This document shows positions 1 through 64,000 of a DNA stretch of 64,000 nt, one piece after another (position 1 is the stretch's first letter; each line of letters opens with the position of its first letter). A program made the position numbers and the translations under genes. The DNA is taken from contig JBKAGP010000001.1 of NCBI GenBank assembly GCA_046290465.1, positions 5,824,001-5,888,000 on the forward strand. The letters run 5' to 3'. Under the pieces are notes generated by a model. That model had not been told where the DNA came from, made no database searches, and worked only from the letters and a program-made list of their open reading frames with translations. The stretch comes from Planctomycetota bacterium. GTDB taxonomy: Bacteria > Planctomycetota > UBA1135 > UBA2386.

Positions 1-1
1 G

Positions 2-712
2 CTGAAGGAGTTCCGCAAGAAGATCAAGAAGGGCGACCTGCCCAAGTGGATGGCGGATGCCCTGGCCGACGTGCAGGGCCGCTTCGCGCCGGACCAGCCG
101 ATCCGCTGCCGATCGTCGACCAACAACGAGGACCTGCCCGGATTCAGTGGCGCCGGTCTCTACGACTCGTTCACGCACAAGCCGGACGAGGGCCACCTCG
201 GCAAGTCGATCCGCCAGGTGTTCGCGAGCCTGTGGAACTTCCGCGCCTACGAGGAGCGTGAGTTCCACCGCATCGACCACCTGCAGGCTGCGATGGGCGT
301 CGTGCTGCACGCCAACCAGAAGCTCGAGCAGGTCAACGGCGTCGCCGTGACCAAGGACGTGCTCTACAAGGCGCAGCATCCGGACCTGCGGCTCTACTAC
401 GTCAACGCGCAGGTCGGCGAGGATCTGGTCACCAACCCCGATGCCGAGTCGGTGCCGGAGGAACTGCTGCTGTCGCCGCGCAACCCCCGGCGCGATCGCG
501 TGCTGCAGCACAGCAACCGCGTCGACGGCGACGCGTCGGTGCTGTCGCAGGCGCACCGGCAGGAACTGCGGCGCTGCATGCGCCAGCTGCACGACCGCTT
601 CGCGCGCCTTTACGGCCGCGGCGACGACCCCGACTTCGCGATGGAGATCGAGTTCAAGGTCACCCGCCACGGCGAACTGCTGATCAAGCAGGCGCGGCCG
701 TGGATCGAGTAG
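2..712 (+). CDS. PEP/pyruvate-binding (PPDK/PEP-synthase N-terminal ATP-grasp) domain protein, 5'-partial
   Basis: Frame is open from base 2. Motifs RSSTNNEDLPGFSGAGLYDS, IRQVFASLWN and MEIEFK...IKQARP. Confidence 0.8.
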   Translation: MKEFRKKIKKGDLPKWMADALADVQGRFAPDQPIRCRSSTNNEDLPGFSGAGLYDSFTHKPDEGHLGKSIRQVFASLWNFRAYEEREFHRIDHLQAAMGVVLHANQKLEQVNGVAVTKDVLYKAQHPDLRLYYVNAQVGEDLVTNPDAESVPEELLLSPRNPRRDRVLQHSNRVDGDASVLSQAHRQELRRCMRQLHDRFARLYGRGDDPDFAMEIEFKVTRHGELLIKQARPWIE

Positions 713-719
713 GGCGCGG

Positions 720-1847
720 TCAGCGGACGGCGCGGTAGCTGCCGTCCGGAGCCAGCAGCGTGAAGGCGGCGCGCCTTTCCGGGCGCAGCGAGCCGAACCC
801 GTCGGCGCCGAGCAGGCGCGCGGGGTTGGTGCTGGCCAGGCGCGCCAGGGTCCACGGGCCGGCGTCGGGCACGAACGTCAAGAAGTTGTGCGCGGCCTGG
901 GCCATCGTCAGCGCCGAACCGGCGAGGTTGCCCTGCGCATCGCGCACCACCCCGTCGGTCGCGGTGACCTCCATGCCCGACAGCGTGTAGGTGCCGTTCG
1001 GCATGCCGGCCGCTCCGACGGCGTCGGTGACCAGCGCCATCCGGTGGGCGCCGAGCAGCCGGAACGCGTTGCGCACCATCGTCGGCGAGACGTGCACGCC
1101 GTCGACGATCACCGGGCAGGTGACGCGGTCGTCGTCGAGCGCGAGCGCGGCGGGGCCGAGTTCGCGGTGGTGCAGGCGGCCCATCACGTTGAACAGGTGG
1201 GTGACCGCGGTCGCGCCGGCGTCGACGCAGGCCGCGAAGCCGTCGGGCCGGTCGCAGTGGCCGAGCGCGACGGTGGCGCCGGCCTCGACCAGACGGCGGG
1301 TCGCGTCGGCCGCACCTTCGGCGGCGTTGCCGAGCGTCACCAGCAGCTGGTGGCCGTCCGCCGCGGCGAGCAGCTCGTCGACCCGTTCGGGCGTCGGCGC
1401 GACGAAGCACGCGGGGTCGTGCGCGCCGGGCGTCGTCAGGAACGGCCCCTCGACGTGCAGGCCGAGCGGCTCGGCGCCGCGGCCCGACCACGACCCGATC
1501 CAACTCGCGACGTCCCGCACCTGCTGCAGCAGACGGGACCATGGCGCCGTGATCAGGGTCGGCAGGAACGCGACCGCGCCGCCCTGCCAGACCGCGTCGG
1601 CGACGACGTCGAGCGCGTCGGGCGTCGCTTCGTCGACGCTGCGGCCGCCGGCGCCGTTGACCTGCAGGTCGACGAAGCCCGGCAACAATGTGCCGCGCAG
1701 CTTCGTCGCGTCGGCACTGCCGGGCTGTTGGTCGATCGCGACGATCCGGCCGTCTTGCGCGGTGATCCTGGTGCCGGCCTGCACGACCTCGGGCAACACG
1801 GCGCGGTCGACGATCCACTCGCTGTCGTTCACGCTGCTGTCGTTCAC
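720..1847 (-). CDS. nagA: N-acetylglucosamine-6-phosphate deacetylase
   Basis: PGFVDLQVNG, FLPTLIT, GLHVEGPF, ALGH, THLFN, DGVH, LVTDA, LAGSALT and STNPA motifs. GTG start estimated at 1847 (alternative 1832). Confidence 0.9.
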   Translation of the reverse strand: MNDSSVNDSEWIVDRAVLPEVVQAGTRITAQDGRIVAIDQQPGSADATKLRGTLLPGFVDLQVNGAGGRSVDEATPDALDVVADAVWQGGAVAFLPTLITAPWSRLLQQVRDVASWIGSWSGRGAEPLGLHVEGPFLTTPGAHDPACFVAPTPERVDELLAAADGHQLLVTLGNAAEGAADATRRLVEAGATVALGHCDRPDGFAACVDAGATAVTHLFNVMGRLHHRELGPAALALDDDRVTCPVIVDGVHVSPTMVRNAFRLLGAHRMALVTDAVGAAGMPNGTYTLSGMEVTATDGVVRDAQGNLAGSALTMAQAAHNFLTFVPDAGPWTLARLASTNPARLLGADGFGSLRPERRAAFTLLAPDGSYRAVR

Positions 1848-1911
1848 GCTGGCAGGGTAGATCGCCGAACGGCTCGTCGCCAGCGCGCGTCGGGCGTAGG
1901 ATCGCCGCCAC

Positions 1912-3453
1912 ATGCGAATCTCGCTGCAAGTATCGCTGGGACTGCTGCTGGCGTGCGGCGCGCTCGCGGGGTGGTTGCTGGGCTCGGTCGTTCCGGACGG
2001 GCTCGTCGCGCAGGTCCGGCGCGAGGTCGTCACGCAGCCGTTCCACCTGTCGCGCGTCGTCGACGTCACCGAAGGCCACTGGTTCTTCCTGCCGCAGCTG
2101 TGGGGGGACTTCGACCTGCAGATGGACCTCGAACTCGGCGAAGGGGTCGAGGTCGACGTGCTGCTGCGCCAGGTCGAGCCGCGCTTCGTCGACGAGGTCA
2201 AGCTGCCGTTCGCCGGACGCTTCGCGGCGCTGCGGGTCTCGACCGAAGGCGACGGCGCCGGCTGGCGCACCCGGGACGAAGCGCTGTTCGGGCCCAAGGG
2301 CGGCGGCGTCGGCGTCGAGCCGGGGCTGCCGTCGACGGTGTGGATCGAGGCGCGCGGAGGCACGCTGACCGCGAACGTCGGCGGCAAGCGCCAGGCCGCC
2401 TTCGAGGCAGACGACGTCTACGGCATGTTCGCGGTGCTCGCGCGCGGCGGCAAGGCGGTGATCCACCGGCTCGACATCCAGGCGCGCGCGGTGCCGGACC
2501 TGTGGCTGTGGCAGCGGTGGACCTGGCTCGGCTTCGGCGTCGCCGCGGCGCTGGGGGTCGCGGCGTTCACGGCGCTGCTGTCGCGGCAACGGCCGTTTGC
2601 GGCGGCCGGCGGCGCGATGTTGGGGCTGACCGCGTCGCTGGTGCACGGCGTCGAACTCGACCTGATGTTCCCCGACGTCGCGGGCATGGTGGTGCTGCTG
2701 GCCGCACCCGCGGCGGTCGCGGTGCTGGTCGGAGCGCTGCGCGGGCGCGCGCTGACGGCGGCGACGCTGCTGGTCGCGGCGGCGGTGGTGGCGCTGTGGT
2801 CGTTCGAAGAACGGGTCGCGCCGGCCGTCGCACGCACGCTCGGCGCGGTCGACAGCGGCGCGGTCGACGCGGTGTTCGGACCGGACTCGGGCGAGCAGCC
2901 GAGCCGCGCGTTGGGCATGCTGGTGCGGCAACCCAACGGTCTGGTCGATCCCGAGAAGCGCGGTCGGCGCGCGTTCCTGCTCGGAGGCGAGTGGCTCTAC
3001 AACCGCGGTGAGCCGGGCGAGCACGTCGGCCTGCAGCTGGCGGCGCTGCTCGGCGGTGCCTTCGGTGCCGGCGCCGACGCGCCGAGCCTGCCGACCGTCG
3101 ACGGCCACAGCAGCCAGCAGTGGCGGCTGTTCGACGGCTTCTTCCAGGGGTTCGCGCCCGACGTGCTGGTGTTCGGCGTCGGCGCCTCGGAGGCGGCGGT
3201 CGACGACGCCGGCGGCGCGCCGCGTTCGACCCCGGAGCGGTTCGCCGAGACGCTGCGGGAGGTGCGCGAGGACTGCCGCCGACGTGGCCGCGCGCTGGTG
3301 CTGTTCGCCGACGTCGGCACACCGCGCGGGTTCCGCGAGCAGCTGCGCGCGGCGGCGTCCGAGGACGTGCCGCTGGTCGAGCTGACCGACGAGATCCCGC
3401 GGCCCGAGGTCGCCCGCCGCCTGTTCGCCGCGATCCGGCCGCTGCTGCGATGA
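1912..3453 (+). CDS. Multi-pass membrane protein with a possible degenerate SGNH/GDSL-like C-terminal domain
   Basis: N-terminal signal/TM, several central TM helices, C-terminal PDVLVFGVG..E / ERFAETLR pattern. ATGA overlap with the next gene. Confidence 0.55.
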   Translation: MRISLQVSLGLLLACGALAGWLLGSVVPDGLVAQVRREVVTQPFHLSRVVDVTEGHWFFLPQLWGDFDLQMDLELGEGVEVDVLLRQVEPRFVDEVKLPFAGRFAALRVSTEGDGAGWRTRDEALFGPKGGGVGVEPGLPSTVWIEARGGTLTANVGGKRQAAFEADDVYGMFAVLARGGKAVIHRLDIQARAVPDLWLWQRWTWLGFGVAAALGVAAFTALLSRQRPFAAAGGAMLGLTASLVHGVELDLMFPDVAGMVVLLAAPAAVAVLVGALRGRALTAATLLVAAAVVALWSFEERVAPAVARTLGAVDSGAVDAVFGPDSGEQPSRALGMLVRQPNGLVDPEKRGRRAFLLGGEWLYNRGEPGEHVGLQLAALLGGAFGAGADAPSLPTVDGHSSQQWRLFDGFFQGFAPDVLVFGVGASEAAVDDAGGAPRSTPERFAETLREVREDCRRRGRALVLFADVGTPRGFREQLRAAASEDVPLVELTDEIPRPEVARRLFAAIRPLLR

Positions 3454-4331
3454 GCGACGCTCCGGGCTTCGACGAACTGGTGCGGCTGGCGACCAGCGCC
3501 GATCCGGCCGAGGTCGACCGTGCGCACGAATACGCGCTGGTCCGGATGCGCGGCGACCGCCGGCTGCAGATCGTCGCCGCGATGGCCTACGACCGCATCC
3601 GCGTGCTGGCCGGCAGGCCACAGAAGTTCGGCACCCAGGCGATCGCCGACGGCGGCCGGCTGGTGCCGTGGCCGGTCGACCCGGCGACGACCGACACCGA
3701 GCGCGCCAAGTGGGGCGTCGCGACGCTGCAGCGGCTGCTCGAACGGATCGTCGAGGCCCCGATCGTCGACAAGGCAATGCTGCGCTCGCTGCTGCGCGCG
3801 CGGCGCCGGGCGGTCGACGACGTCGCGCGCCAGGCGGCCGCCGAACGGATCCGAGAGCACGGCCTCGCGACGTTCGGCAGCTGGTGCCAGGATCGGGTCG
3901 TCGCCGCCTATTGGCCGCTGCCCGACGAGGCCGACCCGCGGCCGCTGGCCCGGGCGCTCCGAGAACGGCACGGCGCGCGGCTCGCGCTGCCGGTCGTCGA
4001 CGGCGAGCACCTGACGTTCCGGGCGTGGCGCGATGACGCGGAGCTCCGTCCGGCCGGCTTCGGCACGCTCGGGCCGGCGCCGGTCGCAACCGAGCTGCAG
4101 CCCGACGTGGTGCTGGCGCCGTTGGTCGGCCTCGATGCGCGCGGCGGCCGGATCGGCCAGGGCAAGGGCTTCTACGACCGGGCCACGGCGCGGCTCGACC
4201 AGGGACCGGGCGTGCGCGTCGTCGGGGTCGCGTTCGCCTGCCAGCTGCTGCCGGCGGTGCCGACCGAGGTGCACGACCGACGCCTCGACGGCTACGTCAC
4301 CGAGGCCGGCGCGACCGCGTTGTCCCGCTGA
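3450..4331 (+). CDS. 5-formyltetrahydrofolate cyclo-ligase with an extra N-terminal domain
   Basis: KAMLRSLLRARR, VAAYWPLPDEADP, PDVVLAPLVGLD..GGRIGQGKGFYDR and VPTEVHDRRLDGYVTE. Confidence 0.85.
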   Translation: MSDAPGFDELVRLATSADPAEVDRAHEYALVRMRGDRRLQIVAAMAYDRIRVLAGRPQKFGTQAIADGGRLVPWPVDPATTDTERAKWGVATLQRLLERIVEAPIVDKAMLRSLLRARRRAVDDVARQAAAERIREHGLATFGSWCQDRVVAAYWPLPDEADPRPLARALRERHGARLALPVVDGEHLTFRAWRDDAELRPAGFGTLGPAPVATELQPDVVLAPLVGLDARGGRIGQGKGFYDRATARLDQGPGVRVVGVAFACQLLPAVPTEVHDRRLDGYVTEAGATALSR

Positions 4332-4355
4332 CGGTCGCGTCCTGCCCTGACCGCC

Positions 4356-4472
4356 ATGCACCCAGGTCTGATCGTCGCACTGCTGCTGCTCGCCGGGCTG
4401 ATCTGGTTCGGCCTGCAGGGCTGGGAGCGGCTGGTGCGCATCCGGCGCGCGCAGGTGCCCGAGACCTCTTGA
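4356..4472 (+). CDS. 38-aa single-TM peptide, or the N-terminus of 4512..5093 interrupted by an in-frame TGA
   Basis: MHPGLIVALLLLAGLIWFGLQGWERLVRIRRAQVPETS* with typical GC3 codons, in the same frame as 4512..5093. Confidence 0.55.
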   Translation: MHPGLIVALLLLAGLIWFGLQGWERLVRIRRAQVPETS

Positions 4473-4511
4473 GGCCGGACTGCGCGGGCGCGTGCCGCCC
4501 GCCCCGAGTCG

Positions 4512-5093
4512 TTGCCGGACCGCGCGCGCGCGTTCGGCGCGGGACGCACCTGGTTCGCGTTGCGCGCCGACGACCCGGAGCAGGTCGTGCAGGCGCTGCG
4601 GCTGCGCACGGTGCTGCCGGCCAACTGGCGCGCCGGCCTCGACGAGGTCGCCGAGCAGGGGGTGTTCGTGACGCCGCCGGTCGACGGTTGGGTGTTCGCG
4701 GTGGGGCGCGACGTGGCGGTGCGCACGGCGGATCCGACCGAGATCGAACCGCTGGTCGCGTTGCTGTCCGAACGGTTCGGCGAGGCGTTCTGGTTTGCGA
4801 CCGACGACGACCGCGAGGTGCACGGCTGGGCCCGCGGCGAGCGCGGCGTGCTGACGCGCGGCTACGCGTTCGCCGAGGAGCACGGCCACATCTTCTGGCA
4901 CGGCGACGTCACCGAGCACGAGCACGCGCTCGGTTGCTTCGTCGACGACCCGCGCGACCGCAGCGACGACGAGATCAAGTGGTGGCCCGACCGCGCGACG
5001 GTCTGCGCGCTCGCCGGCCGCTGGGCGGTCGATCCGTCGCGCATCGACGCGGGCATGCAGCCGGCCGGCGCCGGCTTCGTCGGGCGCTTGTGA
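4512..5093 (+). CDS. Hypothetical protein (Trp-rich)
   Basis: Protein-like composition (ANWRAGL, VFVTPPVDGWVFAVG, HGWARG) and strong GC3 codon bias. TTG start uncertain. Confidence 0.7.
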   Translation: MPDRARAFGAGRTWFALRADDPEQVVQALRLRTVLPANWRAGLDEVAEQGVFVTPPVDGWVFAVGRDVAVRTADPTEIEPLVALLSERFGEAFWFATDDDREVHGWARGERGVLTRGYAFAEEHGHIFWHGDVTEHEHALGCFVDDPRDRSDDEIKWWPDRATVCALAGRWAVDPSRIDAGMQPAGAGFVGRL

Positions 5094-5128
5094 GCCGCCG
5101 GCGTGGACCGGCCACGCCGGGACCCGTC

Positions 5129-5384
5129 AGCGGGCAAAGCCCCGTCCGCACGCGTACTCGCCGCTTCCGCGATCCCGGTTGGCAGCGCGTCCACTCCATG
5201 GACGCGCTCCTAGCGGGCAAAGCCCCGTCCGCACGCGTACTCGCCGCTTCCGCGATCCCGGTTGGCAGCGCGTCCACTCCATGGACGCGCTCCTAGCGGG
5301 CAAAGGCCCGTCCGCACGCGTACACGCCGCTTCCGCGATCAACGGTTGGCAGCGCGTCCACTCCATGGACGCGCTCCTAGCGGG
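5129..5384. repeat. Three tandem 83-84 bp REP/BIME-like units, each with a perfect 10-bp hairpin
   Basis: Units start at 5129, 5212 and 5295, with a fourth partial at 5379. Each full unit contains AGCGCGTCCA-CTCCA-TGGACGCGCT. Lies between convergent genes. Confidence 0.9.
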
Positions 5385-7287
5385 TCCGGAACTGCTCGAT
5401 CTGGTCGGACAGCGAGTCGAGTTCTTCCGACATCGCGCCGATCGTGGCCGACAGCTGCTGCGAGGCGGCGGCCGACGACTCGGTCTGCTGCTGCACCTGC
5501 TGCAGGTGCTCGCCGATGACCTCGGAGCCGTCGCGCTGCGCCTCGCAGGCGACGCCGATGTCCGACATGCTCTGCCGGACGCGCGTGGTGTGATCGGTGA
5601 TCGTCGCCAGCGACGCGCGCATCCGGTCGCTGGTCTCGAAGCCGCGCTCGGCGCAGGTCGCCGACTCGACGATGCGCGCGCTGGTCTCGTTGGCGGCGTC
5701 GCTGCTGCGCTTGGCCAGTTCGCGGACCTCCTCGGCGACCACCGCAAAGCCCTTGCCGGCCTCGCCGGCGCGCGCCGCCTCGACCGCGGCGTTGAGCGCC
5801 AGCAGGTTGGTCTGGAACGCGATGCTCTGGATCGTGTCGATGACCTTGCGCTGCTCCTCGGTCGCGTTCTGCAGGTCGGTCATCGAGGCGACCAGGTCCT
5901 CGGCGGCCTTGGCGACGTCCTGGGTCGCCTCGTTGGCGAGGTTGGCGACCTCGTCGCTGTTGGCGGCGCCGCCGGCGGTCTCGCGGGTGCGCTCGACCAG
6001 GCCCTCCATCGACTCGGTGACCTGGTGCAGTGCGTGGCTCTGCGCCGACGCGCCATTGGCGGTGTTGGTCGCCGAGGCCGCGATGTCCTGGCTGTTGTTG
6101 CGCAGCGCCATCACGGTCTCGCGCGCCTGGTCCATCACCTCGGCGACCTTGGCGGTCGCGTCGTTGAGCGCCACCGCGATCTCGCCGAACTCGTCCTGCG
6201 ACTCGATCGGCACCTCGTGGGCGAGGTCGCGTTGCGCGAGGCGGCGGATGCCGTCGTGCAGCACCTGCACCGAGCGGCGGATGCGTCGCTGGATCCAGAC
6301 GAACAGCACCGACGACGCGACCACCGCGACCAGCATCATCAGCACGTGCCCGAGCGCCTTGCCGCCGGCGACGGCCCGGTTGGAGTCGGCGGTCGCCTGC
6401 AGCGACCGGGCCTGGCGCGCCTCGAGGTCTGCCAGCAGGTCGATCTTGTCGGTCGCGGCGTCGAACCACGCCGCCGGGTCGGTCGCGAAGCCCTCGCCGG
6501 TCGTTCCCGACAGCACCTTGCCCTGCAGTTCGTCGACGCGCGCGAACGCGGCCGACGCCATCGCCTCGGTGGCGGCGGCGCGAAGCTCCGGGGTGGTGAA
6601 CGCGACGAACTGGCGCAGCCCGTCCTGGTTCTGCTGCGCGAGCCTGGCCAGCGCCGCTAGCTGCGCCGGCGCCACCCGGTCGGCGCTGAACACGCGCGAC
6701 AGCCGCGCACGCTTGATGCCCTCCTTCTCCTTGCCGCGCAGCAGCGACAGGTAGGCGATCGCCTCGCGCGACAGCGGGCCGTCCTGCGCGGCCGTGCCGA
6801 GCGACTCGACCGTGTCGAGCAGGAGTTCGTTGCCGCGGGTATACCAGCCGATCGCTCCGTTCGCCGCATCCTCCCTGCCGTCGACCGCGCTGCGCATCGC
6901 CGCGAGCCCGTCGAGGTGGCGCAGGGCAGCCTCGATGCGCGACCGCACGGTCGGTTCTGCGGCCGCGGCGGGCACGGCGCGGCGGAGTTGTTCGAGCGCA
7001 CGGTCGGTGCGCGTGCGCTGCTCGCCGAGGCGATCGGCGAAGCGGTCGTCCGGTTGCGCCAGGAACAGCGCGGTCGTGCCACGCTCCTTCTGGGTCTCGT
7101 GCAGCAGGCGGCCGGCGTCGACGCCGACGTCCACCAAGGTGCGGATCGTCGCAGCGCGGGACCGCGCCCGCAGGTGGCCGAGGATCGCGTTGGTCTCGAG
7201 GATCGCCAGGGCGACCGCCGGAACCGCGAACACGATCAGGATCTTCTGTCGGAGGCTGGTCTTGCGCAGGAACCGCAGCGGCTTCAT
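5377..7287 (-). CDS. Methyl-accepting chemotaxis protein with NIT (nitrate/nitrite-sensing) and HAMP domains
   Basis: [34 protein letters not shown] hairpin tip, [12 protein letters not shown]-like motif, two TMs, [12 protein letters not shown] segment. Confidence 0.92.
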
Positions 7288-7398
7288 GGCGGGGGCTATC
7301 GGTCGTAGCCGAGGACCCGGTGCAGTGGGAGTTCCGCCTAAGGAGAGCCCTCAGCGCTGGCGTCGGCCGCGAGCGGAGGTACCCTTCTCCGACCGAAG

Positions 7399-9099
7399 AT
7401 GCCGCGCCCACTCGTGTTCTGGACCGTTGCGCTGCTCGCCGTCGGCTGGGCGGCGTGGCGCGCGACGGCGTTGGCCTGGACCTGCGACGACGCGTTCATC
7501 ACCTTCCGCTACGCGCAGAACTTCGTCGACGGCAACGGGTTGGTGTTCAACCTCGACCCCGGGGAGGCGCCCGTCGAGGGCTACACCAACTTCAGCTGGA
7601 CGATGTGGATGGCGTTCGGCGCGATGCTCGGCTTTGGCCACGCCGGCATGGAGTCGTGGTCGATCTTCTGGGGCGTGGTGTGCCACGCGGCCGTCGTGCT
7701 GTTGCTCGCCGGGATGGCGTGGCGGGCCAGTTCGGGGCGTGCGGTGGTGCCGGTCGCGGCGTGCGGCTACGCAGCCGTGCACCATGCCGCGTCGCTGGCG
7801 CCGGCCGGGCTCGAGACCGCCCTGTTCGTGCTGCTCGCGACGGCGATGGCGCGGCTGGCGATGGCGCTGCGCTGCGCGCGCGAAGCGTGGCTGATGGGCT
7901 TCCTCGGCGTGCTGTGCGCGATGACCCGTCCCGATGGCGGCATCTTCGTCGCGATGGGCGGGTTGTTCGTGTTGTTCGATGCCTGCGACCGGCGCGCGCC
8001 GCGGCTGTTGCTCGGCTACGTGGCGCCGTTCGTGCTGGTGTTCGCGCCCTACCTGCTGTGGCGCCACGCGTTCTACGGCGCCTGGGTGCCCAACACGGCG
8101 GTCGCCAAGTCGGCGAGCGAACCGTTCTTCGAGCTGGGCTGGCCGTACGTGCGCGACTTCTTCGGCTGTTACTGGGCGCTGCTGCCGGGCGTCGTGCCGG
8201 TGCTGTGGTTCGCGCTGCGCAAGCCCGACGTGCTGGCGACGATCTCGCCGTTCCTCGGCCGCCGGCCGTGGCTGGTGCTGCTGGCGTTCGTGGCGCCGTA
8301 CCTGGCGTTCGTGACCTGGGTCGGCGGCGACTTCATGTTCGGTCGGTTCGCGCTGCCGGTGCTGCCGCTGCTGCTGTTCGGCTGGGACCTGGCGCTGCAG
8401 CGCTGGCGGCCGCTGTGGCTGCAGCCGCTGGTTGCGGGCCTGCTGGTCGTGGGCCTGAGCCTGCCGGTGGAGCCGGCGGGGCTCGACGATCCGCGCAACC
8501 CGGTCAGCGACAACCGCCGCATCACGCTGGCACCGGTCCCCGGCACGAACGTGACGTGGGCCGACGCGTTCCGCCTCTGCGGCGACTACCTGCAGCCGCT
8601 GTTCGACGGCCTCGACGTGCGCATCGCGATCGCCGGCAGCCACGCCAACGTGGCGTTCCGCGCCGAGGTGCCGGTCGCGGTCGAGGTCGCCGCGGGGCTG
8701 ACCGATGCGCACATCGCGAGGCTGCCGTACCGCAAGCGCGGCAAGGCCGGCCACGGCAAGCCGTCGGACCCGCAGTACCTCGAGCGCCGCGGCGTGCACT
8801 TCCACCTGGAGCCGACCTACCTCGCGGCGGACCCGTGGCGCAAGATCGTGTTCGTGCCGTGCGGGCTGCCGGCGCGGCTGGTGACCTGGGATCGCGAGTT
8901 GATGGCCGAACTACGGCGGCGCGACCCGAACGTCGCCTTCGACGACTTCGAGTTGTTCCTCGATCGCTACCTCGCCGACCTGCCCAACAAGGGCAAACGG
9001 CAGGTGGCCAAGGACCTGGCCAAGTTCCGTCGGTTCTACTTCGACCACAACGACGACCCCGAACGGCTGCGCCGGTTCGAGCAGTTCGTCGGCCAGTAG
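7399..9099 (+). CDS. GT-C-fold integral membrane glycosyltransferase (AftB/ArnT-like)
   Basis: [12 protein letters not shown]...GLVFN..GE.PVEGYTN, GLETALF, MTRPDG, PNT..AK and GGDFM..RF motifs, with many TMs. Confidence 0.8.
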
Positions 9100-9125
9100 A
9101 CCCGCCCCAGGACCGTAGCGGCCGT

Positions 9126-10994
9126 TCAGCGCTTGCGGCGCAGGACCAGCCACGCGGCCGCGAGCAGCGCCGTCATGCCACCGAGACCGCCGAGCACGAT
9201 CGGGTTCTTGGCGTGCTCGAGCGTCTGCTGCAGCCAGTCGCCGTGGCCGTGCGCGCCCGCGTCGTCGCCGTGGCCGTCGCCACCGTGGCTGTCGTGGTCC
9301 GCCGCGTCGTGGCCGTCGGCCGCGTGGTCGTGATCGGCGTGCCCGTGATCGGCGTGGTGATCCGCGTGCCCGTGATCGGCGTGCCCGTGAGCCGCGTGGC
9401 CGTGGTCGCCGTGTGCATGGTTGGTGTGCCCGTGATCGTCGTGGCCCGGACTGCCGTGCCCGTCGGGGGCATGCGCCGTCTCGCCGATCGGCGCCGGGAA
9501 GTCGATCACCGGCAGCGCACCGTGATCGTGTTCTGCGTGGCCCCCGCTGCCGTGGTCGTCGTCGTGCGCGGTGTGCCCGTGCTTCGAACCGTGGCCATGG
9601 CCCTCGTGGCCGTCGGTGCCATGGCCGGCTCCGCCGCTGCGGCTTGCGACCGCGCGGCCGCTCGGCGCCGGCACCTTCAGCCATGCGAGGTCGCCGCTGG
9701 CGACGTCGTAGTAGCCGGCCAGCATCGCGAAGCGGCCCTCCTGCTCGAGCGTGCGCAGCAGCGCGCTGCGCGAACGGGCCTCGTGCAGCGTGCGGATCAC
9801 GTTCTCGCGGGTCGCGTGCGCGACCAGGTCCTGGGCGTGCTGCTCGCGCGCCGTGATCACGGCCGGCTCCAGGTTGCGCAGCAGGTGCCGCTGGTGCGGC
9901 GACATCTGCTGCGAGGTCGGGTCGTCGGCGGCGGCCACGATCGACGCGCAGCGGCTGTGGCCCATGACCACCAGCAGCGATGCGCCGAGCTTCTCGGCGG
10001 CGAACTCGACGCTCGCGAGGGTCTCGTCGGTCATCGTGTTGCCGGCGACGCGGATCACGTACAGCTCGCCGAGGCCGGCGTCGAAGATGTGCTCGGGCGA
10101 GACCCGCGAGTCCGAGTCGGTGACGACGATCGCCAGCGGCTGCTGCGCGTCGGCCAGCGCCTCGCGCTGCTGGCGGCTCAGGTCCGGCATCGGTCGGCTG
10201 TCGCCGAGGAAGCGGCGGTGGCCGGCGCGCAGCATGCGCAGCGCGACGTGTGGCGGCAGGCTCGGCGGCACCGTGCCGGGCAGGGCCGGGCGGTCGACCA
10301 GCTCCGGCTTGGGCAGCGGGCGGCTCGGCAGCCACTCGACGTCGCCGCCCTGGTGGTAGCGCGCGGCGACCATGCGGAAGCGACCGACCGACGCGAACCG
10401 CCGCAGCAGCGGGCTGCGGCGCATGCACTCCTGGACGGTGCCGTGGGCGTGCTCCTCCTCGGCCATGTCGTGCAGCTGCTTGCCGCCGAGGTCGAGCGCG
10501 CGCGCCTTGCGAACGGCCGGCTCGATCCGCTCGAGCAGGTGCACGACGGCGGCGCTCGGCTGGTGGGCGGTGTCGGTCGCGTGGGTCTGCTCGGCGGCGG
10601 CTGCGACCACGTCGCAGTGCTCGTGGCCGAGCACCACGCACAGCGGCACGTTCAGCCGTTCGACGGCGTGTTCGATGGTCGCGATCGCCTCGGGGCCGAG
10701 CACGTGGCCGGCCGTGCGCACGACGACCAGTTCGCCGAGGCCGACGTTGAACAGGTGCTCGGGCGGCACCCGGCTGTCGGCGCAGGTGACGACGACCGCG
10801 TACGGGCTCTGGCCCCGCGACAGGGTCCGGCGCACTCCGGGGCCGATCGGCTGCGGCACGCTGTGCTCTCCGGCGAACCGCCGGTTGCCCTCCTGCAGGG
10901 CGCGCAGGGCCTCGTCGGGCGTTCGTTGGGCCGCGGCGGCGCAGCTCAGGGCGAGCGGGAGCGCGGCGAACAGCAGGCGATCGGTGCGGGTCAT
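9126..10994 (-). CDS. Exported tandem beta-carbonic anhydrase with His-rich tract and C-terminal TM anchor
   Basis: Signal peptide. Domain 1 has CADSRV...RTAGH...GHEHC and domain 2 has DSDSRV...RVAGN...GHSRC. His-rich linker, then TM plus RRKR. Confidence 0.88.
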
Positions 10995-11321
10995 GGTGTC
11001 GGTCTTCGGTGCGGTTCCCGGGTCGTCGGGTATCTCGCCAGCCATCGGCCGACCTGTCGGAAAACTGGGCGGCGATCGGGTTCCGACCCTGCCATGGCGT
11101 CCTGGGTAGGGACGGTTCGGGCGCTGATTCTCGAAGATATGGCGCCACCGTGGCGGTCCGGCCCGTTGACGGGCCCGCGCCTGCCGCTAACCTTCTTGCC
11201 CATTAATCCGGCCGACAGGGCCGGCCAAAAGCCCCGAGCGTCTGCGGCGACGGCGGGTCGTGTCGACCCCGCCGCACACAGCAATGCTGTTCCTCTGATG
11301 TCCACCCCAACCTCCAAGCCC

Positions 11322-13418
11322 ATGACTGCAAAGAAGGAGTCCCCCGAGATCAAGCGGATCCGTAACACCCGCAATTTCGGTGTCATCGCCCACATCGACG
11401 CTGGCAAGACGACCTTCAGTGAGCGCGTCCTGTACATCACCGGCAAGAGCCACAAGATCGGCGAGGTGCACGACGGTGGCGCGACGATGGACTACATGCA
11501 GGAAGAGCGCGATCGCGGCATCACGATCACGTCGGCCGCGACGTCCTGTGTGTGGCAGGGCTACCAGATGAGCCTGATCGACACCCCCGGACACGTGGAC
11601 TTCACGGTCGAGGTGGAGCGCTCGCTGCGCGTGCTGGACGGCGCCGTCGGCGTGTTCTGCGCGGTGGCCGGTGTGCAGCCGCAGTCGGAGACGGTGTGGC
11701 GCCAGGCCAACCGCTACAAGGTCCCGCGGATCGCGTTCGTCAACAAGATGGACCGCACCGGCGCCGACTTCTACAAGGCGGTCGAGTCGATGCGCACGCG
11801 TCTGCACGCCAACGCGGTGCCGATGGTGATGCCGATCGGCAAGGAGAAGAACTTCTCCGGCCTGGTCGACCTGATCAAGATGAAGGCCTTCGTGTGGGCC
11901 GACAACGACGCTCGTGAGATGACCGAGAGCGACATCCCGGCCGAGCTGCTCGACGACGCCACGGCGCGCCGCGAGGAGATGGTCGAGGCGATCGCCGAGT
12001 GCCACGACGACGTGCTCGAGAAGTTCATCGAGGGCCAGGAGATCTCCAACGAGGAGATCATGATGGCCGCGCGCAAGGGCACGCTCGATCTCAAGATCAC
12101 GCCGGTCTACTGCGGCTCGGCGTTCAAGGACAAGGGCGTGCAGACCGTGCTCGACGCGATCGTCGAATACCTGCCGAGCCCGCTCGACGTCCCGCCGATC
12201 GAAGGCATCGACCCGGAGTCGGGCGAGCCGGTCGTGCGCGAGCTGACCAGCGAGCAGCCGTTCGCCGGCCTGGTGTTCAAGACGATCAGCGATCCGAACG
12301 GCGACCTGACGTTCATCCGCCTCTACACGGGCGAGATGAAGCAGGGCGAGAAGTACTACAACGGTCGTACCCGCCGCTTCGAGCGCATCGGTCGTCTGAT
12401 GCGCATGCACGCGATCCAGCGTGAGCCGCTCGAGGTCGCCAAGGCCGGCGACATCGTCGCGGTTGTCGGCGTCAAGGAAGCCATCACCGGCGACACGCTG
12501 TCGACCAAGGACAACCCGGTCGTCTACGAGGCGATGACGTTCCCGGACACGGTGATCAGCATGGCGATCGAGCCGCAGTCGGCGGGCGACCGCGACAAGC
12601 TGTCGGCCGTGATCGGCAAGCTGGTGCGCGAGGACCCGACCTTCAAGGCGGTGTCGGACGAGCAGACCGGCGAGATGGTCATCTCGGGCATGGGTGAGCT
12701 TCACCTCGAGGTGAAGTGCAACCAGATCAAGAACGACCACAAGATCGGCATCAACGTCGGCAAGCCGAAGGTCGCCTACAAGATGACGCTGAAGGGCCCC
12801 AAGCAGGTCGAGGCGCGTCACATCAAGCAGTCCGGTGGTTCGGGTCAGTTCGCTGTCGCGCGTCTGAACTTCTCGGTCAAGGACGAGATCGAGTTCGTCG
12901 AGTTCGAGGACAACGTCAAGGGTGGTTCGGTGCCGCGGGAGTACATCCCGGCGATCGGCAACGGCATCGAGTCCGCGGTCAAGGGCGGCGGCCGTCTCGG
13001 CTTCCCGTTCTGCAAGATCCACGCGGAGCTCTACGACGGCCAGGCGCACGACGTCGACTCGAGCGTGATGGCGTTCGAGGCCGCCGGCGTGCTGGCGTTC
13101 CGTCTGGCCTGCGAAGGCAACTCGCTGCTGCTCGAGCCGATCATGAAGATCGAGATCGAGTGCCCCGAGGAGAAGACCGGCGACGTCATCGGTGACCTGT
13201 CGTCGCGTCGCGGCGTGGTCGACGAGATGGTCGCCCGCCCGGGTGGCGTGTCGTCGGTGACCGGCAAGGTCCCGCTGAGCGAGATGTTCCAGTACTCGAC
13301 GATGCTGCGCTCGATCACGCAGGGCCGCGGCACCTACTCGATGGAGCCGGGCACCTACGAGCCGGTTCCGCCGAACATCGCGGACAAGGTGCTCGAAGAG
13401 TACCAGTCGGATTCGTAG
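11322..13418 (+). CDS. fusA: Elongation factor G
   Basis: [48 protein letters not shown] and HDVDSS. Start at 11322 or 11298. Confidence 0.97.
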
Positions 13419-13446
13419 GCCGGACTCCCGCGCCAGCGGCAACCAG

Positions 13447-13466
13447 GCTCCCGCGCCAGCGGGAGC
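13447..13466 (+). terminator. GC hairpin after fusA (possible terminator, no U tract)
   Basis: GCTCCCGC-GCCA-GCGGGAGC, an 8-bp perfect stem. Overlaps a direct duplication of CTCCCGCGCCAGCGG. Confidence 0.4.
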
Positions 13467-13592
13467 GGCACTACGCCCCCGCCCGTCCGGCCCAACGGCT
13501 CGTCGCCCCTAGCGACGGGCCGTCGTCCTGTACCGTTCCACCACGACCGGTCGGTACGCCCTGCTCCCGGAACCGACCTTACGGACCGGTGG

Positions 13593-13922
13593 TCAGGTGC
13601 CGAGGAGCTTGATGCCCTCGTGGGCCAGGGCGAGCAGCACGCAGGGATCGTCGCCGTCGCTGCCGGTTGCCCGCGGCGCGTGTTCGGTTCCGGGGGGATA
13701 GCGGACGAGCTGGCCCTGCCGGTAGCTGCCGAGTTCGTCGGCGTAGCCGCCACGCACGACCAGGACCTCTTCGTCGCTGGTGTGCTTGTGCGGCGGGTAG
13801 CCGCAGCCGGGTTGCATGCGGATCAGGGCCAGCACCCGGTTGGTGTCCCGGTCCGACGCGTAGAAGTGCACCGAGACTCCTTCGTACCTGGTCGGTTGCC
13901 ACGGGATCGAGTCGAGCTGCAT
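13593..13922 (-). CDS. ChrR-like cupin domain protein
   Basis: IPWQPT..GV, LIRMQPG.GYP.H.H..DEEVLVV.G and P.G.EH.P. Confidence 0.8.
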   Translation of the reverse strand: MQLDSIPWQPTRYEGVSVHFYASDRDTNRVLALIRMQPGCGYPPHKHTSDEEVLVVRGGYADELGSYRQGQLVRYPPGTEHAPRATGSDGDDPCVLLALAHEGIKLLGT

Positions 13923-13951
13923 GCCTCGGAAGGCTATCCTGCTCGCCAACG

Positions 13952-14467
13952 ATGCCCAATCCTCGTGAGACCTGGTCCATCTCGGTCGAGAAGGACTACC
14001 TGAAGTTCAGCGCCGCGCACTTCCTGATCTTCCCCGACGGCACGGCCGAACGGCTGCACGGCCACAACTACAAGGTCTACATCGACCTGCACACCGAGCT
14101 CGACGAGCACGGCCTGGTCGTCAACTTCAAGGAGATCAAGCCGCTGGTCCGGCAGCTGTGCGACGAGCTCGACGAGCACCTGCTGATCCCGGGCAAGCAC
14201 CCGGTGCTGACCGCCGAGGTCGTCGGCCCGCACTACGAGATCCGCTACCGCGAACGTCACTACCTGATCCCCAAGGAAGAGGTGATCGTGCTGCCGATCG
14301 GCAACTCGTCGGCCGAGAACCTCGCCGCATGGTTCGGGCGCACGCTGCGCGAGCGCATGCGCGGGCCGTGGCCCGACCTGACGGTCCAGATGCTGTCGGT
14401 CGGCGTCGAGGAGACGCCCGGCCAGCGCGGCGTCTGGACGCTGCGCGAACAGGAAGAACGCTCGTAG
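13952..14467 (+). CDS. 6-pyruvoyl-tetrahydropterin synthase family protein (PTPS-III-type motif)
   Basis: FSAAHF, ERLHGHNY, VVNFKEIK, SSAENLA and GVEETPGQ. Confidence 0.88.
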   Translation: MPNPRETWSISVEKDYLKFSAAHFLIFPDGTAERLHGHNYKVYIDLHTELDEHGLVVNFKEIKPLVRQLCDELDEHLLIPGKHPVLTAEVVGPHYEIRYRERHYLIPKEEVIVLPIGNSSAENLAAWFGRTLRERMRGPWPDLTVQMLSVGVEETPGQRGVWTLREQEERS

Positions 14468-14541
14468 TCCTGCTGGCCGAAGGCTTCGCCCCCGCGGCCA
14501 AGGTCTGGCAGACCTGATGCCAGGTCGCGAAGCCGCGGCGC

Positions 14542-14835
14542 TCAGACGGTCGGGTAGCCGTGCAGCCAGCGCGCCGGCCCGTCGCCGCAGTTGCGCACAG
14601 TGTGCCGGGTGCCGGCCGGGATCGACAGTTCGTCACCCGGCTGCAGGCGCACGGTGCGGCCGGCGAGCTCGATCTGCGCCGAGCCCTCGAGCAGCAGCAC
14701 GAGTTCGTCGACGTCGTGCTCGAAGTCGCGCCAGACCTGATCCGGCGGGTCGATCCAGAGCTCGCAGCTGTAGCCACGGCTCCGCCAGTCGGCCTGCACC
14801 GCGGCCGGGTCGAGGTTGTTGGTGGTGGGCTGCAT
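14542..14835 (-). CDS. Small cupin domain protein
   Basis: WIDPPDQVW.DFEH..DELVLLLEG and LQPGDELSIPAGTRH.VRN. Confidence 0.85.
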   Translation of the reverse strand: MQPTTNNLDPAAVQADWRSRGYSCELWIDPPDQVWRDFEHDVDELVLLLEGSAQIELAGRTVRLQPGDELSIPAGTRHTVRNCGDGPARWLHGYPTV

Positions 14836-14994
14836 CGTGACGCCTCCCGGTCGTCGGACGCGTGGTGGTGGGAAGCAGACCGTCGCCTTCGGTCTACCGG
14901 AGCAGAGCATACCTGCTTCCGTATCGGAAGGGGCCATGCGCGGGCGCGGCGCGGGCCGCCGTGGTGGTGGGAACGGCACGGTGGTGGTGGGGAA

Positions 14995-15465
14995 CAGAGG
15001 GGTTTGGCGAGGCCGCAGCGGCCTCGCAGGAAGCACTACCTCGCGCGCAGGATCCGGTCACCTCGAATCGCGCGGGCGTGGTGCGAGGCCTTCGCCCGCG
15101 GTGCGCCCCCGGTTGCCGGGATCCGGGCCGGCCGCTCCAAGCGCCGTCGCCTGGACGGCTCGGCCGTATCGGTCGGTTCGGACACGTGGTCCGTACAGAG
15201 GTCGAGGCTGGACAAGCCAGCCTCGACGAGGTTTGGGCGGTGCATGGGTACCGCCCCAGCAATAGTTCCGTCCTCAGGATCCGCGTGAAAGCGCGAGACG
15301 TGCTGATCGGCTCGCTGACCGATCAGCAGCACCAAGAGCTTGCGCTCTGGAACAGACCCCTCTGATTCGCGATGCCGTCTCGGCGTCCGAGATGCTCGCA
15401 CGGGATCCAGGAGGACGGGAAAGAGCTTCTGCAAGGAGGCATGGTTCCTCGCAGAACACTCCTTG
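14995..15465. ncRNA. Candidate large structured RNA or MITE-like element (unclassified)
   Basis: Closing inverted repeat 14995-15006/15353-15364 plus at least six internal 7-11 bp stems. No convincing ORF. Confidence 0.45.
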
Positions 15466-15598
15466 GACGACCGCAGGTCCGCCCCGGGTTCCGTCACGCT
15501 CTCCAAAAAAGCGAAGATCCGCAGCGATTCGGGCTGAGCGATCCCGCACGCACGTGCCGGTGGCACGGGCGTCTCGGGGGTGTCCCGGCGGCCGCCGG

Positions 15599-16939
15599 CT
15601 ACGGCAGCTGCAGCGGCGCGCGGTCGCCGGTCTCGGCCATGCGGCGGATGTGCTCGTGCACCTGCATCGCCCGCTTCACGCACTGGTCGCTGTTGTGGTA
15701 CTCGTAGCGTCCGAAGCGACCGAACGTCAGGTAGCCGCTGTCGTCGAACCACTGGCGCACGCGGGCGACCCGCGCGGCGAACTCGAGGTCCTGGTCGATG
15801 TACGCAAACTCGTTGTTGCACGCCTCGAGCAGCACGACCTGCTCCTTTCGCAGGATGCCGGCGCGGTCGAGGCCGTCGACGACGCCCTGCAGCCACTCGC
15901 GGTCGTCGGGCCGCAGGTCGCCGCGGTGCGTGACCTCGGCGAGGAAGCAGCCGTGCCCTGCGGGCGCGTTGAACTTCGAGTAGTTGCTGTAGTAGGTGAC
16001 GCGGTTGGTCGGTCCCTGCTCTTCGAACGGCAGGTAGATCCAGCTCAGGTCGGGCAGCGGCTCGTCGAGCTTGACGCCGATCATCACGTTGATCAGCGAG
16101 ATCGGCTCGAGCGCGCGGATGTCGGCGCGCACGTGGTCGGGGATCTTCTCGATCACGCCTTCGATCTGCGGCAGCGGCACGGTGTTGACGACCAGGTCGT
16201 AGGCCTCGCCGTTGACCTCGAAGCCGTCGCCCTTCTGCGCGACCCGCTCGACGACCGCGTTGCAGACGAGGTCGAAGCCGCCGCCGTTGGCGGTCCCCTT
16301 GACCATCGTCTCGAAGCCGCCGTGCAGCGGGAACCAGAACACCGACTGGTGGGTGTAGCCCTCGGTGTCGACGCCGACGGCCGAGCGCAGGATGTCCTCG
16401 ATCGGCGCCTCGGGCACGCGGCCGGCGACCCAGTCGCTGGCCATCGTGTTGAGGTCGCGCTTCCAGATCTTGTTGTTGTACGGAACCATGAAGTGGCGGG
16501 CGAAGCCGTCGCCCATGCGCCACTGGATCCAGTCGCCGAAGTTCTCCGGGCACGCGGTGCCCATGCGGCGACCGACGTAGGCCTCGATGTAGCCCTTCAT
16601 GCAGTCGACCGTGGCCTCCTTGGTCAGGTGCCCGACGCCGTTCTCGAACGGATAGGGCACCCAGCGGTCGTGCCAACGGATCTTGGTGTTCCGCACGGTC
16701 TTCTGCGTGCCGGCGTCGCCGCCACAGACGTCGAGCTGCCAGTCCAGGACCGTCTGGTCCTTGGAGAAGATGATGTGGCCGCCGGCTTCGTCGAACGTGA
16801 AGCCGTCGTAGCTGCGGCTCTTGCACAACCCGCCGACGCGCTCGGTCTTCTCGAGCACGGTCACGCGATGGCCGTCGGCCGCGAGCATGCGGGCGAGGGC
16901 GCATCCGGAGATGCCGCCACCGAGGATGGCGATCTTCAC
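15599..16939 (-). CDS. FAD-dependent oxidoreductase (HemY / UDP-galactopyranose mutase-like)
   Basis: IAILGGGISG, VLEK..RVGGLCKS, GGHIIFS, PYNNKIWK, FWFPLHGGF and GRFGRYEYHNSDQ. Confidence 0.85.
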   Translation of the reverse strand: MKIAILGGGISGCALARMLAADGHRVTVLEKTERVGGLCKSRSYDGFTFDEAGGHIIFSKDQTVLDWQLDVCGGDAGTQKTVRNTKIRWHDRWVPYPFENGVGHLTKEATVDCMKGYIEAYVGRRMGTACPENFGDWIQWRMGDGFARHFMVPYNNKIWKRDLNTMASDWVAGRVPEAPIEDILRSAVGVDTEGYTHQSVFWFPLHGGFETMVKGTANGGGFDLVCNAVVERVAQKGDGFEVNGEAYDLVVNTVPLPQIEGVIEKIPDHVRADIRALEPISLINVMIGVKLDEPLPDLSWIYLPFEEQGPTNRVTYYSNYSKFNAPAGHGCFLAEVTHRGDLRPDDREWLQGVVDGLDRAGILRKEQVVLLEACNNEFAYIDQDLEFAARVARVRQWFDDSGYLTFGRFGRYEYHNSDQCVKRAMQVHEHIRRMAETGDRAPLQLP

Positions 16940-17059
16940 GACAGGGACTCCAGCGGCAGGCGAGGCATCGGGCGAAGAACTCTACCGCGTGTGCGGACGC
17001 GCGGACGAGTGCAAACCGCGCGAGACTTCGGTGAGGACTTGCTCGATAGTGTCGCGCCC

Positions 17060-18253
17060 TTGACGACGCCGGAACCCAACGATCCCGATTCGATCCGCGC
17101 GCCCGCACCGCGGGAAGGCATGGCCGTGCTGGCGCTGGCGATGTCGGCGTTCGTGCTCAACCTGAACTCCAATGTCATGGGCGCGCTGTTGCCGTTCGTG
17201 CGCGAGGAGTTCGGCTTCGACAACGACGGCGGCGCGCAGCTGTTGTCAGCCGCGGGCGCGGGCTCGGCGCTCGGTGCCCTGCTGGTCGCCGACGCGGGGC
17301 GATGGTTCGGCCGCCGCGCGGTGCTCGCCACCAGCCTCGGCGCGTTCGCCGTCGCCAGCGCCCTGCATCTCGTAGTCGGCTCGTTCTGGCCGTTGCTCGT
17401 GCTGCGCGCGCTCGCCGGGCTCTCGACCGGCATCGCCTACGCCGCGGCTTCGGCCGCCGTCGCCGACCTGGCGCCGTACGAACGGCGCGGCGCGGTGATG
17501 GGGCGCTTCAACGCGGGCCTGTTCCTGGCGATCCCGATCGGCCTGCCGCTGACGGTGTGGCTGGCGTCGATCGGCCACTGGCAGGCGACGTTCGTCGTGC
17601 AGGCGCTGGTCGGTGCGGTGGCGCTGGTCATGACCCTGCGCATGGTTCCGGAGCTGCCGCCTGCTCGCAACGCGCGGCGGCTGCCGCTGCTGGCCAACGG
17701 CGGGGTCGTCGCCGTGCTGGTCGCGACCATGCTGCACGTCGGCTCGTTCTTCACGGTGGTGCAGCTGGCGACGTCGTGGCTCGACGACGAAGGCATCGTG
17801 CCGAAGCAGCACCAGGTCTGGGTCTGGGTCGGCCTCGGCGCGCTGTCGGTGCTCGGCAGCGCGCTGTTCGGCAGGCTCAGCGACCGGCTCGGCAAGCGGC
17901 GCTTCGTGCTGGTGACGTCGGGCATCCTGGTGGTCTGCTTCTTCGCGCTGTCGCGCAGCTGGGGCCGCGACTACCTGCTGCCGATCGGTTGCGTGCTGGC
18001 GGTCGCGGCCGCGGCGCGCACCGGGCCGCTGCAGGCGTTGGTCTCGGGGCTGGTGCCGAGCGAGCAGCTGGGCGCCTTGATGGGGCTGCGTGGCTTCTGC
18101 ATGCAGCTGGGGGTGTTCCTGTTCGCGCTCGGCGCCTCCGGGCTGACCGACAGGCTCGGCTTCCGCGGCGTGCTGATGCTCGGCGCCGCCTGCCAGCTCG
18201 GCTCGTACCTCGCGATCCGCCTCGGCGTGCGCGAACCGGCCCCAACGCCTTGA
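17060..18253 (+). CDS. MFS transporter
   Basis: About 12 TMs, motif A (GRWFGRR and GRLSDRLGKRR), LRALAG and ERRGAVMG. Start TTG 17060 or ATG 17120. Confidence 0.88.
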   Translation: MTTPEPNDPDSIRAPAPREGMAVLALAMSAFVLNLNSNVMGALLPFVREEFGFDNDGGAQLLSAAGAGSALGALLVADAGRWFGRRAVLATSLGAFAVASALHLVVGSFWPLLVLRALAGLSTGIAYAAASAAVADLAPYERRGAVMGRFNAGLFLAIPIGLPLTVWLASIGHWQATFVVQALVGAVALVMTLRMVPELPPARNARRLPLLANGGVVAVLVATMLHVGSFFTVVQLATSWLDDEGIVPKQHQVWVWVGLGALSVLGSALFGRLSDRLGKRRFVLVTSGILVVCFFALSRSWGRDYLLPIGCVLAVAAAARTGPLQALVSGLVPSEQLGALMGLRGFCMQLGVFLFALGASGLTDRLGFRGVLMLGAACQLGSYLAIRLGVREPAPTP

Positions 18254-18397
18254 GTCCTTGGCCCCGTTGGTTCTTGGCCCCATACGTCCAGCACCGGATC
18301 GGCTGCTGGCCGACAAGCTTCGCGATCCTTCGGCCACACCGGCCGGCGGGCTGCGCTGTGCCGCGCCGTCCACCCGAAACCACGCCCTGATCTCTGC

Positions 18398-19471
18398 ATG
18401 AAGCGCCTGCTCGCCGTCTGCCTCCTCTTGCTCCCGTTCGCCACCAGCTGCGCCACCTACTCGGTCCAGCACTTCGTCGGCTCCGACGACTACGAGGTCG
18501 CCCGCGTCGAGGCGGCCGACGGATCGGTCGAGACCTACCGCCTGCAGAACGGCCGTTCGCTGCAGGTGACGACCGAGTACGAGCGCGAGCGGCCGTTCCT
18601 CGGCTTCCAGGTCGTCGAACTGACCAAGCCGCGCGCCGAGCAGCGCGGCGTCAAGCCCTACAGCGGGCTGCTGATCCAGGGGACCTACACCAAGTCGAGC
18701 GCGCGCCAGGCCGGGGCCCGCAACAACGACGTGCTGCTGGCGATCGACGGCAGCGAGATCGTCTACCTCGACCAGCTCGCCGAGGCCGAAGCCAGGCTGC
18801 GCGACCAGCAGGAGGTGCAGGTGCGGCTGTTGCGCGGCGACCAGGAGATCGACGTGACGATGCGCGCCAACCTGCTGCACGAGCAGGTCAGCGACTCGCA
18901 GCAGATCGCGCTGCGCACGCCGCCGTCGTCGCCGCGCCCCTATGCCGGCGTCCGGCTGCGCGGGGTCCCGTCGGTGTGGGCCGAACGCATGCTCGGCGAG
19001 CCGCGCAACGCGGTGATCGTCGCCGAGGTCGAGGTCGGCTCGCCGGCGTGGCTGGCCGGCATCCGCGGCGGCGACCTGATCGAGACCGTCGACGGTGCGG
19101 CGGTGCCCGAGGTCGACGAGTTGTCGCAGCGGATCGCGGCGAAGGGGGAGGCCGGCCAGACGATGACGTGGGGCGTTCGCCGTGAGGTCGGTCGCAGCTA
19201 CGAGGCCGAGATCGAACTCGCGGACTACAGCGGGACCTCGGGCATCCACGTGCCGCTGCTGTTCGGCGCCAGCAACGGCGTCTACGAGGACAAGTGGAAC
19301 ATCGGCTGGGGCCTGATCATGGGCAACCGCAACAACTACGTCGCCGACCAGCAGACCCGCCGCGTGCAGACTCGCAACCGCTTCAGCATGCTGCTCGGCC
19401 TGTTCAAGGTCGACTCGCGCCCCGACGAGACCCGCGTGCGCCTGCTCTGGTTCATCCACTTCGACACGTAG
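18398..19471 (+). CDS. Lipoprotein with two PDZ domains
   Basis: Lipobox FATSC. PDZ-like segments RPFLGF...SSARQAGARNNDVLLAIDG and PYAGV...GSPAWLAGIRGGDLIETVDG. Confidence 0.8.
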   Translation: MKRLLAVCLLLLPFATSCATYSVQHFVGSDDYEVARVEAADGSVETYRLQNGRSLQVTTEYERERPFLGFQVVELTKPRAEQRGVKPYSGLLIQGTYTKSSARQAGARNNDVLLAIDGSEIVYLDQLAEAEARLRDQQEVQVRLLRGDQEIDVTMRANLLHEQVSDSQQIALRTPPSSPRPYAGVRLRGVPSVWAERMLGEPRNAVIVAEVEVGSPAWLAGIRGGDLIETVDGAAVPEVDELSQRIAAKGEAGQTMTWGVRREVGRSYEAEIELADYSGTSGIHVPLLFGASNGVYEDKWNIGWGLIMGNRNNYVADQQTRRVQTRNRFSMLLGLFKVDSRPDETRVRLLWFIHFDT

Positions 19472-19560
19472 GTAGCGGTACGGTATGCGGTTCATCCTCC
19501 AACTTCCGCCGCGCGACGCGCGGCGGAAGTTGGAGGATGAACCGCGTACCGTACCGCTAC
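19472..19560. repeat. 89-bp near-perfect palindrome with GTAG/CTAC ends (REPIN/MITE-like)
   Basis: Arms 19472-19515 and 19517-19560 are 44-nt reverse complements with one mismatch. Confidence 0.92.
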
Positions 19561-20396
19561 TTCTGGCAGTTGCTGCACCAGTAGGTGCTGCGGCCCTGCT
19601 GGACGGCGCGGCGGATCTCGGCCCTGCAGCGTGGGCACGGCAGGCCGTCGCGTTCGTAGACGCGCAGTTCGCGGGCGAAGTAGCCGGCGTGCTCGTCGAC
19701 GCCGACGTAGTCGCGGAAGCTGGTGCCGCCGGCTTCGATCGCCGCCGCCAGCACCTTCTGGACCGACGCGGCGAGCAGCTCGCACTCCTTGCGGGTCAGC
19801 GACTTCGCCGCGCGCCGCGGCCGCACCCGCGCGTGCCAGCACGATTCGCTGGCGTAGATGTTGCCGACGCCGACGATCAGGTTGCCGTTCATCAGCAGCT
19901 GCTTGATGGCGACCTTGCGGTTGCGCGTGATGCGGTGCAGGAACGCGCCGTCGAAGCCCGGCTCGAGCGGCTCGACGCCGAGGTCCTTGAGCAGCGGGTG
20001 GCTGGCGAGCTCGCCGCCGGCGCCGACGTCGAGCGCGCCGAACCGGCGCGGGTCGACGAACCGCACCAGCCGGTCGCCGAAGTCCATGCGCCAGTGCTCG
20101 TGCTTGCGGTATTCGGGTCGCGCGGCGCGCACCCCGATCGGGTCGACGATCAGCCGGCCGGTCATGCCGAGGTGGATCAGCGCGACCGGAGTGTCCGGGC
20201 CGTCGAAGCGCACCAGGATGTACTTCGACCGCCGCTCGACGGCCGTGCAGCGGCGCCCGACCAGACCCTGCAGCAGATCGGCGGGCATCGGCCAGCGCAG
20301 ATCGGGGCGCTGCAGGTGGACGGCGCGCAGCCGGCGGCCTACGAGGTGCGGTTCGGCGCCTGTCCGGACGGTTTCGACTTCGGGCAACTCGGGCAA
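19557..20396 (-). CDS. mutM: Formamidopyrimidine-DNA glycosylase
   Basis: (M)PELPEVETV from a TTG start, RRSKY, HLGMTG, DPRRFG, GVGNIYASE and a C-terminal CPRC...CSNCQ zinc finger. Confidence 0.97.
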   Translation of the reverse strand: MPELPEVETVRTGAEPHLVGRRLRAVHLQRPDLRWPMPADLLQGLVGRRCTAVERRSKYILVRFDGPDTPVALIHLGMTGRLIVDPIGVRAARPEYRKHEHWRMDFGDRLVRFVDPRRFGALDVGAGGELASHPLLKDLGVEPLEPGFDGAFLHRITRNRKVAIKQLLMNGNLIVGVGNIYASESCWHARVRPRRAAKSLTRKECELLAASVQKVLAAAIEAGGTSFRDYVGVDEHAGYFARELRVYERDGLPCPRCRAEIRRAVQQGRSTYWCSNCQK

Positions 20397-20467
20397 GGTC
20401 CGTTCATCCTCGCCTCCCGGCGCCCCGCTGCCTAACATCCTTCGCCCCGGTTCGCCGCGCACGCACC

Positions 20468-20902
20468 ATGACCGACCAACCCATCCAGGAACTGCACCAC
20501 ATCGGCGTCGCCGTGCCCTCGCTCGACGACGCGCTGCCCAAGTGGACCGACGGCTTCGGCCTGCGGCTCGAGTCGGTCGACGAGGTCCCGACCGAGAAGG
20601 TCAAGGTCGCGGTGCTCAAGGCCGGCAACACCCGCATCGAGCTGCTCGAGCCGACCAGCGACGACTCGCCGATCGCCAGGTTCCTGCAGAAGCGCGGTCC
20701 GGGCATCCACCACCTCGCGTTCCAGGTGGGGGACTGCCAGCAGAAGATCACCCAGTTGATCGACGACGGCGCCCCGATGCTCAACGAGACCCCCAACCCC
20801 GGCGCGCACGACTGCAAGGTCGCGTTCGTGCACCCGAAGTTCCTCGGCGGGGTGCTCGCCGAGCTGGTCGAAGATCCGCACGCCGAAGACTCCCACGCCT
20901 GA
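20468..20902 (+). CDS. mce: Methylmalonyl-CoA epimerase
   Basis: [24 protein letters not shown] and [14 protein letters not shown]. Adjacent to a carboxyltransferase. Confidence 0.93.
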
Positions 20903-20942
20903 AGACCTCCCACGCTTAGAGAACCACGCCTGGATCGAAGTC

Positions 20943-22499
20943 ATGACCGACACCAACGGAATGGACAAACTGAACGAGCTGCGCGAACGGTCGCTGCAGG
21001 GCGGCGGCGAGAAGCGCATCGCGGCGCAGCACGAGCGCGGCAAGCTGACGGCGCGCGAGCGCATCGACCTGCTGGTCGACCCCGGCACGTTCGTCGAGAT
21101 CGACCGCTTCGTGACGCACCGCTGCCGCGACTTCGGCATGGACTCGGAGAAGAACGAGATCCTCGGCGACGGCGTCGTGACCGGCAGCGCCAAGATCGAC
21201 GGCCGGCCGGTGTACCTGTTCGCGCAGGACTTCACCGTGTTCGGCGGCAGCCTGTCCGAGACCCACGCGCAGAAGATCGTCAAGGTCATGGACCTGGCGA
21301 TGAAGATGGGCGTGCCGATGCTCGGCCTGTGCGATTCGGGCGGCGCGCGCATCCAGGAGGGCGTCGTCTCGCTCGCTGGCTACGCCAACATCTTCCTGCG
21401 CAACACGCTCGCCAGCGGCGTGATCCCGCAGATCAGCGCGATCATGGGCCCGTGTGCCGGCGGCGCGGTCTACTCGCCGTCGATCACCGACTTCATCATG
21501 ATGGTCGAGGGCTCGAGCTTCATGCACATCACCGGGCCCGACGTGGTCAAGACGGTGACGCACGAGGACACGACGTCCGAAGAGCTCGGCGGCGCGCGCG
21601 TTCACAGCGAGACGTCCGGCGTCGCGCACTTCACCGCGCCCGACGACGCGGCCTGCCTGATGCAACTGCGCGAACTGCTCAGCTACCTGCCGCTCAACAA
21701 CGGTGAGGACCCGCCGTTCCGCAGCACGGACGACGATCCGAACCGCATGGAGGAGGCGCTCGACACGATCGTGCCCGAGTCCAGCGACCAGCCGTACGAC
21801 ATGAAGCAGGTCGTCAAGCACATCGTCGACGACGGCACGTTCTTCGAGGTGCACGCGCGCTACGCCAAGAACATCCTCGTCGGCTTCGCGCGGCTCGGCG
21901 GCCGCGTCGTCGGCATCATCGGCAACCAGCCGGCGCACCTCGCCGGCGTGCTCGACATCAAGGCGAGCATCAAGGGGGCGCGGTTCGTGCGCTTCTGCGA
22001 CGCGTTCAACATCCCGCTGGTCTGCATGGAGGACGTGCCGGGCTTCCTGCCGGGCACCGAGCAGGAGTGGAACGGCATCATCACGCACGGCGCCAAGCTG
22101 CTGTATGCGTTCTGCGAGGCGACCGTGCCGCGACTGACCGTGATCACGCGCAAGGCCTACGGCGGCGCCTACACGGTGATGAACAACCTGCACATCCGCG
22201 CCGATGCGATGTTCGCGTGGCCGAAGGCGGAGATCGCGGTGATGGGCGCCGAGGGGGCCGCCAAGATCGTGTTCCGCCGCGAGATCCAGGGCGCCGACGA
22301 TCCCAAGGCCGAAGAGAAGCGGTTGGTCGACGGCTACAAGGACAAGTTCGCCAACCCCTACCAGGCGGCCGCGCGCGGCTTCGTCGACGACGTCATCGAG
22401 CCGCGCCGCACGCGGCCGATGCTGATCCAGGCGCTGGAGCTGCTGCGCAGCAAGCGGGACACGAACCCGCCGAAGAAGCACGGCAACATCCCGCTGTGA
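20943..22499 (+). CDS. pccB: Acyl-CoA (propionyl-CoA) carboxylase carboxyltransferase beta subunit
   Basis: [45 protein letters not shown] and KKHGNIPL. Confidence 0.93.
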
Positions 22500-22524
22500 T
22501 GGCCGTGGCTGGGGGCGCGGAACG

Positions 22525-24069
22525 ATGAAGGCCAGTCGGTCGGTTCCCGTAGGGCTGGGTCTTCTGATCGGGCTGGGTCTGCTGGTCGGGCTGGCGTTGC
22601 TTCTTCGGGGGACGTGGGGTGGTGTCGCGCCGGAGGCTCCGGTCAACTCCGCTGGGCCGCCGCCGGCCGAAGGGCGCCGCGGCGAGCGGGCTCCCGATGT
22701 GGCTGGTCGGCAGCCAGTCCCTGTTCCCGATGCTGGTGGGATCGTGGTTCGCGTTGTCGATGCGGGCTCTGGGGCGGCGCTGGCGGGAGCGTGGGTGGGC
22801 AAAGCCGGTGAGGTGGTCGCGGGCGTGGATGGGGGCTTCTCGCTGCCGGTCGAGGTGATGGGAGAGGTCTGGGTTGCCGGTTGTCCTGGCTTCTACGTGC
22901 AGGAGTTCGAAGTGGGGCGGGGCGGCGAGGTGCGGCTCGAGAGCCAGCGGCGGGTGGCCGGGCTCGTGCAGTTCGAGACCGATGTGGATCGTCCGGAACC
23001 GGCCCTCCTGCGCGCGTCGGCTTCTGGAGCGAACGTGTTGGGCGACGGATTCGTCGCGTTCAAGTTCGAGGTTCGTCCGGACTACGGCTTCGCGTTCGAG
23101 CCTGGGCAGGCGAAGAGTCTGGATCTGAGTCTTCGGCACGTCCGCACGAGGCAGGAGCTCGGCACGGTGACGTGGCGCTTTCCGCAAGAGCATGTCGTCA
23201 TCCGGGCTCGTGCGCCGTCGCCCGAAGGGGCTGCCGGGATCGCGCGGCGCATTGTCGTGCAGCTGGATGCGGAGTATCTGGCTGCCTGGCAGGCCGGGGC
23301 GCTAGGCAAGGACCTTCGTCGCGTCGAGTTGTTCGTTCGGGAGGCCGGGGAAGTCGCGGCCCGTGCGAGCGCCGTGGTGGGCGGTGCGGGACAGCACGTC
23401 GAATCCAGGATCGGGAGTAGGGAGCTGTCGGATGTCTCGCCGGAGTTCGATGCGGTGATCCGCGCCGGCACGTACGACTTCGAACTGCGAGATCACGTGC
23501 TGGGCACGTCGTTCGTCTGGCGCGGCACGCAGCTGGGCAGCGAGCAGCAGGAAGTCGTGCTCGCGGTGCCGGGGCGAGGCAGCGTGTCCGCGCGCCTGCA
23601 TGGCATCGACGCAGCGGAGGTCGCCCTGATGACCCATCCGGCGTTCTTCCACCTCTTGTCGCGGGATGGTGCGGTCGTTCTTCGCGCCTACTGCCCAGAT
23701 GGTCAGGCTGGCGTGCATGCCCCGTGCGTGGCGCCCGGTCGCTACTTCGCGCTCGCATACGCCGACAACGCCGAGCACCCGTTCCTGCGTTCGCCGCTGG
23801 TGCCTTGCGAGGTCGTGGAGGGACAGGTCTCCGCTTTGGACCTGTTCCTGGAGCCGGCCGGGATCGTCGAGATCCACGCCGACGTCGGTCCGCATGCGGG
23901 AACGATCGAGAGTGTCGACGGGGTCGTGCTGCACCGGTTCGACCTGCGCGAACGCAAGCACACGTCGCTTCCGCTGGCTCCGGGTGACTACGTGGTGGTC
24001 ACCGGCGGTAGCCGGCGCGCGGTGCGCGTGAGTCGAGAGGCGGTTGCCGCCGTGCACCTGCCGCTTTGA
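22525..24069 (+). CDS. Membrane-anchored hypothetical protein with beta-sandwich (carboxypeptidase-regulatory-like) segments
   Basis: N-terminal TM. Segments VRVVDAGSGAALAGA, VAPGRY and LAPGDYVV. Atypical codon usage. Confidence 0.6.
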   Translation: MKASRSVPVGLGLLIGLGLLVGLALLLRGTWGGVAPEAPVNSAGPPPAEGRRGERAPDVAGRQPVPVPDAGGIVVRVVDAGSGAALAGAWVGKAGEVVAGVDGGFSLPVEVMGEVWVAGCPGFYVQEFEVGRGGEVRLESQRRVAGLVQFETDVDRPEPALLRASASGANVLGDGFVAFKFEVRPDYGFAFEPGQAKSLDLSLRHVRTRQELGTVTWRFPQEHVVIRARAPSPEGAAGIARRIVVQLDAEYLAAWQAGALGKDLRRVELFVREAGEVAARASAVVGGAGQHVESRIGSRELSDVSPEFDAVIRAGTYDFELRDHVLGTSFVWRGTQLGSEQQEVVLAVPGRGSVSARLHGIDAAEVALMTHPAFFHLLSRDGAVVLRAYCPDGQAGVHAPCVAPGRYFALAYADNAEHPFLRSPLVPCEVVEGQVSALDLFLEPAGIVEIHADVGPHAGTIESVDGVVLHRFDLRERKHTSLPLAPGDYVVVTGGSRRAVRVSREAVAAVHLPL

Positions 24070-24096
24070 CGGAGCCGCTGTGACGGAGCCGCAACC

Positions 24097-25167
24097 TCAG
24101 AGGTCGATCGTGCGCCCCTCGCGCGCCGACTGGTCGGCGGCCAGCACGATGCGCAGGCTGTTGACCGCATCGTCGACGTGGTCGGTCAGGTCGACGTCGT
24201 TCTGGATCGCGTCCAGCAGGAACTGCTGCTCGCGCAGGCACAGGCCGTCGTGGTCCGGTTCGTCGGTGGTGTCGATCCACTCGTCGGGCCGGGTGAACTC
24301 GTCGTCCTGGTCGCGGTCCTGCCAGTGCACCTTCAGCGAGTTGGTCGCGGTGTGCGAGTCGACGTCGGCGCTGCCGTCCTTGCGTTCGCCCTCGCGCTCG
24401 GTGATCGACACGCAACCCTTCGGGCCGATGACGTCCTTCACGAAGTAGGCGGTCTCGCTCATCATCGGGCCCCAGCCGGCCTCGTACCAGCCGACCGAGC
24501 CGTCCTCGAACGTCACCTGCAGCTGGCCGTAGTTGTACATGCCCGGCTTGAGCTCGTCGGACAGCCGCGCCTGGATCGCCGACACGCGCACCGGCTTGCT
24601 GCGCGTCATCTGGCACATCACGTCGACGTAGTGCACGCCGCAGTCGACGATCGGCGACATCGAGTCCATCAGCGCCTTGTGCGTCGTCCAGTCCTTGCCG
24701 CGGCTCTGCTGGTTGAGGTTCATGCGCATCACCAGCGGCTTGCCGAGCGTCTGCGCGACCTCGATGAACTTCTGCCACGCCGGGTGCACCCGCAGGATGT
24801 AGCCGATCACCATCTTGCGGCCGTGCTGCTTGCACAGGTCGGCGATCTGCTGGGCCTCTTCGACCGTCTCGGCGAGCGGCTTCTCGCAGAACACGTGGCT
24901 GCCGCCCGCGAGCGCCGTGCGGGCGATCGCCGCGTGGGTGTCGGGGTAGGTGTTGATCGAGACGACGTCCGGCCTGGTCTCGGCGTAGGCCGACTCGAAG
25001 TCGCCGAACGTCGCGACCCCGCCGAGCTCCTCGGCCAGCGCCTCGCGGGTCTCCGGGCGGCGGGCGACCAGCCCGACCAGTTCGTAGCCATCGAGCTGGT
25101 GGTAGGCGCGGGCATGGGATCGACCCATGTTGCCGCAGCCGACGACGAGAACGCGCAGGGATGCCAT
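24097..25167 (-). CDS. Gfo/Idh/MocA family oxidoreductase
   Basis: VLVVGCGNMG, HVFCEKPLA and DCGVHYVD. Confidence 0.92.
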   Translation of the reverse strand: MASLRVLVVGCGNMGRSHARAYHQLDGYELVGLVARRPETREALAEELGGVATFGDFESAYAETRPDVVSINTYPDTHAAIARTALAGGSHVFCEKPLAETVEEAQQIADLCKQHGRKMVIGYILRVHPAWQKFIEVAQTLGKPLVMRMNLNQQSRGKDWTTHKALMDSMSPIVDCGVHYVDVMCQMTRSKPVRVSAIQARLSDELKPGMYNYGQLQVTFEDGSVGWYEAGWGPMMSETAYFVKDVIGPKGCVSITEREGERKDGSADVDSHTATNSLKVHWQDRDQDDEFTRPDEWIDTTDEPDHDGLCLREQQFLLDAIQNDVDLTDHVDDAVNSLRIVLAADQSAREGRTIDL

Positions 25168-25269
25168 GCCCCGTTCATACCGTGCGCGGCATTCCGGTCC
25201 CAGCGGCATCGCGGTCGGTCGCCGCCCCTCGATCCCGAGGCCGCTGGTCGCTACCTTGGCCGCCCTGTC

Positions 25270-26769
25270 ATGCCGTTGTTCCGCCGCATTCTGGTCGCCA
25301 ACCGAGGCGAGATCGCGCTGCGCGTGATCCGCACTGCCCAGGAGATGGGCATCGAGACGGTGGCCGTCTTCTCCGACGCCGATCGCATGGCGCTGCACGT
25401 GCGCAAGGCGACGTTCGCCGCGCACCTGGGCGGCAGCACGCCGGCCGAGAGCTACCTCGATGCCGACAAGGTGCTGGCCGCGGCCAGGCAGTTCGACTGC
25501 GACGCGCTGCACCCGGGCTACGGCTTCCTCAGCGAGAACGCCGCGTTCTCCCGCGCCTGCGCCGAGGCCGGCATCGAGTTCCTCGGCCCTTCGGGCGACG
25601 CGATCGCGTCGATGGGCGACAAGGTCGCGGCGCGCAACATCGCGCTGAAGGCCGGCGTGCCGCTGGTGCCCGGCCTGCAGGACGACGTCGACGAGGACCA
25701 GCTGGTCGCCGCCGCCAACGAGGTCGGCTACCCGGTCATGCTGAAGGCCGCGGCCGGCGGGGGGGGCAAGGGCATCCGCATCGTCGAGAACGAGTCGGGC
25801 CTGCTCGAAGCGTTCCGGATGGCGCGCGCCGAGGCCAAGGGCGCGTTCGGCGACGACCGCGTCTACCTCGAGAAGTTCGTGGTCGAGCCGCGCCACGTCG
25901 AGATCCAGATCATGGCCGACAAGCACGGCAACGTGGTGCACTACGGCGAGCGCGAATGCTCGGTGCAGCGGCGCCACCAGAAGCTGGTCGAGGAGTCGCC
26001 GTGCTCGGTGCTGACGCCCGAGCTGCGCGAGGAGATGGGCCAGGCGGCCTGCAACCTCGCCAAGGAGGTCGACTACGTCGGAGCCGGCACGGTCGAGTTC
26101 CTGTACTCGCGCGGCCGGTTCTACTTCCTCGAGATGAACACCCGGCTGCAGGTCGAGCACCCGATCACCGAAGAACGGTTCGGCGTCGACCTGGTGCGCG
26201 AGATGATCCGCGTCGGAGCCGGCGAGAAGGTCCGCCAGCCCAACGAGCCGCGCGGCCACGCGATCGAGGTGCGCATCAACGCCGAGGACCCGAGCAACTT
26301 CTTCCCGTCGCTCGGCACGATCACGCGGCTCGGCCTGCCCGGCGGGCCGGGCGTTCGCCTCGACAGCGCGATGTTCCGCGCCCTCGAGATCACGCCGTAC
26401 TACGACAGCATGCTCGGCAAGCTGATCGTGCACGGCAACGACCGCGCCCAGGCGATCATGCGGATGAAGCGCGCGCTGCGCGAGCTGCGCATCGTCGGCG
26501 TCGCGACGTCCCTGCCGGTGGCGCTGCGCACGCTCGAGAGCGAGCCGTTCGAGTCCGGCAACTACGACACCAGCATCCTGGCGACGATCGACACCGACAG
26601 CCGCGAGCATCGCGAGGTGGCGATGCTGGCCGCGGCCACGGCGCGCTTCCTGGCGGCCGAACGGGTCGGTGCCGCGGCGGCCGCCGCCGGCGACGGGCAG
26701 GCCGGCGAGGCCACGCCGACCTGGGCCCAGCTGGGACGGCGAGAGCGCCTGTGGAGGAGCGCACGATGA
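25270..26769 (+). CDS. accC: Biotin carboxylase subunit (AccC/PccA-type)
   Basis: ILVANRGEIA, HPGYGFLSEN, GGGGKG, RECSVQRRHQK, EMNTRLQVEH and YYDSMLGK. Confidence 0.95.
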   Translation: MPLFRRILVANRGEIALRVIRTAQEMGIETVAVFSDADRMALHVRKATFAAHLGGSTPAESYLDADKVLAAARQFDCDALHPGYGFLSENAAFSRACAEAGIEFLGPSGDAIASMGDKVAARNIALKAGVPLVPGLQDDVDEDQLVAAANEVGYPVMLKAAAGGGGKGIRIVENESGLLEAFRMARAEAKGAFGDDRVYLEKFVVEPRHVEIQIMADKHGNVVHYGERECSVQRRHQKLVEESPCSVLTPELREEMGQAACNLAKEVDYVGAGTVEFLYSRGRFYFLEMNTRLQVEHPITEERFGVDLVREMIRVGAGEKVRQPNEPRGHAIEVRINAEDPSNFFPSLGTITRLGLPGGPGVRLDSAMFRALEITPYYDSMLGKLIVHGNDRAQAIMRMKRALRELRIVGVATSLPVALRTLESEPFESGNYDTSILATIDTDSREHREVAMLAAATARFLAAERVGAAAAAAGDGQAGEATPTWAQLGRRERLWRSAR

Positions 26770-27266
26770 AGTACGAAGCGAAGTTCGGCGACGAGGTGCG
26801 CGAGTTCGAGTTCAAGTGGGACGACGGGCTGCTGATCGCCCGGTCGGGGGACCGCATCGCGGCGCTCGACGTCTCGCAGGTCGGCAACGGCGAGGCGCTG
26901 TCGCTGCTGGTCGACGGCCAGTCGTTCGACATCGTCACCGACGTGCAGGGCCAGGACGTGACCGTGCAGGTCCGCGGCGAGCGCTACCAGGTGCAGGTCG
27001 TCGACGAGCGCGAACGCGCCGCCGCCGAGGTCGCCGGCAACAAGGCCAGCGGCAAGCGCGAGCTGCGCGCGGCGATGCCGGGCGTCGTCGTCGACGTCAA
27101 GGTCGAGGTCGGCGACGAGGTCGAGGAGGGCCAGACCCTGGTCGTGCTCGAGGCGATGAAGATGCAGAACCCGCTCGCCGCCGAGGGCGCCGGCAAGGTC
27201 ACCAAGGTCGCGGTCGAGGCGGGCGCCGCAGTCGCGGCGGGTGCGCTGCTGGTGGAGATCGAGTGA
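26766..27266 (+). CDS. Biotin carboxyl carrier protein
   Basis: AMPG.V and the biotinylation motif LEAMKMQN. ATGA overlap with accC. Confidence 0.93.
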   Translation: MKYEAKFGDEVREFEFKWDDGLLIARSGDRIAALDVSQVGNGEALSLLVDGQSFDIVTDVQGQDVTVQVRGERYQVQVVDERERAAAEVAGNKASGKRELRAAMPGVVVDVKVEVGDEVEEGQTLVVLEAMKMQNPLAAEGAGKVTKVAVEAGAAVAAGALLVEIE

Positions 27267-28087
27267 GACGCGCGTCATCGGCGATGCTCGCGCTGCTGTT
27301 CGGCGCGTGCGCGGCACCTTCGCCGTTCGAGCAACTGCAGGACCAGAAGCCGTACACCGTCGTCGCGCACCGCGGCGCCAGCGCGGAGCGGCCCGAGAAC
27401 ACCCTGGTGGCGTTCCGCCACGCGGTCGCGCAGGGCGCGCCGATGGTGGAGTTCGACGTCTACCAGTCCAAGGACGGCGTCTGGGTCTGCATGCACGACA
27501 AGACGCTCGATCGCACCACCGACGCTGCCGCGCGGCTCGGGCGCGAGCGGGTCCGCGTCGACGAGTTGACGTTCGACGAGCTGCGCGGCCTCGACGCCGG
27601 CAGCTGGTTCGACGCGGCATGGTCGGCCGAACGCGTCTGCACGCTCGAGGAGGCGCTCGCAGCGATCGCGCCGGCGATCCCGATGATCGAGCGCAAGGGC
27701 GGCGACGCGCTGGCGCTGGTCGCGGAGCTGCGCCGCCTCGGGGTCGTCGACGACGTGATGGTGCAGGCCTTCGACTGGGACTGGCTCGAGCAGGTGCATG
27801 CGGCCGAGCCGCGGCTGCTGCTCGGTGCGCTCGGCGGCGACGAGCCGACCGCGGCGCGCCTCGCCGACCTGGACCGGACCGGCGCGCGCATCGTGCACTG
27901 GAACCACCAGCGCCTGACCGCGGCCGCGGCCGCCGAGGTGCTGGCGTCCGGTCGTCTGCTCTGCGTCTACACCGTCGACGACGACGCGGCGTTCCGGCGC
28001 TGCCTCGACCTCGGCGTGCAGATGGTCACGACCAACCGGCCCGGCCACTTCGTCGCCGCGATGCCGCGCCTCGCCCCCTCCAACTGA
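27263..28087 (+). CDS. Glycerophosphodiester phosphodiesterase (lipoprotein)
   Basis: Lipobox LFGAC, AHRGAS..PENT, VEFDV..SKDG, HD.TLDRTT and YTVDD. Confidence 0.92.
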   Translation: MRRASSAMLALLFGACAAPSPFEQLQDQKPYTVVAHRGASAERPENTLVAFRHAVAQGAPMVEFDVYQSKDGVWVCMHDKTLDRTTDAAARLGRERVRVDELTFDELRGLDAGSWFDAAWSAERVCTLEEALAAIAPAIPMIERKGGDALALVAELRRLGVVDDVMVQAFDWDWLEQVHAAEPRLLLGALGGDEPTAARLADLDRTGARIVHWNHQRLTAAAAAEVLASGRLLCVYTVDDDAAFRRCLDLGVQMVTTNRPGHFVAAMPRLAPSN

Positions 28088-28175
28088 TCCCTGGCTGTCG
28101 GCCCCGCAGCGTGCGGCAGCGATGCCCGCTGCGCCTGGGCGCGCCGATCGGGTGACGGCACCAACAGCCAGGTGA

Positions 28176-29243
28176 TCAGGTCCGTCGCGGGTCGACGGTC
28201 AGGGTCAGGGTCATCTCGTGCCGCTCGCCCGGGGCGAGCGTCACGGCGTTCTCCTTGCAGTTGGCCGTCTCGATGCAGCAGAACGTCTGCCAGTCATCGG
28301 CCAGCATCTGCGAGAGCGATGCGGTCTTCTCGGGCCACGGATTCCAGACGATCGCCGAGCGGGCGCCGCGGCTGCGCAGGGTGACGGCGCGCGCCAGCGC
28401 GGGCGCCTGCAGGCGGATCTCGTCGGGCGTCTGCTGGAACACGCGGTCGGTCTCGGCGCGGAACCGGAGCGGCGCCTGCCGATCCCATGTACCTTCCGGT
28501 CGGCGTGCGTGCTCGGTCACCAGGACCCCCTCGAGGCCGTGCACCGACGCCTCGTGCACGGAGCCGACCGAGAAGTAGGTGTGCAGCGCCTGCTCGAACC
28601 GGAAGGTCACGTCGGATGGGTTGTGGCAACGCATCGTGATGCGCAGTGCGTCGGTCAGCGCGACCTCGAGTTCGAGCGAGAACGCGTGCGGCCACAGCGT
28701 GCGGCTGTCGTCGTCGTCGCGCAGCGCGAACGTGACCGCCGACGGTGCGGTCCCGACGAGCTGCCAGTCGCGGCTGCGCGCGAAGCCGTGCGCCGGCTTG
28801 TCGGCGTCGGTCGCGTGGTCGCCGAACCACGGGAACACCACCGGCACGCCGCCGCGCACCGGCTTGCCCGCCTCGTACGCCGGGGCGCTCGCGGTCCACA
28901 GCACGTCGCCGTGCGCGGTCTGCCAGGAGAGCACCTGCGCGCCGGTGCGGGCGATCAGGACCTGCTGTTCGCCGTGGGCCAGCCGCACCGCGTCGCGGCC
29001 ACCCGGGTCCTCGCACATCGTGACGCCATCGGGGAGTTCGCTGATGGCGGCGTGGCAACACCGCTGGCAGATGCAGGCGCGACCGCGCAGCGGCTCGGGA
29101 ACGCGCGCGATCGCCGCGGCCGGCACCGTCGTCGTGCGGCACCAGCAGTTCTCGCAGGCGGCCGGCTCGCCGCCGGCCGCGGCCATCGCACACGCGTTGT
29201 CGCCGCCGCACAGCGGGCAGCGGTCGGTCTGGACCTCGCTCAT
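28176..29243 (-). CDS. D-hexose-6-phosphate mutarotase (YeaD-like) with an N-terminal Cys-rich CWC domain
   Basis: GAQVLSW, RGGVPVVFPWF, HGFAR, ALHTYF and VWNPW. N-terminus has CPLCG..N.C...CWC...CIC..C. Confidence 0.9.
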   Translation of the reverse strand: MSEVQTDRCPLCGGDNACAMAAAGGEPAACENCWCRTTTVPAAAIARVPEPLRGRACICQRCCHAAISELPDGVTMCEDPGGRDAVRLAHGEQQVLIARTGAQVLSWQTAHGDVLWTASAPAYEAGKPVRGGVPVVFPWFGDHATDADKPAHGFARSRDWQLVGTAPSAVTFALRDDDDSRTLWPHAFSLELEVALTDALRITMRCHNPSDVTFRFEQALHTYFSVGSVHEASVHGLEGVLVTEHARRPEGTWDRQAPLRFRAETDRVFQQTPDEIRLQAPALARAVTLRSRGARSAIVWNPWPEKTASLSQMLADDWQTFCCIETANCKENAVTLAPGERHEMTLTLTVDPRRT

Positions 29244-29277
29244 GCCGCGAGGATAGCGGCCCGCCGGCTGGCCGCGA

Positions 29278-30720
29278 TCAGCCCTTCATCTGCTTGAGCT
29301 TGGCGATCGCGCCGAGCACGTTCTTGCCGCCGCTCTTGCGCTTGCCGGTCGAGTAGCCGCCGCTGCCTTCCTTGGCGTCGCCGCCACCGGCAGCGGGTGC
29401 GTTGCCAGCGGGTGCGTTGCCGGTCGCCGCAGCGGCCGCCGCTGGCTGGGCGTTCGTCTGGGCCGCCTGGGTCGACGGCGCCGGCTGGGCCTGGCCGGCG
29501 GAGGCGACGCGAACGCCACTCTTGACCGCCGCCTGGATCTGCGCGACCGACGTCGCCAGACCCGAGACCTCGCGCTGGATGTCCTTGACCGACGTCTCGA
29601 GGCCGGCGACGTTGCCGTCGCGCAGCTGCTCGATGCCCTGGTTGAGGTTGGCCGTCGCCCGGTCGAGGCTCTTCTGCAGTTCGTCGCCGAGCGCGCGCGT
29701 CGCTTCGGCCTTGTGCAGCTGTTCGATGGCGCCCTGCACCTCTTGGCTGGCGTCCTCGAGGCGGACGAGGCTCTTGCGCACTTCGCTGTCGTCGAGTCGC
29801 TGGCCGATGGCGGCGATCGCGACCTCGAGCTTCTCGAGCTTCTGCGGCAGGTCGCCGAGGTCGGCCTTGCCGTTGCCGCTGCGGACCTGTTGCTCGAGTC
29901 GGTTGACCGCCTGGCGGTTGGACTCGGCGCCGCCCTCGACGAGCGTCTTGACCTGCGCGACGCTGCCGGCGAGCTCGGTGCCCTGACCGGCGATCTCCAT
30001 CAGCGGCTTGCCATACATCTTGATGGCCTTGGTCAGGTTGTTGATCTTCTGGTCCTGCCGCTGCAGCGACAGCAGCACGTGCTGCAGTTCGTGGCCCTCG
30101 GCCGGCGTCTCGGGCATCGCCGAGGCGCGCTGCAGCAGCTCGGCGAGGGAGTCGCGCAGCTCGTCCTCGCGCTCGTTGCGACGGTTCTCGTACTGCTCGA
30201 GGCACTGCTGCATCATGCCGACGCGGCGTTGGCCGAAGCCCAGGGCCATCACCGCGACGCCGAGGACCGCGACGATCTGCGGCTCGAGGCCGGCCTCGGT
30301 CAGCGCGGCGCCGGCGGCCGGCACGAACGTCATCACGAAGCCCGCGAGCGTCACCAGCATGCCGAGGCCGAGTGCGGCGCCGCCGCCAGGAGGCGTCAGC
30401 GCGGCGTCGAAGCGTCGTCGCTGGTTCGGTTGGCGGCGAGACGCGTAGGCGGACGAGTCGTCTTCGTCGTCGCCTTCTTCGTCGTCCGCGTCGTCCTCCT
30501 GGTCGTCGTCTTCGTCCTCGTCGTATTCGTCGCCGTCGCCGTCGTCGTCGTGCTCGGCCTCGTCCACCTCGTCGACGTGCTCGTCGTCGTACTCCTCGTC
30601 GTGGTCCTCGAACTCCGCCGAGTCGGCGGTCGTGACGTTCTCTTCGCGGTCCTGCTCGGGTTCACCGAGGAAGCTGGGCAGGTCACCTGAGGGATTGCGA
30701 GTATCGATGGATCGGGTCAT
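29278..30720 (-). CDS. Membrane-anchored coiled-coil protein with acidic N-terminus
   Basis: D/E-rich N-terminal region, two TMs, long heptad-like helical region and basic C-terminus. Confidence 0.75.
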   Translation of the reverse strand: MTRSIDTRNPSGDLPSFLGEPEQDREENVTTADSAEFEDHDEEYDDEHVDEVDEAEHDDDGDGDEYDEDEDDDQEDDADDEEGDDEDDSSAYASRRQPNQRRRFDAALTPPGGGAALGLGMLVTLAGFVMTFVPAAGAALTEAGLEPQIVAVLGVAVMALGFGQRRVGMMQQCLEQYENRRNEREDELRDSLAELLQRASAMPETPAEGHELQHVLLSLQRQDQKINNLTKAIKMYGKPLMEIAGQGTELAGSVAQVKTLVEGGAESNRQAVNRLEQQVRSGNGKADLGDLPQKLEKLEVAIAAIGQRLDDSEVRKSLVRLEDASQEVQGAIEQLHKAEATRALGDELQKSLDRATANLNQGIEQLRDGNVAGLETSVKDIQREVSGLATSVAQIQAAVKSGVRVASAGQAQPAPSTQAAQTNAQPAAAAAATGNAPAGNAPAAGGGDAKEGSGGYSTGKRKSGGKNVLGAIAKLKQMKG

Positions 30721-30826
30721 GGCTTGTCTTGCAACGATCTGTTTCGCTGATCGGCAGTCCGACCGCCCGGGATGAAGCAGGCGTGTTGCAAACTGCGGCA
30801 CGGTCCCCGAAAACGGCGTGTCACCG

Positions 30827-32599
30827 ATGGCTCGGAAACTAAAAGGCATCGCCGCGGCTCCCGGGATCGCGATCGCGCCCGTCGTGCACTTCCACACGAC
30901 GCTCGATCAGATTCCGACCTGGAGGGTCGCCGACGACCGCGTCGACGCCGAGAAGGGGCGTCTGACGGGGGCCATCGAGTCCGTCACCGAGAGCCTGACG
31001 CAGCTGCAGAAGGAGCTCGCCGGGGCGATCGGCAAGCACGACGTGCGCATCTACGACGCGCAGCTGGCGATCCTGCACGACCGGACCTTCATCAAGGAGG
31101 TCGAGGGCCAGATCGAGCAGCACAACTGCAACCTGGAGGTGGCCCTGCAGCGGGTCGTCGCCCGCTACGAGAAGGTCTTCGAGCAGATGGAGAACGCGGC
31201 GATGCGCGAGCGCGCCGCCGACCTGCGCGACATCGGCCGGCAGCTGGTGGGCGCGCTGGTGGCGACCGGCCGCCAGAAGTACACCGCCGACGGCGCCGAC
31301 TACCTGTTTGCTGCCGACGAGTTCCTGCCGAGCGACGCCGGCATCCTCGACCGCGCGCACATCCGCGGCATCGTCACGGCCCACGGCGGCAAGTACTCGC
31401 ACGGGGCGATCCTGGCGCGCTCGCTCGGGATCCCGGCGATCGTCGGGATCGAGCAGGTGATGCAGGAGACCAGCAACGGGGCGTTGGCGATCCTCGACGG
31501 CGATGCCGGCGTCGTGCTGCTCGACCCGACCATCGACGAGCTGGCCGACTACGAGCGGCGGCTGCGCGAGCAGCGTTCGGTCGAGTCGCGCATCAGCGAG
31601 CTGCGGTTCCAGCCGTCGGTCACGCCCGACGGCACCAACGTCCGGCTGATGGCCAACGTCGAGGGCGTGCAGGACCTCGACAACCTCGAGCTGGACACGA
31701 TGGCCGGCATCGGGCTGTTCCGGACCGAGTTCGCGTTCATGGAGCGGCGCCAGTTCCCGACCGAGGAGGAACAGGTGACGATGTACCGGCGCGCGGTCGA
31801 GAGCGCGAACGGCAAGCCGGTCACGTTCCGCACGCTCGACGTCGGCGGGGACAAGCCGCTCGGCTACTTCCAGATGCCCGAGGAGCGCAACCCGGTGCTC
31901 GGGTGGCGCGGCATCCGGCTGTGCCTGGACTGGCCGGACATCCTCTACACGCAGCTGCGCGCGATCCTGCGGGCCAGCGCCGAAGGCCACGCCCGCATCC
32001 TGCTGCCGATGATCACCACCCGGTCGGAGGTGGTGCGCTGCCGCGAGGTGCTGGACCAGCTGACCGCCGACCTGCGCGCCAACAACGTCGCGTTCGACTC
32101 CCGCATCGAGCTGGGCGTGATGGTCGAGGTGCCGGTGCTGGTCTCGGTGCTGCCCGACATCCTGCCGGTCGTCGACTTCGTGTCGGTCGGGACCAACGAC
32201 CTGGTGCAGTACCTGTTGGCGGTCGACCGCGACAACCAGCGCGTCGCCAAGATGTACGACCCGTTCCACCCCGGCGTGCTGCGCGTGCTCGCGCAGATCG
32301 CCGAATACGCCAAGGCGGCGGGCAAGAGCGCGTCGATCTGCGGCGAGATCGCGGGCGACCAGTGGTTCACGCCGATCCTGGTCGGCCTCGGCTATCGGGA
32401 ACTGTCGATGGCGCCGGTGTTCCTGCCGCGCGTCAAGCTGATGCTGCGCAGCTTCTCGCTCGACGAGTGCCGGGCACTCGCGGCCCGCGCGCTGTCGCTG
32501 CACGCGACGACGGCGGTGCGCAAGCTGGTGCACGAGGAGATCCTGCCGCGCTGGTCGGCGCAACTCGCGGGTGCGGACGACGGGAGCGCGTCCGCATGA
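30827..32599 (+). CDS. ptsI: Phosphoenolpyruvate-protein phosphotransferase (PTS enzyme I)
   Basis: GIAAAPGIA, phospho-His region GGKYSHGAILAR, GIGLFRTEF, RTLDVGGDK, GTNDL.QY and ICGE. Confidence 0.93.
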   Translation: MARKLKGIAAAPGIAIAPVVHFHTTLDQIPTWRVADDRVDAEKGRLTGAIESVTESLTQLQKELAGAIGKHDVRIYDAQLAILHDRTFIKEVEGQIEQHNCNLEVALQRVVARYEKVFEQMENAAMRERAADLRDIGRQLVGALVATGRQKYTADGADYLFAADEFLPSDAGILDRAHIRGIVTAHGGKYSHGAILARSLGIPAIVGIEQVMQETSNGALAILDGDAGVVLLDPTIDELADYERRLREQRSVESRISELRFQPSVTPDGTNVRLMANVEGVQDLDNLELDTMAGIGLFRTEFAFMERRQFPTEEEQVTMYRRAVESANGKPVTFRTLDVGGDKPLGYFQMPEERNPVLGWRGIRLCLDWPDILYTQLRAILRASAEGHARILLPMITTRSEVVRCREVLDQLTADLRANNVAFDSRIELGVMVEVPVLVSVLPDILPVVDFVSVGTNDLVQYLLAVDRDNQRVAKMYDPFHPGVLRVLAQIAEYAKAAGKSASICGEIAGDQWFTPILVGLGYRELSMAPVFLPRVKLMLRSFSLDECRALAARALSLHATTAVRKLVHEEILPRWSAQLAGADDGSASA

Positions 32600-33531
32600 G
32601 CCAGCGGCCGCTGCGACGTGGCAACTGGTCGGTGCAGGAGCTCGAGCGGCTGCGCCTGTTGCTGCCTCACCGCGGCGTCGAGCAGACCGCCGCCCTGCTG
32701 CGGCGTTCGTCGGACAGCGTGCAGCGCAAGGCGTTGGACCTGCTGCGGGTGCCGCAGCGAAAGGGACCGTGGACCAACAGCGACGACCTGCAGCTGCGCC
32801 AGGCCTGGGGAGCGCTCGAGCCGCGCATGCTCGCGCCGATGCTCGGCCGGCCGACCGGCGACGTGCGGCGCCGCGCCGACGAGCTGCGCCGTTCGCTGCG
32901 GCGGGGGCCCTGGTCGCGCGAGGAGCGTCGCATGCTGAAGAAGCTCTACGGCACGCGGCACGATGAGGACCTCGAGGTCTGCCTGCTGCGCGAGCGCGGG
33001 GAGATCCGTTCGGTCGCCAAGGAACTGTGCCTGGCCAAGGACAAGCGCTTCCAGGCCGGCCAGCAGCGGCCGGCGCGGGAGCGGGACGGTGTGGCCGACG
33101 GCGTCGTCGTGGCCGGCCCGGGCCGTTCGCCGATGCCGCGGTGGACGTCGGAGGAGGTTCGTCGGTTGCGCGAGCTGTATCCGGATCACGACAACCTGAC
33201 GGTCGCGCGCGAGCTCGGCCGCACCGTGACGAGCGTCGCCAACAAGGCCTACCAGCTCGGCATCAAGAAGAGCGCCGAGCTGTTGGCCGACATCGGTCGT
33301 TCGAACATCTCGCATCGCTACCAGGACGAGGCGGAGCTGGCCGCGGGGCCGGTCGGGACTTCGTCCGGCGGCGGGGCGGTGGAGGGAGGATCGGTCGAGG
33401 ACGGGGCGGCGCAGGATGGGCCGGCGCAGGACCGGCCGGTGGGCGACGGGCCGGCGGACCGCGTGGCGGCGGATCCGGCTGCCGAACAGCAGCGGGGCCA
33501 GGTCGGCCGGGCCGCCGACCACGGCGCCTGA
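32596..33531 (+). CDS. Protein with four Myb/SANT-like helix-turn-helix repeats
   Basis: RRGNWSVQE, RKGPWTNSDD, RRGPWSREE and MPRWTSEE repeats, each followed by a L(G/R)R-type helix segment. ATGA overlap with ptsI. Confidence 0.7.
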   Translation: MSQRPLRRGNWSVQELERLRLLLPHRGVEQTAALLRRSSDSVQRKALDLLRVPQRKGPWTNSDDLQLRQAWGALEPRMLAPMLGRPTGDVRRRADELRRSLRRGPWSREERRMLKKLYGTRHDEDLEVCLLRERGEIRSVAKELCLAKDKRFQAGQQRPARERDGVADGVVVAGPGRSPMPRWTSEEVRRLRELYPDHDNLTVARELGRTVTSVANKAYQLGIKKSAELLADIGRSNISHRYQDEAELAAGPVGTSSGGGAVEGGSVEDGAAQDGPAQDRPVGDGPADRVAADPAAEQQRGQVGRAADHGA

Positions 33532-33690
33532 TCGGCCGGTGGCAGCGGGCTCCGGGGTCGCGACGGGCCGGATCGGGGATGTCCCGGATCGCAACGCGAT
33601 TTCCAACCGGCACTCAACCTGTGCCGGTCCACAAGCCGATGCACCCGGAGCGCCGCCACCAACCGGGCCGGCGCACACCGAGGTTACGCC

Positions 33691-34080
33691 ATGGAAATCG
33701 TAGGGAAGAAGAGTCAGGGCCTGAGCGTTACTGCGCTCAAGGACGACAAGACCGTCATCATCTCGTTCAACGACCGGAGCCTGAACTTCTACGTCACGGA
33801 CTCCCTGAAGGAATCGCTGAAGGAGACGATCAACGCGAAGATCGAGGAAGGCTACGAGCACTTCGTGCTCAACCTCGACAACGTGAAGATCATCGACTCG
33901 TGCGGTGTCGGCCTGATCATCGTGGCCAACAACGTGACGTCGTCGCGCAGCTGCAAGCTCTACCTGAGCAACATCAAGCCGTTCATCGTCAAGATCTTCG
34001 AGATCATGCGCATCTCGAAGCACCTGGCGATCTACGACAAGGAAGACGACGCCCTGCAGGCGATCAAGAACGGCGGCTGA
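33691..34080 (+). CDS. STAS domain anti-anti-sigma factor (SpoIIAA/RsbV-like)
   Basis: FVLNLDNVKIIDSCGVG with the phosphorylatable Ser, and VKIFEIMR. GAGG RBS upstream. Confidence 0.88.
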   Translation: MEIVGKKSQGLSVTALKDDKTVIISFNDRSLNFYVTDSLKESLKETINAKIEEGYEHFVLNLDNVKIIDSCGVGLIIVANNVTSSRSCKLYLSNIKPFIVKIFEIMRISKHLAIYDKEDDALQAIKNGG

Positions 34081-34162
34081 GCCGCCAACGGCATCTGTTG
34101 ATTCGCCTCGTGGTGGTCCGCCGGTCTCCGGCGCCTCCAAGCCCGGTCGGCGAATTCCGACG

Positions 34163-35749
34163 ATGAACGCCACCATCCTGATCCTGGCCGCAGAACCGAC
34201 GGTCGCCGAGCTGCGGCGACGGTTCGAGGAGGCCGGGGCGATGGTGGACGTTGCGTGTACCGTGCCGGACGTCGTCGCGCGGCTCGAGTCCGCAGCGCCG
34301 CACGCGGTGGCGCTGCACGCGGCCTTCGTCGGTGACGACCTCGACGCGGTGGCGCGGGCCTGTGAACTCGCCGGTGTCGAGCGCGTGCTCGCGATCGACA
34401 GAGCGCCGCAGCCGGTGCACTACGAACGTGCGATGGCGATCGGGGCGCTCGGCGTGCTGGCTGCCGCCGGACCGATCGGCGACGTGCGCAACGTGTTGGC
34501 GCGGCTGCAGCAGCGCTGCGAGCATCGCGGCCGGCAGCGCGGCGAGGTCGAGCGCTGGCGGGTCCAGTCCGAGGAGCTCCGCCGTCGATGCAAGCAGCAG
34601 GCCGAGAAGTTCCAGGAGACGCAGGAGACCTTCTATCTCGACCTGTCACGCATGATGACGATCATCACGAACATCATGGACGGCATCGTGTTCGTCGACC
34701 GCGGCGGCAACGTCACGTTGATGAATCCGGTGGCCGAGGACCTGCTCGGCATGAAGTCCTTCGTCGCGATCGGCAAGTCGATCACCGCGCTGCAGGGCCA
34801 GCGTGAGCTGCTCGACGCCCTGGTCGCCGACCACGAGCGGGTCGAGGTCCGCGACGAGAAGGAGGCCTTCCGCACGGTCGAGGTGCACCACAGCGAGCAG
34901 GACCTGCTCTACATCAAGTGCATGACCAGCCGGGTGCTCGACTATCGCGGCCAGCCGGCCGGCACGCTGACCGTGCTCCGCGACGTCACCGCCGAGTTCA
35001 AGACGGACCAGCTCAAGAACCAGTACCTGTCGATCGTCGCGCACGAACTGCGCACGCCGCTGACCGGCATCAAGACGTTCGCCACGATGATGGCGAAGGG
35101 CACGCTGGGCGGCCTCAACGACCGTCAGGAGCGGGTCTGCGAGTCGATCAAGGAGCAGTCGGTGCGGCTGGAGCACCAGATCGACAAGCTGATCAACCTC
35201 GGCAACCTGGAGTCGGCGGACTACGGGCAGGACCGCGAGGTGGTCGATCTGCAGGATTTTCTCGCCGGGATGCTGCTGCCGTTCGAGCAGCCGGCGCGCG
35301 ATCGTCGCATCGAACTGGAGCTCTGCTGCGACGTCGACGAGGCGTCGCTGTTCGCCGATCGCAGCGACCTGCGACGGGCGTGCCAGGCGCTCATCGAGAA
35401 CGCGGTCAAGTTCGCCCAGGACGAGGGCCGCGTCGAAGTCGCGGTGCGATCGGAGGGTGACGGCCTGCGCTTCCACGTGCGCGACGACGGCATCGGCATC
35501 GACCCGCGCTACCAGCGCCGCATCTTCGAGAAGTTCTTCCAGGTCGAGGACCCGCTGACCAGGCACCACGGCGGTGCCGGGCTCGGCCTGTTCGTGGCCC
35601 GCGGGATCGTCGAAGCACACGGAAGCCGCATCGAAGTCTCCAGTCAGCTGGGGCAAGGTGCCGATTTCTCCTTCATGCTCCCCATCTACCGCCCCGAGCA
35701 TGCCGGGGTCGGGGCCGGGGACGCCGACCGACTGAGTGAGGGCACCTAG
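34163..35749 (+). CDS. PAS sensor histidine kinase with an N-terminal pseudo-receiver
   Basis: H-box VAHELRTPLT, N-box LIENAVKF, DDGIGI, GAGLGL and PAS segment DGIVFVD..G.VTLMNPVAE. Confidence 0.92.
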   Translation: MNATILILAAEPTVAELRRRFEEAGAMVDVACTVPDVVARLESAAPHAVALHAAFVGDDLDAVARACELAGVERVLAIDRAPQPVHYERAMAIGALGVLAAAGPIGDVRNVLARLQQRCEHRGRQRGEVERWRVQSEELRRRCKQQAEKFQETQETFYLDLSRMMTIITNIMDGIVFVDRGGNVTLMNPVAEDLLGMKSFVAIGKSITALQGQRELLDALVADHERVEVRDEKEAFRTVEVHHSEQDLLYIKCMTSRVLDYRGQPAGTLTVLRDVTAEFKTDQLKNQYLSIVAHELRTPLTGIKTFATMMAKGTLGGLNDRQERVCESIKEQSVRLEHQIDKLINLGNLESADYGQDREVVDLQDFLAGMLLPFEQPARDRRIELELCCDVDEASLFADRSDLRRACQALIENAVKFAQDEGRVEVAVRSEGDGLRFHVRDDGIGIDPRYQRRIFEKFFQVEDPLTRHHGGAGLGLFVARGIVEAHGSRIEVSSQLGQGADFSFMLPIYRPEHAGVGAGDADRLSEGT

Positions 35750-36124
35750 ATGGAAAGAACCGTTCTGATCATCGAAGACGAGAAGCTGATCATCGTCTCC
35801 ACGCAGATGGTGCTCGAGGCGGCAGGATTCCGCGTCGAGTCCGCGATGAACGGCGAGGACGGCATCTCGAAGGCGCGCACGCAGTCGCCCGACCTGATCC
35901 TGCTCGACATCATGATGCCGGGCATCGACGGCTGGGAGACGCTGACGCGCCTCAAGCGGGACGCCGAGACCTCGAACATCCCGGTGGTGATCTTCACGGC
36001 GCGCGAGCACTCGCGCGGCCACCAGAAGAGCGCCGAGATGGGCGCCGCGGACTACTTCCGCAAGCCGTTCGAGCCCGACGAGCTGATCGAGCTGGTCGAG
36101 AAGCACTGCGGCCAGCAGGCCTGA
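35750..36124 (+). CDS. Single-domain response regulator
   Basis: LIIEDE, LLDIMMPGIDG, FTA and KPF. Confidence 0.95.
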   Translation: MERTVLIIEDEKLIIVSTQMVLEAAGFRVESAMNGEDGISKARTQSPDLILLDIMMPGIDGWETLTRLKRDAETSNIPVVIFTAREHSRGHQKSAEMGAADYFRKPFEPDELIELVEKHCGQQA

Positions 36125-36159
36125 ACCCGTTCGCGCCGCTTCAGGCGCCCCGTTCCGTC

Positions 36160-37149
36160 ATGCAGCTCGGCGTCGTATCGCTGTGGTCCCTGCTGGAGGC
36201 GTGCCGCGCCGGCAGTGAGGAGGAGCAGCGCGAGGCCGCGGCGACGGCCGCCATGGTGGTGCAAGACCACGTCGGCGAGCGTTCGCTGACGCTGGAGTTG
36301 CGCGACTCCGTGCTCGTCATCGACGACTTCCCGGCCGTCAGCGGGGTCGACACGTTCGCCGCGACCCACGGCCTGCTCGGCTTCCTGCGCGACGCCGGGG
36401 TGCAGTGGGTGCGGTTTGCGCGGGACGTCGACGCCGACGCGCTGCGCGCCTGGGCCGCGCACGTGGTCGTTGGCGACGCACCCACGGCGTGGCCGGCCGG
36501 CGTCGAGGTGCGGCTGCGCTGTGAGCCGACCTCGACAGATCTGGTCCGGCCGCAGGCGCCGCGCGCGGCGATCGACGTGCCCGACTCCCGCCTGCGTTCG
36601 GTGTTCCTGCAGCACCGCCTGATCGCGGGTCTGCCGCGGATCGCCGGCGTCGACGCGGCGACCGCCAAGCTGGTGATCCAGGGCGTGGTCGATCGCCTGC
36701 TGCAGGTCGAAGGTGGGCTCGAGCCGTTGATGCTGCTGCAGGAGGACGAGTCGGTGCTGCAGCGCAGCACGGCGGTCGCGGTGCTGACCGTGGTGATCGC
36801 GCGCTGCGCCGGCTGGCCGCTCGAGCAGCTCGCCGACGTCGGTGCGGCCGGTCTGTTGCACGACCTCGGCAGCGTGCTCGACGAGCGCGCGCCGGGAACC
36901 GCCGCGTTCCGATGGCTGCTGGACTGCGGCGACGACGACTTCTGGCTGCGCAGCGCACTCTGCGCCCGCCGTTGGCGCGACGGCGAGCAGGCGATGGCCG
37001 ACCCGGCCGGGCCGCTCGCGATCATCGCGATCGTGCGGCTGGCGGTCGCCGCACACGGAGGCGGCGCGGCCGCGATCGACGCGGTGGGCGAGCGCGGCGA
37101 CGTGCCGCCGGCGCTCGTCGCGATCGCGCGCCAGGCGATCGCCGCCTGA
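36160..37149 (+). CDS. Degenerate HD/HD-GYP-like domain protein
   Basis: GAAGLLHDLG present. No HHE or GYP motif. Confidence 0.6.
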   Translation: MQLGVVSLWSLLEACRAGSEEEQREAAATAAMVVQDHVGERSLTLELRDSVLVIDDFPAVSGVDTFAATHGLLGFLRDAGVQWVRFARDVDADALRAWAAHVVVGDAPTAWPAGVEVRLRCEPTSTDLVRPQAPRAAIDVPDSRLRSVFLQHRLIAGLPRIAGVDAATAKLVIQGVVDRLLQVEGGLEPLMLLQEDESVLQRSTAVAVLTVVIARCAGWPLEQLADVGAAGLLHDLGSVLDERAPGTAAFRWLLDCGDDDFWLRSALCARRWRDGEQAMADPAGPLAIIAIVRLAVAAHGGGAAAIDAVGERGDVPPALVAIARQAIAA

Positions 37150-37169
37150 GCGCGATCGCCGCGGTGGCG

Positions 37170-38438
37170 CTACTCGTGGCGCAGGGCGTCGACCGGGTCC
37201 ATGTTGGCGGCGCGCCAGGCCGGGTAGAGGCCGAACACGACCCCGACCATCGCCGAGATGCCGAACGCGAGCATCACGTGCTGCGGCAGGATGATGGTCT
37301 TCTGCTGGAACCAGAGCGTGATCAGGAACGGCAGGATCACGCCGAGCGTGACGCCGACCACGCCGCCGAGCGCGGACAGCACGCCCGACTCGACCAGGAA
37401 CTGCTGCACGATGTGCTTCTTCTTGGCGCCGAGCGCGCGTCGGATGCCGATCTCGCGGGTGCGTTCGGTGACCGTCGCGAGCATCACGTTCATGATGCCG
37501 ATGCCGCCGACCAGCAGGCTGATCGAGGCGATCACCGCGAGCACGATGTTGAACATGCGCTTGCTCTCCTCCTCCTGCTTGAGCAGTTCGAGCGGCACCG
37601 TCACGATCACGTCGCCCTTCTCGCGGATGCTCTTCGCGAGCAGGTCGCGCATCACGCGGGCCCCGTCGGGCACGTCCTCGGAGGTCGGCATCTTGACCTT
37701 GACCTCGGCGAGCTCGACGCGCTCGCGCGAGAACGAGCCGCCCGAGCGGGTCGTGTTGACGTCGCCGAAGCGCCGCTGGTGCGTGTGCAGCGGCACGAAC
37801 ATGCACTCGTCGTACGGCGTGCTGCCGGCGCCGGCGGTGCGCCCCTGCTCGTCGAGGATGCCGACGACGCGGTAGCGGTCGTCGCCGCTGACCAGCACGG
37901 TCTGGTCCATCGGGTTGTCGAGCGGGAACAGCAGCCGCGCCAGGGTCGCGCCCAGCACGCACACGTTGGCCAGCCGTCGGTCGTCGATCTCGGCCAGCCA
38001 GCGGCCCTCGCGGACCCTCATGTTGGTGATCGGCAGGAAGCTCGGCTCGGTGCCGACGATGATCGACGTGTGGAAGTTCTCGCCGCGCATCATCGGTCGC
38101 TTGACCTCGCGCACGCGTGCGACCTGGGCGCTCGGGATCGACGCCTCGATCAGGTCGGCCTCGGCGTAGAGCAGGCCGTAGGCGAGCGCCGACCAGGTGC
38201 TCGCCGAGCTGCTCGACGCCGTCTCCGCCGGCTTCTTGCTGCGCGCGATCAGGTTGGTGACGCCCATGTCCTGGAAGCGCTCGAGCGCGTCCTGCTTGGC
38301 GCCTTCGCCGACCGCCAGCATCGCGATGACCGACGCCACGCCGAACAGGATGCCGGCCGTCGTCAGCGCGCTGCGCAGCTTGTGCAGCATCAGGCTCTTG
38401 AGGCCGAGGCGCACGATGCGCCAGGTGTCGCGGATCAT
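37170..38438 (-). CDS. MacB/FtsX-family ABC transporter permease
   Basis: KLRSALT..GI.FGV, GGIGIMNVML.TVTERTREIGIRRALGA and PA.RAA.MDPVDALR. Confidence 0.95.
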   Translation of the reverse strand: MIRDTWRIVRLGLKSLMLHKLRSALTTAGILFGVASVIAMLAVGEGAKQDALERFQDMGVTNLIARSKKPAETASSSSASTWSALAYGLLYAEADLIEASIPSAQVARVREVKRPMMRGENFHTSIIVGTEPSFLPITNMRVREGRWLAEIDDRRLANVCVLGATLARLLFPLDNPMDQTVLVSGDDRYRVVGILDEQGRTAGAGSTPYDECMFVPLHTHQRRFGDVNTTRSGGSFSRERVELAEVKVKMPTSEDVPDGARVMRDLLAKSIREKGDVIVTVPLELLKQEEESKRMFNIVLAVIASISLLVGGIGIMNVMLATVTERTREIGIRRALGAKKKHIVQQFLVESGVLSALGGVVGVTLGVILPFLITLWFQQKTIILPQHVMLAFGISAMVGVVFGLYPAWRAANMDPVDALRHE

Positions 38439-39190
38439 GCGTGGCCCTCCGCCCGGCCGGACGCAGTCATCTTGCGGTCGTTCTCAATCAGCTTCTCGAC
38501 CTCGCCGTCCTTCAGCCACAGCGTGCGGTCGGCGCGTTCGGCGACCGCCGGGTTGTGCGTGACCATCACGATCGTGACGCCGTCGGGGCGCAGGTCGTCG
38601 AACAGGTCGAGGATCTCGCTCTCGGTGTTGCTGTCGAGGTTGCCGGTCGCCTCGTCGGCGAGCAGGAACAGCGGGTCGTTCATCAGCGCGCGTGCGATCG
38701 CGACGCGCTGCTGCTGGCCGCCGGACAGCTCGAGCGGCTTGTGCTCGAGGCGCTGGCCGAGGCCGACGCGGTCGGCCAGGTACTCGGCCTTCTTGCGCGA
38801 TTCGGGGCCCACGCGTCCCTGGTAGAACAGCGGCACCTCGAGGTTCTCGAGCACCGTCAGCTGCGGGATCAGGTTGAACGACTGGAAGATGAAGCCGATC
38901 TCGGTGCCGCGCACGTTGGAGAGCGCGTCGTCGTTGAGCTTGCTGACGTCGCGGCCACCGACGCGATACTCGCCGGTGGTGGGGCGGTCGAGGCAGCCGA
39001 GCAGGTTGAGCATGGTGCTCTTGCCGGAGCCCGAACGGCCCATGATCGTCAGGTAGTCACCGCGGTGGACCTGCATCGACACGCCGTTGAGGGCGCGCAC
39101 GACGTTGTCGCCCATCTTGTAGTGGCGGTGGACGTCGACGAACTCGGCGATGATCTCGCTGCTGTTGCTGGCGGGGTCGCTCACGAGCAC
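38435..39190 (-). CDS. MacB/LolD-type ABC transporter ATP-binding protein
   Basis: GRSGSGKST, LSGGQQQRVAIARAL, LLADEATGNLD and VTH. Confidence 0.95.
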   Translation of the reverse strand: MLVSDPASNSSEIIAEFVDVHRHYKMGDNVVRALNGVSMQVHRGDYLTIMGRSGSGKSTMLNLLGCLDRPTTGEYRVGGRDVSKLNDDALSNVRGTEIGFIFQSFNLIPQLTVLENLEVPLFYQGRVGPESRKKAEYLADRVGLGQRLEHKPLELSGGQQQRVAIARALMNDPLFLLADEATGNLDSNTESEILDLFDDLRPDGVTIVMVTHNPAVAERADRTLWLKDGEVEKLIENDRKMTASGRAEGHA

Positions 39191-41289
39191 TACTCTCCGC
39201 CTCGCCGGTCGCCGCCACCGCCCGGGCCGCCGCCGCCGGGGCCACGGCCACCGCGCCCGCCGCGGCTGCCCATCGCCTTGCGCATCGCATCGCTGAGCTT
39301 CTGCGCCTCGTCGAGCTTGCCGTTGTCGATCGCGCTGATGATCGCCTTGAGCTTCTGCGTCGACTTCTCGAGCTGCTCACCGCTGAGGTAGTTGCTCATG
39401 TTGCCGATCGTGCTCACCAGGCGTGCCTTGGCCTCGCCGAGCTCCTCGGCCGACATCTCCGGGTACTTCTTGCGCGGGCCGCCGCGACGGCTGCCGCCGC
39501 GCTCCCGGCCGCCCCGCTGGCCGTCGCCGCGCTCGGTCTCCTTGGTGAGCTGGTCGCCGCTCGGCTTCTTGACCGGCGCCGGCTCCGGCGCCGCGGGCTG
39601 GTCGAACTTCGGGTCGGCCTGGCCGCCCGGCGGCGTGCGGTAGATCTGGTCGCCTTCGGTGAGGCCCTCTTCGACGACGACCTTCTCCTGGTTGTTGGCG
39701 CCGACCTGGATCGCGACGGCGACCGGGCCGTCGGCCGTCTCCTTCCAGACGTAGTTGACGGCGCGGTCGCGCCGCACCGCCTGGATCGGGATCGTCAGCA
39801 CGTTCGGCACCGTGTCGACGGTGATCGTGGCGGCGGCCTTCATGCCGGCCTTCAGCGACTCGTCGCGGTTGATGCCGTCGAGCATCACCTCGGTGGTGTA
39901 GACCTTCTTGTCGTTGCCGGACCAGCGGCTGGCCGAGTCGGCGACCGGTGCGACGTAGGTCACGCGGCCGGTCAGGATCTCGTTGGGGCGGACCTCGGCG
40001 CTGATGTGCGCGGGCATGCCGCGACGCACCTTCTCGACCATCGCCTCCTGCACCTTGATCTTGCACTTCAGCCGGCTGTTGTCCGGCAGGATGATGATCG
40101 TCTGGTACTGGCGCACGCTGGTGCCCTCCTCGACCGGTTCGCTGTCGCCGCGGCCGCGGGACACCTTCGAGTAGACCACCAGGCCCTCGCCGGGCGAGTA
40201 GATCACCGAGTTGTCGATCTGGCGGTTGAGCGTCGACAGACGGTCGCTCGCGATCTCGAACTCCTTCTGCTTGGCGTCGATGTCGAACTGCGAGTTCTTG
40301 CGCTCGGCGTCGTTCTTCGCGGTGACGCGTGCGACCTCGAGTTCGGCGTTCTCGAGGTTCTGCCGCATCTCGATCTTGTCGCGCTGCAGCGTGTAGTTGA
40401 TCAGCAGCTCGAGGTCGTTCCACGCGATCGTGACCTTCGACGCCTGGCTCTGGAACGCCAGTACGTCGCGCTCGAGCTCGTTGCGGGTGATGAACTGCTT
40501 GCTGGCGAGGCGGCGGCTGTGGGCGGCCGTGTCCTCCTTGACCTTCAGGTCCGCCATCGCGAGGCGGATCGTGTCGGCCTGCTGCAGGATCTTGTTGGCC
40601 ATCTCGCCCATGTCGCGCTGCAGCGGGTCGCCCGCTTCGCCGTCGACGGTCAGCAGCGTGCGCACCTTGGGGATCAGGCCGGCGTAGTTCTGCGGATGCA
40701 CGTGCGCGACCAGCTGCGAGCCCTCGGTCGCCGCGGCGATGGTCGTGCCCTGGCCCTCCTTCGGCTCCGGCGGATTCACCAGCTCCTCGAGGCGCTTGAC
40801 CATGTCGGCGTTCTTGCCCTCGGAGCCCTGGCCGTCCTTGGCGCCCAGCAGCTTCTGCAGCTCCATCGCGGAGATCTGGCGCTGCGACTCGGCCGTGTTC
40901 AGGTTGGCTTGCAGCTCCTTCTCGAGGATCTCCTGCGCGGTGCGCGCCTGCTCGAGCGCGTTGCGCGCCTTCTCGACCGAGATCTCCTGCGTGGCGCGCT
41001 TCTCGACCAGCTCGGTGACGTCGAGCTCGACCAGCTTGTCGCCCTTCTTGACCAGGGTGCCTTCGGGGATCAGGCTCAGGATCGTGGCGCTGCCTTCGAT
41101 CTGGGACTTGACCTCGACCTCGTTGACGGCGACGAGCTCGCCGCCCTCCTTGACGTTGATCGGCAGGTCTTCGCGGCTCACCTTGTAGAGGTTGACGCGG
41201 TTGTCGGACTTCGTCTCGTTCCCGCCGCACGCCGCGAGCATCGCGGCGGTGGTCAGGAGGAAGGCGACGTGGTTCGTGCGGGAACGCAT
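39190..41289 (-). CDS. Efflux periplasmic adaptor (MacA/HlyD-like) lipoprotein, elongated
   Basis: Lipobox LAAC, EG..VKKGD.LVELD, IYSPGEGLV, LK.GM.A and GL.EGD. Gly/Arg-rich tail. Confidence 0.88.
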   Translation of the reverse strand: MRSRTNHVAFLLTTAAMLAACGGNETKSDNRVNLYKVSREDLPINVKEGGELVAVNEVEVKSQIEGSATILSLIPEGTLVKKGDKLVELDVTELVEKRATQEISVEKARNALEQARTAQEILEKELQANLNTAESQRQISAMELQKLLGAKDGQGSEGKNADMVKRLEELVNPPEPKEGQGTTIAAATEGSQLVAHVHPQNYAGLIPKVRTLLTVDGEAGDPLQRDMGEMANKILQQADTIRLAMADLKVKEDTAAHSRRLASKQFITRNELERDVLAFQSQASKVTIAWNDLELLINYTLQRDKIEMRQNLENAELEVARVTAKNDAERKNSQFDIDAKQKEFEIASDRLSTLNRQIDNSVIYSPGEGLVVYSKVSRGRGDSEPVEEGTSVRQYQTIIILPDNSRLKCKIKVQEAMVEKVRRGMPAHISAEVRPNEILTGRVTYVAPVADSASRWSGNDKKVYTTEVMLDGINRDESLKAGMKAAATITVDTVPNVLTIPIQAVRRDRAVNYVWKETADGPVAVAIQVGANNQEKVVVEEGLTEGDQIYRTPPGGQADPKFDQPAAPEPAPVKKPSGDQLTKETERGDGQRGGRERGGSRRGGPRKKYPEMSAEELGEAKARLVSTIGNMSNYLSGEQLEKSTQKLKAIISAIDNGKLDEAQKLSDAMRKAMGSRGGRGGRGPGGGGPGGGGDRRGGE

Positions 41290-41291
41290 GT

Positions 41292-42896
41292 TTATTCGGC
41301 GCTGGCCGGCATCGGCAGGGTCAGGTCGAACCGCAGCCCCTGGGGGGAGAGGCGCACGGCTTCGAGGTCGTTCATGAGTTGCAGGCGCGCGATCGCGTAA
41401 TCGACGATCGCGGCGTTGCGGTTGAGTTGGGCGCTGAGCAGCGAATCCTGCGCGTCGAGCTTGTCGAGCGCGGGCACGCGGCCGGCGGCGTAGAGGTCGG
41501 TGGTCGCTTCGACGCGCTGCTCGGCGAGGTCGACCGCAACCGTCTGGATCTCGAAGCTGTCGAGCGCCGCCTGGATGTTGCGCAGCGAACGGCGCACGTT
41601 GGCGGTCAGCGTGTCCTCGGCCTGTTCGCGCGCCCGCAGCGTGCGGTCGAACGTGATCAGCTGGCTGCGGTAGGCGTTGCGCAGCGGGATGCGGTCGAGG
41701 AACAGGTTGAGGTCGACGCCGGCCGACCAGTCGATCTGCGACCAGTCGAGGTTGAGGCCAGCGCCTTCTTCGGAGGGCACCGAGATCGCGGCGGTGAAGT
41801 CGAGGCCGAAGTTGAGCGCGTTCTCGGCGATCAGCACGCGGCGGCCGACGTCGGCGACCTCGTCGATGGTCGTCTGGTAGTCGTAGCGGCGACGCAGCGC
41901 CAGGCGCACGGCCGTGTCCTGGTCGAGGTCGACCTCCTGCACGCCCTGGTCGACCAGGCGCTTCAGCTCCTCGGGGTCGAGGGTGATCTGCGCGGTCACC
42001 GGCAGGCCGAGCGTCAGCTTGAAGCTGTCGAGCGCGTTCTGCAGGCGGTTGGCGGAGCTGACCCGCTGGGCGTCGGCGCTGTACTCACTCTGCTGCGCGC
42101 GACCGAGGTCGACGATCGTGCGGCGGCCGGCGTTGTAGAGCTCCTCGATCTGTTGGCGCGACAGCCGGAAGCTGCTGTAGTTGGCCTCGACGTTGTTGAG
42201 GTCGGCCATCTGCTGCACGACGTTCCAGTAGTCGGCGACCAGGTCGATCGCGAACTGCGAACGGAAGCGCTCGAAGTCGCGGATCGCGTAGATGACGTTG
42301 CGCTCGGCCTGGGTCAGCGGCTCGCGCGCGATGTGGCGGCCGGCGCCGCGCAGCAGCGGTTGGGTGACGGTCAGGTTGAGGATCGAGCCACCGTCGAACT
42401 GGCCGCCGTTGAGCACGCCGCGCAGGAACGTCTGCACGAAGCTGGTCACGATCGACGTGCCGGCCGGGGTGTCGGCCGAGGCGGCCAGGTCGTCGCTCAG
42501 CGAGACGTCCGCGGCGGTGTCCGAGGTGCCGTCGACGTTGGCGCTGAAGCCGCCGCCGAAGCGCACGCGGAAATCGTTGAGCGTCGTCGTCAGGCTGAGC
42601 GCCGCCAGGTAGAGGGTCTCCTTCTGGCGCTGGAACTCACGGCTGTTCTCGGCGGCGACGTCGAGCGCGTCGGCGAGCGACAGCTGGATCGGTTCGCGGG
42701 TGGTCAGCAGGCGCCGGCGCAGCGTGTCGACCGGCCGCTCGACGACGAACTCGCGCTGTTCGCCGAGCACCTGCTCGGTGGCCTTCTCGAGCACGCCGTA
42801 GACGGCGCGGTCGGCCCACTCCCGGTTGCCTTCGGGAGAGTAGCAGGAGGCCACCGCGATGACGGTGACGAACGGGAGGATGCGGGATGCGTGCAA
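41292..42896 (-). CDS. TolC-family outer membrane factor lipoprotein
   Basis: Lipobox-like VASC, LSLADALDVA, TVTQPLLRG and two OEP-like repeats (LYNAGR and LYAAGR). Start estimated. Confidence 0.85.
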   Translation of the reverse strand: MHASRILPFVTVIAVASCYSPEGNREWADRAVYGVLEKATEQVLGEQREFVVERPVDTLRRRLLTTREPIQLSLADALDVAAENSREFQRQKETLYLAALSLTTTLNDFRVRFGGGFSANVDGTSDTAADVSLSDDLAASADTPAGTSIVTSFVQTFLRGVLNGGQFDGGSILNLTVTQPLLRGAGRHIAREPLTQAERNVIYAIRDFERFRSQFAIDLVADYWNVVQQMADLNNVEANYSSFRLSRQQIEELYNAGRRTIVDLGRAQQSEYSADAQRVSSANRLQNALDSFKLTLGLPVTAQITLDPEELKRLVDQGVQEVDLDQDTAVRLALRRRYDYQTTIDEVADVGRRVLIAENALNFGLDFTAAISVPSEEGAGLNLDWSQIDWSAGVDLNLFLDRIPLRNAYRSQLITFDRTLRAREQAEDTLTANVRRSLRNIQAALDSFEIQTVAVDLAEQRVEATTDLYAAGRVPALDKLDAQDSLLSAQLNRNAAIVDYAIARLQLMNDLEAVRLSPQGLRFDLTLPMPASAE

Positions 42897-43035
42897 GGTC
42901 AGGACAGGCTCGGCGAACGATCTTGGGACGACCGTAGTAGGTCTGGCCCACTGTTTTTTCTCCCCTCGCCGAGGTGTGTTACTACGATACGACGCGTTGC
43001 GAACCGGTCCGGGCGGGCCATGGAGCAGCGGGGGC

Positions 43036-43740
43036 ATGCTGAGCATCTTGATCACCGCGGGACCGACCCGCGAACACCTCGACGACGTTCGATTCCTGAG
43101 CAATGCAAGCTCGGGACGAATGGGCTGTGCGCTGGCCGAAGCGGCCATGGCAGCAGGCCATCGCGCCACGATCGTGCTCGGCCCGGTCGAGGTCACGCCG
43201 CCCGCCGGCGCCGCCGTCCGTTCGGTCACCTCCGCGCTCGAGATGCAGGCTGCCGCTGCGGACGTATTCGCGACATCCGACATCGTGATCGCCGCGGCGG
43301 CCGTCTCCGACTGGCGGCCGGTGGCGCGCGCTGCCGGCAAGCCGGCGCGCCAACCCGGCCGCATCACGGTCGAGTTCGAGCCCAACCCCGACATCGTCAA
43401 GGGCCTGGCTGCGAACAAGGGTGACCGGATCGTGTTCGGCTTCGCCCTCGAGTCGGTCTCCGCGGGCATGCCCGCGGCGATCGAACGCGGTCGTCGCAAG
43501 ATCGTCTCCAAGGGGCTGGATGCCGTGGTCGTGAACCTGCACGACACCATCGGCAGCGACCAGGCCGAGTTCGTGCTGTGCTACGCCGACGGGCGCGAGC
43601 AGCCGTTGCCTCGCTGTGACAAGCGCCAGGCGGCGGAACTGCTGGTGCGCGCCGCGGTCGAGGCGTGGCAGGCGCAGAACGGTTCCGAACCGGGTCGACC
43701 GAACGGGACCAGCAGTCCACCAGAGGACCTACTCAAGTGA
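43036..43740 (+). CDS. coaB: Phosphopantothenate-cysteine ligase (stand-alone CoaB domain)
   Basis: ILITAGPTRE.LD.VRFLSN.SSGRMG, AAAVSDW, NPDI and GFALE. No CoaC domain. Confidence 0.85.
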   Translation: MLSILITAGPTREHLDDVRFLSNASSGRMGCALAEAAMAAGHRATIVLGPVEVTPPAGAAVRSVTSALEMQAAAADVFATSDIVIAAAAVSDWRPVARAAGKPARQPGRITVEFEPNPDIVKGLAANKGDRIVFGFALESVSAGMPAAIERGRRKIVSKGLDAVVVNLHDTIGSDQAEFVLCYADGREQPLPRCDKRQAAELLVRAAVEAWQAQNGSEPGRPNGTSSPPEDLLK

Positions 43741-46406
43741 GCAGAAAGAAGGACCACGAGGCCGAAGCGGCCCCGAAGCGCGGCACGCGCTTCGTCCCCA
43801 CCGAGGACGTGCCGCTGCCCGGCCTGTCGCCGCGCGCCCGCGAAGTGGTGGCGTTGGCGCTCTGCGGCGTCGCGCTCTACTCGATGCTGTGCCTGGCGAC
43901 GTTCCGGATGGCGGATCTCGACGGCGCGATCCCGACCGGCGGCATGCAGAACCTCGGCGGCTCGTTCGGCTACTACCTGGCGATCGGGTTCACGCGTGCG
44001 CTCGGGCTCGCCGGCTGGGTGCCGTTCCTGATGCTGCTGGCCTACGCGCTGCTGATGTTCCTCGGCCGCAGCTGCAGCCGCCTGACCATCAAGCTGCTCG
44101 GCATCGTCTGCTTCTCGGCGATGCTGGCGATCCTGTTCGCCGGCCACGACGGCCTCGCGGGCGTGCGAGACGCGACCCCGTACGGCGCCGGTGGCGTGTT
44201 CGGCTCGGTGGTCTCGCCCAAGCTCTACTCGGCCTTCGGCGGCACGGGCCGCGTGCTGATCCTGGTGTTCGGCGCGCTGGTGTCGCTGCTGATCGCGACC
44301 GAGTGGATGTTCTCCGAGCTGCTGCTGCGCGCCTACGCGGCGATCGAGCCGCCGGTGCGCCGCTGGTTCGGACGTGCGGTCGTCGCCGGCATCGGCGAGG
44401 TCGAAGAGCTCGAGGAGGAGGCCGAGGCCAAGCCGAAGCGTCGTCGTTCGCGCAAGAAGCCGGTCGCCGAGGAGGTCGAGGAGCCGGAGGAAGAGGTCGA
44501 GGAGGAAGAAGAAGAGGAAGAGGTCGAGGAAGAGGAGGAGGCCGAAGAAGCAGAGGAAGAAGAGGCCGAGGAGGAGGAAGAGGACGAGGAAGAGGCAGAT
44601 GAAGAAGAAGAGGAGGAGCCGGCGCCGAAGGCCCGCCGTTCGCGCAGTGGCCGCAAATCGCGCAAGGCGGCGGCAGAGGAGTCGGAGCCCGAGCCCGAGC
44701 CCGAGCCCGAACCGGAACCGCCCAAGCCCAAGCCGATCGTGATCGTGCGGCCGAAGCCGCGCAAAAAGCGCAAGAAGGTCGCGGCGCAGAGCACGCTGCC
44801 GTTCCAGGACTACCCGTTCCCGCCGATGGAGCTGTTCCAGGAGCCGCAGATGGGCGACCTCGGCGCGACCTCGGAGGTGCTCGAGAAGGGCGGTGCCGCG
44901 ATCGTCAACAAGCTCGCCAACTTCAAGATCGAGGCGCAGGTGGTGGCGGCGTCGGTCGGCCCGGCGGTCACCCAGTACGAGCTGCGGCTCGCCGAGAGCA
45001 TCCGCGTCAACAAGATCGTCGGCTTCGAATCGGACCTCGCGGCGGCGCTCAAGGCCTACTCGGTGCGCGTGGTCGCGCCGATCCCGGGCAAGGACACGGT
45101 CGGCGTCGAGGTTCCCAACGAGGAGCGCGAGAAGGTCTACATGCGCGACCTGCTCGACATGTTCGGCCGCGCCGACGACCATGCGATCCCGCTCTACCTC
45201 GGCAAGGACGTCGCCGGCAACCCGATCGTCGAGGACCTGGCGCGCATGCCGCACCTGCTGATCGCCGGCACCACCGGGTCCGGCAAGTCGGTCTGCATCA
45301 ACACGATCCTGCTGTCGGTGCTGATGACCCGCACGCCGCAGCAGGTCAAGCTGATCCTGGTCGACCCGAAGATGGTCGAACTGCAGGCCTACAAGAAGGT
45401 GCCGCACCTCTGCTGCGAGGTCGTCACCAACATGAAGAAGGCGCCGGGCGTGCTGCAGTGGGCCGTCGACGAAATGGAGAATCGCTACGCGATGCTGTCG
45501 GCCGCGGGCGTCAACCACATCAAGAACTACAACCGCCTCGGCGAGACCGAGCTGGCCAAGCGGCTCGGCCGCGATCCGGACCCGGACCGCGTGCACCTGA
45601 GCTACATCGTGATCGTCATCGACGAGTTCGCCGACCTGATGAACGTCGCCGCGAACGAGGTCGAGGACCTGATCCAGCGCCTCGCGCAGAAGTCGCGCGC
45701 CGTCGGCATGCACGTGATCCTGGCGACCCAGCGCCCGTCCAGCGACGTGATCACCGGCATCATCAAGGCCAACCTGCCGTGCCAGATCGCGTTCAAGGTC
45801 AACCGCCGCATCGATTCGCGCGTGATCCTCGACGTCAACGGCGCCGAGAAGCTGCTCGGCCACGGTGACATGCTCTACATGCCGCCGGCGGGCGGCGCGC
45901 TGCTGCGTGCGCAGGGCACGTTCGTCTCCGACGAGGAGCAGCACGCGGTCGTGAAGTACCTCGAGGACCAGGGCCAGCAGCCGGCGTTCAACCCGGAGCT
46001 GATGCAGCGCCAGTCGAGTTCGCGGCCGTCCTCGGCCGACAAGGACGAGCGCTACCACGAGGCCGTCGAGGTGATCGTTGGCCAGCAGCGCGGCTCGGCG
46101 ACGCTGCTGCAGCGGGCGCTGTCGGTCGGCTACACGCGGGCGACGCGCCTGCTGGAGCTGATGGAGGACGACGGCATCGTCGGTCCGTTCGTCGGCTCGA
46201 AGTCGCGCGAGGTGCTGCTGACGCTCGAGGAGTGGCACGCGCGCCGCGAGGCCGAGGAGCAGGCTGCCGACGACGACGAATACGAGTACGTCGAGGTCGA
46301 GGAGGGCGAGGAAGTGGAGGTCGCCGACGGCGACGACGTCGGCGAGGAGGTCGAGGCCGACGCCGGCGAGGCCGTGACGGATCCGCAAGACGACGAGCGC
46401 GATTGA
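43737..46406 (+). CDS. ftsK: DNA translocase FtsK
   Basis: Multi-TM N-terminus, PIPGK..VGVEVPN, Walker A GTTGSGKS, DPKMVEL, IDEFADL, ATQRPS and gamma domain LLQRALSVGYTRA. Confidence 0.96.
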   Translation: MSRKKDHEAEAAPKRGTRFVPTEDVPLPGLSPRAREVVALALCGVALYSMLCLATFRMADLDGAIPTGGMQNLGGSFGYYLAIGFTRALGLAGWVPFLMLLAYALLMFLGRSCSRLTIKLLGIVCFSAMLAILFAGHDGLAGVRDATPYGAGGVFGSVVSPKLYSAFGGTGRVLILVFGALVSLLIATEWMFSELLLRAYAAIEPPVRRWFGRAVVAGIGEVEELEEEAEAKPKRRRSRKKPVAEEVEEPEEEVEEEEEEEEVEEEEEAEEAEEEEAEEEEEDEEEADEEEEEEPAPKARRSRSGRKSRKAAAEESEPEPEPEPEPEPPKPKPIVIVRPKPRKKRKKVAAQSTLPFQDYPFPPMELFQEPQMGDLGATSEVLEKGGAAIVNKLANFKIEAQVVAASVGPAVTQYELRLAESIRVNKIVGFESDLAAALKAYSVRVVAPIPGKDTVGVEVPNEEREKVYMRDLLDMFGRADDHAIPLYLGKDVAGNPIVEDLARMPHLLIAGTTGSGKSVCINTILLSVLMTRTPQQVKLILVDPKMVELQAYKKVPHLCCEVVTNMKKAPGVLQWAVDEMENRYAMLSAAGVNHIKNYNRLGETELAKRLGRDPDPDRVHLSYIVIVIDEFADLMNVAANEVEDLIQRLAQKSRAVGMHVILATQRPSSDVITGIIKANLPCQIAFKVNRRIDSRVILDVNGAEKLLGHGDMLYMPPAGGALLRAQGTFVSDEEQHAVVKYLEDQGQQPAFNPELMQRQSSSRPSSADKDERYHEAVEVIVGQQRGSATLLQRALSVGYTRATRLLELMEDDGIVGPFVGSKSREVLLTLEEWHARREAEEQAADDDEYEYVEVEEGEEVEVADGDDVGEEVEADAGEAVTDPQDDERD

Positions 46407-46511
46407 TCTTCCCGGCCGCTACTGCTTGTGGGCCCGACCGGCGAGCAGTAGATTCTGTCGCGTAGCGTCCGGTGGTGTCGGACGTAGAGCGCAACTGCCC
46501 GGGAGGGGCAC

Positions 46512-48596
46512 ATGACTGTGAATACGCTGGGCTCTGAATCCCGGCTCGGAGGCGATTCGTTCGCGCCGGGCTCGTCGCGTGGCTCGCGCACCGTCGCGGA
46601 GTGGCTGTGGCCGTTCCTGGTCGGAGGCGTCGCGCTGTTCTCGATCTCCGCGCTGTTCTACTACCACTTCCACCGCGCGGAACTCGAACCACAGAGCTTC
46701 CTGCAGCAGGTATTCGCCGGCCTCTACGACACCTTCGGGTGGGCGCCGTCGGTGGTGTTCTTCCTGCTGGTGTTCGCCTGGTCGCTGATCTGGTTCGTGA
46801 CCGGCGTGCTGGAGAAGCCGGTCTCGCGCGTCGTGCGCCTGCTGGTGATGGCGGTCATGCTCGGGGTGTTCTTGAACCTCGGCGACGGCGGCGTCGTCTC
46901 CGAACCGCACAAGGGCGCGTTCGGTGCCTGGTTGGCCGGCCGGCTGGTCGGCGCGATCGGCTACGTGCCGAGCCTGGTGATGGTCTGGGTGACGACGTTC
47001 GCGTCGCTGCTGCTGGCCACCGACTGGTTCTTTAGCGAGTGGTTCGAGCGCTCGCGCAAGGCGGCGACGTTCGAGGTCGGCGTCGAGGAGCAGGTCACCG
47101 ACCACCTGCGCGGCCTGTCCGAGATCGCCAACCGTCCGGAATCGACCGAGGCCGGCGCGGCCAGCGCCGCCGTGACGATCGACGCCGGCGACGCGCCCGC
47201 AGACGGAGCCGCGGTCGGCGCCGACGAGCAACGGGACGACGATGGCCCGGAGCGACAGGACGCCGCCGGCGGGGATCCTGCCGAGCCCGAAGCGGCTGCC
47301 GAGCCGGTCGTGCACGTCGAGCGACGCCTCAGCTACGCCGAACGACGGCGCCTGCGCGCCGAGCGCGATGCCGCCCAGGCCGAGCCGCCGGTGCCGGTGC
47401 CGCGCCCCGACCCGCAGCCGGCAGAGGAGCCGTCGTCCCGCCCCGATCCGGAGCCGGCGGAGCTGGCGCGCGCGGTCGGCTCTGCCCTCGACGAGCTGGC
47501 CGAGAACGCACAGGCGGGCGGCGCTGCGGTGTCCGAGGACGAGCTCGCGGGGCTGTTCGGAGACGCGTCCGCAACGGCCGAGGACGACGACGACGTGGTG
47601 GTGGTCGCGCCGGAGCACGTCGAGGCCGAGGAGATCGAACTGGTCGACGAGGACCCGGACGAGGACGAGGACGCCGAGGCCGTCGACGACGACGAGATCG
47701 CGGCGGACGAGATCGCCGAGGAAGGCGACGACGAGTCCGAGGACGCCGAGCTGGGTGAGCTCGACGAGGACGACGAATCGGACGACGCCGACGAGGACGA
47801 CGACGAGGAAGAGGAAGAAGAAGAGGACGAGGACTACGGCGAGGAGGACGTCGACGAAGACGACGAGGAGTCGGCGGAGCTCGAGTCGGACGACGACGAG
47901 GTCGAGGACGAAGAACTCGAAGACGAAGAGTTCGAGGACGAGGAACTCGACGACGACGACGACGACGAAGAAGAAGAAGAAGAAGAAGAAGAAGAAGAAG
48001 AAGAAGAAGAAGAAGAAGAGGAAGAGGACGAGGACGAGGACGAGGACGAGGAAGGCGAGTACGCGGAGTACGACGAGGACGAGGAACTCGAGGAAGGCGA
48101 CGAGGAGGAGGACGAGTCCGACGCGGACGATGCCGACGACTCGGGCGATGACGAAGTCGAACTCGAGGCCCAGCTCGACGACGAGGAGGCCGACGACGAG
48201 GAGGCCGACGAAGACGAGTTCGAGGCCGATGAGGACGACGACGACGACTTCGTCGAGTCGACGGCCGACGCCCCGACCGAACCCAAGGAGACCGTCGTCG
48301 CGATCCCGCGTCCGGACGAGATGCCCGAGCCGGTCCAGCCGACCCCACCGGTGAGCCCGGCTGCCCGCGCCGAAGCCGAGCCGCAGCCCGAGCCGTCGGC
48401 CCCTGGCCGCCAGCAGAAGCTGTTCGGCGGCGGCGTCGACGAGGACCTGCTGGTCGAGGCCCGCGAACTGCTGCGTTCGGGCCGACGGCCGACCGCAGCG
48501 CTGCTGCAGCGCAAGCTGCGCATCGACTACGAACTGGCGCAGGACGTGATCCACGAGCTGGAGGCGCGCGGGCTGCTGGCGGAAGACGAGGCGTGA
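46512..48596 (+). CDS. Motor-less FtsK-like protein (TM domain + acidic disordered tract + gamma domain)
   Basis: SLLLATDWFFSEW matches FtsK SLLIATEWMFSEL. C-terminal AALLQRKLRIDY.LA..V..ELE..GL. No Walker A/B. Confidence 0.82.
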   Translation: MTVNTLGSESRLGGDSFAPGSSRGSRTVAEWLWPFLVGGVALFSISALFYYHFHRAELEPQSFLQQVFAGLYDTFGWAPSVVFFLLVFAWSLIWFVTGVLEKPVSRVVRLLVMAVMLGVFLNLGDGGVVSEPHKGAFGAWLAGRLVGAIGYVPSLVMVWVTTFASLLLATDWFFSEWFERSRKAATFEVGVEEQVTDHLRGLSEIANRPESTEAGAASAAVTIDAGDAPADGAAVGADEQRDDDGPERQDAAGGDPAEPEAAAEPVVHVERRLSYAERRRLRAERDAAQAEPPVPVPRPDPQPAEEPSSRPDPEPAELARAVGSALDELAENAQAGGAAVSEDELAGLFGDASATAEDDDDVVVVAPEHVEAEEIELVDEDPDEDEDAEAVDDDEIAADEIAEEGDDESEDAELGELDEDDESDDADEDDDEEEEEEEDEDYGEEDVDEDDEESAELESDDDEVEDEELEDEEFEDEELDDDDDDEEEEEEEEEEEEEEEEEEEEDEDEDEDEEGEYAEYDEDEELEEGDEEEDESDADDADDSGDDEVELEAQLDDEEADDEEADEDEFEADEDDDDDFVESTADAPTEPKETVVAIPRPDEMPEPVQPTPPVSPAARAEAEPQPEPSAPGRQQKLFGGGVDEDLLVEARELLRSGRRPTAALLQRKLRIDYELAQDVIHELEARGLLAEDEA
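47949..48017 (+). repeat. (GAC)6(GAA)17 in-frame trinucleotide microsatellite
   Basis: Pure GAA run 47967-48017 preceded by a GAC run. Confidence 0.9.
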
Positions 48597-48705
48597 CCGC
48601 GCGCCGGCGCGCCCGGAATCCGGCCGCCGGGGTGCGAAAAGTGCGCGCGCATCCGATGCCTTCGGAGCGGCCTGCTGGTGGGGCTGCGCGTTCGTTCGTC
48701 CCCGC

Positions 48706-48736
48706 TTTCCCCAGGCTTGTCCACAGGGTGTCCACG
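48706..48736 (+). promoter_or_regulatory. DnaA-box-like cluster upstream of dnaB
   Basis: TTTCCCCAG (48706), TTGTCCACA (48717) and GTGTCCACG (48728), spaced at 11 bp. Confidence 0.55.
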
Positions 48737-48789
48737 GGTCGCAGCCTTGCGTCGGCGCGTGGGCACGGTAACTAGGACCGGCTCAGCGG

Positions 48790-50139
48790 ATGGTGGACTT
48801 CAAGCAGAACTTCGACGGCCGCGGCGTGCCGCAGAACCTCGACGCCGAGCGCTCGGTGCTCGGTGCGCTCCTGTTGCACACGGACGCCGTCGTCGACGTC
48901 ACGTTCCTCAAGCCCGACGACTTCTACCTGCCCAAGCACCAGCAGATCTTCCAGGCGCTGCTGACGGCCTACAACACGCGCACGGCGACCGACCCGATCG
49001 TCGTCGGCGAGGAACTCGACCGGCAGGGCAAGCTCGACGAGGTCGGCGGCCATGAGCAGCTGATGGACCTGATGGAAGGGGTCATCACGGCGGCGGGCGT
49101 CGTCTACCACGCCGAGATCGTGCGCGAGAAGGCGATCGCGCGCCGGCTGCTGGAGACCTGCCTCGACGTCGCGCGGCGCACCTACGACAACGAGAGCGAG
49201 GCCAAGGAGCTGCTCGACGAGGCGGAGCGCAAGATCTTCGAGATCTCGGGCATGGACAAGAGCGGCGACGCGGTCAGCATCGCCGACGTGCTGCAGCTGA
49301 CGTTCGAGAAGATCGACCGGCTGCGCGAGCGCGAGGGGCGCCTGACCGGCCACGCGACCGACTACTACGACTTCGACGACATGACCGGCGGCCTGCAGCC
49401 GGGCGAACTGGTGATCATCGCGGCGCGTCCGTCGATGGGAAAGACCACGTTCGCGCTCAACCTGACCGAGCGTGTCTCCAACCACGGCAAGGGCATCGCG
49501 TTCTTCTCGCTCGAGATGTCCAACCAGCAGGTCATCCAGAACATGCTCTGCTGCCGCTCGCAGATCGACGGTTCGGCGATGCGCAAGGGCCGGATCACCG
49601 ACCAGCAGTACAAGCGGCTGCAGGAGGAGGCGGCGAAGCTCTACGAGACGCCGATCTTCATCGACGATACGCCGGGCATCTCGATCACGCAGCTGCGCGC
49701 CAAGGCGCGCCGCCTGAAGCAGAAGCACGGCATCGACATGATCGTCGTGGACTACCTGCAGCTGATGACCGGCGGCGGCCGCTTCGAGAGCCGCCAGCAG
49801 GAGATCTCGGCGATCTCGCGTGGTCTGAAGAGCGTGGCGCGGGAGCTTTCCGTGCCGGTGTTGGCGCTGTCGCAGTTGAATCGTGACGTCGAGAACCGCG
49901 ATGATCACCGGCCGCGCATGAGTGACCTGCGCGAGTCCGGCGCGATCGAGCAGGACGCCGACGTGATCCTGCTGCTGCACCGTGACGACTACTTCAATCC
50001 GACCGAAGAGAACCGCGGCCTCGCCCAAGTCATCATCGCCAAACAGCGCAACGGCCCGACCGGTGAGGTCGCGCTGCGCTTCTTCCGCGAGTACATGCGA
50101 TTTGAGAACTACACGCGCAGAGCCGAGCCGATGCAGTAG
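48790..50139 (+). CDS. dnaB: Replicative DNA helicase
   Basis: AERSVLG, AARPSMGKT, FSLEM, VDYLQL, LSQLNR, DLRESGAIEQDAD and KQRNGPTG. Confidence 0.98.
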   Translation: MVDFKQNFDGRGVPQNLDAERSVLGALLLHTDAVVDVTFLKPDDFYLPKHQQIFQALLTAYNTRTATDPIVVGEELDRQGKLDEVGGHEQLMDLMEGVITAAGVVYHAEIVREKAIARRLLETCLDVARRTYDNESEAKELLDEAERKIFEISGMDKSGDAVSIADVLQLTFEKIDRLREREGRLTGHATDYYDFDDMTGGLQPGELVIIAARPSMGKTTFALNLTERVSNHGKGIAFFSLEMSNQQVIQNMLCCRSQIDGSAMRKGRITDQQYKRLQEEAAKLYETPIFIDDTPGISITQLRAKARRLKQKHGIDMIVVDYLQLMTGGGRFESRQQEISAISRGLKSVARELSVPVLALSQLNRDVENRDDHRPRMSDLRESGAIEQDADVILLLHRDDYFNPTEENRGLAQVIIAKQRNGPTGEVALRFFREYMRFENYTRRAEPMQ

Positions 50140-52816
50140 CGGAGCGGCCGCGCGTCTGCTCGCGGCCGCAGCGCTGTCGGTGGCCCTGTTCGCGGATGTG
50201 GCCATGGCGCAGCAGCCGGCCCCGCAGCAGCCGGCCCCGCAGCAGCCGCAGGGGCCGGGGGCCCGCGTCGATCGGCCGCTGCCGACGATCAGCGGCGAGC
50301 TGTACTTCGAGGCCGCCGTGCAGGCCTTGAAGGGCAAGTCCGTGCGTTCGATCCAGGTCACCAAGGCCGACCGGCAGAGCGCCTCGGTGACGCCGCTCGA
50401 CCAGGCCAGCGCCGAGTCGATCGTGCGCGGCCTCGAGACCCGCATCGGCCAGCCGTTCGAGCCGCGCAAGGTGTCGGCCGACTGCGCCGCGCTGTGGACC
50501 GAGCGGCGCCTGGTCGTGCGCGCCTACGCCGAGGAGGTCGACGGCGAGGTCGTCGTGACCTACCAGGTCGACCTGCAGGTCGAGCGCTACGAGAGCGTCG
50601 TGTTCGCCGGCCAGAAGCACCTCGAACTGCCCGAGATCTACGCGCTGATCGGCTACTACTCGGGCCGCCGCACGACCCGCACCGAGGCCGAGGCGATGCG
50701 CAAGCTGCTACTGGCGCGCTACCGGCGCGATGGCTACGCGTTCTGCAACATCCAGCTGGTCGACCTGCCCGCGTTCGACGACACGCCGACGCAAGAGGAG
50801 CTCGGGTCGCCGCGGCAGCGCCTGCGGATCCTGATCGAGGAAGGCCCGAAGGTGACGGTGCGCGACATCGACTTCGTCGGCAACCGGTCGTTCCCGGCGG
50901 ATCCGATCCTCGGCCTGTTCGGCACCGACAACTACCTGATCCGCGACGCGCGCATCGACAGCGACCCGGCGCGCGGCTTCGTGCGCGGCGGCGCGTTCAG
51001 CCGCGAGGTGCTCGAGGAGGACCTCGACCGGCTGCGCCTGTTCTACCGCAGCCGCGGCTTCCTGGAGGCGACCGTCGACCTCGCCGACGTGCGCTTCAGC
51101 GAGGACCGCACCAGCGTCGACCTGTCGTTCGTGATCGTCGAGGGCCCGCGCTACCGGATCCGTTCGGTCAAGGTGCAGCACGTCACCGTCGACCAGGAGC
51201 CGCTCGGCGTCGAGCCGCTGTATCCGGCGAGCGAGGTCGAGCAGGTGCTCAAGGTCGCACCCGGCGAGTTCTACGACCACGACCGGCTGCAGCGCGACCA
51301 GCTGAAGATCGAGGAGTTCTACGGCCGCCGCGGCCATCCGTCGGTCAGCTTCCCCGGCATGCGCCAGGCGCTGCGGCAGGGTTGTCGGGTGTTCACGCCG
51401 CTCGAGATCTACGCCGAGGGCCCCGAGGTCGACATCGTCTTCCAGGTCAGCGAGGGCTCGCCCAAGACGCTGCGCGACGTCGTGATTCGCGGCAACCGCT
51501 TCACGCGCGACCCGGTCATCCGGCGTCGCTTCCGGGTGCTGCCGGGCGAACGCATCGACATGCTCGAGGTGCGCCGGGCGCTACGGCGGATCGAGAACAC
51601 GCGGTTCTTCCAGGATCCGGTGACGCTGCAAGGGCCACGGCTGCAGCTGGAGCCGGTCGCGGGCGACCCCGACAAGGTCGACATCGGCCTCGACGTGCAG
51701 GACGGCCCGACCGGCGAACTGCGCTGGGGGGTCGGCATCTCGACCGGCATCGGCGCGCAGGCGCAGATCACCTTCAACAAGCGCAACTTCGACCTGTGGA
51801 ACCCGCCGAGCAGCGCCAACCCGATCACCGCGATCGAGGAGATCCTCGACGCCAAGGCGTTCCACGGCGGCGGCCAGAACCTGTCGATGCTGCTCGCGCC
51901 GGGTAGCCGGCAGAGCCAGTTCTCGATGACCTACGTCGAGCCCGACATCTTCGGCGACCACCTCGACACCTATGCGCTACGGATCACCGGCCAGCGCCGC
52001 ATCCGCCGCCTCCCCGACGGCTACACGTCCGACGTGCTCGGCGGCGAGGTCGGGCTGTCGCGCAACTTCACCGAGTTCTTCAATGCCGGCGTGTCGGTCC
52101 GCCAGGAGACCGTCGAGATCGACAGCCTGGCGCAGGACGCGACCCAGCTGGCGTTCGATGCCGAAGGCCAGACCGAGCTGCGCGGCGCGCGCATCAGCAT
52201 GCGCTACCGCGACTACGACGACCTGCTGCGGCCGACCGAGGGCGTCGACCTGGGGCTGTCGTTCGAGGTCATCGGCGGCCCGTTCGGGGCGGCCGAGGAC
52301 CTGACCAAGTGGGAGCACCGCGCCGACGTCTACCTGCCGATCGCCGAGAACGAGATGGGCCACCGCACGGTGTTCCACTGGCGGCAGTTCTTCGGCTACG
52401 CGCAGGAGTTCGGCGGCAGCGACGACGTGTTCCTGACCGAACGGTTCTACATGGGCGGCGGCAACCTGCGCGGGTTCGACTTCCGCCGCGCCGGCCCGAC
52501 GCAGTTCCAGCGGCCGCTCGGCGGCGAGGCGATCTACACGTCGAGCTACGAGGTCTACTTCCCGCTGGTCGCGACGCGGCTCGAGGGCGAGGTGCGCGAC
52601 CGCGAACTGCTGCGCTGGGTGGTGTTCACCGACATCGGCTTCCTCGGCCTCGGCCTCAGCGACCCGACCTTCGGTGAGATGCGCGCCAGCTCCGGCGTCG
52701 GCCTGCGCATCGAGATCCCGTACCTCGAACTGCCGATCGCGCTCGACCTCGGTTGGCCGTGGCTCTACGAGGAGTCGGACGACCGCCGCCAGCTCTACTT
52801 CTCGATCAGCCGATGA
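50102..52816 (+). CDS. BamA/Omp85 family outer membrane protein
   Basis: POTRA-like segments (IDFVGN, VIRGN.FTRD.VIRR), FYMGGGNLRGF and C-terminal LYFSISR. Start uncertain (TTG at 50102). Confidence 0.88.
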   Translation: MRTTRAEPSRCSSGAAARLLAAAALSVALFADVAMAQQPAPQQPAPQQPQGPGARVDRPLPTISGELYFEAAVQALKGKSVRSIQVTKADRQSASVTPLDQASAESIVRGLETRIGQPFEPRKVSADCAALWTERRLVVRAYAEEVDGEVVVTYQVDLQVERYESVVFAGQKHLELPEIYALIGYYSGRRTTRTEAEAMRKLLLARYRRDGYAFCNIQLVDLPAFDDTPTQEELGSPRQRLRILIEEGPKVTVRDIDFVGNRSFPADPILGLFGTDNYLIRDARIDSDPARGFVRGGAFSREVLEEDLDRLRLFYRSRGFLEATVDLADVRFSEDRTSVDLSFVIVEGPRYRIRSVKVQHVTVDQEPLGVEPLYPASEVEQVLKVAPGEFYDHDRLQRDQLKIEEFYGRRGHPSVSFPGMRQALRQGCRVFTPLEIYAEGPEVDIVFQVSEGSPKTLRDVVIRGNRFTRDPVIRRRFRVLPGERIDMLEVRRALRRIENTRFFQDPVTLQGPRLQLEPVAGDPDKVDIGLDVQDGPTGELRWGVGISTGIGAQAQITFNKRNFDLWNPPSSANPITAIEEILDAKAFHGGGQNLSMLLAPGSRQSQFSMTYVEPDIFGDHLDTYALRITGQRRIRRLPDGYTSDVLGGEVGLSRNFTEFFNAGVSVRQETVEIDSLAQDATQLAFDAEGQTELRGARISMRYRDYDDLLRPTEGVDLGLSFEVIGGPFGAAEDLTKWEHRADVYLPIAENEMGHRTVFHWRQFFGYAQEFGGSDDVFLTERFYMGGGNLRGFDFRRAGPTQFQRPLGGEAIYTSSYEVYFPLVATRLEGEVRDRELLRWVVFTDIGFLGLGLSDPTFGEMRASSGVGLRIEIPYLELPIALDLGWPWLYEESDDRRQLYFSISR

Positions 52817-53367
52817 GCGGCGAACGGACCTTCCGCCGGCTCGACCGCGAGGTGCTGGTCGACAACCGCTGGCACCGCTACTGCCGCGACCGCTACGTGC
52901 AGCGCGACGGCTCCGAGGGCGAGTACTACTACGTCGACATGCCGGGCAGCAGCGCCACGATCCCCGTGTTCGACGACGGCACGATGGTGCTGATCCGCGC
53001 GCACCGCTACCTGCTCGGCCTCGACCTGTGGGAGTTTCCGATCGGCGGCATGAAGGACGGCGAGGACCCGCTCGAGGTCGCCCGCAAGGAGCTGCGCGAG
53101 GAGGCGGGGCTGCTGGCCGACGACTGGACGTCGCTCGGCCACTTCGCTCCGTACAAGGGCGTCTCCAACGAGCGCTGCCACTTCTTCCTGGCGCGCGGCC
53201 TGCACGGCGTGCCGCAGGACCTCGAAGCGAGCGAACAGATCAGCGTGCACCGCATGCCGATCGACGAGGCGCGGCGCACGCTGCTCGGCCAGGCCTGTGG
53301 CGACGGCCAGTCGATGGCGGGGCTGCTGCTGCTCGATCGCTGGCTGGCCGCGGGCAACCACCTGTGA
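52813..53367 (+). CDS. NUDIX hydrolase (ADP-ribose pyrophosphatase-like)
   Basis: Nudix box EFPIGGMKDGEDPLEVARKELREEAG. Confidence 0.92.
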   Translation: MSGERTFRRLDREVLVDNRWHRYCRDRYVQRDGSEGEYYYVDMPGSSATIPVFDDGTMVLIRAHRYLLGLDLWEFPIGGMKDGEDPLEVARKELREEAGLLADDWTSLGHFAPYKGVSNERCHFFLARGLHGVPQDLEASEQISVHRMPIDEARRTLLGQACGDGQSMAGLLLLDRWLAAGNHL

Positions 53368-54149
53368 GCGGCGCGCAGCTGCGGGACTTCGAGCGGGCCG
53401 AGCGCGCGCTGCACGCCGCGATGGAGCTGGCGCTGCGGCACGCGCGGGCCGGCGTCGAGGTCGACTACAAGGAGGGCGGCAGCCCGGTGACGATCGCCGA
53501 CCGCGAGATCGACGACCTGCTGCGGCGTGAGCTGGTCGAGCCGGGGGACGGCTGGCTGTCCGAGGAGAGCGAGGACGAGCCGTCGCGGCTGCAGCGGCAG
53601 CGGGTGTGGGTGGTCGACCCGCTCGACGGCACCCGTTCGTTCGTCTCCGGCCGCAAGGACTACTCGGTCTCGATCGCGCTGCTGGTCGACCGGCAGCCGG
53701 TGCTCGGCGCCGTCGGCAGTCCGGCCAACGGGGTCACCGTGGTCGGCGGGCCCGGGCACGGCGTGCAGGTGCACGGCGAGCCCGAGTGGCGGCTGCGCGC
53801 GGTCTCCGACCGGCCGCGGGTGGTGATGTCGCGCAGCGAGATGAAGCACGGCGAAGCCAGACACCTGGAAGGTGCGCTGCCGGTCCAGCCGGTCGGTTCG
53901 GCCGCCTACAAGCTGGCGCTGGTCGCGGCCGGGTTCGCCGACGCTACCTGGACGATGTGGCCCAAGCACGAGTGGGACGTCGCCGCCGGCGCGGCGCTGG
54001 TGCTCGGCGCCGGCGGCGAGGTCTGGCTGCCGCGCGGCGGCCACCTGCTGTGGAACCGCGCGCGGCCGCGGTTCGTCAGCTTCGCCGCGGCGCGGCCGGG
54101 TTTCCGCGAACTGGCCGAACGCTACGTGCGCGGGCGCGACCGAACCTAG
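53364..54149 (+). CDS. Inositol monophosphatase family, CysQ-like 3'(2'),5'-bisphosphate nucleotidase
   Basis: SPVTIAD, LSEE, WVVDPLDGT, GSAAYKL and EWDVAAG. Confidence 0.88.
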   Translation: MSGAQLRDFERAERALHAAMELALRHARAGVEVDYKEGGSPVTIADREIDDLLRRELVEPGDGWLSEESEDEPSRLQRQRVWVVDPLDGTRSFVSGRKDYSVSIALLVDRQPVLGAVGSPANGVTVVGGPGHGVQVHGEPEWRLRAVSDRPRVVMSRSEMKHGEARHLEGALPVQPVGSAAYKLALVAAGFADATWTMWPKHEWDVAAGAALVLGAGGEVWLPRGGHLLWNRARPRFVSFAAARPGFRELAERYVRGRDRT

Positions 54150-54186
54150 GCGTCGGTGCGGTCGATTGGGCTTTTGGCCCGACCGG

Positions 54187-56040
54187 CTACCAGAGCTGCA
54201 CCGTCGACCGGTCGCCCAGATACGGCGCGCTGCCGTCGTTGGGCGCCAGCAGCAGCTGGGCGAACACCGTGGCACCGGCCAACGCCGGCGACGGCGGCAT
54301 CGTCCACGCGACCCGCGCCACGCCGGTCTCGCGGTCCGGGGTCGGCTGCACGACGAACGTCGAGCCGAGGTCGAGGTGCAGTTCGCCGAGGCCCGGGATC
54401 GTCGTCGGCGGTCCAGGCGGCGCGAACCCGGCGATCACCACCGCGTCGCGCAGCGGCGTCGTCGAGAACACGATCTCGGCGCCGCGCGGCTGCACCCGAC
54501 GGAAGTGCGGGAACTGCTGCATCGACACGATCTCGGCCAGCATGCCGCAGGCGGCGATCCGCTGGCCGTCGAGCAGGTAGCCGACCTCGCTGTTGGCGAA
54601 CGGTGCCAGCGCGTGCGGCCCCAGGTCGAGGTGGTGCCATCGACCCGCCTGGGCGCCGATGCCGTGCGCGTGGTCGCCGTCGACGACCAGCGCGGTCGTG
54701 CGCCAGATCCGGAACAGCGGAGTGCCGGTGCCGGTCCGCGGCGTCGCGATCCAGCGCGCCTGGTCGCCGTCGAACGCGAACAGCGAGGCGCCGTCGTGGG
54801 CGAGCAGCGGCGCGCTGCTCGGATTGCCGGCCAGGCCCTGCACGGGCCGGCCGAGCGGCACGAACTGGCCGCTGTTGGCCGCGAACGCGTAGCAGTCGCT
54901 GCTCGCCTCGAGCGCGATCGTGGTCGTCGTGGCCAGGGGCGCGCGGCCGATCGTCGCCGCGGGGGCCGCGTGCCACGACGCCGTCACCGCGCTGAACGCG
55001 TGGGTCAGGCCGCCACCGTCGGTGGCGTAGGCGGCCGAGGCTCCGGCCGCCGAGCCGATGCTCGCGATCGGCAGCGTCTGGGTCTGCTGCCGCAGCGCGC
55101 TGTAGCCGCGCACGCCGGCGGCGTCGTGCAGCAACGCGGTCGCGAGCCCGGTCTCGATCGAGGTCGCCGCCGCGCCGACCGGCACCACGTCCGCGGTCAC
55201 CGCCGAGTACGCGTGCAGCGAACCGTTGCTGTCCAGCAGCGCGAACAGGTCGCTGCCGGCGACGACGCCGGCGTTCGGCAGCGAGAACGTCGTGAACGAG
55301 CCGACCAGGCCGCTGTAGGCGAAGCCGCCCTGGCCGTCGTGCCACAGGCCCCAGTCGTCGCCGCGTTGGAAGGTCGCGTTGGCGAGCGTGGGGGACTTCG
55401 ACCAGCTGCGGGTGTGCGCCGAGAACGCGTAGACGCGTGCGCCGACCGCGAAGCCGGCGGTGCCGTCGGTGTCCAGCGACTGGAGCTGACCGGCGCCGGT
55501 GTCGTGCCAGCGGCCGTCGAACGCGGACATGCCCCACAGCCGGGTGCCGCTGTGCACGACCGCGACGTGACGGCGCACGCTGCCGCTGGCATTGGCTGCC
55601 AGGGCGCGCGTCACCCAGCGGCCGGTGAACGCGCTGAACGCGTGCAGGGCCGCGCCGTCGCGGACCAGCACGATCGAGTCGTTCTTGGCGTTGGCGCCGT
55701 TCCACAGCACGGCGTTGGGCGAGACCTGCAGGTCGCTGCGCTGGCCGTCGTAGGACGAGATCGCGACGATCCGATGGCCGTCGAACAGCACCGCGCAGTC
55801 GTTGAACAGTTCGAGCGTGGCGGTCGGCGACTTGTCCATGTGGTGCCAGCGGCGCGTGATCGACGAGAACAAGTGCAGCGTGTCGCCCCCGTCGTAGCTG
55901 ACCAGCTTGCCCTGCCCGCGCACGGCCGCGGCCGCGATGCCGCCCGCCGGTCGCAGCTCGGCCCACGCGTTCGGGGACTGGGCCGTGCACGGCAGCGTCG
56001 CGGCGAGCGCGGTGGCGAGCAGGCGGAGCGGCGACGGCAT
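54187..56040 (-). CDS. Secreted repeat protein (probable beta-propeller)
   Basis: Signal peptide and at least 10 repeats of the L.A(F/Y)SA..G.W type. Confidence 0.75.
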   Translation of the reverse strand: MPSPLRLLATALAATLPCTAQSPNAWAELRPAGGIAAAAVRGQGKLVSYDGGDTLHLFSSITRRWHHMDKSPTATLELFNDCAVLFDGHRIVAISSYDGQRSDLQVSPNAVLWNGANAKNDSIVLVRDGAALHAFSAFTGRWVTRALAANASGSVRRHVAVVHSGTRLWGMSAFDGRWHDTGAGQLQSLDTDGTAGFAVGARVYAFSAHTRSWSKSPTLANATFQRGDDWGLWHDGQGGFAYSGLVGSFTTFSLPNAGVVAGSDLFALLDSNGSLHAYSAVTADVVPVGAAATSIETGLATALLHDAAGVRGYSALRQQTQTLPIASIGSAAGASAAYATDGGGLTHAFSAVTASWHAAPAATIGRAPLATTTTIALEASSDCYAFAANSGQFVPLGRPVQGLAGNPSSAPLLAHDGASLFAFDGDQARWIATPRTGTGTPLFRIWRTTALVVDGDHAHGIGAQAGRWHHLDLGPHALAPFANSEVGYLLDGQRIAACGMLAEIVSMQQFPHFRRVQPRGAEIVFSTTPLRDAVVIAGFAPPGPPTTIPGLGELHLDLGSTFVVQPTPDRETGVARVAWTMPPSPALAGATVFAQLLLAPNDGSAPYLGDRSTVQLW

Positions 56041-56186
56041 CGTGGCGACGATACGGGATCGCGCCGACGGCGCGAGGCGGGCGGCGGCGTCGGCGTCGTC
56101 TGATTCCTGTATCCGAACGGCCGCTGCCAAGGTCGGTTGCGCCCGGATTGGGCCCGGCGCCGTCGTTGCGTCGATGCTGTAACGGG

Positions 56187-57035
56187 ATGGAGACGCGTAC
56201 CTCAGACCTCTCTCGCGTGTTTGCGCGACTGATCCAGGCTCGCCAGGTCGAGCTGCCGCCGATGCCGGGCACGGCCGCGGAGGTGCTCGACGTCTGCCAG
56301 CAGGAGGATGCCGACGCGGCGCGCCTGTCGGCCGTGATCCACAAGGACCAGACGGTCGCCTCCAACGTGCTGCGCGTCGCCAACTCGGCGGCCTACTCCG
56401 GCCAGGTGCCGTGCTCGTCGCTGCAGCAGGCGGTCAGCCGGCTGGGCATGCAGATGGTCACCGAGATCACCATGGCGGTGTCGGTGCGCGGCCGCATGTT
56501 CACCAACGAGGCCTGCGCCGAATTGCTCGACTCGCTCTGGAAGCACTCGGTGATGACCGCGTTCTTCACCAAGGAGATTGCGCGCATGCGCCGGCGCAAC
56601 GTCGAGATCGCGTTCCTGTGCGGCCTGCTGCACGACGTCGGCAAGGCGGTGCTGCTCGGCAGCGTCGACCGCGTGCTCGGCAGCGAGGAGCTGACCGTGC
56701 CGCGCGACGAGCTCTACGAGGCGCTGCACGAACAGCACGTCGAGGCCGGGCTGCTGCTCGCCGACGAGTGGAAGCTGCCGGCGCTGGTGGCCGAGGCGAT
56801 CGCCTGCCACCACGACAACCATCTGGCCAAGAGCCACGCCGACATGGCGATGACGGTGTGCCTGGCCGACCACCTGAGCCACCTGATCGCGCCCAGCCAG
56901 CTGGCGGCGCCGCCGTCCGAGGAACAGCTGCGCGCGCACGACGTGCTGGTCGGACTCAACATCTACCCGGACGAGTTGGACCAGCTGCTGGCGATGCGGG
57001 AACGCGCGCTGGAGGTCACCGAGGGGTTGCAGTGA
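56187..57035 (+). CDS. HDOD domain protein
   Basis: LPPMP, D..VASNVLRVANSA, AVSRLG, LWKHS, GLLHDVGK and WKLP. Confidence 0.92.
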   Translation: METRTSDLSRVFARLIQARQVELPPMPGTAAEVLDVCQQEDADAARLSAVIHKDQTVASNVLRVANSAAYSGQVPCSSLQQAVSRLGMQMVTEITMAVSVRGRMFTNEACAELLDSLWKHSVMTAFFTKEIARMRRRNVEIAFLCGLLHDVGKAVLLGSVDRVLGSEELTVPRDELYEALHEQHVEAGLLLADEWKLPALVAEAIACHHDNHLAKSHADMAMTVCLADHLSHLIAPSQLAAPPSEEQLRAHDVLVGLNIYPDELDQLLAMRERALEVTEGLQ

Positions 57036-58480
57036 GCGGCGCGCCAGGGCAGCCGGGTCGACCGCGTCCCGAGCAGTGGGACGTGGTCGTGATCGGCAGC
57101 GGCCCGGCCGGCCAGAAGGCGGCGATCCAGGCCTCCAAGGCCAACCGCCGCGTCTGCCTGGTCGAACGCGAGGTCGGCGTCGGCGGCGCCTGCGTGCACC
57201 GCGGCACGATCCCGAGCAAGACGCTGCGCGAGACGGCGCTGCACCTGTGCGAGATGCGCAAGCGCGTCGGCCGCCACGTGCGCATCGAGATGCCGCACGA
57301 CCTGCAGCTGGTCAGCCTGATGGATCGCATGGAGAGCGTGGTCACCGCGCACGTCGACTACCAGGGCCGCCAGATGATGCGCAACGGTGTCGAGCAGATC
57401 CACGGCCGCGCCCGCTTCGAGGACGCCAACACCGTGGTGGTGCAGGGCATCCGCGGGGACGAGCGCGTGGTGCAGGCCGGCACGATCGTGATCGCGACCG
57501 GCTCGCGGCCGCGCACCCCGGACAACGTGCCGATCGACCACGAGCACGTCTACGACAGCGACTCGATCCTCAGCATGGCCTACCTGCCGGAGTCGCTGAC
57601 CGTGCTCGGTGGCGGGGTCATCGCGGCCGAGTATGCGACGATCTTCGCGTCGCTCGGCGTCGCCGTGACGATGATCGACCGCGCGCCGCGGCCGCTCGGC
57701 TTCCTCGACGGGGAGATCCTCGACCGCTTCGTGCACACCTTCGAGGGGCGCGAGGGCTGCACGTTCCTCGGCCGGGCGAAGTTCGAGTCGGTCGAGTGGG
57801 ACGGCGTCAAGGAGGTCGTCACCACGCTCGAGAACGGCTGGAAGGTACGTTCGCAGAAGTTGCTGTGCGCGCTCGGCCGGGTCGCCAACGTCGAGGAACT
57901 GCGCATCGAGAACGCCGGCCTGACCACCAACGCGCGCGGCCACATCGAGGTCGACGGCGACTGCCGCACGGCGGTGCCGAGCATCTACGCGGTCGGCGAC
58001 GTGATCGGGCCGCCGTCGTTGGCTTCGGCGTCGATGGAGCAGGGCCGCCGCGCGATGCGCTCGGCACTGCACATGGACCACGCGGTCGACCACGACCTGC
58101 TGCCGTCGGGCATCTACACGATCCCGGAGATCTCGACCGTCGGCTGCAGCGAGGACGAGGCGCGCACCCAGGGCCGTTCGGTCCTGGTCGGCCGCGCGAC
58201 CTTCCGCGAGCTCGCCCGCGGCCAGATCTCGGGCACGCAGGACGGCATGCTCAAGCTGGTGGTCGACCCCGAAACGCAGCGCATCCTCGGCTGCCAGATC
58301 ATCGGCGAGGGCGCCACCGAACTGGTGCACCTGGCCCAGCTGGCGATGATCAACGGCAACGACGTCGGCGTGTTCGTCGACAACATCTTCAACTTCCCGA
58401 CCCTGGCCGAGGCCTACCGGGTCGCGGCGCTGGACGTCGTCGGGCAGGCGAACCGGCCGCAGCCCGAGCACGTCGACTGA
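57032..58480 (+). CDS. sthA: Soluble Si-specific NAD(P)+ transhydrogenase
   Basis: GSGPAGQKAA, GGACVHRGTIPSKTLRE, GIYTIPEIS and FNFPTLAEAYRVAA. Confidence 0.92.
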   Translation: MSGAPGQPGRPRPEQWDVVVIGSGPAGQKAAIQASKANRRVCLVEREVGVGGACVHRGTIPSKTLRETALHLCEMRKRVGRHVRIEMPHDLQLVSLMDRMESVVTAHVDYQGRQMMRNGVEQIHGRARFEDANTVVVQGIRGDERVVQAGTIVIATGSRPRTPDNVPIDHEHVYDSDSILSMAYLPESLTVLGGGVIAAEYATIFASLGVAVTMIDRAPRPLGFLDGEILDRFVHTFEGREGCTFLGRAKFESVEWDGVKEVVTTLENGWKVRSQKLLCALGRVANVEELRIENAGLTTNARGHIEVDGDCRTAVPSIYAVGDVIGPPSLASASMEQGRRAMRSALHMDHAVDHDLLPSGIYTIPEISTVGCSEDEARTQGRSVLVGRATFRELARGQISGTQDGMLKLVVDPETQRILGCQIIGEGATELVHLAQLAMINGNDVGVFVDNIFNFPTLAEAYRVAALDVVGQANRPQPEHVD

Positions 58481-58490
58481 GTCCGGCCAG

Positions 58491-59267
58491 CTACCGGTCG
58501 AACATCTCGTCGAACCAGTAGACGTCGCCGTCGCTGCGCCAGACCGTGCCGCGGTCGCCGTCGCCGGGCGCGATCCGCTGCAGGCCCGCGGTCGGCAGGC
58601 CGCCGAGCACCAGGCCGCCGACGCCGCTGCGCGCGACCACGTCGCCGATGCCCTTCAGGTGCGACTGGCCGACGAGCACCACCGGCAGGCGGTCTTTGTG
58701 CCGGCGGCACGCCGCCGCGACGGTGCGGGCGATGTATTCGTCGCGGCGTGCGAGCGGCAGCCGCGGGGTCGGTTCGAGCGCGAACACGGGGATGCGGTGC
58801 TGCCGGGCGAACGTGAGCAGCGAACGGAAGAACCACGGGTCGAGCTCCGGGTCGTCGAGCCACGAGCCGCTCCAGCGGGTGCGCATGCCCGAGCGCAGCG
58901 CGCGCATGTCGATCCGTCCCTCCAGGTAGTCGTCGACCATCGGCTGGTCGCGCACGCCGATCGCCTCGAGCCCGAGCAGGAGGTCGGCGCCGTCGCGCAC
59001 CAGTTGGTCGAGCAGTTCGGTCTGCAGCGCGTGCAGCCGCGAGTGGCGGTGGTGGTCGCCGAGCCACAGCGCACCGGCCGCGCGCGCGCGGCGCAGCAGC
59101 GCGTGGCGGTCGACCGCCTCGACCAGCCGTTGGCCGGCGGCGTCGGCGAAGCTCTGCCGGTAATCGCGGAACGCCGCACCCGGACCGTCCGGCCAGTCGA
59201 ACCGCGTGGGCGAGCAGGCGCCGACGAACGTCAGCGTCGTGATGACGGCGAGCTTCGATGCAGGCAT
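58491..59267 (-). CDS. ChaN-family lipoprotein
   Basis: Lipobox VGAC, LWLGDHH....H..Q, LGLE, Q..VD.YL.G, RD..IA and LVG..H. Confidence 0.72.
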   Translation of the reverse strand: MPASKLAVITTLTFVGACSPTRFDWPDGPGAAFRDYRQSFADAAGQRLVEAVDRHALLRRARAAGALWLGDHHRHSRLHALQTELLDQLVRDGADLLLGLEAIGVRDQPMVDDYLEGRIDMRALRSGMRTRWSGSWLDDPELDPWFFRSLLTFARQHRIPVFALEPTPRLPLARRDEYIARTVAAACRRHKDRLPVVLVGQSHLKGIGDVVARSGVGGLVLGGLPTAGLQRIAPGDGDRGTVWRSDGDVYWFDEMFDR

Positions 59268-59289
59268 GATGCCGCTGGCAAGGATCCCG

Positions 59290-59991
59290 ATGACGAACAT
59301 GAAGCGCAAGGTAGGTGTCGTTCTCTCAGGCTGTGGCTTCCTCGACGGAGCCGAAATCCGCGAAGCCGTGCTGACGCTGCTGGCGCTCGACAGCCACGAC
59401 CTGGAGGCGGTCTGCGTGGCGCCCGACCGGGACCAGCTGCACGTGGTCGACCACCTGCGCGGTGAGCCGGTCTCTGACGAGGTGCGCAACGTGCGCGTCG
59501 AGGCGGCTCGGATCGCGCGCGGGGACGTGCTCGATCTGGCCGAGGTGCACGCCGACGACCTCGACGCGATCGTGCTGCCGGGCGGCTTCGGCATGGCCAA
59601 GAACTGCAGCGACTTCGCCAGCAAGGGCGCGGAGGCGACCGTCGACCCAGAACTCGCCGGCCTGCTGCGCGCGATGCACGCCGCCGGCAAGCCGATCGGC
59701 GCGATCTGCATCGCTCCCGCCGTGGTTGCCGCGGTGCTCGGTGAGGCGGCCCACCCGGTGTTGACGATCGGCAACGACGCCGGCACCGCGGCGGCGCTCG
59801 AAGCGATGGGGGCGCACCACCACGACACGCCGGTCGACACGCCGGTGATCGACCAGCAGAACCGCATCGTCAGCGTCGCGGCCTACATGTACGACGCGCG
59901 CCTGAAGGACGTGTCCGCCGGCATCCACAAGCTGGTGCACAGCCTCGTGCAGCTGCTCGACGGCACCACCGCGGTGAGGACCTGCCGATGA
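59290..59991 (+). CDS. elbB: ElbB / DJ-1-family glyoxalase
   Basis: VVLSGCGFLDGAEI.EAV, EAARIARG, PGGFG.AKN and GAICIAP. Confidence 0.92.
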   Translation: MTNMKRKVGVVLSGCGFLDGAEIREAVLTLLALDSHDLEAVCVAPDRDQLHVVDHLRGEPVSDEVRNVRVEAARIARGDVLDLAEVHADDLDAIVLPGGFGMAKNCSDFASKGAEATVDPELAGLLRAMHAAGKPIGAICIAPAVVAAVLGEAAHPVLTIGNDAGTAAALEAMGAHHHDTPVDTPVIDQQNRIVSVAAYMYDARLKDVSAGIHKLVHSLVQLLDGTTAVRTCR

Positions 59992-60767
59992 AGACGTTCT
60001 CGTTGAAGGGGCGTCGCTGCCTGGTTACCGGCGGTGGTTCGGGCATCGGCGAGGGCATCGCGCACCGGCTGGCCGCCGCCGGCGCGGCCGTGGCGGTGGT
60101 CGGCCGCCGCCGCAAGAACCTCAACCGGGTCGTCAAGGACCTGCAGGCGAACAAGGCGACCGCGGTCGCCGTGACCGGCGACGTCACCGACGAGGCCGGC
60201 ATCCGTCGCGCCGTCGACCGCGCCGCCAAGGCGCTCGGCGGCCTCGACGTGCTGGTCAACAACGCCGGCGTCGGCGGGCCGAACGCGTGTGCGCTCGACG
60301 GCCCAGAGCGCTGGGACGAGGTCGTGCGGCCGAACCTCGACGGCGCGTTCTTCACGTCGCGGGCGGCGCTGAAGCACCTTCCCGACGGCGGCCGCATCGT
60401 CAACATCAGCTCGGTGCTCGGTCGCTTCGGCGTGCCGGGCTACACGGCCTACTGCGCCAGCAAGCACGGCGTCATCGGCCTGACCAAGGCGCTGGCGCTC
60501 GAGCTCGCGCCGCGCGAGATCACCGTCAACGCGATCTGCCCCGGCTGGGTCGATACCGACATGGCGACCGACGGCCTGCAGCTGATGGCCGACGGCATGG
60601 GCATCGAGCTGGACGAGGCGCGGCGCCAGGCGATGGCGATGGTGCCACTGGGGCGCATCCTGCAGCCGGACGAGATCGGCGACCTGGTCATCTACCTCGC
60701 GTCGAAGGCGGCGCGCGGCATGACCGGCCAGGCGATCAGCCACTGCGGCGGCCAGGTCATGTGGTAG
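59988..60767 (+). CDS. Short-chain dehydrogenase/reductase
   Basis: TGGGSGIG, NNAG, NISS, YCASK and PGWVDT. Confidence 0.95.
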   Translation: MKTFSLKGRRCLVTGGGSGIGEGIAHRLAAAGAAVAVVGRRRKNLNRVVKDLQANKATAVAVTGDVTDEAGIRRAVDRAAKALGGLDVLVNNAGVGGPNACALDGPERWDEVVRPNLDGAFFTSRAALKHLPDGGRIVNISSVLGRFGVPGYTAYCASKHGVIGLTKALALELAPREITVNAICPGWVDTDMATDGLQLMADGMGIELDEARRQAMAMVPLGRILQPDEIGDLVIYLASKAARGMTGQAISHCGGQVMW

Positions 60768-60802
60768 CGCGAGCTGCCCGAATCGAGACTGCGACGATGG
60801 CA

Positions 60803-60832
60803 TCGGCCGAACGCCGCCGAGGCGTTCGCCGA
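60803..60832 (+). terminator. Hairpin after the SDR gene
   Basis: TCGGC-C-GAACGCC loop GGCGTTC-GCCGA. Confidence 0.4.
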
Positions 60833-60898
60833 CCGGTCGGCCTCTGATTCGCTGCAGGGTAGCCTTGCTCGCCGGGCTCCTGCCTCGGCACCAAGCCC

Positions 60899-61873
60899 AT
60901 GCGCCCTGCCGAGATCCTCTGCCTCGCCGCGTTCGCCGCCCTCGCCGGCTGTGCGTCGACGCCACCGTCCGTCGCGGACGAGTGGCGCGCCGACCAGCGT
61001 GCGCGGCTGTTGCGCGAGCACCGTGCCCGGTCGCTCGACGACGCGCTCATGGAGGTGATCGCGCGGGCCCCCTCTCCCTCCCGTCGTCCTGCGAGCCAGC
61101 AGGACCCCGAGCCCAAGAAGCTCGACCAACGCCTGCCGCAGCGGCAGGGGCACGGTCGGCGGTCGTTCCGCCACACGTGGCAGCCGCTGCAGGCGACGGT
61201 CGACGTGGGCGCGGGCAACGTCATGGCGCGCGCGAACGGAACCCGTCTGAATGACCGCACCGACGCGGTGTTCGCGCGCGCCCGGATCGACACCGGTACC
61301 GGCGCCGCCCTGCATGCCGAGTACTGGGGCAGCGATCCCGAGCTGTTCCGCGGCTCGATGATCAACGACGGCGTCGCGCCCCGCATGGCCGACGCCGAAC
61401 TGTCGGGGTTCGACGTGTTCCCGCACGTCCGCTTCGACTGGCAGCCGGCCGAGCACTGGACCGTGCCGGTGCGGGTCGGCGCGTTCCTCGACTGGCAGCA
61501 GCTCGACCACCAGGCGGCGCGCGTCGAGCGCGAGTGGCTGTCGGTGGGGCCGAGGCTGGTGCTGGAGCCGACCTACCATGTGCTGCACGACGAACGCGCT
61601 TCGCTGCAGCTGTTCGGCCGCGTCGCCGGCGACGTCGGCCCGGCGTGGTTCGCCGAGGAGTTCGTCAACGGCGACGACCGCGACGTGACCGCGCGGTGGG
61701 CCGGCGAGGTCGGCTGTGGCGTGCGCGGCGTCTTCGGCGCGATGCACGCCGAGGTCGGCTACCGGCTGCAGCACGTGACGTTCGGCAGCAGCCAGGGCGA
61801 TCTGTTCGGCTCGCCCTCGCGGACCGAGCTGCAGCGCCAGCAGCTGTTCGTCGGCTTCGGCCTGACCTACTGA
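60899..61873 (+). CDS. Putative outer membrane beta-barrel with a lipoprotein-type signal
   Basis: LAGC lipobox, alternating amphipathic strands and C-terminal LFVGFGLTY. Confidence 0.65.
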   Translation: MRPAEILCLAAFAALAGCASTPPSVADEWRADQRARLLREHRARSLDDALMEVIARAPSPSRRPASQQDPEPKKLDQRLPQRQGHGRRSFRHTWQPLQATVDVGAGNVMARANGTRLNDRTDAVFARARIDTGTGAALHAEYWGSDPELFRGSMINDGVAPRMADAELSGFDVFPHVRFDWQPAEHWTVPVRVGAFLDWQQLDHQAARVEREWLSVGPRLVLEPTYHVLHDERASLQLFGRVAGDVGPAWFAEEFVNGDDRDVTARWAGEVGCGVRGVFGAMHAEVGYRLQHVTFGSSQGDLFGSPSRTELQRQQLFVGFGLTY

Positions 61874-61893
61874 GCGCGGCGTCGGTGGTGGAC

Positions 61894-61951
61894 GGGCGCC
61901 GGCTCGATCTGGCCGGCGCCCGGTTCCAGCAGCTGCGGCGACCGCAGCTGC
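61894..61951. terminator. Two adjacent perfect hairpins between convergent genes
   Basis: GGGCGCCGGC-8nt-GCCGGCGCCC (61894-61921) and GCAGCTGCGG-CGA-CCGCAGCTGC (61929-61951). Confidence 0.55.
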
Positions 61952-61958
61952 GGCCAAC

Positions 61959-64000
61959 CTAGTTGCGGATCAGCGCGCGGCCGCCGTCCGACGAGACGAA
62001 GCCGAGCGCGTTGGCCGCGGGATCCCACAGGTACCACTGGTGGAAGATCTCGAGGCCGAGCAGCGAGCCCTGGTTGGGCACGGTGATCGGACGCTGCGCG
62101 ACGCCGGCGACGTTGGTCGTCGTCGCCTCGAGCACCTCGGCCGAGACCAGCAGGTCACAGTTGGGCGCGCCAGGGATCGCGAGCGGCAGCGGCTGGCCCT
62201 GCGAGAACTGGTCGCTGAGGCCGGACGCCAGCACCGCGAACGTCGACGGCGGGGCGCTGACGACGCTCGGCTGGTAGGTCACGCCGAGCTGCGGGGTGCC
62301 GATCACGCCCATCTTCGGGATCACGAAGTTGTTGGCGTTCTGGCAGGTGACGATCCACGACGGCCGCTGGATCAGGCCCGACTGGCTCCAGTTCGGCGTG
62401 CCGTTGGCGGGGTCGCGCCAGAAGCCGACGCCGGTGGCGCCGCTGGTCAGCGTGTTGAGGTAGACGTTGTTGCTCGACGTGTTGAAGCCGAGGTAGTAGG
62501 TGCCGGTGACCAGCACCGGCTGCGCGAACGTCGCCGTGTAGAAGCCGGGCGTCGCGCTGACCACGACGGTCGTGTTGGCGACCGGGGTGGCGGCGGGCTC
62601 GCCGTTGTCGTCAAGGTAGATGCTGGCCGGGACCGTGACGTTGCCGCCAGTGGTGCCGGTGTAGATCTGGAAGCCGGTGACCTCGTAGGTCGCCTGGTTC
62701 ACCACCTGGTAGCAGTAGTCGTTGTCGCGGAGCGTGTTCGACAGCGTGCCGCCCGAGCCGTTGCGCACCGGGCAGTTGACCGCCGGCGCCGGGATCGAGC
62801 TCTCGCAGCCGGCGCCGAACGGCGCGAACGCCGGGACCTCCGGGTAGGGGATGCCCTTCTGGATCGAGGCGGCCTCGAGCTCCGAGTAGTGCGGCGTGCC
62901 GTTGAGCAGGTTGCCGTCGTCGTCGTCGGCGATGAACACCTCGAGCACCGCGTTCTCGCGGGTGGTGGCGTCGGCGACGATCGAGCCGAGCACGACGTCC
63001 TCCGAGATCTGGATCGCGGCGGCGGTGCCGACCGACGAGCGCAGCGCCTCGCGGAAGCGCCAGGCCCAGCCCATCCAGACCTCGCCGGCGCCGTGCGGCG
63101 ACACGCCCGACGTGTACGGCCAGACGCGGTTGTTGTTGCCGTTGCGGATGCCCTGGCCGGGGCTCTGGAAGCCGCTGCCGAGGATCGGGCTGTCGACCTG
63201 GTACATCCCGATGATGTCGCCCCAGCCCTCGCTCAGGCCTTCGGCGACCGAGTTCGCGATGCCGCCGTAGCGGTCGTCGAGGCCGTGGCCCCACTCGTGC
63301 GCGACGACCGTCGAGAACGCGGTGTTCGAGCAGCCGCCGCCGGCCTGGTAGTAGTTGGTGTTGTTGCCGCCGTAGGTGGCGTTGCAGGTGTTGTTGATGT
63401 TGACGTTGATGCCGACGTTGTCGGCGGTGTTGAGCTGCGACGTGTTGCCGAGGATCGAACGCGCCCACTCGTTGCTGCGGTCGGTCCAGTAGCTCGCCGT
63501 GGTGTGCGCGGCCTGCGCCGTCGACGCCGTCGACGACAGCAGCTGGATCGTCGCGTTGATACCCGGCTGCACCGTGACGCTGCCGCTCGGGGCGCTGCTG
63601 CCGCTGACCTGCGCGTGGTGGCGGCCGTTGAGGCCGTTGATCGTGATCGTCACCGGCGCGTTGATGTCGATGACGAACTCACCGTTGTCGTCGGTCTCGA
63701 CCGCGCCGACGCCGGGCACCGACAGCTCGAGGCCGGGGAACGGGATGTTCTGCAGGCCGCTGAACGCGTCCGCGCCGGTGCGCGTCCACGCCATCACGGT
63801 GACCGTCGTCGGGATCGGCGCGGCCGGGTTCTCGACGACGCTCGGCGCCTCGATCAGCGTGACGCTCGGGCCGTCGACCTCGGGTCGGACCGGCTGGTAG
63901 CTGCAGCTGGACAGGCCGCAGTCGTGCTTGTCGTTCTGGAAGTGCAGCACGCGGCCGGTCTGCGCGTCGACGTAGTAGCGACCGAACTTGCCGGTGTCGC
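61959..64000 (-). CDS. Zinc metallopeptidase (gluzincin, M4/M36-like), probably secreted, N-terminus outside the window
   Basis: VVAHEWGH and the third-ligand segment GLSEGWGD. PepSY-like YYVDAQTGRVL at the window edge. Confidence 0.82.
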   Translation of the reverse strand, partial: DTGKFGRYYVDAQTGRVLHFQNDKHDCGLSSCSYQPVRPEVDGPSVTLIEAPSVVENPAAPIPTTVTVMAWTRTGADAFSGLQNIPFPGLELSVPGVGAVETDDNGEFVIDINAPVTITINGLNGRHHAQVSGSSAPSGSVTVQPGINATIQLLSSTASTAQAAHTTASYWTDRSNEWARSILGNTSQLNTADNVGINVNINNTCNATYGGNNTNYYQAGGGCSNTAFSTVVAHEWGHGLDDRYGGIANSVAEGLSEGWGDIIGMYQVDSPILGSGFQSPGQGIRNGNNNRVWPYTSGVSPHGAGEVWMGWAWRFREALRSSVGTAAAIQISEDVVLGSIVADATTRENAVLEVFIADDDDGNLLNGTPHYSELEAASIQKGIPYPEVPAFAPFGAGCESSIPAPAVNCPVRNGSGGTLSNTLRDNDYCYQVVNQATYEVTGFQIYTGTTGGNVTVPASIYLDDNGEPAATPVANTTVVVSATPGFYTATFAQPVLVTGTYYLGFNTSSNNVYLNTLTSGATGVGFWRDPANGTPNWSQSGLIQRPSWIVTCQNANNFVIPKMGVIGTPQLGVTYQPSVVSAPPSTFAVLASGLSDQFSQGQPLPLAIPGAPNCDLLVSAEVLEATTTNVAGVAQRPITVPNQGSLLGLEIFHQWYLWDPAANALGFVSSDGGRALIRN

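Follow-up and report, generated by a model that had tools for sequence, protein, structure and literature searches.

A conserved motor-less FtsK paralogue with a clamp-binding-like peptide, encoded between ftsK and dnaB in a family of Planctomycetota

How Planctomycetota divide without FtsZ is still treated as open (PMC12673574, PMC12283558, PMC10632474). The genome of a Planctomycetota bacterium (GenBank assembly GCA_046290465.1) contains no match to FtsZ, and the region downstream of its ftsK raises the question of what a second, motor-less FtsK-like protein might do there. This protein, here called X, was picked out by a sequence-only reading of a 64,000-nucleotide stretch of contig JBKAGP010000001.1 (positions 5,824,001 to 5,888,000 of the forward strand; the window, in whose coordinates all features are given). 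That reading suggested that X could be a passive membrane-to-chromosome tether or a regulator co-assembling with FtsK, and so a candidate undescribed component of segregation or division.

X is a real gene, supported by its open reading frame, homology and conservation, and it encodes 694 residues (46512..48596). It was correctly placed directly after ftsK (43665..46406) and before dnaB (48790..50139), all on the plus strand, with gaps of 105 bp (ftsK-X) and 193 bp (X-dnaB), and no terminator-like site was found on the plus strand in either gap. X starts with ATG, preceded 6 nt upstream by the ribosome-binding sequence GGGAGG. The upstream ftsK, read from a predicted start codon, encodes a full-length DNA translocase laid out as 4TM, acidic linker, alpha, motor, gamma and acidic tail, with four Pfam matches (FtsK_4TM, E 2.1e-19; FtsK_alpha, 8.8e-28; FtsK_SpoIIIE, 2.8e-59; FtsK_gamma, 7.9e-22). 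The downstream gene encodes the replicative helicase (DnaB_C, E 9.8e-106; DnaB, 2.8e-29). Two short contigs from metatranscriptomes cover 46479-46681 (X19) and 47178-47332 (X20). A third (X15, 47082-47269) belongs to a run whose RNA nature is a guess, and DNA carry-over is possible for all three. No RNA contig bridging ftsK and X occurs among the contigs matched, and these contigs are too weak for a claim of expression or of an operon.

X consists of an FtsK-type 4-TM domain, about 430 disordered residues and a C-terminal three-helix FtsK-gamma fold. The absence of the alpha/beta motor, noted in the sequence-only reading, held up: neither the alpha domain (PF17854) nor the RecA-like motor with its Walker motifs (PF01580) is matched by Pfam in X at E <= 1, and the FtsK motor as a tblastn query matches only the upstream gene. 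NCBIfam returns one chance row (E 0.78). Foldseek with the whole X model finds nothing in the PDB at E <= 0.001; its gamma rows have a good rmsd but not a good E-value with the 694-residue query. Among the features of FtsK/SpoIIIE membership, X thus has 4TM (PF13491) and gamma (PF09397), and lacks alpha/motor and the KOPS residues. Like the FtsKs of E. coli, P. aeruginosa and the upstream gene, it combines a homologous 4-TM N domain with an acidic or proline-rich disordered linker, and its gamma shares with theirs a winged-helix fold with an ESRRAS/QRKL core. By contrast with FtsK, it has no alpha domain and no motor, its KOPS-reading residues are replaced, the wing strands are lost in its subclade, and it has conserved motifs of its own (GVExxVT, RRxSYxERRR, IPRP and RQQxLF). 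X is almost certainly a real motor-less FtsK paralogue.

The 4-TM membrane domain (residues 28-187; 46593..47072, plus strand) was first aligned to the FtsK TM domain by eye, and computation recovered this likeness. BLASTP aligns X residues 19-184 with residues 52-226 of the neighbouring FtsK (27% identity, E 2e-7), and hhalign of 24 X N domains against 22 FtsK 4TM domains gives a probability of 96.7% (E 4.3e-10, 151 columns). In the HMM scans proposed earlier, X alone falls under the Pfam cut-offs of both FtsK_4TM and FtsK_gamma. For FtsK_4TM, X alone reaches E 0.19 and 11.8 bits against a cut-off of 23.1, and 8 of 31 relatives match at E <= 0.01. The AF2 model has helices at residues 28-53, 63-75, 77-97, 103-123, 136-149 and 151-187, with 10-residue block pLDDT of 75-97 over residues 31-180, mostly 85 or above; Foldseek finds no solved counterpart of this domain in the PDB. 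From this homology, co-assembly of X with FtsK through the TM domain is plausible, and on balance we think that X acts together with FtsK.

Several conserved elements lie between the membrane and the gamma-like head. A juxtamembrane helix (residues 190-206; 47079..47129, plus strand; AF2 helix 191-206) carries a G-V-E..V-T motif, in which all 31 sequences compared share G190, V191, E192, V195, T196 and L202; GVExxVT occurs in 72 of 76 family members. It is followed by a conserved basic helix, RRxSYxERRR (residues 270-290; 47319..47381, plus strand; AF2 helix 275-290, pLDDT about 84), of which R278 and R279 are nearly invariant in the family alignment and the loose pattern is found in only 39 of 76 members. 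The D/E-rich tract recognized earlier is a polyacidic disordered core (residues 366-590; 47607..48281, plus strand; pLDDT < 50), whose 225 residues are 71.6% D/E, include no K or R and have a net charge of -161. It is built of GAC/GAG repeats, with TRF arrays at 47762-48247, and is hypervariable in length; a near-identical relative differs from X here by in-frame indels. Beyond it, an IPRP motif (residues 598-601; 48303..48314, plus strand) is present in 76/76 members, with P599 and R600 invariant and I598 and P601 nearly so.

The C-terminal domain (residues 643-692; 48438..48587, plus strand) is a gamma-like winged-helix core of three helices that lacks the wing strands, which are absent from X's own subclade in both the alignment and the AF2 model. 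Here, too, an alignment made by eye was borne out. Pfam FtsK_gamma on X alone gives E 1.8e-5 and 24.8 bits over residues 643-692, under the cut-off of 30.6, and all 31 aligned relatives match at E <= 0.01 (best 1.2e-11). The family profile matches solved FtsK gamma chains with E 3.3e-10, and the model fits 2ve8, 2j5p and 2ve9 with an rmsd of 1.1-1.6 A across 45-47 columns. BLASTP missed the similarity of the two gammas, which required profiles.

That the retained gamma fold might read KOPS or KOPS-like sites directly, so making X a passive membrane-to-chromosome tether, was proposed in the sequence-only reading, and the residues do not support it in this lineage. In E. coli, FtsK becomes KOPS-blind upon mutation of R1300, E1303 and E1306 of the recognition helix (PMC2680272). 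These positions and N1296 correspond to D678, H681, E684 and E674 in X. At the R1300 position the family (n=108) has E in 47, D in 42, R in 3 and K in 1, so that the helix is charge-reversed (D/E in 89/108), and the R1297, E1303 and E1306 positions are variable; the neighbouring FtsKs are invariant (T/R/R/E/E) at the recognition positions in 45/45. The X subclade moreover stops before the wing strands, and the gamma-like domain of X, with a net charge of -5, is joined to a tract of -161. X is thus very probably not a KOPS reader in this GTDB family, and the direct tether is quite improbable. X may be tethered to replicated DNA by another route, through a clamp-binding-like motif.

The other function of gamma, XerD activation, bears on a different proposal, in which X is a regulator or co-assembling subunit of FtsK without any clamp link: its 4-TM domain would enter or cap FtsK, its gamma-like head would contact a protein partner, such as a recombinase of the XerC/D type or the motor of FtsK, and so tune translocation or dimer resolution, and its Q-x-x-L-F peptide would bind a partner other than DnaN. 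The homology of the N domains and the position of X directly 3' of ftsK fit this proposal. Two XerC/D-like recombinases are encoded in the genome, and an isolated gamma subdomain, which like X has the gamma fold outside a motor, activates XerD (PMC3130261). The E. coli contacts to XerD given in Table 1 of PMC5052618 are Q1288, R1289, R1292, I1293, G1294 and N1296. Four of the six are kept in X as Q666, R667, R670 and I671, nearly invariant in the family (in 97, 105, 104 and 94 of 108 members, respectively), and R670 is X-specific, the FtsKs of the phylum having A, S, G or E at this position. However, D672 and E674 replace G1294 and N1296, and the QR pair is a common feature of gamma folds, being also kept by the neighbouring FtsK gammas (45/45), so that it does not single X out. 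This proposal also leaves the fixed spacing of Q-x-x-L-F and the DnaN docking score unexplained, and we consider it unlikely, if less so than the KOPS tether.

The peptide in question, RQQKLF (residues 633-638; 48408..48425, plus strand), is a clamp-binding-like Q-x-x-L-F motif put forward on conservation, disorder and in-silico docking. Q..LF is present in 97 of 102 family members, and in 74/74 measured it lies 24-26 residues ahead of the LLQR anchor, so that its spacing to gamma is fixed; residues 624-636 are predicted to be disordered (pLDDT < 50). Clients of the beta clamp that have a clamp-binding motif include Pol IV and Hda, and the Pol IV-like protein of X's own genome has QGSLF, of the same form as the X peptide, in its C-terminal tail. 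Like X, such clients carry the pentapeptide in disordered sequence, that of X being docked in silico only. The literature consensus is QL(S/D)LF (PMC9690074). Q..LF is missing from five of the 102 members, in two subclades where the gene is kept, so clamp docking cannot be the sole function of the family.

When the single DnaN encoded in the genome was folded with X residues 590-694, the score was 0.61 (three runs 0.62, 0.60 and 0.61), the best of three controls giving 0.00, with partner pLDDT of at least 59 and contact agreement of at least 73%; of 157 solved complexes, 116 attain the docking mark, as do 2 of 215 mismatched pairs. In the model, X 631-639 (PGRQQKLFG) lies against DnaN residues 171, 173-176, 244, 249 and 362-367, a hydrophobic cleft whose residues vary little or not at all across 27 DnaN sequences, and the X-specific L-R-I-D turn of gamma also contacts DnaN. 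The score may mirror likeness to the many solved clamp-peptide complexes, in which case it would say that the motif resembles a clamp binder and would not imply binding itself. Judged from this modelling, binding of X to DnaN is a tentative prediction that falls a little short of probable.

The linker of the upstream FtsK contains a second clamp-binding-like candidate (Q-x-x-L-x-F), QSTLPF, just ahead of the alpha domain (44787..44804, plus strand). Q-x-x-L-P-F is exact in 34 of 39 family FtsKs; three have Q-x-L-P-F and two end in W or Y instead. A relation between the pre-gamma module of X (VVAIPRP...RQQKLF) and the pre-alpha module of FtsK (IVIVRPKP...QSTLPF) was considered and set aside: hhalign gives E 0.46 (local) and 0.93 (global), and the likeness is thus by eye alone.

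The conservation of X bears on the possibility that it is a functionless, decaying remnant left when ftsK was duplicated in tandem. Within its GTDB family X occurs, with frame intact, in 78 of 91 genomes, including 29/31 high-quality genomes and 39/41 genera, and is a core gene. Of 108 matches to an N-domain search, 107 are family members, 102 with a precomputed gamma match. The synteny with ftsK and dnaB recurs, as the earlier reading suggested might be checked: among 51 loci, ftsK is upstream in 43 (43/44 decidable; one without, seven undecidable) and dnaB downstream in 44 (44/46 decidable; two without, five undecidable). In the four closest of 528 locus pairs, from which alone omega was taken, it is 0.03-0.27 for the X N domain, 0.07-0.28 for the C-terminal part and 0.07-0.14 for the FtsK N domain; in these close pairs X is under purifying selection. 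Comparison of dN/dS over all pairs is uninformative, since a GC content of 70% compresses synonymous sites; even the FtsK N domain has a median of 0.45. A remnant would agree with the faster evolution of the X N domain (35-77% identity across loci, against 50-81% for FtsK) and with an acidic tract that is a slippage-prone repeat. The intact frame, invariant motifs and low omega (0.03-0.28) speak against it, as does the age of the split. In the N-domain tree, the X clade, with three intermediates, stands apart from the neighbouring-FtsK clade, which implies an old split, and the neighbouring FtsKs join FtsKs of other families (support 88-91); X as a recent duplicate of the neighbouring ftsK is thereby ruled out. 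With 17 of 45 inner branches open and seven very long branches, this tree leaves the depth and a single origin unsettled. A decaying remnant is scarcely credible.

Motor-less 4TM-gamma genes downstream of ftsK are also found in other planctomycetal families (loci L057-L062, L064-L068 and others). They share the position and architecture of X, with a gamma match in 16/16, FtsK_4TM at E <= 0.01 in 9/16 and alpha or motor domains in 0/16. Of 13 N domains, ten were matched, the X profile outscoring that of FtsK in every case, and three matched neither. Unlike X, most have an FtsK-like recognition helix and wing (R1300 position R or K in 11/16, E1303 position D or E in 14/16), so that direct DNA binding may hold there, and Q-x-x-L-F is absent or represented only by degenerate LF-type peptides; at L058 and L059, the two loci read for gene order, a gene other than dnaB comes next. 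By hand count, about 94 of 401 sampled Planctomycetota genomes have a second gamma gene, directly downstream of ftsK in 8 of 10 checked. It occurs in 0/20 genomes of the largest sampled family with near-complete genomes (f7), each of which has one gamma match. The family to which the model strain belongs appears to have no such gene. All carriers seen here are metagenome-assembled genomes. Beyond the phylum, stand-alone FtsK_4TM proteins in the ESM Atlas, commonest in Actinomycetota, Campylobacterota and Bacteroidota, have like X a motor-less FtsK-type membrane domain and, unlike X, no gamma domain listed; with cluster scores below 0.9 they are leads only.

We tentatively favour, as still somewhat less than an even prospect, a reading of X as a conserved functional FtsK paralogue that has lost the alpha/beta motor and serves as a membrane-anchored adaptor beside FtsK, possibly tethering clamps. 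The 4-TM anchor would place X at the membrane site of FtsK, possibly in mixed assemblies, and the C-terminal unit of Q-x-x-L-F and gamma-like domain at fixed spacing would dock on DnaN, as motif conservation and in-silico docking suggest. X could thereby connect the FtsK site with the replisome or with freshly replicated, clamp-marked DNA, or it could retain clamps at the membrane; either role would take the place of DNA-sequence binding of its own. The nearest functional analogy to such a clamp-linked protein may be CrfC, which in E. coli binds the clamp and keeps sister forks together. A broader proposal, which we regard as rather unlikely as a whole, would have the FtsK system of this FtsZ-less lineage wired to the replisome: X, and perhaps FtsK through Q-x-x-L-P-F, would dock on the beta clamp, and clamps on new DNA, in place of KOPS reading, would bring the chromosome to the membrane site of segregation or division, the gamma of X being re-used as a second clamp-contact surface.

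X appears to be undescribed, as the sequence-only reading supposed: the literature searched, with subscription journals mostly outside its coverage, holds no account of a motor-less FtsK paralogue or of an FtsK-clamp link, and no FtsK-derived integral membrane protein was found there among known clamp clients. New here, from sequence comparison, is a conserved Q-x-x-L-F peptide at a fixed distance before gamma in an FtsK paralogue. Built from FtsK's own anchor and tail and encoded beside ftsK in many uncultured lineages, X is a concrete candidate partner, and its link to the clamp, if true, would tie replication directly to the machinery of segregation or division.

The motor-less FtsK paralogue X (46512..48596, + strand) forms an uninterrupted reading frame of 694 codons, preceded by a GGGAGG that ends 6 nt before its ATG. 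It is flanked by a full-length ftsK (43665..46406, +), whose product strongly matches the Pfam models FtsK_4TM, FtsK_alpha, FtsK_SpoIIIE and FtsK_gamma, and by dnaB (48790..50139, +). The intergenic gaps are 105 bp (ftsK-X) and 193 bp (X-dnaB), neither holding a terminator-like site on the + strand, and a search of 43000-50500 gave no sigma-70-like promoter. Downstream of dnaB is a bamA-like gene (POTRA and Omp85; listed at 49982-52816, +), which probably starts later than listed because the listed frame runs into the end of dnaB, and upstream of ftsK are divergent OEP and HlyD-type membrane-fusion genes (39190-43550, -). The ftsK-X-dnaB order recurs in relatives. In 53 loci from species-representative genomes, less L039 (which shares a contig with L032) and L052 (where the match is FtsK itself and a distant paralogue), an FtsK motor lies upstream of X in 43 of 51 loci (absent in L019, not judgeable in seven) and dnaB lies downstream in 44 (absent in L042 and L044, not judgeable in five).

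The sequence-only reading had aligned the two ends of X by eye with the FtsK membrane and gamma domains, and both likenesses were recovered computationally. Residues 19-184 align with 52-226 of the neighbouring FtsK (27% identity, E 2e-7, BLASTP), and a profile of 24 X N domains matches one of 22 4TM domains of the FtsKs encoded at the same loci (probability 96.7%, E 4.3e-10, 151 columns). The Pfam gamma model stands for the family, being matched by 31/31 aligned X relatives at E <= 0.01, but not for the window's X alone, which at 24.8 bits (E 1.8e-5) falls slightly short of the 30.6-bit cut-off. The X-family profile also matches solved gamma chains (2ve8 and 2j5o, E about 3e-10; 2j5p, 3.5e-8) and the XerD-gamma fusion 5dcf (E 4e-7). 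In an AlphaFold2 model based on 31 sequences, the membrane domain is helical (residues 31-180; pLDDT of 10-residue blocks 75-97, mostly >=85) and is followed by a three-helix domain at 644-685 (pLDDT 91-94), which Foldseek overlays on solved FtsK gamma domains (1.1-1.6 A, 45-47 columns). Foldseek with the long X query returned no rows at E <= 0.001, and found no solved counterpart for the membrane domain. As had been read from the sequence, neither an alpha nor a motor domain is detectable, and a D/E-rich low-complexity stretch is present, spanning residues 366-590 (47607-48281) with 71.6% D/E, zero K/R and a net charge of -161. This tract is encoded by GAC/GAG repeats, and pLDDT is <50 nearly throughout 350-601, with a sole break at 401-403. 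Across 75 members, the linker varies in length (145-442 residues), D+E content (15-46%) and net charge (-18 to -175). The near-identical protein P0004 (680 aa) and the window's X (P0001, 694 aa) have identical N domains and differ mainly by in-frame indels in the acidic tract, a pattern that points to repeat slippage. The linker encoded by ftsK is also acidic (44487-44618, 39% D/E over 149 residues, GAGGAA repeats), as is the FtsK tail after gamma (46225-46403, 48% D/E over 61 residues).

X is a conserved membrane protein derived from the anchor and tail of FtsK, and is genomically tied to ftsK. An N-domain search returned 108 proteins, of which 107 belong to the X family (399-713 aa; 102 of 107 with a precomputed gamma match), with source names ("hypothetical", "FtsK", "ribosomal protein S25") that all point to Planctomycetota. 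By N-domain profile in whole genomes, X is present in 78/91 genomes of the window's GTDB family, including 29/31 high-quality genomes and 39/41 genera, and in 0/19 sampled genomes from other families of the same order (E <= 1e-5). In the four closest locus pairs, used because distant pairs are uninformative at such GC content, omega is 0.03-0.27 for the X N domain and 0.07-0.28 for its C-terminal part, compared with 0.07-0.14 for the FtsK N domain. These values point to purifying selection, and the idea that X is a decaying remnant is scarcely credible. Invariant or near-invariant features include SAL..YYH at the end of TM1, W90, W94, G98 and N122, and the motifs LLATD, GVE..VT, RRxSYxERRR, IPRP, RQQxLF and LLQRKLRIDY.

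Related genes occur more widely in the phylum. Among 401 sampled genomes, 378 have at least one Pfam gamma match and about 94 (hand count) have at least two, and in 8 of ten two-gamma genomes, one per family, both gammas share a contig and strand, with the second 1.4-3 kb downstream of the first. Sixteen second-gamma genes were scanned, 13 from other families and three intermediates related to X: all contain gamma, 9/16 match FtsK_4TM at E <= 0.01 (three above the Pfam cut-off), and a motor was found in 0/16. Of the 13 distant paralogue N domains, 10 matched an X or FtsK profile and all 10 scored best with X, while 9/11 distant FtsKs matching a profile scored best with FtsK. In the N-domain tree, X and the intermediates form one clade and the neighbouring FtsKs join those of other families (support 88-91), so X did not arise by recent copying of its neighbour; the deeper branches give no firm order. 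At the two loci examined for this point, L058 and L059, the gene downstream of the paralogue is not dnaB. Stand-alone FtsK_4TM clusters with neither motor nor gamma appear in the ESM Atlas (Actinomycetota, Campylobacterota, Bacteroidota), with scores <0.9 that make them leads only.

The sequence-only reading had further proposed that X could be a passive membrane-to-chromosome tether, or an FtsK regulator co-assembling through the TM domain, and had noted that FtsK gamma reads KOPS sites. By tool alignment to 2j5p, residues Q666, R667, R670, I671, D672, E674, L675, D678, H681 and E684 of X correspond to Q1288, R1289, R1292, I1293, G1294, N1296, R1297, R1300, E1303 and E1306 of E. coli gamma. 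The E. coli R1300A/E1303A/E1306A mutant is KOPS-blind (excerpt of PMC2680272). All 45 family FtsKs have T, R, R, E and E at positions N1296/R1297/R1300/E1303/E1306. Of 108 X sequences, 47 have E at the R1300 position, 42 D, 3 R and 1 K; most have L at the R1297 position, and the E1303 and E1306 positions vary. Most members have a wing-like C-terminal end (...GVVELEGDATQGRVL), and the window's subclade stops directly after helix 3. Judged from these residues, X of the window's family very likely does not read KOPS, and a direct tether is improbable there. It is a better prospect elsewhere: motor-less genes after ftsK in other Planctomycetota families (L058:4528-6330, L059:4878-7073 and others) keep an FtsK-like recognition helix (e.g. 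GYTRAARIIE, GYARATKFLE) and wing, and may retain DNA binding. An ancestral DNA-reading paralogue, with the ability lost in the window's family, is plausible because the R1300 position is R/K in 11/16 second-gamma genes and the E1303 position is D/E in 14/16.

Near-invariant in the 108 X sequences are R659, Q666, R667, R670, I671, D672 and Y673. The XerD contacts of gamma are Q1288, R1289, R1292, I1293, G1294 and N1296, with a critical R1289-E184 salt bridge (excerpt of PMC5052618). The window's genome encodes two XerC/D-like recombinases (L072 and L073), which score 309 and 295 bits and so fall short of the XerD model cut-off of 329.6. On a rival, unlikely reading, X would be an Xer-linked partner or an FtsK regulator with no link to the beta sliding clamp DnaN.

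An R-Q-Q-x-L-F peptide lies 24-26 residues ahead of gamma's LLQR anchor, in a region modelled as disordered (pLDDT <50 at 624-636). Q..LF is present in 97/102 members whose gamma anchor can be located (the other five fall within two subclades) and in 2/3 intermediates, and agrees with the QL(S/D)LF consensus of bacterial clamp-binding motifs (excerpt of PMC9690074). The same Q-x-x-L-F form, QGSLF, occurs in the C-terminal tail of the genome's own Pol IV-like ORF (L105:691-1968, -). Folding of own-genome DnaN (27-sequence family alignment) with X 590-694 (26 sequences) scored 0.61 (three runs: 0.62, 0.60, 0.61), with 0.00 for the best of three controls, partner pLDDT >=59 and contact agreement >=73%; the mark it passes is reached by 116/157 solved complexes and 2/215 mismatched pairs, a calibration only roughly valid for custom alignments. 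The confident interface comprises X residues 631-639 (PGRQQKLFG), 646 and 669-672, and DnaN residues 149-152, 171, 173-176, 244, 249, 280, 282, 320, 322, 345-348, 360 and 362-367. Many of these DnaN residues do not vary across the family alignment (T171, G173, R174, R175, L176, P244, V249, M362, P363, S365), and they correspond to the classical peptide-binding cleft and the C-terminal tail of E. coli beta. Residues 669-672 (48516-48527) are the X-specific L-R-I-D turn, whereas FtsKs show G in place of the D and A/S/G in place of the R. A serious caveat is that many clamp-peptide complexes have been solved, so the score may reflect no more than the motif's likeness to clamp-binding peptides. 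Separately, the ftsK linker contains QSTLPF (44787-44804), directly before the alpha domain and after a K/R/P-rich stretch, which looks like a hexapeptide clamp-binding motif. Q-x-x-L-P-F is exact in 34/39 family FtsKs (three have Q-x-L-P-F, two end in W or Y) and was found in 0/8 FtsKs of other families with a locatable alpha start.

The FtsK N domain self-assembles. On the reading judged likeliest, the anchor of X would place it together with FtsK, its acidic tether would act as a long spacer repelling DNA, and its C-terminal unit would dock on DnaN; X would in this way recruit the replisome or DNA marked by clamps to the site of FtsK, or keep clamps at the membrane. FtsZ had no match in the window's genome (completeness 94%, one contig). 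In E. coli, the division role of FtsK, with its contacts to divisome proteins, lies in the N domain and linker (excerpt of PMC12283558). The literature searched, as excerpts including PMC12283558, PMC10632474 and PMC12673574 and with most subscription journals outside its scope, holds no account of a motor-less paralogue or an FtsK-clamp link, in keeping with the earlier suggestion of an undescribed component. X is an FtsK-family derivative whose architecture is new and which may have acquired a new partner.
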